From positions 1-29,112 of the forward strand of contig CAZQBY010000015.1 of assembly GCA_964592405.1 (NCBI GenBank): 29,112 bases of DNA, written 5' to 3'. Of this stretch, positions 1-29,112 are shown one piece after another. The DNA is from an uncultured archaeon (GTDB lineage: Archaea > Altiarchaeota > Altiarchaeia > JAFGQM01). The notes beneath the pieces were generated by a model. That model searched no databases. It had not been told where the DNA came from and was given only the letters and a program-made list of their open reading frames with translations. Both the position numbers and the translations under genes were made by a program. Positions within the stretch are counted from its first letter, which is position 1. Every line of letters starts with the position of its first letter.

Positions 1-35
1 TGCACTAAAACTCAATCCTCACATTCGTTCGGAGA

Positions 36-125
36 AACTAACAGCGATTTAACGGCTCCGCTCGGTTGCACCTCGCTCCACCCAAATCCTGCTACGCAGG
101 ACTTCTGTTAATCCCGATGTTAACC
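36..125 (+). mobile_element. attC-like (integron cassette recombination site-like) imperfect palindrome
   Basis: AACTAAC-agcg-ATTTAACG ... TGTTAAT-cccgat-GTTAACC matches the R''/L''...L'/R' layout of attC sites, with one unpaired base in L''. Internal hairpin TCCTGC-TAC-GCAGGA. The R boxes deviate from RYYYAAC/GTTRRRY outside the TAAC/GTTA core, and no integrase lies in the window. Confidence 0.5.
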
Positions 126-140
126 AAAATACCCGAAAAA

Positions 141-2879
141 TCATTTCGTCTTCCCCTTCCAGAATCGTGATGTCCTCACAAACTCCTTCTCCGCGCGCAG
201 TATTTCCCTGAAAAAATCATCATCATTCAGATTCAGATCCAAAATCCTGCTGGCGGTCCTTGGCCCAACACCGCGCGCATTAAGGGCCATCAGTGCCCTC
301 TTCTCATAGGAGTGTATCAGACCGGCGGACTGCCGGGCACGCTTCAGGAACCTGATTTCATCTTTTGACAGCTGCTCGCCTCTCCTCTGCAGCCTGACTA
401 TTCTGCTCAGCTCCTCTTCCGTCTTCCCCATGCAGGATATCATCCACGACTCACAGACCGGGCACTGGAGAGGAAACTCCAGCTTGTCTATGGTTCTGTG
501 CCTCATAATCTCGCCGCAGTTGAGGCAGACCAGATTGACCTTTCGGTTCATCAGCCTCTTTCTGACAGTCTCGATTATTGCCCGCTCCGGCACCTCTGCT
601 TGGACAGCATCCCTGAACTGCTCCAAACCAAATTGTGATATGGTTGTGAACACCTGTGATACAATTTCAATGTCTCCGTCTCTTATTCTCTTCAGGACAG
701 TCTTGGCATTCTCCAAGTCAAAATACTTATTAAACATCTCCCTCAGGGTTTCTTGGTAGACTGCAGTGTCCTTGTATGCGTCTATGACCCTGCGTATATT
801 TATCTCTCTGAAGTTGGTATCCTCCTTGAAGACCCCAAATCGCTTGCCAACATGGACAAACGAAAAGCGGAAGAGGTTGGTCTGCAGGATAGTCTTCTCC
901 AGGATTTCCTTTACAGTATCTGGTCTTATTCCTCTTAGAGTCTTGATGACATCATCCTTCTCCAGAAGCAGTCCAGTGAGCACTATCCTGTAGGGATCAA
1001 TCCTAACACCAATAGTCTCCCCATATCTGCTGCCCAGCAGGGAAGCAAGTATCCTGCTGATGACCTCGTTTACTCTTGTCCCAAAACACGTATTAATCAC
1101 TACCTGATGATAGTTTCCTATATACTTCTCAACAGTTATCCTTTTGTCAGTGGGCAAACTGCCCTGCTTCTTCTGCTCGGTTATTGTTTTGACTATGGAT
1201 GCCATGCCACGGGGATTCAGCGGGAGCCCAAGATGTTTGCATATCTCCCTGCAACTCCTGCCCCTGTCTATCAGACAGGAAATCTCTCTTCTAAGCCGGC
1301 CCACTTCCTGTGCTATCTCATATGGAACAGGGATATCCTCACCAACCCACACAGGCGTTTCTGCCCCTATATCACTAACTGGGACCACCATAACCCGCCT
1401 GTCCCTGAAATCCACTATCCGCCAGGCCTCACCCTTCAGTATGAAGAGGGAGTTGACATGGCAGTCAACTATGTATTCCTCATCAAGTACTCCAACTGGT
1501 TTGTGAGAAGCCAGATCAATAACTGTATAGCGTTTGTATGTAGGTATGGTTGACAAATTGGCATAGTAGTAAAACAGGGAGTTTCTACGCCTGCTTATCT
1601 CTTCCCCCCGCCAGCCTATGAGACGCAACTGTTTGAGCACATCTATAACACTGTCAAACTGAGCTGGTGTCAGATTGCGGTACGGATATGCGCGTTTTAT
1701 TATCAGGTAGGCATCTCTCTTTGAGATATCGCCATAATCCAAAGTCAAACCGACCACCTGATGTGCCAGAACATCCAGTGAATTTTCAAAAAAATCTGTT
1801 TTTTCTATTTTGGATCTGAGAGCATGTTTGGCAATCACAGAGGCTTCAAGTATATCATCAAACTCCGTAGCAAGGATCACGCCCTTTGAGGTCCTGTCAG
1901 TTGTATGCCCGCTACGCCCGACTCGCTGTATGAGGCGCGCGACCTGGCGTGGTGAGTTGAGCTGGATAACCTGCTCTATCTGGCCTACATCTATCCCAAG
2001 TTCCATGGATGATGTACAGACCAGTGTCTTGAGCTTCCCTTCCTTCAGCTGTTTCTCGGTTTCTACTCGCTCCTCTTTTGAGAGTGAAGAGTGGTGTATA
2101 CCTACGTCCTTTACTGCCCGCAGTTGTCTGGTCAGGAGCTCAGTTGCTACACGGGTATTGGTGAATATTAAGGTGGATTTCTTTCCGGTCATCTGGCTTA
2201 TTCTCCGAATAAGGCCTGCAGGCTTCTCCACTCTGAGTTCCAAACCCTTGAAACTCCTGTCTATGATAATCTCGGTGAGGCCAAAATAATCCGCAACAAC
2301 CTGGGGGGTGCCCACAGTTGCAGACAGCCCTATTGTCTGGAACCCTCCACAAACATTCCTGAGTCTCTCAAGACCCACAGCCAGCTGGGTCCCCCGCTTG
2401 TCGGAGACCAGCTCGTGCACCTCGTCGATTATGACATATCTCACAGACTGGAGGTGTTTTCTCATTACCTTGGCCGGGAGTATTGCCTGAAGCGTCTCTG
2501 GAGTGGTTATCAGCAACTGGGGGGGCTTAATCCGCTGCCTGCTGCGCTGGGACTGGGTGGTGTCACCGTGTCTGACCTCCACCCTGCAGCCCAGGGACGC
2601 GCACCACTCCTCCATCCGGCGGAGCATGTCGCGGTTGAGAGAGCGCAGGGGCGCGATGTAGAGGGCGATTATGCCATGGTCTTGGTTTCCAATGAGGTTA
2701 TTTATCACTGGAAGAAAGGCTGCCTCTGTTTTTCCGCTCCCAGTTGGGGCTATCACCAACGTGTCCCTGCCGCCGAGTATCGGGGGCATGGCCTGCTTCT
2801 GTATCTGGGTGAAGTCCTTGAAGTTGGCCTTTATCAGGTCCCGCAGCTCGGGCCTGAACCGGCTAAGCAGCTTAGTCAT
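141..2879 (-). CDS. lhr: Lhr-family ATP-dependent SF2 helicase (archaeal, with C-terminal Zn-finger)
   Basis: APTGSGKT Walker A, IIDEVH, LSAT, QRVGRSGH and VGVLDEEY motifs; C-terminal CLNC...CPVC; adjacent to a metallophosphoesterase, as is typical for Lhr. Confidence 0.93.
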   Translation of the reverse strand: MTKLLSRFRPELRDLIKANFKDFTQIQKQAMPPILGGRDTLVIAPTGSGKTEAAFLPVINNLIGNQDHGIIALYIAPLRSLNRDMLRRMEEWCASLGCRVEVRHGDTTQSQRSRQRIKPPQLLITTPETLQAILPAKVMRKHLQSVRYVIIDEVHELVSDKRGTQLAVGLERLRNVCGGFQTIGLSATVGTPQVVADYFGLTEIIIDRSFKGLELRVEKPAGLIRRISQMTGKKSTLIFTNTRVATELLTRQLRAVKDVGIHHSSLSKEERVETEKQLKEGKLKTLVCTSSMELGIDVGQIEQVIQLNSPRQVARLIQRVGRSGHTTDRTSKGVILATEFDDILEASVIAKHALRSKIEKTDFFENSLDVLAHQVVGLTLDYGDISKRDAYLIIKRAYPYRNLTPAQFDSVIDVLKQLRLIGWRGEEISRRRNSLFYYYANLSTIPTYKRYTVIDLASHKPVGVLDEEYIVDCHVNSLFILKGEAWRIVDFRDRRVMVVPVSDIGAETPVWVGEDIPVPYEIAQEVGRLRREISCLIDRGRSCREICKHLGLPLNPRGMASIVKTITEQKKQGSLPTDKRITVEKYIGNYHQVVINTCFGTRVNEVISRILASLLGSRYGETIGVRIDPYRIVLTGLLLEKDDVIKTLRGIRPDTVKEILEKTILQTNLFRFSFVHVGKRFGVFKEDTNFREINIRRVIDAYKDTAVYQETLREMFNKYFDLENAKTVLKRIRDGDIEIVSQVFTTISQFGLEQFRDAVQAEVPERAIIETVRKRLMNRKVNLVCLNCGEIMRHRTIDKLEFPLQCPVCESWMISCMGKTEEELSRIVRLQRRGEQLSKDEIRFLKRARQSAGLIHSYEKRALMALNARGVGPRTASRILDLNLNDDDFFREILRAEKEFVRTSRFWKGKTK

Positions 2880-2940
2880 ATGCTGTTCTCCCCAACATTC
2901 GCGAAACTCAGATTGAGGTTAAGGGTTTAAAAAGGGGAGT

Positions 2941-3630
2941 TTAAGCCCTCATCTCGCTGACTGTCCCCAGATAGCTCCCGTCCAGAAGATAGATGTCCGC
3001 GTTCTCCAGGTCTATCATCCTCTTCAGGAATGGGCCAATGGGCTCGGTGTTGTTGACCGCTGAGCCGCGGGTGGACTCGTCAAAGGCCGGAATGACAAGA
3101 ACACGAGTTTCAGAGCCCTTCACTTTGGTTTCGATCCAGGCCTGCTGCATATTGGCGCGTATGTCCCTGAGCAAAACAGACGGGTGAGTGTGTGCGCAGA
3201 CTATTAGTTCCTGGGCCAGCAGCTCCCTGCTGGGTCTCTTATGGCCATGGAAATAACCTATTCCGTTCTCAATGAACTCATCAACAACCTCAACACCCGG
3301 CGGCACAAGCTTCTCGATATTGCCATCATGGTTTCCCTTGGTGATAATTATTCTGGACACTTCCTTCAGGAGCTCTTGGAGAAACATGGGAACCTCCATA
3401 TATTCCTGACGAGATGTAATGGGGACATTATGCTTCAGGTCGCCTAGGATTATTAGCTTCTTCGGCTCTGTGTTTCTGATAATCGCCCTTAGTTTGCTCA
3501 GCTTTTCTCCAGTCTGGCTCGGAATTGTAGCACCTTTCTTGTAAAGCTCAAATTCTATGCCATTGTGCAGGTCAGCGACCACCAGATTGTCGTTAATTAT
3601 CAAAGCTGGCTGGTTTTGGATGAATTTCAT
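2941..3630 (-). CDS. Calcineurin-like metallophosphoesterase (Lhr-associated MPE type)
   Basis: ADLH, LGDLKH, GNHD, FHGH and HTHP metal-binding motifs; IPAF motif; lies directly upstream of lhr. Confidence 0.88.
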   Translation of the reverse strand: MKFIQNQPALIINDNLVVADLHNGIEFELYKKGATIPSQTGEKLSKLRAIIRNTEPKKLIILGDLKHNVPITSRQEYMEVPMFLQELLKEVSRIIITKGNHDGNIEKLVPPGVEVVDEFIENGIGYFHGHKRPSRELLAQELIVCAHTHPSVLLRDIRANMQQAWIETKVKGSETRVLVIPAFDESTRGSAVNNTEPIGPFLKRMIDLENADIYLLDGSYLGTVSEMRA

Positions 3631-3645
3631 TGCTCAGGAATTTTG

Positions 3646-4785
3646 TTATGAGAACAGCTTTCCAATGCGTTCAAGGGCCTCTATTATCTCGCTTGTAGAG
3701 ACTGAATAGGAACAACGGACGAAGCCCTCGCCACTTGGGCCAAAGACATTTCCCGGGACCAGAGCTACCTTGGCCTCTCTTATAAGCTTCTCTGCGAACT
3801 CCTCGGAGCCTAAGTTGGTCTTGGTTATGTTCGGGAATGCGTAGAATGCTCCCTTTGGCATGTGACAGCTTATACCCGGTATCTCATTCAGACCTCCAAC
3901 TAGCAGCTTTCTGCGCGCGTTATAGGTCTTGAGCATCTGGCGGATGCTCTCCCTGTCATCAAAGGCCGCCAGCATGGCGTGCTGGGAGGGGGTTGGTGCA
4001 CAGAGCATACAGTATTGGTGTATCTTATACATAGCTTCCATAAGCTCTCCCTTGGCAACAACATAGCCAATTCGCCAGCCAGTAGCCGCATAGGCCTTGG
4101 AGAAGCCATTCAGGGTTATGGTCCGCTCGGCCATTTCTGACAGAGAGGCGATGGAGACGTGCTCCCCCTCATAAATCAGCTTTTCATATATCTCATCCGA
4201 TATGACTATTAGATTATGCTTTATGGCAAAATCAGCTATGTCCTCCAGATCCGCCTTTGTTAGGACCGCGCCAGTCGGGTTATTGGGAGAGCAAAGCAGG
4301 ATGGCCCTTGTCCTCTCTGTGAGTGCGTTTTCCATGTCCCTCACCTGCACCCTAAAATCGTTCTTCTCGTATGTTGGAACCATTACCGGCCTTCCACCTG
4401 CTAAGCGCGTCAGCGGACCATACGCCACATAGGCTGGGTCCGGAATAAGTACCTCATCACCGATGTCGATAACCGCACGTAATGCAAGGTCCAACCCCTC
4501 GCTGGATCCACTGGTTATGAGGATTTCATCAGAGGAAACATCAATGCGGTTTTCCCTCCTAAGCTTTTCAGATACACGCTCCCTCAGCTCAAGCAATCCT
4601 GCATTGCTTGTATAGTGTGTCTTGTTCAGTTCTATAGCCCGCAGTCCGGCATCCCTGATCCCGTAGGGGGTGTCAAAATCTGGTTCACCAACACCCAGAG
4701 TAACTATGTCCGGTTCCTTGGATGCTAGCTCAAAAAATCTCCGGATTCCCGAGGGAGGCAGCTCCTTGACACGCTTTGATACCAT
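3646..4785 (-). CDS. PLP-dependent aminotransferase class I/II (YugH/AlaT-like)
   Basis: LGVGEPDF, SPNNPTG, SDEIYE and NGFSKAYAATGWRIGY (PLP lysine) motifs. Start moved to ATG 4785 (MVSKRV) to remove the overlap with the Lrp gene. Confidence 0.9.
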   Translation of the reverse strand: MVSKRVKELPPSGIRRFFELASKEPDIVTLGVGEPDFDTPYGIRDAGLRAIELNKTHYTSNAGLLELRERVSEKLRRENRIDVSSDEILITSGSSEGLDLALRAVIDIGDEVLIPDPAYVAYGPLTRLAGGRPVMVPTYEKNDFRVQVRDMENALTERTRAILLCSPNNPTGAVLTKADLEDIADFAIKHNLIVISDEIYEKLIYEGEHVSIASLSEMAERTITLNGFSKAYAATGWRIGYVVAKGELMEAMYKIHQYCMLCAPTPSQHAMLAAFDDRESIRQMLKTYNARRKLLVGGLNEIPGISCHMPKGAFYAFPNITKTNLGSEEFAEKLIREAKVALVPGNVFGPSGEGFVRCSYSVSTSEIIEALERIGKLFS

Positions 4786-4789
4786 GGGC

Positions 4790-5275
4790 TTATGCAGAAA
4801 TGACCAGCTTTTTGTCCCTTTTACCATCTGTCAGAACAACACCATTCTCTTTGAACTTCTTAAGAACAAAATGTGTATATGTTCCTGTGACCTCCTTCTT
4901 GGGGGCCAGTACCTCTGTCACAAAATTGCTGACATCCTTTATGTCTCTGGCTTTTATCTTAATCATCAGATCATATTCGCCGGATGCGACGACCACATCT
5001 TCTACCTTCTCATTGGCAGCCAGAAGCTCGCCCAGCTCTGAAAACCCGGTCCTTGCCTCTGGCGTTACCTTGACATCTATATAGGCAGTTATATATTCTT
5101 CTCCGGCTTTCTCCCAATCTACATAGGTGCGGAAGGCCTTGATGACGCCCTTCGACCTGAGCTCATCTATTTTGGCCCTCACTTCTTCAACAGTGGAGTC
5201 CAGCATATTTGCCAGATTCTCCTCGCTGATTCGGGCATCTTTTTGTAGAATCTCAAGAAGTAGCTTCTCGTCCAT
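4790..5275 (-). CDS. Lrp/AsnC family transcriptional regulator (YugG/AlaR-like)
   Basis: N-terminal HTH (LLEILQKDARISEENLANML), C-terminal RAM domain (SGEYDL, THFVLKKFKENG); ends 4 nt before the aminotransferase start. Confidence 0.9.
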   Translation of the reverse strand: MDEKLLLEILQKDARISEENLANMLDSTVEEVRAKIDELRSKGVIKAFRTYVDWEKAGEEYITAYIDVKVTPEARTGFSELGELLAANEKVEDVVVASGEYDLMIKIKARDIKDVSNFVTEVLAPKKEVTGTYTHFVLKKFKENGVVLTDGKRDKKLVISA

Positions 5276-5343
5276 CGCGATATTAGAAAGAATATTAAAA
5301 AAAGCTGGAGAGGTAATAAAAGGATAATAATAAAACTTAAGGA

Positions 5344-5381
5344 GCTTATTTCTTAAAGAGCTTATTTCTTGCTTATTTCTT
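5344..5381 (-). repeat. Three copies of the 11-mer AAGAAATAAGC at the topA 3' end
   Basis: GCTTATTTCTT on the + strand at 5344-5354, 5360-5370 and 5371-5381; the last copy contains the topA stop codon. Confidence 0.85.
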
Positions 5382-7436
5382 CTTGTCCGGGCAGTTTATA
5401 TTTGTACAGATGGTCCAAGGCGTCTTCCTTCCTTTCGACCATATGTTCACCATGGGATAACCACAACTGGGGCACTTCTTTTTCGTGGGCTTGACCGACC
5501 CCTTCTGGGGCAGAGGCTGGGTATTGGTGCATTTCGGGTATCTGCTACAGCCGAGAAAGCGCTTTTTGGTCTTGGGGTTGACCCTGATGACGAGCAGGCC
5601 ATCTTTACAAACAGGGCATTTGCCTATCGCGTTGCTCTCGGCCTTCTCCTCCTCCGCCCTGAACATCGCCTCGCGCAGCTCCTCGCCGATCTCCCTCTCC
5701 TCCTTCCTGAACTTCTCCAGCACCTTCATCAGGATGTGCCGGTTCTTGGCCTCTATCTCCTCGCCTGTCTTCTTCCCGGCCATAACCTCGTCCATCTCCT
5801 CCTCGAACTTTCTTGTCAGCTCCTCATCGAGTATCTCCGGGCTGTGTTTCTCCAGAGTCTCCACAGTTTTTATCCCCAAGTCTGTCGCCTCTATGGACTT
5901 ACCAATTATATAGTTTCTCTTATAGAGTGTGTCGATTATAGTCGCTCTGGTAGCTTTGGTTCCAAGATTGCGCTTCTCCAGTTCACTGATGATTGATGCC
6001 TCGGTGTATCGCTTTGGTGGCTGCGTCATCTTTTTCTGCATGGAGATTTTTTTGATTTCTACAACATCGCCCTCTTTCAGGTCAGGCAGGAGAATCTCGT
6101 CAAATTTTGCATATTTGCCATAGAGTTCATGCCAATTTTTCTCTACGGTCCTCTTCCCCTCGGTCTTGAAAATCTCTGTATTAACATCTATCATAACTCT
6201 TATACTCTCTCTCACAGCCCATTCCCCAAATGTTGCCAAAAACCTGCGGACTATCAGATCATAGACTCTTCGCTCCTTGTCAGTGAGGCTGGCAGGCACC
6301 TCACCGGTTGGGTATATGGCCGGATGCGCAGGGTCACTTTTCTTGCCATTGTTTGGCCTGAGGTTTGGTTTGGCAAGGAGCTTGGAGACTGCTTCCCCAT
6401 ACTCCCGCTGCTGTGAGAGTTTTTCAAGTATTTTCCTGTAACCTATGGCTGGTGGCAACTGTTGTGAGGATGTTCGCGGATATGAGATATAGCCCATCTC
6501 ATAGAGCCTCTGACCAATCTCTAGGGTCTGTCTTGGCGATATATTGAGATGACGGTGGGCTTCAACCTGCAGGGAGGTCAGGTCAAATGGGTTTGGGGGG
6601 GGTTGTTTGTAGCGTCTTTTTTCAACTCCTGAGACCCTTCCACTTTTCTGATCCTTAACCTTCTCATAAACAGTCTTTGCCTCCTCTTCCTTCTCAAACT
6701 TCTCCTTTGCATGGACGGCTTCGAAATCCAGCTCCCTTCTCATTAGAGCGCTTATTACCCAGAACGGCTCCGGCACAAAACTCCTTATCTCACGTTCCTT
6801 GTCTACTATGAGTTTGAGTGCCGGGCCCTGAACCCGGCCTATGCTGAGGGTCCCATGAGTATTCGCAGAACGCAATGCGGACATCAAAGCCCGGGAGAGA
6901 TTTATGCCATAATACCAATCCAGAACATGGCGGGTAAGACCTGCTTGTGTCTGGCCATAGTCAAATGGTTCCATATTCTGATAAGAGCGGGCTAGATCCG
7001 GAGCGGTAACGGTCGAGAAGTGCATCCTCCTGACATTGTCCCTCTTTGGGTCTACTCCACAGGCATATCTCAAAACGTTATAGCCGATGACACTGCCCTC
7101 AATATCATAATCACACGCGTTTACAAATAAATCAGCCTCCTTGGCTAATTCCCTTAGATTTCGGATGTATGGCTTGGTGTAGGAGGCGCCTTTCTCCACC
7201 TCATAAATGGGTACCCACCGTATGTCGAAGACCGGATATGTCAGGTTCCATTTCTTGTTGCTGGTTTCCTGAAGAGAATAGACATGGCCGACCGCAGGCG
7301 CAACATACGCCTTCCCCCGGGGGGTCTCCACCTCATAGTAAGGTACTCCACTCCGGCTCTTTTTCTGGGCGCGCCCTATGGCACCTGCTATCTTGGCGGC
7401 AACACTCGGCTTCTCGGCGATGATGAGCTGAGTCAT
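5373..7436 (-). CDS. topA: Type IA DNA topoisomerase (archaeal TopA/Topo III)
   Basis: TOPRIM motifs IAEKPS and DYDIEG; GRVQGP; catalytic ISYPRT; LGTKATR; C-terminal Zn ribbons. Start set at ATG 7436 (MTQLIIAEKP). Confidence 0.95.
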   Translation of the reverse strand: MTQLIIAEKPSVAAKIAGAIGRAQKKSRSGVPYYEVETPRGKAYVAPAVGHVYSLQETSNKKWNLTYPVFDIRWVPIYEVEKGASYTKPYIRNLRELAKEADLFVNACDYDIEGSVIGYNVLRYACGVDPKRDNVRRMHFSTVTAPDLARSYQNMEPFDYGQTQAGLTRHVLDWYYGINLSRALMSALRSANTHGTLSIGRVQGPALKLIVDKEREIRSFVPEPFWVISALMRRELDFEAVHAKEKFEKEEEAKTVYEKVKDQKSGRVSGVEKRRYKQPPPNPFDLTSLQVEAHRHLNISPRQTLEIGQRLYEMGYISYPRTSSQQLPPAIGYRKILEKLSQQREYGEAVSKLLAKPNLRPNNGKKSDPAHPAIYPTGEVPASLTDKERRVYDLIVRRFLATFGEWAVRESIRVMIDVNTEIFKTEGKRTVEKNWHELYGKYAKFDEILLPDLKEGDVVEIKKISMQKKMTQPPKRYTEASIISELEKRNLGTKATRATIIDTLYKRNYIIGKSIEATDLGIKTVETLEKHSPEILDEELTRKFEEEMDEVMAGKKTGEEIEAKNRHILMKVLEKFRKEEREIGEELREAMFRAEEEKAESNAIGKCPVCKDGLLVIRVNPKTKKRFLGCSRYPKCTNTQPLPQKGSVKPTKKKCPSCGYPMVNIWSKGRKTPWTICTNINCPDKKK

Positions 7437-7516
7437 AGCGATTGTGTTTTTGTTGTTTGTGGTTAAAAATGGAACGGGAATTGAAGGTTGTGTTTCTCTG
7501 GACCTGACATTCAACA

Positions 7517-8095
7517 ATGACAAAATTCTCACAACAACGCGCGAAGGCCCTGAAGCAACTGGCGGAGGCGCGCAGAGAGGGAAAGACAGATGATGATATC
7601 TCTGATTTGGTTGATCTCATCAATGCCAATGAAGACTTATATACCACATCCTCATGTGCCGGCAGGATAGCCGTTCTCCAGACACCCAGGGAGCATGACA
7701 AATTAAAATCCAAGTGGCTGGGAAAGTGGCACAGGGAGATAACACTACAAGACCTGCAGGAGGCCCTTAAGAAGCATGACCGATATGTCGCTTATCTCCA
7801 GTCGGAGTGTCCAATTCTCCATATAGTCGCGCGCACTCTGGAGAGCGCAGAGAAGATACTCTTTGCGGCCCAGCAGTCCGGCTTCAAGCGCAGTGGGATA
7901 CAGGCAGTAAACCCCGAGCGGGTTCTTGTGGAAGTCTGTTCCACGGAAATGCTGGAAGTTCCTCTAGCAGAAGGCGGAAAAAGGCTTGTGGACGATATTT
8001 ATCTAGATTACCTCGTAAATATTGCAAACATCAAGTTTAATTCTGGGCGGAAAAAACTGGCTAGATTACAGGATAGACTAAAGCATGGCCTTTGA
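7517..8095 (+). CDS. taw3: tRNA(Phe) wyosine-derivative methyltransferase Taw3/TYW3
   Basis: YTTSSCAGRI, WLGKWH, PILHI and GFKRSGI motifs typical of TYW3. Confidence 0.9.
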   Translation: MTKFSQQRAKALKQLAEARREGKTDDDISDLVDLINANEDLYTTSSCAGRIAVLQTPREHDKLKSKWLGKWHREITLQDLQEALKKHDRYVAYLQSECPILHIVARTLESAEKILFAAQQSGFKRSGIQAVNPERVLVEVCSTEMLEVPLAEGGKRLVDDIYLDYLVNIANIKFNSGRKKLARLQDRLKHGL

Positions 8096-8903
8096 CATTG
8101 TGGGGGATATCGCCATTGTCGAGCCGGGAACCGATGGTGAGGCTCTTATGAGGAAGCATAAGAATGTAAATGTAGTCCTGGCCAAGAAAGGAGAGGTCGA
8201 AGGAGAATATCGTGTGCGCGATTATGAGATAATTGCCAGCCGTCCGGAGAGAAGAGATTTCTCGGATGTGCCTGCCCTTCTCCGCCCGAGGAAGCTCACG
8301 GAGACTGTACACAGAGAAAGCGGGTGCAGGTTCAAGGTTGATCCCACGGAGGCCTACTTTTCCGTGAGGCTGGGGACAGAACGCAGGAGGATAGCTGAAA
8401 TGGTCAAGCCGGGGGAGAAGGTTCTAGTCATGTTTGCCGGAGTGGGACCATACCCGATAATAATCTCCAAGTTGGCCGACCCAAAGCTTGTCATTGGCAT
8501 AGAGCTGAACCCTTATGCTGTTTTGTTCTTTGAGGACAATATAATGCTCAACAAACTGGAGGGCAAGGTCAAGGCCATAGAAGGCGATGTGAGAACGGAG
8601 GTCCCAAAACTGAAGGAGGAGTTTGACCGCATTGTCATGCCACTCCCGAAGGACAGTGAAAATTTTCTTTATCTGGCGCTGAAGAAAATAAAGAAGAATG
8701 GTTGTATCCACCTGTACAGGATACTCCATGAGAATGATGTAGATGCTTTTCTCCAAGAACTGAAAAGGAGCTTAAGCAGGGTCAGAATAGATGTGATTAA
8801 GGCCGGGGAATATGCACCCGGTATGCTCAGATATTGCTTCGACATAAAGCTGAATGTCAGAAAGAAAAGGTCTGCAAAGAAGGCGTCAGCAAAAAGAAGG
8901 TAG
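8085..8903 (+). CDS. Trm5/Tyw2-family tRNA G37 SAM-dependent transferase (short form, no N-terminal D1 domain)
   Basis: FDIVGDIA start, YFSVRLGTERRRI, MFAGVGPY SAM motif, IELNP, RIVMPLP; overlaps taw3 by 11 nt. Confidence 0.85.
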   Translation: MAFDIVGDIAIVEPGTDGEALMRKHKNVNVVLAKKGEVEGEYRVRDYEIIASRPERRDFSDVPALLRPRKLTETVHRESGCRFKVDPTEAYFSVRLGTERRRIAEMVKPGEKVLVMFAGVGPYPIIISKLADPKLVIGIELNPYAVLFFEDNIMLNKLEGKVKAIEGDVRTEVPKLKEEFDRIVMPLPKDSENFLYLALKKIKKNGCIHLYRILHENDVDAFLQELKRSLSRVRIDVIKAGEYAPGMLRYCFDIKLNVRKKRSAKKASAKRR

Positions 8904-8957
8904 AGAAGCCTGTCAAAAAAATAGTTTTTTGTATCTGAATATAATTATATCCAAAAA

Positions 8958-9521
8958 ATGGTCAAAGCAAGAAAGCTGGGAAAAAGCACAGCTGAAATCA
9001 GGCGTGCTAAGAGGAGAGAGCGCAAAGTCAAACTGGGAACGGCTTTTATTATAATCCTTTTGGTCATCGGATTTACTGTTGCCGCTTATTGGGGCTTTAA
9101 TCCCCGAAGCCCGTCTCCCAAACGGCAGACCATAGAAGAAAGACTGGTATTTGGAGAGGCTGTCCCCTCCGGCATTGATAGCTCTGTTGTGGAGGGACTC
9201 ACGGGAAACCGGGCCGTGTTTGGCCAGTTGGATGTACCTTATGATCTCAAAAAGAGGCTGAATGGCGACTTTTATATATTAGACAACGGGTTGACACAGC
9301 TGATAATCACCAATGCTTCAACAGAGGAAATCAATTCAGAAGCAAAGGGGGATTATATAGTCTATGAAATCGGAATCTGTAAAGGCTTTGACTGTCTGGT
9401 GAAGAACAATAACAATACCAATGAAAGCATTATGTTTGATATCTATGAGCTGAACATGAGCTCACGCTTCCTCAGGACCAATAGGATTGGTTTTGAGGTT
9501 GAGCTTGGGGAGAATATCTGA
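8958..9521 (+). CDS. Hypothetical single-pass membrane protein
   Basis: K/R-rich N-terminus followed by hydrophobic LGTAFIIILLVIGFTVAAYW; TGATG overlap with the tyrS start. Confidence 0.7.
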   Translation: MVKARKLGKSTAEIRRAKRRERKVKLGTAFIIILLVIGFTVAAYWGFNPRSPSPKRQTIEERLVFGEAVPSGIDSSVVEGLTGNRAVFGQLDVPYDLKKRLNGDFYILDNGLTQLIITNASTEEINSEAKGDYIVYEIGICKGFDCLVKNNNNTNESIMFDIYELNMSSRFLRTNRIGFEVELGENI

Positions 9522-10504
9522 TGGACAGGGAGTTGATATTAAGGAATGTTATTGAGGTCATTGAAGAACAGGAGTTGGATGAGTTGATAGAAAGCGGGAG
9601 AGGGAGCGTTTACTGCGGTTATGAGACGAGTGGTCCAGTCCATATAGGCACCATGGTGACAGTACAGAAGCTCATTGAGTTTCAGAAGGCAGGGTTGGAT
9701 GTAACTGTTCTTTTCGCGGACCTGCACACCCTCCTGAACATGAAGGGCAAAGAGGAATGGATAGCCAAGATGGTGGACTATTGGAAGCACTGTTTCATAG
9801 CCTTGGGCCTTGACCCAAAGAGGACTCGGTTCGTCAAGGGCTCGGAGTTCCAGCTGAAGCCTGAGTATTTCCACGATGTTCTGGCCTTGGGAACAGATGT
9901 CACAGTCAAGCGCGCGACACGCTCCATGCAGGATATTGCACGCGATTTGGAGCATGCGCATGTTTCTCAGATGATATATCCAGTAATGCAGGTTGTTGAT
10001 ATCAAGCACCTTGGCGTTGACATAGCCTACGGAGGGATTGAGCAGAGGAAAATACACATGCTCGCGCGCGAGGAATTGCAAAAGATAGGATACAAAAAGC
10101 CTATTTGCATCCATACGCCGCTGATAGTCTCGCTGGGCGGGCCGGAGACAAAAATGAGCTCCAGCAAGCCGGAGACGATAATCGCCGTGCATGAAGACCC
10201 GGGGAGCATAGAGGGCAAGATACAGAAGGCCTACTGCCCGGCCGGGCAGGAGGAGAACAACCCGATTCTTGACATCTTCCGATTCTTCATCTTCGCAAAG
10301 AACGGCAAGGTCGTCATCGAGCGTCCGGAGAAGTTCGGCGGTAAGTTGGAGTTCAATTCCTACGAGGAGCTAGAGAAGGCCTTCATAGAAGGGCTTCACC
10401 CGGCCGACTTGAAGAAGGCATGCGCGCGGTATCTGATTGATTATCTTGAGCCCGTGAGAGAGTATTTCAGGAAAAAGCCCGGCGTGCTGAAGGTACTGGG
10501 CTAA
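9521..10504 (+). CDS. tyrS: Tyrosyl-tRNA synthetase (archaeal type)
   Basis: YCGYETSGPVHIG (HIGH-like), YPVMQVVDI, GGIEQRKIH, KMSSSK, AYCP and LHPADLK motifs. Confidence 0.95.
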   Translation: MDRELILRNVIEVIEEQELDELIESGRGSVYCGYETSGPVHIGTMVTVQKLIEFQKAGLDVTVLFADLHTLLNMKGKEEWIAKMVDYWKHCFIALGLDPKRTRFVKGSEFQLKPEYFHDVLALGTDVTVKRATRSMQDIARDLEHAHVSQMIYPVMQVVDIKHLGVDIAYGGIEQRKIHMLAREELQKIGYKKPICIHTPLIVSLGGPETKMSSSKPETIIAVHEDPGSIEGKIQKAYCPAGQEENNPILDIFRFFIFAKNGKVVIERPEKFGGKLEFNSYEELEKAFIEGLHPADLKKACARYLIDYLEPVREYFRKKPGVLKVLG

Positions 10505-11403
10505 GGCGCTTCCTCGAGGCACACCCTTCTGAAGTTGCAGTAATCGCACTGTGGCCCCTCGGACTTCTCGAAGTCCGCTTCCCTAGCCGTGTTCGATGCG
10601 GGGTTGAAGAGCAGCTTTTTCATCTCTGCAATGCTCTTGCGTATCTTATCCTTGACACCTTCAATCTCATTCCTGCCTACTTCTGACTCTCTCAACTCAT
10701 CATAGCGGCAGTTGTATTCGCGGGTAGTTATGGGGAGTTCAGCTCCCCATTTCTTGGTGGAATATAGGGCATAGCCAGCAAGCTGGAGGTCATCAGTGCT
10801 GTCAGTCTTTCCGGTTTTCCAGTCGTAGATAACTGTCCTGCCCTCATGCACCAGCGCGAAGTCGATCTTGACATAGATTGTAGTCCCCTCGAAGTTGAAG
10901 TCCTGATATTGCTCGATGGGCAGCCAGTCGTTTATGTTAGTCGCCTTTATCTCGCTGAGCACCTTGGAGTTGTAGAAGTTCTTCAGGCAGGATTCGCCCT
11001 GGCGTATCAGATCGTCAAGGTCATCCTTGGTTATAGACAGACCGTATTCATGTTCCCACAAGCCGCAGTATTTCTTTGGATCGACCCGGTATTTCCCGGT
11101 CATGGACTCCTCGAAGCTGTGTTTCATGTAGCCCCTGAACTGCTTCACCAGAGATGTCAGGGGCACCCCACGCCCCTTCCTCAGTTCACCTAGATAGTTC
11201 CCAATCGTCCGGTGCACGCTGTCGCCAAGGAGCATAGGCAGTGTCTGTAGATTCTTGAGTATGTAAATATCGCGCGTCCTCCGGTCTGCCGTGTAGCTCC
11301 AGCCTCCCCAAAAGCCGTAGTAGTTGTAGTAGTACTTGCGCCTGCACTCATTGAACATCCTGTGGCGCGAGTGCGACCATGAGAAGGTGTTTTTTATGTC
11401 CAT
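10501..11403 (-). CDS. PD-(D/E)XK RecB-family nuclease with a Cas4/AddB-like 4-Cys Fe-S staple
   Basis: N-terminal ECRRKYY and GDSVH; E...KIDF...YDWKTG...LQLAGYA; C-terminal CDYCNFRRVC. Confidence 0.85.
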   Translation of the reverse strand: MDIKNTFSWSHSRHRMFNECRRKYYYNYYGFWGGWSYTADRRTRDIYILKNLQTLPMLLGDSVHRTIGNYLGELRKGRGVPLTSLVKQFRGYMKHSFEESMTGKYRVDPKKYCGLWEHEYGLSITKDDLDDLIRQGESCLKNFYNSKVLSEIKATNINDWLPIEQYQDFNFEGTTIYVKIDFALVHEGRTVIYDWKTGKTDSTDDLQLAGYALYSTKKWGAELPITTREYNCRYDELRESEVGRNEIEGVKDKIRKSIAEMKKLLFNPASNTAREADFEKSEGPQCDYCNFRRVCLEEAP

Positions 11404-11427
11404 GATGATGCAGATATTTGCTTGGAT

Positions 11428-12147
11428 TTATATGCATCTGCCGTTTTCACAACCGCCCGGACAGTGATACTCTTCAAAATTGGTGTTGAAGTCATACTCA
11501 TCTCTGGAGTAGTCATACTTGCAGAAATACTCTATTAAGGTTTCATTGTCTTTGCAGCTGTCTATCCATGCTCCGCAGGAAGCCACACATTTCGGAGAAA
11601 CCACTCCCCTGACGTAGTAGTCCTTCCCACCGTCGGAATCGGTACAGGTTGCCTCTGCCTCTCCACTTTCCTGAGTCGTTCTTATCTGGCATGTGTTGTC
11701 AATGCATGCTGGCCTGACCGTCTCCAGTTCAGGACAGCCGTGTGCAGGACATGACCATTCATGGCAACTGTCCCACTCAGTTACAATGGCCTGCACTTCC
11801 CCCTCATCATAGCCTTTGTTGTGTGCCATTCCACATGGAAACCTGCAGCTCCTTATGTCACTGAAAACGCAGTCCGCATCTTTATCACAGGCCTGCACCC
11901 GTTCCATCTTTTCATCTATGTCGTCACAGGTCATTTTTTGTTCTTCTTTTTCTTCGCAACGTTTCAGGGTGAGGCATTTTTGTGACTCGCTTTGACTACA
12001 AAAAATTTCTTGTTTGCATGTATATCCTTCTGGGCAGTCTGCATCGCTTTTGCACTCTCCAAGTTCATAAGTGCTGGAGTTCAGAAGGGGTAGAAGAATA
12101 GCTGCTATGAGGACGGCCACCATGATGACAATCAATTTTTGTTTCAT
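11428..12147 (-). CDS. Cys-rich exported or membrane-anchored protein
   Basis: Hydrophobic N-terminal signal/anchor; 24 Cys; two CxxDADC modules and a CTDSDGGKDYYVRG...CPGGCENGRC module. Confidence 0.8.
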   Translation of the reverse strand: MKQKLIVIMVAVLIAAILLPLLNSSTYELGECKSDADCPEGYTCKQEIFCSQSESQKCLTLKRCEEKEEQKMTCDDIDEKMERVQACDKDADCVFSDIRSCRFPCGMAHNKGYDEGEVQAIVTEWDSCHEWSCPAHGCPELETVRPACIDNTCQIRTTQESGEAEATCTDSDGGKDYYVRGVVSPKCVASCGAWIDSCKDNETLIEYFCKYDYSRDEYDFNTNFEEYHCPGGCENGRCI

Positions 12148-12313
12148 GATAATATTTGACTTTTATGGATAATAAGCAGGAGCAAGCTGCTGGCCAAGAA
12201 GGGATAAAGGAACAGACGTTTGTGATAGATCTGATGCGGGTAAAGGATTAAAAACAAAATGAATAGATACTGGACCTCACAGCCCATGATAAGAATAAGC
12301 GTTAACTTATTAC

Positions 12314-12505
12314 TTATACCCTTTTGACCTTTTCAGCCTTTTTTCCTCGGTCGCCCTCTGTGGGCTCGAAAGAAACGGCATCTCCATCATTCAGATACCC
12401 TCCACCATCTATGGAGGTGTAGTGACAGAAATAGTCATTCCCGTCCTCACCCTCGATGAAGCCGTAGCCTTTTCTTTCGTTAAACCACTTTACTTTTCCT
12501 TCCAT
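12314..12505 (-). CDS. Cold-shock domain protein (CspA family)
   Basis: MEGKVKWFNERKGYGFI (RNP1) and DYFCHYTSI (RNP2); 63 aa from ATG 12505. Confidence 0.93.
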   Translation of the reverse strand: MEGKVKWFNERKGYGFIEGEDGNDYFCHYTSIDGGGYLNDGDAVSFEPTEGDRGKKAEKVKRV

Positions 12506-12584
12506 TTTTTCAACTGTCAAGACGCGAAGTCTTGCGTTGGTTTAGCTGGTAGGCATATAAAAACCCATATGCTCTAATAATCGT

Positions 12585-13034
12585 GTGAAAATGGGCCGTC
12601 CGAGCGGAGCGAAGGGAGCAAGACCACCCAGGAGGAAGATAGTCATAAGGCGGATGCCGGGCAAGGCCAAGGGAGAGCTTCAGTTATGGGAGGGCCGCCG
12701 TATAAAGCATAGATTCCCGGTCGTGGTGGGCGGGAAGAAGACACCCACTCCCACGGGCAAGTTCACCATAGACGAGGTGAACCGCAGGCCGCACTATAAA
12801 AACCCCAAAAACGGGAAGATAACGCCATACAGCATGCGCTGCCCCCTGTGGCCGACCCTTGTCGTTTTCAGGGACGCCAAAGGCAACAGGCTGAAACAGA
12901 GCATGCATGGCACCACCCAGGCCGGCTTCCGCGAGGGCGTAGAGAGCCACGGATGCGTCAGGCTGAGACGGGCGGACATGCTGGAGCTTACCCAGCATCT
13001 GTACGAGGGGATGGAAGTGGAGATAAAGGATTGA
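12585..13034 (+). CDS. YkuD/ErfK-family L,D-transpeptidase catalytic domain protein
   Basis: FPVVVGGKKTPTPTGKFTI and MHGT-x9-SHGCVRL, with catalytic His and Cys intact; no hydrophobic signal peptide; start at GTG 12585 or ATG 12591. Confidence 0.85.
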   Translation: MKMGRPSGAKGARPPRRKIVIRRMPGKAKGELQLWEGRRIKHRFPVVVGGKKTPTPTGKFTIDEVNRRPHYKNPKNGKITPYSMRCPLWPTLVVFRDAKGNRLKQSMHGTTQAGFREGVESHGCVRLRRADMLELTQHLYEGMEVEIKD

Positions 13035-13063
13035 CTTAAATGCTTGCTTTGAATAAATTAAGG

Positions 13064-14002
13064 ATGGCGACGTACAGGGAGGCCGGGGTGGACATTGAGG
13101 CCGAGGACCGGGCGATAAAGGGCATACTGTCCGCGCTCAGGACCGGGCTGCCCGGGCATTTCGCAGGAGTCGTGGAATTCGGCGATTATTACTTGTCCAT
13201 GTGCACGGACGGCGTCGGAAGCAAGGTCCTTGTCGCACAGCATCTCAGGAAGTACGACACCGTGGGCATCGACATGGTGGCCATGAACGTCAACGACGTC
13301 ATCTGCATAGGCGCAAAACCCATAGCCTTAGTGGATTACCTAGCCGTCGAAAAGATTGATTCAAAGCAAATCTCCGAAATCATGAAGGGAGTCGCCGAGG
13401 GGGCGAAGCAGGCCGGGTGCGAGGTCATAAGCGGCGAGACCGCGACACTGCCCGAAGTGGTAAACGGATTTGACCTGGCCGGGACGTGCCTGGGGGTCGT
13501 CAAGAAGGGCGAGATTGTCACGGGTGAGAGAATCAAGGAGGGCGATGCGATAATCGGCCTCGAGTCCAGCGGCATACACTCCAATGGTCTCACTCTTGCG
13601 CGCAGGGTGCTTGACCTAGATGCGTGGGGCAGGGACCTCCTGACGCCAACGAGGATTTATGTAAAAGAGGTATTATCAGTTCTTGGTCCTGAGGTTCATG
13701 GACTCGCACACATAACTGGCGGAGGGTTGAAGAAACTGAAACGAATACTGCCCAAGGGTTTGGGCGCGGAGATAACCAGCCCGCTCGAGCCGCAGGAGGT
13801 CTTCGCTGAGATACAAAAGCAAGGCAAGGTCTCCGACTATGAGATGTACAGGACCTTCAACATGGGCATGGGCTTCGCCATCGTCTGCGACCCGGAGGCC
13901 GTAGGGGGGATAACAAGCAGCCTGAAATCAAGGGCAAAAGTCATCGGCAGAATCATCAAGGGCGAGAGCGTGCGGGTTCCCGGCAAGGACCTTAGATATT
14001 AA
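13064..14002 (+). CDS. purM: Phosphoribosylformylglycinamidine cyclo-ligase (AIR synthetase)
   Basis: TYREAGVD, TDGVGSK, AMNVND, GETA, SSGIHSNG, HITGGG and RTFNMG motifs; start set at ATG 13064. Confidence 0.95.
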   Translation: MATYREAGVDIEAEDRAIKGILSALRTGLPGHFAGVVEFGDYYLSMCTDGVGSKVLVAQHLRKYDTVGIDMVAMNVNDVICIGAKPIALVDYLAVEKIDSKQISEIMKGVAEGAKQAGCEVISGETATLPEVVNGFDLAGTCLGVVKKGEIVTGERIKEGDAIIGLESSGIHSNGLTLARRVLDLDAWGRDLLTPTRIYVKEVLSVLGPEVHGLAHITGGGLKKLKRILPKGLGAEITSPLEPQEVFAEIQKQGKVSDYEMYRTFNMGMGFAIVCDPEAVGGITSSLKSRAKVIGRIIKGESVRVPGKDLRY

Positions 14003-14003
14003 A

Positions 14004-15080
14004 ATGGACTTCCCCAAACTTTTCACTGTAGGCCCCGTCTATGTGAGAGACGAGGTGCGCGAGGAGATGGGCAGACAGATGTTCAGCCACCGCAGCTCTG
14101 AATATGTGGACCTGCACAGCGGCGTCATTCCAAAGATACAGAAGCTCCTCTTTACAAAGAAACCCACGTTCATTTATCCCTCATCCGCTACCGGCATCTG
14201 GGAGTCCTGCGCGCGCAACGTGGTCGAGAAGAAGGCGCTCAGCTGCGTGAACGGCGCTTTTTCCAAGCGCTTTGGGAAGGTTATAGAAGCCAACGGCAAA
14301 CAGGTTGAAGTCTTGGAGAAGCCTATGGGGCAGCCTATCCTGCCGGAGGAGCTGGACACTGCCCTCTCAAAGAGTGATGCTGATTCTGTTTCTATAGTGC
14401 ATAACGAGACCTCAACAGGAGTCATGAACCCACTGAAGGAGCTCATCAAGGTCTGCAATGACCACGACGTCGTCAGCATGGTGGACGTCGTTTCCTCAGT
14501 GGCTGGGGCGCCAATATACGTCGATAAGTGGGGGATAGACGTGTGCCTGTTCTCGGTCCAGAAGTGCCTGGCGGTCCCGCCCGGCCTGGCGTGCGCCTCC
14601 ATAAGCGAGCGGGTGCTGGAGAGGTCGGAAAGGGCCAAAAACAAAGGTTACTACTTCGACATGAAACTGCTGGAAAAATACCACCTCAAGAACAACACGC
14701 CAGCCACCCCTCCAATACCCCAGATATTTGCTCTGTCGAAGGCTCTTGATCTTATCTTTGAAGAGGGTCTGGAAAACGTCTGGGCCCGCCATAAGAGAGT
14801 CTCCGATTTTGTGAAGAAGCGGTGCACTGAGGATATGGGCTTTACGCTCTTTCCCGACCCAGAATATGCGTCGCAGACTCTGAGTTGCATAAGCACGAAG
14901 GAGAAGGGAATTAACGCGAAGGAGCTCTTGGCGAAGATGAAAGCCAAAGGCTACATCGTCGGCTCCGGCTACGGCGAGCTCAAGGAAACCACTTTCCGTG
15001 TCGGCAACATGGGCAATGTCTACATGGGTGATGTGGAGGAAATGCTCGATGTCATGCAAGAGGTACTGGGAAGCTTCTAG
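14004..15080 (+). CDS. Class V PLP aminotransferase (alanine-glyoxylate/serine-pyruvate family)
   Basis: GPV, SHRS, VHNETSTGV, VDVVSS, SVQKCLAVPPGL, TPATP and FRVGNMG motifs. Confidence 0.9.
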   Translation: MDFPKLFTVGPVYVRDEVREEMGRQMFSHRSSEYVDLHSGVIPKIQKLLFTKKPTFIYPSSATGIWESCARNVVEKKALSCVNGAFSKRFGKVIEANGKQVEVLEKPMGQPILPEELDTALSKSDADSVSIVHNETSTGVMNPLKELIKVCNDHDVVSMVDVVSSVAGAPIYVDKWGIDVCLFSVQKCLAVPPGLACASISERVLERSERAKNKGYYFDMKLLEKYHLKNNTPATPPIPQIFALSKALDLIFEEGLENVWARHKRVSDFVKKRCTEDMGFTLFPDPEYASQTLSCISTKEKGINAKELLAKMKAKGYIVGSGYGELKETTFRVGNMGNVYMGDVEEMLDVMQEVLGSF

Positions 15081-15121
15081 GTTTTTATTCAGACACCTTC
15101 GAATAGTGCCATTATCCTGCG

Positions 15122-15817
15122 ATGAAAAAAGGTGATTTTGTAAAGGTCTCATACAGCGGATGGGTCGGTGAAACCCTAATTGAGACTACGGATGAGAAGG
15201 TTGCGAGAAAAGAGGGCACTTATGATGAGAAGCGGGTTTACAGGCCAACAGTGGTTGTAGTAGGCGAAGGTATGGTGCTACCCGGTCTAGACAAAGGGCT
15301 TGAGAGTATGAAGGTTGGGGAGAGTAAAAGGTTTAAGCTAAAGCCGGCAGAAGCCTTTGGTGAACGGAGCTTCAAACTCATAAAACTGGTTCCAATGCGA
15401 GAGTTCAGAAAACAGAACGTCAATCCATTTCCGGGAATGGTTCTGGAGATTGAAGGGAGACCTGCGCGCATACAGTCCGTCTCAAGCGGCAGGGTCAGGG
15501 TAGATTTCAACCACCCACTGGCCGGCAAGGAGGTTACCTATGAGCTAAAGGTGGAGGCTGAAGCCAAGACGGAAAAGGACAGGATAGCCTTCCTTATAGA
15601 GCGCGACTTCCGTGAGGATTTGAAATTCACAGTTTCCGGCACAAAGGGCAGGAAGAAGATAGTCGTCAACATCCCAGAGAGTGTCAAGGGCAACAAGCTC
15701 TACCCGATAATGACGCAGGTCTTCAAGGTGGAGGTCGACAAGTACCTGGGCATCAAGGAAGTGGAGTACAAGGAGCCCGTCGCGAAGATGGAGAAGAAGC
15801 CCGTCGCCAAGAAATAA
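15122..15817 (+). CDS. FKBP-type peptidyl-prolyl isomerase (SlyD-like, long archaeal form)
   Basis: GDFVKVSY, IETT, PAEAFGER and RVRVDFNHPLAGK motifs, plus a C-terminal extension. Confidence 0.92.
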   Translation: MKKGDFVKVSYSGWVGETLIETTDEKVARKEGTYDEKRVYRPTVVVVGEGMVLPGLDKGLESMKVGESKRFKLKPAEAFGERSFKLIKLVPMREFRKQNVNPFPGMVLEIEGRPARIQSVSSGRVRVDFNHPLAGKEVTYELKVEAEAKTEKDRIAFLIERDFREDLKFTVSGTKGRKKIVVNIPESVKGNKLYPIMTQVFKVEVDKYLGIKEVEYKEPVAKMEKKPVAKK

Positions 15818-15820
15818 GCA

Positions 15821-15943
15821 TTACCTTTTGATTTTATTGAAAAATTCGTTGGCCTCCTCCAACCATATCAACCTCTGCTCCGGAGTCGCCTTAAGCCCCC
15901 TCCTGATATCCTCTTCCGTCAGGACGAGCGACTTAGTTTCCAT
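15821..15943 (-). CDS. 40-aa small protein, putative partner of the adjacent nucleotidyltransferase (not in the ORF track)
   Basis: Hand translation METKSLVLTEEDIRRGLKATPEQRLIWLEEANEFFNKIKR*; GGAG immediately before the ATG; overlaps the NTase 3' end by 11 nt and fills the gap to the FKBP stop almost exactly. Confidence 0.75.
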   Translation of the reverse strand: METKSLVLTEEDIRRGLKATPEQRLIWLEEANEFFNKIKR

Positions 15944-16433
15944 CTCCGATTTCGTCCCTTAGCTTTTTCAGGGATTTCAAGTCGTCCAAGTCCTTCTCCC
16001 TTTTGGGGATTTCCTTGAGCCTTATAAGGTCTTCAAGGGATACCACAGGTATTGGTATCCCGGCGGCTTCGACAATAATCTTTCTGTCATATGCTTCTTC
16101 AAAACCAATAGGCTCTTTGACAAGGACATCAACGATGTGCAGCTGGTTCTTTGAATCAAGGAAGGAGAATACCTTCATGTTCTTCTCCTCAACCCACGAC
16201 TTCCTCTTTTGCGCATCGGCCAGCTCCCTGGCATCCACGGGCACTCTTGGCTTATAGCCCAGGTTTTCCATTGAGGACACGAGCCTCATGATGTTTTCCT
16301 TGCTCATGTCAACCATTATATCCAAATCGGCGGTCAGCCTTACGATCCCGTGAAGGACTATCGCCGTGCCACCGACGACTAAGTAGCGAACATCATTACT
16401 GTTGAGTTCCCTAAAGACATCTTCATAGTACAT
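15933..16433 (-). CDS. Pol-beta superfamily nucleotidyltransferase (DUF6036/AbiEii-like)
   Basis: VVGGTAIVLHG-x2-RLTADLDI, VDVL and LEDLIRLK...REKDLDD motifs. Confidence 0.82.
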   Translation of the reverse strand: MYYEDVFRELNSNDVRYLVVGGTAIVLHGIVRLTADLDIMVDMSKENIMRLVSSMENLGYKPRVPVDARELADAQKRKSWVEEKNMKVFSFLDSKNQLHIVDVLVKEPIGFEEAYDRKIIVEAAGIPIPVVSLEDLIRLKEIPKREKDLDDLKSLKKLRDEIGDGN

Positions 16434-16478
16434 GACTTAATTATATGGTTTAAATGGAAAAAGGGGTAAATAAGCCTC

Positions 16479-17855
16479 ATGAAGATAGGCATCCTGACCT
16501 ACGGGTGCTCCGTGAACAGATCGGACTCTGAGCTGATGGCCACCCTGCTAGCCAGAGCGGGATTTGAGCCGGAACTGGAGTCGGAGAAACCCAAACTGCT
16601 CATAGTCAACACGTGCATCGTCAAGGGTCCGACGGAGAACAAGATCCTCAGGAAGCTGAAGGACCTGCAGGAAGCGGGCAAGAAGGTCATCATCACTGGC
16701 TGCATGCCGGAGGCGTATCCTCACCTGGCTGCGAGGTTCCCGGACTTTGCTGTCTTGGGGATAGACAGCTTTGACATCGTGGCCGTGGTCCGCGACTACC
16801 TGGGCCAGACAGTGGTCAGCAGGAAGGAGGCGATGGATGGGAAGGTCCTTCCCAAGACAATCAAATACAACCAGTTCATTGAAATCGTCCCGATATCAGA
16901 AGGTTGCTTGGGATCGTGCACCTATTGTGCAACCAAGTTCGCGCGCGGGAGTTTGGTTTCGTACAACCCTGAAGCCTTGTTGGATGGAATCCGGCAAGCG
17001 GTTGGTGAGGGCGTCAAGGAGGTCTGGCTGACGTCGCAGGACAACGGATGCTACGGGTTTGACATAGGCACCAACCTGGCCGAGTTATTGCGCGCGGTAG
17101 TGGAGATTCCTGGCGACTTCAAAGTGAGGGTCGGGATGATGAACCCCCAGCACATCGGAGGCTTCCTAGACGAACTAATAGATGCCTACAAGAGCGACAA
17201 AGTCTTCAAGTTCCTGCACATACCCATCCAGTCCGGCTCGGACAAAGTCTTGGAAGAGATGGGGCGCGGTTACACTGCAGAGGATTTTCTCCGCATCGTA
17301 TCCAAATTCAGGGAGGCCATGGAACTGACCGTTTCCACAGATATCATCGTCGGCTTCCCGACAGAGACGGAAAAGGACTTTCAGAAAACCATCCAACTCC
17401 TAAAGCGCGCGCAGCCCGACTTCCTGAATCTCTCCAAATACTGGCCGAGGAAGAAGACGAAAGCTGGCGAGATGAAGCAGCTCCCAAGAGAGGTGGTTGC
17501 CGCGCGCAGCAGGGAGGTCGCCAAGCTGTTCTCAGAGATGCTCAAGGAGAAGAACAAATCGTGGATTGGTAAAACTTGTAGTGTAACTTTCACAGACAAA
17601 AAGGGTGATTATCTCGTTGGACGGAATTCGCTTTACAGGCCGGTTTTGGTGAAGGCAAATTCCGGTGGATTGCGACAACAATCCGCCATTTTTGATCGAA
17701 CTTTTTCTAAAAGTTCGGTTGGACGGAATTCGCTCTACAGGCCGGTTTTGGTTGAAGGAGAAAATTTACTGGGGAAAATCTATAGTGTAAAAATCATCAA
17801 AACAAAAAAGAGTGAGTTACTTGGTGAGTTGTATGAGACGAGTCAGATTGGGTGA
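16479..17855 (+). CDS. Radical-SAM tRNA methylthiotransferase (archaeal MtaB/CDKAL1-like)
   Basis: UPF0004 cysteines (YGCSVN, NTCIVK, TGCMP); CLGSCTYC radical-SAM motif; RVGMMNP; HIPIQSGS; DIIVGFPTET; C-terminal TRAM domain carrying an insert. Confidence 0.92.
   Translation: MKIGILTYGCSVNRSDSELMATLLARAGFEPELESEKPKLLIVNTCIVKGPTENKILRKLKDLQEAGKKVIITGCMPEAYPHLAARFPDFAVLGIDSFDIVAVVRDYLGQTVVSRKEAMDGKVLPKTIKYNQFIEIVPISEGCLGSCTYCATKFARGSLVSYNPEALLDGIRQAVGEGVKEVWLTSQDNGCYGFDIGTNLAELLRAVVEIPGDFKVRVGMMNPQHIGGFLDELIDAYKSDKVFKFLHIPIQSGSDKVLEEMGRGYTAEDFLRIVSKFREAMELTVSTDIIVGFPTETEKDFQKTIQLLKRAQPDFLNLSKYWPRKKTKAGEMKQLPREVVAARSREVAKLFSEMLKEKNKSWIGKTCSVTFTDKKGDYLVGRNSLYRPVLVKANSGGLRQQSAIFDRTFSKSSVGRNSLYRPVLVEGENLLGKIYSVKIIKTKKSELLGELYETSQIG
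17616..17752 (+). repeat. 35-bp direct repeat flanking a double-hairpin insert, in frame within mtaB
   Basis: GTTGGACGGAATTCGCTyTACAGGCCGGTTTTGGT at 17616-17650 and 17718-17752 (1 mismatch, offset 102 nt); hairpins at 17664-17687 and 17697-17717. Confidence 0.92.
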
Positions 17856-17900
17856 GACACGTCAGCACATTTCTTGTTCTGGGCCTGAGCAAGACGAAGG

Positions 17901-18995
17901 CTAAGCAATCTTGTATCTCAATATTCCGGCTATCCCCCCGAAGGCCACCCAAAGCTGATTCCCCTCCTCAAAATCATCACTTATAATCTCCACCTTCGCA
18001 CCAGTTGGTTCGGCTTTCTCAAGAAGCTCCTCTATTTTATTTTCATCTAGGTTTTCGGAGAGTAGAAGAACCTCAACAGCATTCACATCGAGGGCCTTTT
18101 CAGTTTCTTTCAGGCCATAAGTAACCATATCAGGATTCTTGGCCAGATACTTCATAAACCTTTGGATGTATTTCCTGTGCTGGGTAGTCTCGAGCTCTTT
18201 CAGATCCTCAGAACTTGCTTTGACAAGTTCACGTATGCCCGACTCATCGGTATAGGTTATGTCCTTGACTGCAATTATCTTGTTCTTTAGCTGGTAGTGG
18301 AGGTAGTCGCCCTCCACAAAATCATCCTTTGTCCCAGCAGGCCCGCCTATTATGATACCTGTCAGATCCTTTATGTTCGGCAGAAAGGTTTTGGCCGCAT
18401 GTTCGGCAACCCTTTGTTTGAAGCGGTGGGATTCCTCAGCTATCAACCTCTCAAATCTCCGATGGCTCTGCCCACCTGCCCGGTGCTTTCCGGAGTAACC
18501 AGAAGTCAGTTTGGTGAGTATCTCCGGTTTATCTCCGCGCAGGATTCCAATGGTGGCAACCTTGTTGTCAATGGCAATGAGACCGTAGATATTCTTGGGA
18601 CTCAGGATCTTTTCAAGCGGTTCAGTAACAAACGTCTGGTCGCACCGATAGAGCTTGACTGATACCGGTTCGCTGGGTTCTATGGCCCATAATTCAATAT
18701 CCTGCTGTCCCTCCCTTTCAGACACATTACCACAGAAGACAGCAAGTCCGTGGGGAGGCGTCCGCTTGTATAATCTGAGATGCTGTATTATCTTCTCCAG
18801 TGCATCTGTTACATTCTTCCGTGTGGACTTACTCTTGATGTTGGATGCGGTGCCCTGCTCCTGAATAAGCTGGTTTATAACCTGTTCTATCATCGTCCCG
18901 GGAGGTATATAAACCGTTATGAGTTCGGTGTGCCTCCCCCTTACACCCCTCAGATTATCCAGAATCTTCCGTATCTTATACTTGGTCTTATCCAT
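17901..18995 (-). CDS. prf1: Peptide chain release factor aRF1
   Basis: GTASNIKS, YRCDQTF and HRAGGQS motifs; C-terminal FGGIAGILRY; 364 aa with no C-domain minidomain. Confidence 0.96.
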   Translation of the reverse strand: MDKTKYKIRKILDNLRGVRGRHTELITVYIPPGTMIEQVINQLIQEQGTASNIKSKSTRKNVTDALEKIIQHLRLYKRTPPHGLAVFCGNVSEREGQQDIELWAIEPSEPVSVKLYRCDQTFVTEPLEKILSPKNIYGLIAIDNKVATIGILRGDKPEILTKLTSGYSGKHRAGGQSHRRFERLIAEESHRFKQRVAEHAAKTFLPNIKDLTGIIIGGPAGTKDDFVEGDYLHYQLKNKIIAVKDITYTDESGIRELVKASSEDLKELETTQHRKYIQRFMKYLAKNPDMVTYGLKETEKALDVNAVEVLLLSENLDENKIEELLEKAEPTGAKVEIISDDFEEGNQLWVAFGGIAGILRYKIA

Positions 18996-19087
18996 TAGTC
19001 TTGTTCATACGCTTTGGTTTGTTTTAGTTTGAAAGAACTTTGACAAAAAGGCAGACAAGGCCGGGTTGGTTTCGGGTTTGCAAGAGA

Positions 19088-19151
19088 AATGGCGGGGTTA
19101 GAAAAAGAACGCCAACTGGAGGAAAGGCATCCCACTTACCACCCCGCCATT
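19088..19151 (-). ncRNA. Predicted long RNA hairpin (aRF1 leader or small RNA)
   Basis: Perfect 11-bp outer stem AATGGCGGGGT/ACCCCGCCATT; inner stem GGGATGCC/GGCGTTCT with G-U pairs that form only on the minus strand; loop TTTCCTCCAGTT; starts just downstream of a TATA-like box. Confidence 0.55.
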
Positions 19152-19164
19152 AAGTATAGTAAAG

Positions 19165-19177
19165 AAAAATATAAAAA
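19165..19177 (-). promoter_or_regulatory. TATA-box-like element for the aRF1 leader transcript
   Basis: TTTTTATATTTTT on the minus strand, centred about 20-25 nt upstream of 19150. Confidence 0.55.
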
Positions 19178-19206
19178 GTTTGGGCAATTTTTGGTCTCAG
19201 CCGAGT

Positions 19207-20313
19207 TCAAAATCTGGTGAAAATCAGGAAATAGATGAAGATTAGGTATATTATGAAGAGACTCACTCCCTCATATTTCTTTATTGTCCAGTCAGTCCTG
19301 ATAAAGATGAACAGCAACCCGGTGGTGATAATCAGGAATGGTAGCGACAGGGCAAGTGTCGTTGGTAATATATGGAGTGGTGCCACAATGGCAGAAAGTC
19401 CGCCAACCAATGTTATATTAAAAATGTTGGAGCCTATTATGTTGCCCAAAACCATTGTATCAAAACCCTTTTTCAATGAGGCTATGGATACAAACAGTTC
19501 TGGGAGGGATGTCCCAAATGCAATAAGAGTGGCACCTATTACATTCTTGGTAACACCAAAGGATTCGGCTATGGAAACAGCAACTGGTATTAGGAATCTG
19601 GCACTTGTATATATCATTATTCCACTACCCAGTACGACAATTGCGTCTCTGAGTATGTGCTTTTTGAAAAGTGATATCCTATTACGAACCCTTTGATAGG
19701 CCTCGATATCGAAACCCTTGCCTACAAAATCTTCCATCGGCTCCTTCCTGAGCTCATTCTCCACAACCTTTTCCGAAACCTCTGGGACACCAAAATGTAT
19801 TATACGGTTGAAGCGATGGGAAAGAGCCAGATATTTTGTTAGCTTATAAACATGCTTTCTGAATTGTGGCCTAAAGTGGAATAGATAGGCGAGATAGAGG
19901 GGGGTAAGTGCTATAAGAACTACCCCATCCAGAAAAGAGATGCTGCCATCAATTGAAAATACTACTATTGTCATTGTTATGCAGAACATTATAAGACTGT
20001 CTCTCAGGAAGATCTGGCGATTGGTCTTAAGCGTAGTTATTATGGCACTAATGCCCAGTATTAGGCCAATATTGGCTATGTTGGAACCAATTATGTTTCC
20101 GATAGCCATTTCCGTTTCGCCTATCATGGAAGCCATAACTGAGGAGCCCATCTCCGGGAGAGAGGTGCCTATAGCGATGATAGTAACACCTATGACAAAT
20201 TTGGAAACCCCCAGATATTCGGCTACCCGAGCAATCGCTTCCACAAAGAAATCACTGCTTTTGATAAGAACAATCATCAGTCCGGCTAGAAGTATGAACT
20301 GGTATAATACCAT
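19207..20313 (-). CDS. Calcium/sodium antiporter (CaCA, YrbG/NCX_Mj family)
   Basis: Two alpha repeats GTSLPE...GNIIGSNI; many TM segments; start set at ATG 20313. Confidence 0.93.
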   Translation of the reverse strand: MVLYQFILLAGLMIVLIKSSDFFVEAIARVAEYLGVSKFVIGVTIIAIGTSLPEMGSSVMASMIGETEMAIGNIIGSNIANIGLILGISAIITTLKTNRQIFLRDSLIMFCITMTIVVFSIDGSISFLDGVVLIALTPLYLAYLFHFRPQFRKHVYKLTKYLALSHRFNRIIHFGVPEVSEKVVENELRKEPMEDFVGKGFDIEAYQRVRNRISLFKKHILRDAIVVLGSGIMIYTSARFLIPVAVSIAESFGVTKNVIGATLIAFGTSLPELFVSIASLKKGFDTMVLGNIIGSNIFNITLVGGLSAIVAPLHILPTTLALSLPFLIITTGLLFIFIRTDWTIKKYEGVSLFIIYLIFIYFLIFTRF

Positions 20314-20355
20314 AGATATTTTTAATGACCTTCTCCTTATAAACATGAAAACCAG

Positions 20356-21573
20356 ATGCAAATAATAGAGGTCTATCTAGCCCCGGGAGAGGGAGACGCA
20401 GCTGTAAGAATACTCAGGGATCTGGGAATAAAAGACTTCAATCTTGTAAAAACAGAAACAAGTGATTTGCTTACCATTAAACATCCCCTTGATAAGGCCG
20501 ATCAGATTATTGATAACCTCAGGCAGGAGTTTGACTTCGACGCTGATAATCGCCGGAGCATAGTGGTTTCTAGGCCGGATGCCATCTATCCACGAGAAAA
20601 AGAAAAAGAGAAAAAAAGTCATGAAAGATATGCGAGGGAGTGTATAATTGAGTATGCTGAAGAGAATGCCACTCTGAGTTCAAAATATCTAGCCCTCATA
20701 TTCTTTTCGGCTGTAATAGCAACACTTGGCTTACTTACAAACAATACGGCTGTTGTTGTTGGGGCCATGATAATAGCTCCGGCTTTTGGTCCGATAGCAA
20801 GTGTGGCTGTGGGGGCAGTTGTCAACCGCATGGATTTACTCAAGGCAGGGATAAAGACCGAGATTATTGGGGTATTACTGGCAGTGACAACAGCAGCCAT
20901 TATGGGGCTTATGTTACCGGGTGTTGAATTGACCCCTGCACTCCAGCAGAGAATGCTGCCAACCATATATGACCTGTTGATCGGGCTTGCTGCTGGAGCA
21001 GCCGGTGGTTATGTTCTGGTCAGCGGTAAGGGCTCAACAATTGTTGGGGTCATGGTCGCTGCCGCACTTCTGCCGGTGATGTGTGGGATAGGACTCGGAG
21101 TTTTCTTCCTTAACCCATTCATCGTATTCGGCGGGTTTCTGTTATTGTTGATAACAGTGCTTTCAATAATCCTCTCGATGGTAGTTGTATTCTGGTTTGT
21201 GGGCCCGCAGAGAGAACACATACACCTAGCCTATGACTATCATCTCACACAGAAGACCGTAGGACTGGTTTTAAAATATGCACTTGTACTCATGGTGATA
21301 CTCACGATTCCACTGATATGGCTGACGTATGAGAACTTTGCGAGAACTGCCCCCGGGAGAGAGATAAGCAAGATATTTCATGAGAACCAATACAGGACCA
21401 TTGGGCTTGGCTCGGTCTCAATAGAGGGTAATCTGATTCGCGTCTTCATTTATGATTTTGGTAATGGGGACGAGACAATTCTGCGAGATCTTTACATGAA
21501 GATCAAGCAAAGGATAGACCCCCGATATGACCTTGAGTTTAATGTCATCAGGACAGAGAGAAATGTATATTGA
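20356..21573 (+). CDS. TIGR00341/DUF389-family membrane protein
   Basis: IATLGLLTNNTAVVVGAMIIAP and IVGVMVAAALLP motifs; soluble N-terminal domain and multiple TMs. Confidence 0.85.
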   Translation: MQIIEVYLAPGEGDAAVRILRDLGIKDFNLVKTETSDLLTIKHPLDKADQIIDNLRQEFDFDADNRRSIVVSRPDAIYPREKEKEKKSHERYARECIIEYAEENATLSSKYLALIFFSAVIATLGLLTNNTAVVVGAMIIAPAFGPIASVAVGAVVNRMDLLKAGIKTEIIGVLLAVTTAAIMGLMLPGVELTPALQQRMLPTIYDLLIGLAAGAAGGYVLVSGKGSTIVGVMVAAALLPVMCGIGLGVFFLNPFIVFGGFLLLLITVLSIILSMVVVFWFVGPQREHIHLAYDYHLTQKTVGLVLKYALVLMVILTIPLIWLTYENFARTAPGREISKIFHENQYRTIGLGSVSIEGNLIRVFIYDFGNGDETILRDLYMKIKQRIDPRYDLEFNVIRTERNVY

Positions 21574-21601
21574 TATTTGAATTGTATATTGATATTTGAA
21601 T
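21564..21601 (+). repeat. Perfect 19-bp tandem duplication spanning the DUF389 stop codon
   Basis: TGTATATTGATATTTGAAT at 21564-21582 and 21583-21601. Confidence 0.9.
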
Positions 21602-21635
21602 TTTGAATTCAGGTAAATGGATATCAGGTATATCG

Positions 21636-23192
21636 CTACTCAATCAGGAAAGGGTTGCTCTTTTGCATCAGTTTCACTGCATATCTAAGTTTCACCACGG
21701 TTTGTGAATAGATCGTGAATAGTAGCTCCCCGGCAGATACCTTGTCCCCAACCTTCTTTTCCAATAATATTCCTGCTCTGGGGTCCTTGGGTGCGCCAGC
21801 AGTCCTTGCGATAGTCGAGATAAGCATGTTATCGATCCTGCTCACCCTGCCGCCAGTTTTGGAAAATACATGCTGTCTGTACCTCCCCGGTCTGAGCTCA
21901 TCGGGCTTGATATGGGGATTCCCACCCTGAACATTTATTATTTCCTGCATCTTCTGCTTGGCCCTTCCCTCCTCCAAGCATCTCCTGGCCTCTTTAGCCC
22001 CTTTTCCTTTTGAACTCATACCACAAAATTCCATCAGCTCACCAACCATCATAACGCTTTTATCCACCAGGTCTTTTGGACCCTCACCATCCAATGCCAT
22101 CAGTATATCCCTGGCTTCAAGAACCGGTCCGATGCCATTGCCTATGGGCTGGGTGCCGTCGGTAAGCAGATATTTCAATTTCATACCAACTTCTCCAGCC
22201 AACCAGACAAATTTTTTTCCCAATTCCCTTGCGCCCTTTCTTGTCTGTATCTTTGCACCCCTGCCATATGGTATGTCCACTAGGACATAGTTGCTACCAA
22301 CGCTCTTTTTCTTTGAGATTATGCTTGCAAGGACCTGCCCCTCTGAATCTATTGAGAGTGGATATTCTACACGTATTATCTTGTCGTCTGCAGGAGCCAA
22401 ATTTATGGCACCCCCCCAGACTATACAGCCACCAACCTTGTTAACAAATCTCCTGATATCCCGTGCCTGATATGATACGTTGGCAAGGACCTCCATAGTG
22501 TCTGCAGTCCCGGAAGGTGATGTTATTGCGCGAGAAGAGGTTTTTGGTATCTTCAGGCCTAGGGCTGCCAGCATGGGGACTATCATCATGGTGGTCCTGT
22601 TGCCGGGAACACCACCGATACAGTGTTTGTCAACCACAATTCCATCAAAGTCCAGTTTCTCGCCAGTATCTACCATAGCCATGGTGAGGGATACTGTCTC
22701 TCTTTTAGTGAACCCGTAGATCGCAGAGGCCGTCACAAAGGATGTGAGCTCGATGTCACTCAGATTGTCATACACAATATCTCTGGTTATGGCATATATC
22801 TCATCCCTCGAGAGCTCACAACCATCTATTTTCTTTCGGATGTAACTGACGGATTCTGGCTTCTCCCTTGGAGTTACAAAAACTGTCGAACGTGAGTTGA
22901 GCTTCATGCTTTTGGCTAGGTCATTGAAGACCCCTATCTCGCCCTCTGCGACCATGGTGTCGGTGACATCAATTATTGCCACTCCCCCATAAGCCCCTCT
23001 CTTAGACTTTTTGAATATATAAGCTCTGTCGCCCATATGAATGGAGAGTCTTCTGGCATCATTCTCGTGCATCAGGGCTATGGACCGCCCTGCATCTATA
23101 TCTATTATCCTGACACTCAGCTTTTCTCCCAGCTGTGCTGTCCTTATTTTTTCAGCCAGCGGACCAATTCTCTCGTCATCAAACCTTGTCAT
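21636..23192 (-). CDS. AMP phosphorylase (thymidine phosphorylase family, archaeal NMP phosphorylase)
   Basis: DKHCIGGVPGNRTT, KTSSRAITSPSGTADTMEVL, APADD, QPIGNGIGP and IARTAGAPKD motifs, with the N-terminal extra domain; ATGA overlap with rbcL. Confidence 0.95.
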   Translation of the reverse strand: MTRFDDERIGPLAEKIRTAQLGEKLSVRIIDIDAGRSIALMHENDARRLSIHMGDRAYIFKKSKRGAYGGVAIIDVTDTMVAEGEIGVFNDLAKSMKLNSRSTVFVTPREKPESVSYIRKKIDGCELSRDEIYAITRDIVYDNLSDIELTSFVTASAIYGFTKRETVSLTMAMVDTGEKLDFDGIVVDKHCIGGVPGNRTTMMIVPMLAALGLKIPKTSSRAITSPSGTADTMEVLANVSYQARDIRRFVNKVGGCIVWGGAINLAPADDKIIRVEYPLSIDSEGQVLASIISKKKSVGSNYVLVDIPYGRGAKIQTRKGARELGKKFVWLAGEVGMKLKYLLTDGTQPIGNGIGPVLEARDILMALDGEGPKDLVDKSVMMVGELMEFCGMSSKGKGAKEARRCLEEGRAKQKMQEIINVQGGNPHIKPDELRPGRYRQHVFSKTGGRVSRIDNMLISTIARTAGAPKDPRAGILLEKKVGDKVSAGELLFTIYSQTVVKLRYAVKLMQKSNPFLIE

Positions 23193-24454
23193 ATTTTAGT
23201 CCCCCACTTATCCAAGGCAATTTTGAGTTCTTTATGTGTCTTTGCGTAATCCCTTAATGCAATACCCTTCACAACTGCTTCCACTGCCTGTCTCATACCT
23301 GCTGCACCTGCACGGGTTCCTTGTGGATGACCATGACAGCCACCACCTGCCTGTAATATGATATCCCTGCCCAGATATCTGACTATAGCTGGAACATGGC
23401 CCGGATGTAAACCTCCGGAGCAAACTGGGAAAACAGGCCTTAATCCATACCAGTCCTGCTCCAAAACATCACCATGGCCCTCTATAAATGGGTCCTGTAT
23501 CTCCCTGCCTGTGTCTATCACCTCCTGTTTGCCGCCCTGCATCTTGCCGACTATCGTTCCTATATGCAGCTGATCCAAGCCAATAAGTCTTATTATCTTG
23601 GCAAGGGTCAGCATAGTCATACCATGTTTTTTGTTGCGTGTCAACATCGCATGTCCGGCCCGATGGGCATGGATTACCAGGTCTAAATCCGCATTTCTCA
23701 GGGTCTGGAGAGCAGAGAAGCCACATGTCACTATATCAACCATTACGTATTCCCCACCCTGCTCCTTTACAAATTCGGCTCTTCTTAGCATCTCCGTAGT
23801 CTCAGCCGTGACATTTGGCATATACATCTTCCTCTCGCCAGTTTTGTCTTCTGCCTTATTGCGTAGTTTCAGGGTCTCCTTTACCCTTCTTTCAAATGGA
23901 TTAAATCTCTGGCTTGTGAGGTTTTCGTCATCCTTGACTATATCTAAACCACCCATCCAGGCTTCATAAGCGACTCTTGCATGATTCTTATAGTCCAGAC
24001 CAACCTTGGGCTTTACGATAGTGCCGACCAGCGGACGATCATAAACCTTTAGCAGATCCCTTACTCCGGGTATTCCAAATTTCGGCCCCCTGAAGGATTT
24101 TACAGCCCTCATCGGGAAGCTTATGTCCAGAAGACGCAGATTTTTCACAGCCTTCATGCCAAAGATATTACCGGCTATGCTGGAGAGAATCTCAGCGATA
24201 TTGCCCAGCTCAAAGAGTGGTAGTGGGTAGGCTATGAGTGCTGTCTTCTTTTTCTCGTCTATCTCAAAGACCCGGGCCTGCAGCCAGTCCCTCGTCTCCT
24301 GCTTAAGTGTTGTCAGATCTGTCCAAGTGCCTATACTCGACTCCGCAGCTATGTGCCTGCATGCCTTTCTAAATGATATCCCATTTGGCTCTATATAATA
24401 TCTGCATATTATATCATCTCTTGACGGCCGATATTTCAAATCTACATAGGTCAT
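23189..24454 (-). CDS. rbcL: RuBisCO large subunit, form III
   Basis: AAESSIGTW, AGNIFGMK, KPKVGL, KDDE, HAHRAGHA, loop-6 VGKM, SGGLHPG and QAGGG motifs, so the catalytic set appears complete; start set at ATG 24454. Confidence 0.95.
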   Translation of the reverse strand: MTYVDLKYRPSRDDIICRYYIEPNGISFRKACRHIAAESSIGTWTDLTTLKQETRDWLQARVFEIDEKKKTALIAYPLPLFELGNIAEILSSIAGNIFGMKAVKNLRLLDISFPMRAVKSFRGPKFGIPGVRDLLKVYDRPLVGTIVKPKVGLDYKNHARVAYEAWMGGLDIVKDDENLTSQRFNPFERRVKETLKLRNKAEDKTGERKMYMPNVTAETTEMLRRAEFVKEQGGEYVMVDIVTCGFSALQTLRNADLDLVIHAHRAGHAMLTRNKKHGMTMLTLAKIIRLIGLDQLHIGTIVGKMQGGKQEVIDTGREIQDPFIEGHGDVLEQDWYGLRPVFPVCSGGLHPGHVPAIVRYLGRDIILQAGGGCHGHPQGTRAGAAGMRQAVEAVVKGIALRDYAKTHKELKIALDKWGTKI

Positions 24455-24456
24455 TT

Positions 24457-25119
24457 TTATTTGAGCATGTTCAGATAGTCTCCTATATCCTCTGCGGATA
24501 ATGAGCAACCTTTAAATTTCAGCGACCATAAGCATGCCTCAAGCAGTGCCTGCTTCTCACCGGAGAAATACTTCTCTAAAATGCCCTTCTCATAGGCGAC
24601 TGCAACAAGCTCGCTGGAGCGGATTATGGAGACACCTTGGCAGTATTTCTGGAATATTTTCCTGTGCTCATGATCCATGGTTACACCCCTATGCATTCTA
24701 TACTGCAGAAGCTCTTTCAAGTTGATGGGATCCTCTATCAAGAATCTGAGGGTTCTTTCATCAACCAAAAGAGTATCGCCGTTATTCGCCAAGGCAAGAG
24801 CCTCTGCCTCCCCTCTCTGGATTATTTTAAGAGGTTTATGCCGGGCATAATAAATGTTATTGGATAGATCCAGTATTTGGCTGACCTCATCCGGATCGGC
24901 TTTTTCAATTCTTAGAACTCCGTTTTTCACCAAGGCGCGAAACTTCAACGGTCCCATACGATGATGCTTCCCCTTCTCTGGATTGGTTATTATCTCGTCA
25001 TAAACTGTTTCGGTAATGATGAAATCCGCCAGTTCACTGAGCTCAACTAGTAAGGGCAGCATGCAGTTCATAGACATAGATATCAGCGAGCTGGAATCAC
25101 AGATAACCCTTTTTCTCAT
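24457..25119 (-). CDS. PIN-domain protein (putative ribonuclease, extended DUF3368-like)
   Basis: Acidic PIN set: D8 (VICDSSSLI), E42 (VYDEI), E104 (RGEAEALAL), D120/E121 (LLVDER). Confidence 0.75.
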   Translation of the reverse strand: MRKRVICDSSSLISMSMNCMLPLLVELSELADFIITETVYDEIITNPEKGKHHRMGPLKFRALVKNGVLRIEKADPDEVSQILDLSNNIYYARHKPLKIIQRGEAEALALANNGDTLLVDERTLRFLIEDPINLKELLQYRMHRGVTMDHEHRKIFQKYCQGVSIIRSSELVAVAYEKGILEKYFSGEKQALLEACLWSLKFKGCSLSAEDIGDYLNMLK

Positions 25120-25643
25120 CCGAATACCCTCCTTGCCACCTCCAACCTCTCAGCATTTTTTCCCATGCCATGAAACTCATGTATTTTGCTACCCCCAACA
25201 TAGTGGAGAACCTTCACAGGATCGGCACCTGTTAGCTCAGAAGCGCGTCGCAATGAAAATCCCTGTTCATAGAGTTTTGCGGCCTTTTTCACTCTGGCCT
25301 TTTCAATCACATTTTCAGCATAATTACCCTCCCTGGCATCCAGCTTTATTACCCGATCTTCTATGGCCTCCAGATGCCTTATTGTTTCCTCTTTTGGTCC
25401 CAGCCGAGCATCCATGAGGCGACTCTTTATATCATCATAAAACTTCTTTTCAAGGCCCTTATAGTGTGTTTTGGACATTATTTTGCTCAGGGCATAATCA
25501 ATCAGTGCCAACAGGATAAGCTCCCTATGGCCCTCTATGGCAGCCTCAGAAAGTGCCTTTGCAGAGACGGTCCTGAGTGCCAGCGCATCCCCCCGCTCAA
25601 TGGCATCTACTGAGTGACCAATCAGGGTCTTTATATCATCCAT
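25116..25643 (-). CDS. Hypothetical helical protein with a C-terminal HTH-like (UPF0175-like) motif
   Basis: KAAKLYEQGFSLRRASELTG resembles the UPF0175/HTH signature; ATGA overlap with the PIN gene. Confidence 0.7.
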   Translation of the reverse strand: MDDIKTLIGHSVDAIERGDALALRTVSAKALSEAAIEGHRELILLALIDYALSKIMSKTHYKGLEKKFYDDIKSRLMDARLGPKEETIRHLEAIEDRVIKLDAREGNYAENVIEKARVKKAAKLYEQGFSLRRASELTGADPVKVLHYVGGSKIHEFHGMGKNAERLEVARRVFG

Positions 25644-25649
25644 TTCGAC

Positions 25650-26537
25650 TCATTTGACCATATCCCAAGCAAATTTGTCCTTAAGGATTTCATATGCCAT
25701 GTATGGCGATATGATTCCATCCTCAGTTATTATAGCGTCTATGTATTCGGGCGGCGTGAAGTCAAATGCCGGATTCCACATCTTAACACCCCTCATCTTT
25801 GGACGTATTTCTGCTGTGTCCCTTTCCTCTATTGGTATCATCTCTCCCTCGTAGGTCTGTGGTGAGAATTTCAGAGTCTCACAAGCAACTAACACCGGCA
25901 CATTGGATTCCTTGGCAATGAGGGCTATCTGTGAGGTTCCTATCTTGTTGGCCACGGCACCATTTGCTGCGACAGTATCTGCACCTACAAATACCTTGTC
26001 AACATCAAATTCCTCCATGGCATAACGGACCGCCGAGTCTATTATAAGTGTCACAGGAATGCGCTTTCTGGCCATGAAGGCTGCAGTCAGATATCCCTGA
26101 TTTCGGGGGCGCGTCTCTGTGCATATGACATTTATCTTTTTCGTCTTGGCTGCCTCTGCAATTATTTCAAGAACTGCCGTAGAGTTGCAGTGTGTGAGGA
26201 GTGTATCTCCGGATTTTATTCTCTTGGATCCTATCTGCGCTATTCTCATCAAGGCGTCCTTTTGTTTTTGAATAAATGCATCTATCAGTTTGGGCATATG
26301 CTCCTGCGGGAATTCGTGTGAGAGATATGTGATATAATCCACGGCGTTTGGAAGTGAAACAGCTGTTGGGCGGGCCTTTTTCAGTATGTCTGCCTGCTTT
26401 TGGAAATCGCGGAGAAAGTTCTTTCCTTTGTATGCGGTAGCATAGTCCCTCAAAGCCTCAGCAGCGGTAAGGGCTATCTCAAGGGCTCCGCGGACCTCCA
26501 TTGATTTTATCTTTCGTGCAGCGGTCTTTGGGTCCAC
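25650..26537 (-). CDS. Ribose-1,5-bisphosphate isomerase (eIF-2B alpha/beta/delta family)
   Basis: VRGA, ARPTAVSLPNA, LTHCNS (catalytic Cys), ETRP, VGAD, NKIGT and NPAFDFTP motifs; operonic with rbcL and AMP phosphorylase. Confidence 0.93.
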   Translation of the reverse strand: MDPKTAARKIKSMEVRGALEIALTAAEALRDYATAYKGKNFLRDFQKQADILKKARPTAVSLPNAVDYITYLSHEFPQEHMPKLIDAFIQKQKDALMRIAQIGSKRIKSGDTLLTHCNSTAVLEIIAEAAKTKKINVICTETRPRNQGYLTAAFMARKRIPVTLIIDSAVRYAMEEFDVDKVFVGADTVAANGAVANKIGTSQIALIAKESNVPVLVACETLKFSPQTYEGEMIPIEERDTAEIRPKMRGVKMWNPAFDFTPPEYIDAIITEDGIISPYMAYEILKDKFAWDMVK

Positions 26538-26605
26538 TTTTACATAATTATGAAATGGCGGTAATAAACTTAATTTAATTTATCTGTCCTTTGTAAATAT
26601 CAGCG

Positions 26606-26629
26606 AGGTTAAAAATAAGGTTAAAAATA
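26606..26629 (+). repeat. 12-bp tandem duplication immediately before the ORF 26630 start
   Basis: AGGTTAAAAATA at 26606-26617 and 26618-26629. Confidence 0.8.
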
Positions 26630-27259
26630 ATGAAGAGGAGGAAGAAAAGGAAGGGGTGTAATACTGTCCCGGAGCCTGGAACACATGGCAGTAACATCAG
26701 GAAGCGGGGGGAAAGACTGCCATCTGTCAGTGAGATAAATCGCCTGGTTCGGAAGAGGGAGATCGAAGAGGAAACACTCATTCGCCTTAGGTTACTCAGA
26801 ATGCGGTCTGAGAGCGGTCATGCTTATGAGCATATGCGTCACATGTTGGAGATGGGGGACGTAAGAGAGAAGTCCAGAAGAGAGGCTGAGAAATGGAAGA
26901 GGGACATCTCCCGGACTGAAAAGGGATTGAAGAGGGATATTCGGAACTTGGATGAGGAGACCTCAGAGGATATAAAAATACTGGAAAAATCCCAACTGCC
27001 AATCTCCGAAGAACTAAAGAGGCTTAAGAGGATAAGGGCTCTCCTCGCTGAGGAAGAACGACGAATAGAACAGATGGAGAAGGGAATTCTGCCCGGAAAT
27101 GGCAAGAAAACCATCTCTCTGAACAGACAACAAAGGGCTTGGTTAAATAGCAGAAAGGCCCTTATAGATGGACAGATAAAGAAGATCGACACGTTTTTGA
27201 AGAGGATACAACGCACAAAAAAAGTACGGCCGGGGAAGAAGGGTGGCAAGAGGACTTAG
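26630..27259 (+). CDS. Hypothetical highly charged coiled-coil protein
   Basis: 209-aa ORF filling the gap between the R15P isomerase gene and purB; rich in K/R/E with basic termini; no recognisable motif. Confidence 0.6.
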   Translation: MKRRKKRKGCNTVPEPGTHGSNIRKRGERLPSVSEINRLVRKREIEEETLIRLRLLRMRSESGHAYEHMRHMLEMGDVREKSRREAEKWKRDISRTEKGLKRDIRNLDEETSEDIKILEKSQLPISEELKRLKRIRALLAEEERRIEQMEKGILPGNGKKTISLNRQQRAWLNSRKALIDGQIKKIDTFLKRIQRTKKVRPGKKGGKRT

Positions 27260-27356
27260 GTGCCAACTCGGACGCCAGAGGTTTGGTGCATTGAAATGCC
27301 CTTGGTCCACTTTTAAGTCCGTTCACCTTCTAATTATAATGCGGGAAGAGGCTAAA

Positions 27357-28697
27357 ATGGCCATACATCCAATAGACGGGCGCTATGGGCGCAGGGAAGT
27401 GAAGGCAATTTTTGACGAGGAGAACAAACTCCAGCGACTGCTGGATGTTGAATGTGCACTCGTCCAAGCGCATGCAACAGTCGGAGACATTCCAAAGTCA
27501 GCCGCCGAAGAGGTCAAAAGGAAGTGTTCCACAAAATACGTAAGGGTTGACCGGGTGAAGGAAATTGAGGCCGAGATAAACCACGACTTAATGGCCATGG
27601 TCAAGGCCTATTCCGAGCAGTGTGAAGGGGATGCCGGGAAGTATATACACCTAGGAGCAACTTCTGCAGACATCACAGATACTGCCCTTGCACTTCAGCT
27701 AAAGGATTTCATCAAATTCTTGGAACAGGATTTATATGATTTGAGGAAAACCCTCGTTAAGCTTGCAGACAGGCACAAGAGAACTGTGTGCATCGGCCGG
27801 ACTCATGCCCAGCATGCAGTGCCAACCACATACGGCCTAAAATTTGCGATATGGGCAGAAGAAGTACAGCGCCATATTGATCGTCTCAAAGAATGCAAGC
27901 CGCGCATACTTGTAGGACAGATGACCGGCGCTGTAGGGACACAGGCTGCCCTTGGGCCGAAGGCCATGAAGATACAGGAGCTTGTTATGAAATATCTGGG
28001 TCTTGGTTCAGTGAATGTCTCCAATCAGGTAATACAGCGGGATCGCCACGCAGAGTTCCTGCTCAACCTAGCACTTATTGGTGAAACACTTAATAAAATA
28101 AATACGGAAATACGTAACCTACAGCGCACTGAAATTGATGAAGTGGCTGAGGGTTTCAGGAAGGGGAAGCAGGTCGGCTCATCCACCATGCCACACAAAA
28201 GAAATCCTATACTATGCGAACGCATCTGCGGGCTGAGCAGGATAATCAGGGCAGATGCCTTGGCAGCGCTGGACAACATAACCCTGTGGCATGAAAGGGA
28301 TCTAACCAATTCCGCACCGGAAAGGATAATCATACCAGAGGCATGCATACTCATTGACTACATGCTTATCAAGAGTATTGATGTTCTGAAACATCTTGAG
28401 TTCAAGCCTGATAATATAAAGAGAAACCTAGGACTCACCAAGGGTTTGATAATGGCTGAGAAGATAATGATAGCTTTGGTAGAGAAGGGTATGGGCAGAC
28501 AGGAAGCCCATGAGCTGGTCAGGAGAAACGCCATGAAGGTGTATGAGAGCGGCAGAATGTTCATTCAAGTTTTGGAAGAAGATCCGGAGGTTATGAAACA
28601 CCTCTCTCAAAAAGAGCTTGAGGAGATAATGGATCCAGAGAGATATATTGGGACAGCGATTGAACAGGTTGAAAGGGTTGTCAAAAGGTTGGGCTAG
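27357..28697 (+). CDS. purB: Adenylosuccinate lyase
   Basis: HPIDGRYG, HLGATS, GRTHAQHA, GSSTMPHKRNP and WHERDLTNS motifs; start at ATG 27357 (alternatively 27339). Confidence 0.96.
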   Translation: MAIHPIDGRYGRREVKAIFDEENKLQRLLDVECALVQAHATVGDIPKSAAEEVKRKCSTKYVRVDRVKEIEAEINHDLMAMVKAYSEQCEGDAGKYIHLGATSADITDTALALQLKDFIKFLEQDLYDLRKTLVKLADRHKRTVCIGRTHAQHAVPTTYGLKFAIWAEEVQRHIDRLKECKPRILVGQMTGAVGTQAALGPKAMKIQELVMKYLGLGSVNVSNQVIQRDRHAEFLLNLALIGETLNKINTEIRNLQRTEIDEVAEGFRKGKQVGSSTMPHKRNPILCERICGLSRIIRADALAALDNITLWHERDLTNSAPERIIIPEACILIDYMLIKSIDVLKHLEFKPDNIKRNLGLTKGLIMAEKIMIALVEKGMGRQEAHELVRRNAMKVYESGRMFIQVLEEDPEVMKHLSQKELEEIMDPERYIGTAIEQVERVVKRLG

Positions 28698-28792
28698 TTT
28701 TGATTCTTTGGTTCTATTGTCTATTGTTTGTTGTTGGATTTGTGCATTGGATTTTTTATTACAGTTGAGATAATTTACACTCTTGGGTGACC

Positions 28793-29041
28793 ATGGAACA
28801 CAATATAGAGGTAATTGTGAAGCTGAAAAAAGGACTGCTGAATCCAGAAGCCAAAACAATAGAACGGAGCCTGAACCTGCTGGGCTACAAGAACGTCTCC
28901 CAGTTTGACACCAAGCGCATCTTCCTTATGAAGGTGAATGCGCCCTCCGCGGAGGATGCGAAGAAGCAGGCAGATGAGATGTGCAGACGAATCCTAGTCA
29001 ACCCAGTCATCGAGGACTATGAGATAACCGTAAATAGGTGA
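28793..29041 (+). CDS. purS: Phosphoribosylformylglycinamidine synthase subunit PurS
   Basis: LKKGLLNPEAKTI and MCRRILVNPVIEDY motifs; followed by the purQ start. Confidence 0.92.
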   Translation: MEHNIEVIVKLKKGLLNPEAKTIERSLNLLGYKNVSQFDTKRIFLMKVNAPSAEDAKKQADEMCRRILVNPVIEDYEITVNR

Positions 29042-29057
29042 GAGACACTTTCAGCAG

Positions 29058-29112
29058 ATGATTGGTGTGTTACAGTTTCCCGGAAGCAACTGCGACGACC
29101 TTTTTAGAAAAG
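29058..29112 (+). CDS. purQ: Phosphoribosylformylglycinamidine synthase subunit PurQ (5' fragment, truncated by the window edge)
   Basis: Hand translation MIGVLQFPGSNCDDLFRK contains the PurQ FPGSNCD motif, directly after purS. Confidence 0.85.
   Translation, partial: MIGVLQFPGSNCDDLFRK

Follow-up and report, generated by a model that had tools for sequence, protein, structure and literature searches.

A predicted PIN nuclease and its helical partner encoded in the form III RuBisCO operon of an altiarchaeal family

The five-gene operon

The window, the whole 29,112-nt stretch of DNA analysed here, contains a five-gene operon on its minus strand (21636..26537, from the ORF listing). In gene order it encodes ribose-1,5-bisphosphate (R15P) isomerase, a 175-aa protein, a 220-aa PIN-domain protein, form III RuBisCO, and AMP phosphorylase:

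25650..26537, minus strand: R15P isomerase of the e2b2 family, 295 aa from a GTG start, opening the operon (TIGR00511, PF01008)
25116..25643, minus strand: 175-aa all-helical partner protein (model, weak UPF0175 match, complex prediction)
24457..25119, minus strand: 220-aa PIN-domain putative nuclease (AlphaFold model, VIA-align, residue conservation)
23189..24454, minus strand: large subunit of form III RuBisCO, 421 aa from the ATG at 24454 (TIGR03326)
21636..23192, minus strand: AMP phosphorylase, 518 aa, closing the operon (TIGR03327)
26538..26629, no strand: divergent intergenic region, 92 nt (sequence reading)

The ORF coordinates give successive junctions of a 6-nt gap, a 4-nt overlap, a 2-nt gap, and a 4-nt overlap, confirming the five co-oriented genes and the spacings reported in a first-pass annotation of this DNA; at the second junction the start of the PIN gene overlaps the stop of the 175-aa gene by 4 nt. 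The enzymes are identified by curated NCBIfam models scored above their cut-offs: TIGR00511 for R15P isomerase (342 bits, cut-off 314; PF01008 at 3e-87), TIGR03326 for form III RuBisCO (591 bits, cut-off 497), and TIGR03327 for AMP phosphorylase (600 bits, cut-off 535). The RuBisCO ORF is listed at 23189-24508 with a TTG start (439 aa), but the family model and related proteins favour the ATG at 24454 (421 aa) as the likely start.

All seven other genomes of the window's family have the same gene order, with RuBisCO lying between the PIN and AMP phosphorylase genes in five of the seven. Two family genomes carry RuBisCO elsewhere, and in these the pair is still found between R15P isomerase and AMP phosphorylase. 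Because it is kept in 7/7 other family genomes, the arrangement is not due to chance.

The divergent intergenic region contains a TATA-like sequence, GTTTATTA, approximately 30 nt upstream of the R15P isomerase GTG. A palindrome, CATAATTATG, follows within 26540-26555, after this box and ahead of the GTG. A genome of the same genus (G002) has the TATA-like box and the TAATTA core too, but they are not kept family-wide. By sequence reading, these may be candidate promoter and operator elements.

The PIN protein and its partner

The AlphaFold model of the 220-aa protein is confident (mean pLDDT 93.2) and has a PIN fold with a helical insert at about residues 122-160 and a C-terminal helical extension. 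Every one of its best 40 VIA-align matches is a PIN domain (Z 10.9 to 6.5), with the COG2405 representative 2mdt ranked second (Z 10.0, rmsd 2.8, 118 residues aligned). All 34 homologues compared share D8, E42, E104, E106, D120, and E121, bearing out the earlier description of a PIN protein with an intact acidic set; R167, S168, K201, G204, and C205 are also invariant. No Pfam model matched the protein in our own scans, and PF11848 was detected in 0/34 family members at E<=1, while precomputed homologue annotations and Atlas clusters (in the clusters, about 75% of members) do carry the PF11848 label. From family knowledge and the model, the 220-aa protein is probably a nuclease.

The 175-aa protein is modelled as all-helical (pLDDT 84), with an N-terminal helical bundle (approximately residues 1-105) followed by a UPF0175-like HTH segment and a terminal helix. 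The UPF0175 match is sub-threshold (residues 110-155, E 0.027), and five of 25 family members match UPF0175 weakly, all below the cut-off. The first-pass label 'HTH-like' is thus plausible. The partner family comprises 752 representative clusters in a library of 1.84 billion proteins.

Structure prediction of the complex, a check suggested with the first-pass annotation, favours binding: the model reaches an ipSAE of 0.87 and the best control 0.02, although the former value may partly stem from likeness to solved VapBC complexes. The ipSAE mark was calibrated on solved complexes, of which 116/157 reached it, and mismatched pairs, of which 2/215 did so. At least 86% of contacts agree between runs, with a partner pLDDT of at least 83. 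In the predicted interface, partner residues 125-175 contact PIN residues 42, 103-104, and 120-124.

Gene organisation is consistent with such a complex. Of the 55 loci on genome contigs where both genes were called, 52 have a co-oriented partner gene no more than 220 nt upstream, and 31 have the identical 4-nt overlap. Natural fused ORFs also occur, as at locus L115 (409 aa); the best 150 representatives include five fusions of 380-430 aa, with the partner domain N-terminal and the PIN domain C-terminal. Of the 29 PIN-bearing genomes of the class, 28 also have the partner, although within the class the two genes are linked only in the window's family.

Distribution and inheritance

The PIN protein was found in 81/121 Nanoarchaeota, 43/101 Micrarchaeota, and 29/61 genomes of the class sampled, almost always as a single match per genome (80/81, 43/43, and 29/29, respectively). 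Its tree groups by phylum label, requiring 12 changes against a mean of 23.4 for shuffled labels, a value equalled by none of 200 shuffles. In 20 genomes of the class the pair is unlinked yet retained together. The pair is mostly vertically inherited, single-copy, and widespread in DPANN and Altiarchaeota, and is not a passenger or mobile toxin-antitoxin (TA).

The neighbours of the pair differ between lineages. XPF lies directly downstream in 35 of the 43 PIN-bearing Micrarchaeota, and in Woesearchaeota-type loci the pair is preceded by OapB/OapC and a GTPase. In other Altiarchaeia families the PIN gene adjoins TBP, SMC, or NikR, and the partner gene is found between R15P isomerase and a PsmA-SBDS-Rrp4-Rrp41-Rrp42 row. 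Such neighbours fit synteny particular to each lineage, as expected from inherited gene order, better than a link to the pathway.

Is the pair dedicated to the AMP pathway?

The first-pass annotation had proposed that the pair is dedicated to the AMP/pentose-bisphosphate pathway, either as a regulated RNase feeding NMPs to RuBisCO-dependent salvage or as a nucleotide-sensing regulator of the operon. The tight operon with its overlapping or 2-nt junctions, its retention throughout the family, and the position of the pair between R15P isomerase and AMP phosphorylase even where RuBisCO has a different location all argue for this. In other families of the class, 14 of 20 loci have the partner gene immediately after R15P isomerase (five of six scanned isomerases from these exceed the TIGR00511 cut-off), and the two genes head the exosome/proteasome row, a set associated with RNA decay; this gene order is a residual hint of a pathway link. 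Raw co-occurrence is also strong. The PIN gene is present in 64 of 73 Nanoarchaeota genomes with AMP phosphorylase and 17 of 48 without it (both genes 64, PIN only 17, AMP phosphorylase only 9, neither 31). The corresponding values for Micrarchaeota are 41 of 54 and 2 of 47 (both 41, PIN only 2, AMP phosphorylase only 13, neither 45), and are not an assembly artefact, because 52 of the 58 genomes without PIN do have XPF.

Several observations count against dedication. Across 80 loci on genome contigs, the window's family is the only one in which R15P isomerase or AMP phosphorylase adjoins the pair. The nearest exception, locus L079, has RuBisCO on the opposite strand at a distance of about 0.8 kb; this aside, none of the DPANN loci examined outside the window's family has an AMP-pathway gene adjoining the pair. 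Within the class, the PIN gene occurs in 25 of 55 genomes with AMP phosphorylase and four of six without it, and whole genera have RuBisCO and AMP phosphorylase but lack the pair (in genus g10, 5/5 and 5/5 against 0/5). Many Altiarchaeia and Micrarchaeota genomes likewise have the pathway and not the pair, while 17 of 81 PIN-bearing genomes in the Nanoarchaeota sample lack AMP phosphorylase. Profiling, also suggested by the first-pass annotation, gives a raw association that collapses on a tree in Micrarchaeota, the phylum to which this control applies. The tree, quickly built from XPF as the single gene (232 columns), is itself weak (42 of 91 inner branches unsupported, several long branches). 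On it, PIN-bearing genomes form essentially one clade, AMP phosphorylase occurs without PIN in at least two clades, and six changes of PIN and seven of AMP phosphorylase leave between three and six independent pairs (p = 1 by sign test). PIN endonucleases, moreover, are not known to release mononucleotides on their own. Dedication to the pathway is therefore not supported by neighbours, by genomes with the pathway and no pair, or by tree-reduced co-occurrence, and we consider it unlikely; a functional link to nucleotide salvage is possible.

Other explanations for the pair

A DNA-repair or chromosome-maintenance nuclease complex, placed in the RuBisCO operon by an accident of gene order, seems improbable. 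It would explain the adjacent XPF (ERCC4) gene in Micrarchaeota, the SMC gene within 15 of 80 loci and near the PIN gene in Altiarchaeia also, and the recurrence of FEN1, XPD helicase, and OapB/OapC as neighbours. These neighbours change between phyla, however, as inherited synteny predicts, and the partner is the sole neighbour common to all phyla. Micrarchaeota without PIN carry XPF as well (52/58), and in structure the PIN protein is closest to VapC-type and RNA-processing PINs rather than to FEN-type 5' nucleases.

Chance insertion of an ordinary mobile type II TA (VapBC-like) is highly improbable. The small gene upstream with its 4-nt overlap, the partner predicted over the active site as in VapB antitoxins, a weak PADLOC PDC-S70 match in the N-terminal half of the PIN protein (E 2e-5), and kinship with COG2405/UPF0175 pairs, potential TA systems according to the available text of PMC5499597, are all compatible with it. 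Against it stand the single copy per genome at near-core frequency in two DPANN phyla, the taxonomy-following tree, the co-retention of unlinked genes, the natural fusion of 'toxin' to 'antitoxin', and the housekeeping genes that flank the pair throughout. The first-pass view that this is no passenger TA is upheld, as are the VapBC-like UPF0175/PIN (COG2405-type) resemblance and the unusual length of both proteins, which far exceed the aligned PIN toxins of 119-155 residues.

A housekeeping RNA-processing endonuclease that takes the place of Nob1 or RNase P where genomes are reduced would fit Nob1 as best Foldseek match (E 4e-3; VIA Z 8.9), Aquifex protein-only RNase P at VIA Z 8.5, and PIN_6 (Nob1) not being found in four of five pair-bearing DPANN genomes, but it is very doubtful given that RNase P RNA (133 bits, gathering score 84) and a PIN_6 gene (61.6 bits) are both present in the window's genome, that the 220-aa PIN gene is absent from 58/101 Micrarchaeota and 32/61 class genomes, and that there is no complementary pattern, since PIN_6 was found at the family cut-off in 0/101 Micrarchaeota with or without the PIN gene.

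Proposed role of the pair

We therefore propose, with a probability of roughly 0.6, that the pair is a domesticated, enlarged PIN nuclease-partner complex of the COG2405/UPF0175 type, present in the RuBisCO operon in one family. Descent from COG2405/UPF0175 pairs is likely. The 220-aa protein would be a PIN-fold metal-dependent endonuclease forming a two-subunit complex with the 175-aa helical partner, whose C-terminal HTH-like segment and last helix are predicted to cover the acidic pocket. The ATGA overlap may couple translation of the two genes, so that both proteins would be made in equal amounts. In the resulting stable heterocomplex the partner might gate the nuclease or supply access to the substrate, which is most likely RNA. 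As for the operon, the partner gene was probably already directly 3' of R15P isomerase in the Altiarchaeia lineage. RuBisCO and AMP phosphorylase would then have been added downstream of the R15P isomerase-partner-PIN genes in the window's family, so that the pair is now presumably co-transcribed with nucleotide-salvage enzymes.

Comparison with known systems

The closest known systems are pairs of COG2405 (DUF3368/PF11848-type PIN) and UPF0175 (PF03683), described in the available text of Matelska et al. 2017 (PMC5499597) as type II TA candidates within the VapC group. The same text reports UPF0175 exclusively alongside COG2405 PIN proteins. The representative COG2405 structure is 2mdt (SSO1118). 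The present pair shares with them the PIN fold and acidic set, 2mdt as second-best structural match, a co-oriented upstream partner with a weak UPF0175-like HTH, the 4-nt gene overlap, a partner predicted on the active site, and the PF11848 labels of homologues and Atlas clusters, though our own Pfam scan does not recover PF11848. It differs in the size of the PIN protein (220 aa against about 120-150 aa), which has the helical insert and ends in an extension that carries the invariant K201, G204, and C205, and in the extra N-terminal helical bundle of the 175-aa partner. Unlike COG2405/UPF0175 pairs, it is single-copy, tracks taxonomy, is near-core in DPANN, and is sometimes fused and sometimes unlinked.

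VapBC complexes such as 6sd6, 3zvk, and 5x3t resemble the pair in PIN fold (Z 9.9-9.2) and in a partner chain that, in our model, reaches the acidic pocket. The present pair differs in being without sign of mobility or multiplicity. VapB has an N-terminal DNA-binding domain and a disordered C-terminal tail that inhibits the toxin; here it is instead the HTH-like part that is predicted to make the contact, with the N-terminal bundle as an addition.

HARP, the Aquifex protein-only RNase P, has a PIN domain possibly repurposed from a TA toxin (PMC6380272, available text). Like HARP (PIN_5, 7f3e; Z 8.5 over 139 residues), the 220-aa protein is a PIN protein in the range of roughly 190-220 aa that carries added helices and is now encoded by a chromosomal housekeeping-type gene. 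Unlike HARP, it has no PIN_5 match in our own Pfam scans and a predicted obligate partner, and the window's genome keeps RNase P RNA.

Gene sets for AMP phosphorylase, R15P isomerase, and form III RuBisCO have been described in CPR and DPANN (PMC5113843; PMC7414124), and the available text of these papers mentions no nuclease or HTH gene as part of such sets. As in those sets, all three enzymes are present here above curated cut-offs. In the window's family their genes are clustered, whereas in other families of the class they lie far apart or on separate contigs.

Organisation of the operon and its surroundings

The 175-aa helical protein (the partner) and the 220-aa PIN protein (PIN220) are encoded as a pair inside a RuBisCO/AMP-salvage operon, whose five genes are, in order:

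25650-26537, minus strand: R15P isomerase (TIGR00511, 342 bits against a cut-off of 314)
25116-25643, minus strand: 175-aa partner (ORF call; UPF0175 at E 0.027)
24457-25119, minus strand: 220-aa PIN protein (ORF call; PIN fold in the model)
23189-24454, minus strand: form III RuBisCO (TIGR03326, 591 bits against a cut-off of 497)
21636-23192, minus strand: AMP phosphorylase (TIGR03327, 600 bits against a cut-off of 535)

From one gene to the next, the ORFs are separated by 6 nt, overlap by 4 nt, are separated by 2 nt and overlap by 4 nt. The RuBisCO start was placed at the ATG at 24454 rather than at an upstream TTG, a choice backed by the family model and by relatives. The three flanking enzymes, judged by NCBIfam equivalog cut-offs, all clear them, and the five co-oriented genes and junctions reported in the first-pass annotation were recovered within the coordinates given there. 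The remaining genes of the window are housekeeping genes (Lhr helicase, topoisomerase, TYW2/3, TyrRS, aRF1), with purB and purS on the divergent side. The genome itself comprises 1.13 Mb in 22 contigs and is 87% complete.

Between the operon and the divergent gene (26538-26629), a TATA-like GTTTATTA lies about 30 nt upstream of the operon's GTG, and a palindrome, CATAATTATG, lies between this box and the start codon. On sequence grounds GTTTATTA is a candidate promoter element and CATAATTATG a possible operator; alignment across the window's own family indicates that the putative promoter is conserved within the genus only. A perfect tandem repeat of AGGTTAAAAATA (two copies, 26606-26629), which shows no conservation in the same-genus genome, sits directly 5' of the ATG of the divergent gene. 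This gene (26630-27259, plus strand) encodes a very basic, K/R/E-rich protein of 209 aa for which neither Pfam nor PADLOC gave a match. Next downstream come adenylosuccinate lyase (purB) and purS; the salvage operon is thus faced by genes of purine synthesis. At the other end of the operon, a 19-nt tandem repeat, GAAATGTATATTGATATTT, is present in two copies and a partial third (21560-21602), in the stretch that separates the stop of AMP phosphorylase from the end of the convergent DUF389 gene.

Fold and conserved residues of the PIN protein

The AlphaFold model of PIN220 has a mean pLDDT of 93.2, and its best 40 matches in a VIA-align structure search are all PIN domains (Z 10.9-6.5), the top one being 1y82 (Z 10.9, rmsd 3.5, 142 residues aligned). 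The COG2405 representative 2mdt is matched over 118 of its 119 residues (rmsd 2.8) with a Z of 10.0, tied with other VapC-type PINs; further matches include many VapC toxins, Nob1 (Z 8.9) and the Aquifex HARP (Z 8.5). Foldseek returned PIN domains weakly. In an alignment of 34 homologues reaching down to 31% identity, D8, E42, E104, E106, D120 and E121 are invariant, and N87, R125, E129, R167-S168, K201, G204 and C205 are likewise kept. PIN220 thus has the traits of the PIN superfamily, a Rossmann-like alpha/beta/alpha fold and a conserved acidic metal-holding set, bearing out the earlier description of a PIN protein with an intact acidic set. Together, the fold and the pattern of invariant residues indicate a PIN core with a helical insert and a C-terminal extension.

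Sequence comparison was less informative. In our scans, neither middle protein of the operon has a significant Pfam or NCBIfam match, and PDB sequence searches with both family profiles gave chance-level rows only. In PADLOC, the PIN half was matched weakly, by PDC-S70 alone, and the partner not at all. PF11848 appears in the precomputed labels of most homologues and in Protein Atlas clusters (about 75% of members); our own hmmscan matched it neither to PIN220 nor, at E<=1, to a single one of the 34 family members.

Two known PIN-type enzymes were considered as identities for PIN220. A HARP-like (PIN_5) protein-only RNase P would accord with the match to 7f3e, the Aquifex HARP, which at Z 8.5 is no better than the matches to other PINs; PIN220 has no PIN_5/PF08745 match, and the window's genome carries an RNase P RNA (133 bits). 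Nob1 would be recognised by a PIN_6 domain and a zinc ribbon, with a single copy expected in each archaeal genome. A separate PIN_6 gene lies on contig C6 of the window's genome (61.6 bits), and only two of the 34 family members show any similarity to PIN_6 (E 0.021). Nor does PIN220 seem to stand in for a missing Nob1: no PIN_6 hit reached the cut-off in the 101 Micrarchaeota sampled, whether or not they carry PIN220, so the two are not complementary. Replacement of either RNase P or Nob1 is therefore unlikely. At that cut-off, PIN_6 was also not found in four of five other DPANN genomes (G061-G064), one of them a closed chromosome, and was present in all four control archaea; in the genomes without a hit, it is either very divergent or missing.

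The partner and the predicted complex

The model of the 175-aa protein is all-helical (pLDDT 84). Foldseek found nothing similar at E<=0.001, and a wide VIA-align search gave only generic helical bundles (Z <= 8.8, under the bar for helical proteins), which spanned no more than residues 1-106. Its Protein Atlas clusters are labelled 'hypothetical protein' and share no common Pfam family. UPF0175 matches residues 110-155 at E 0.027, below the cut-off, and five of 25 partner-family members have similar sub-threshold matches (best E 0.0079). Within the N-terminal bundle, Y50, K54 and D102 are invariant and R24, K58 and H60 nearly so.

Modelled together, the two proteins give an ipSAE of 0.87 against 0.02 for the best control; 116 of 157 solved complexes attained this mark, as did 2 of 215 mismatched pairs. 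Between runs, at least 86% of contacts agree, and the partner's pLDDT is 83 or more. In the model, partner residues 125-175 pack against PIN residues including 42, 103-104 and 120-124, which form the acidic pocket. The prediction supports binding of the partner to PIN220, although the score could partly reflect recall of VapBC complexes. Support independent of the model comes from natural fusions: the 409-aa ORF of locus L115 contains the partner domain (8-176) followed by PIN (189-408), and five of the best 150 partner-family representatives are fusions of 380-430 aa in the same order.

Other long frames were seen. In two Nanoarchaeota genomes, PIN matches (G118:C4:42981-43655 and G129:C12:40361-41032) sit within ORFs of 448 and 442 aa, which are probably further partner-PIN fusions. 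In L043 (3867-4910), a 347-aa frame covers a partner homologue (match 3850-4308) and about 200 more residues; either a further fusion or an error in sequencing could explain it.

Occurrence in Altiarchaeia

All seven other genomes of the window's family have the order R15P isomerase, partner, PIN, (RuBisCO), AMP phosphorylase; in two of them (loci L015 and L017; genomes G006 and G007) RuBisCO lies outside the row. The sole RuBisCO-like genes of these two (G006:C15:3-1118 and G007:C69:24036-25316) score 329 and 405 bits, under the form III cut-off of 497, the G006 match being cut by a contig end, and may belong to another RuBisCO form.

Across the class Altiarchaeia (61 genomes), the partner is present in 33 and PIN in 29, of which 28 also carry the partner. 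Linkage of the two genes is confined to the window's family; in about 20 genomes from elsewhere in the class they lie apart. There, a 217-aa PIN homologue of about 40% identity is solitary near TBP, SMC or NikR, and the partner-family profile found nothing within 3.5 kb of PIN at 12 loci in other Altiarchaeia families (best E 0.72). The partner homologue, 165 aa in length and about 30% identical, directly follows R15P isomerase at 14 of 20 loci from other families of the class, five of six isomerases scanned passing the TIGR00511 cut-off. It directly precedes PsmA-SBDS-Rrp4-Rrp41(-Rrp42) at three loci checked with Pfam, and ORFs of matching size and order follow at most others; in the window's genome the exosome row is on another contig. 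RuBisCO (52/61) and AMP phosphorylase (55/61) are present in nearly all genomes of the class, but in families other than the window's the genes are scattered.

At L032-L051, from other Altiarchaeia families (for example L042:4067-8501 and L044:1239-6373), an exosome/proteasome row is headed by R15P isomerase and the 165-aa homologue, with a NUDIX gene in between at two loci and a MazG gene next at one. The placement of a nucleotide-salvage gene beside RNA-decay genes may be meaningful.

A widespread, apparently stably inherited pair

Scanning a single genome per species gave 150 PIN relatives; most of the best 80 of these 150 loci bear the labels Woese-, Pace-, Micr-, Iain-, Parv- and Undinarchaeota. 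Both genes were called at 55 loci; at 52 of them the partner is a same-strand upstream neighbour no more than 220 nt away, and at 31 the two overlap by 4 nt. The partner family comprises 752 representative clusters at E<=0.001, typically of 175-192 aa, none of which had a significant Pfam match in our scans. Even sampling recovered PIN from 81 of 121 genomes labelled Nanoarchaeota and from 43 of 101 Micrarchaeota genomes; the class count is 29 of 61.

Recurrent neighbours of the pair in DPANN are XPF, SMC, OapB/OapC with a GTPase, FEN1, XPD and Rpb7, and XPF (ERCC4) is directly downstream of PIN in 35 of the 43 PIN-bearing Micrarchaeota (for example G216:C3:1461-2530). A DNA-repair role could be read from such neighbours, which are phylum-specific and form the whole case for it. 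This conserved partner-PIN-XPF row is particular to Micrarchaeota. At L092 (3617-5033) and similar Woesearchaeota-labelled loci, a GTPase and the origin-associated OapB and OapC lie directly upstream of the pair; these three clusters span 10, 9 and 11 loci, respectively.

Matelska et al. (PMC5499597) report finding UPF0175 exclusively next to COG2405 PINs. Given this context, the 2mdt match and the PF11848 labels on homologues and Atlas clusters, the pair likely descends from COG2405/UPF0175 pairs. The resemblance to UPF0175/PIN pairs proposed in the first-pass annotation stands in part, through the 2mdt match and UPF0175 at E 0.027, but is not backed by PF11848, which our scan found in 0 of 34 members. 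The pair shows no mobile or multi-copy pattern. PIN is single-copy in 152 of 153 positive genomes from the Nanoarchaeota, Micrarchaeota and class samples, phylum labels cluster on its tree (12 changes, where shuffled labels average 23.4 and none of 200 shuffles did as well), and its flanks are housekeeping genes. These features, together with the fusions and with genes that are separated yet co-retained, are unlike the behaviour of an addiction module, and the earlier view that this is not a passenger toxin-antitoxin system holds. The pair looks like a clear example of a toxin-antitoxin-type module that has become a stable, inherited two-subunit nuclease, sometimes in one chain.

Relation to the AMP pathway

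It had also been suggested that the pair is dedicated to the AMP pathway. Among the best 80 of the 150 PIN loci, R15P isomerase and AMP phosphorylase adjoin the pair only in the window's family, and RuBisCO is near it once more, on the opposite strand (L079). Genomes with both PIN and AMP phosphorylase, PIN only, AMP phosphorylase only and neither number 64, 17, 9 and 31 in Nanoarchaeota, 41, 2, 13 and 45 in Micrarchaeota, and 25, 4, 30 and 2 in the class. The raw association is strong in the two DPANN phyla and absent in the class. XPF, which is similar in length to the PIN gene, was found in 94 of 101 Micrarchaeota and in 52 of the 58 that lack PIN, indicating that PIN absence is not due to genome incompleteness.

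Phylogenetic control used a quick single-gene tree of 94 XPF proteins, covering Micrarchaeota and with many branches unsupported. PIN-bearing Micrarchaeota form essentially one clade (42 rows) on this tree, which implies 6 changes for PIN and 7 for AMP phosphorylase. AMP phosphorylase is seen without PIN in two or more distinct clades. Between 3 (well supported) and 6 independent contrasts could be drawn (sign test p = 1). As the tree is weak and confined to Micrarchaeota, the control removes the apparent statistical support without refuting a link. Of the expected correlation with the pathway, raw co-occurrence in two DPANN phyla was found, but in Micrarchaeota it did not survive the tree test, and among the 80 loci AMP-pathway genes neighbour the pair only in the family, L079 aside. 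The proposed dedication is thus not upheld: AMP-pathway neighbourhood is a feature of the window's family, aside from the isomerase-partner adjacency in the class, the contrasts in Micrarchaeota are not significant and the class shows no association. The positive hints left are the operon and the R15P isomerase-partner adjacency, each probably a single event within one class. As a caution, we note that phylogeny reduced both the striking operon and a raw co-occurrence odds ratio of about 70 to a handful of evolutionary events.

Proposed function and comparison with known systems

In the window, the operon would be transcribed as one unit from the TATA-like GTTTATTA, with the CATAATTATG palindrome as a possible operator, and translation of the partner and PIN220 would be coupled. 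The two products are predicted to form a stable heterocomplex in which the C-terminal HTH-like segment of the partner gates the PIN metal site. Judging from its family, PIN220 would be a Mg/Mn-dependent endonuclease, most likely acting on RNA, and in the window's family the complex would be made together with the salvage enzymes.

A more far-reaching and rather unlikely reading (probability roughly 0.15) makes the pair a hitherto unrecognised 'front end' for nucleic-acid scavenging in DPANN and Altiarchaeota, a nuclease under regulation. In it, the bundle of the partner would sense a nucleotide or sugar-phosphate and free PIN220, and RNA opened by PIN220 would pass through the exosome and other RNases to AMP phosphorylase, R15P isomerase and RuBisCO. 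Such a role would account for the family operon, the isomerase-partner-exosome row and the raw co-occurrence with AMP phosphorylase. In the portions of the literature accessible to us, neither the pair nor a nuclease inside an AMP-pathway cluster is described; supplementary arCOG or protein-family tables may list both families. DPANN and Altiarchaeota genomes are about 1 Mb in size, and a large share of their conserved genes have no known role. Should the pair link RNA breakdown to RuBisCO-dependent salvage, the nucleic-acid-scavenging lifestyle proposed for these organisms would gain an entry step that it lacks; even otherwise, this widespread gene pair of archaea offers a well-defined target for functional assignment.

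Among known systems, the COG2405/DUF3368 cluster may be comparable through the 2mdt match, which is tied with other VapC-type PINs; UPF0175 is matched in the partner only below the cut-off. VapBC-like features may be seen in the adjacent partner, the 4-nt overlap and the predicted binding over the acidic pocket; the two genes are carried unlinked in about 20 genomes of the class.
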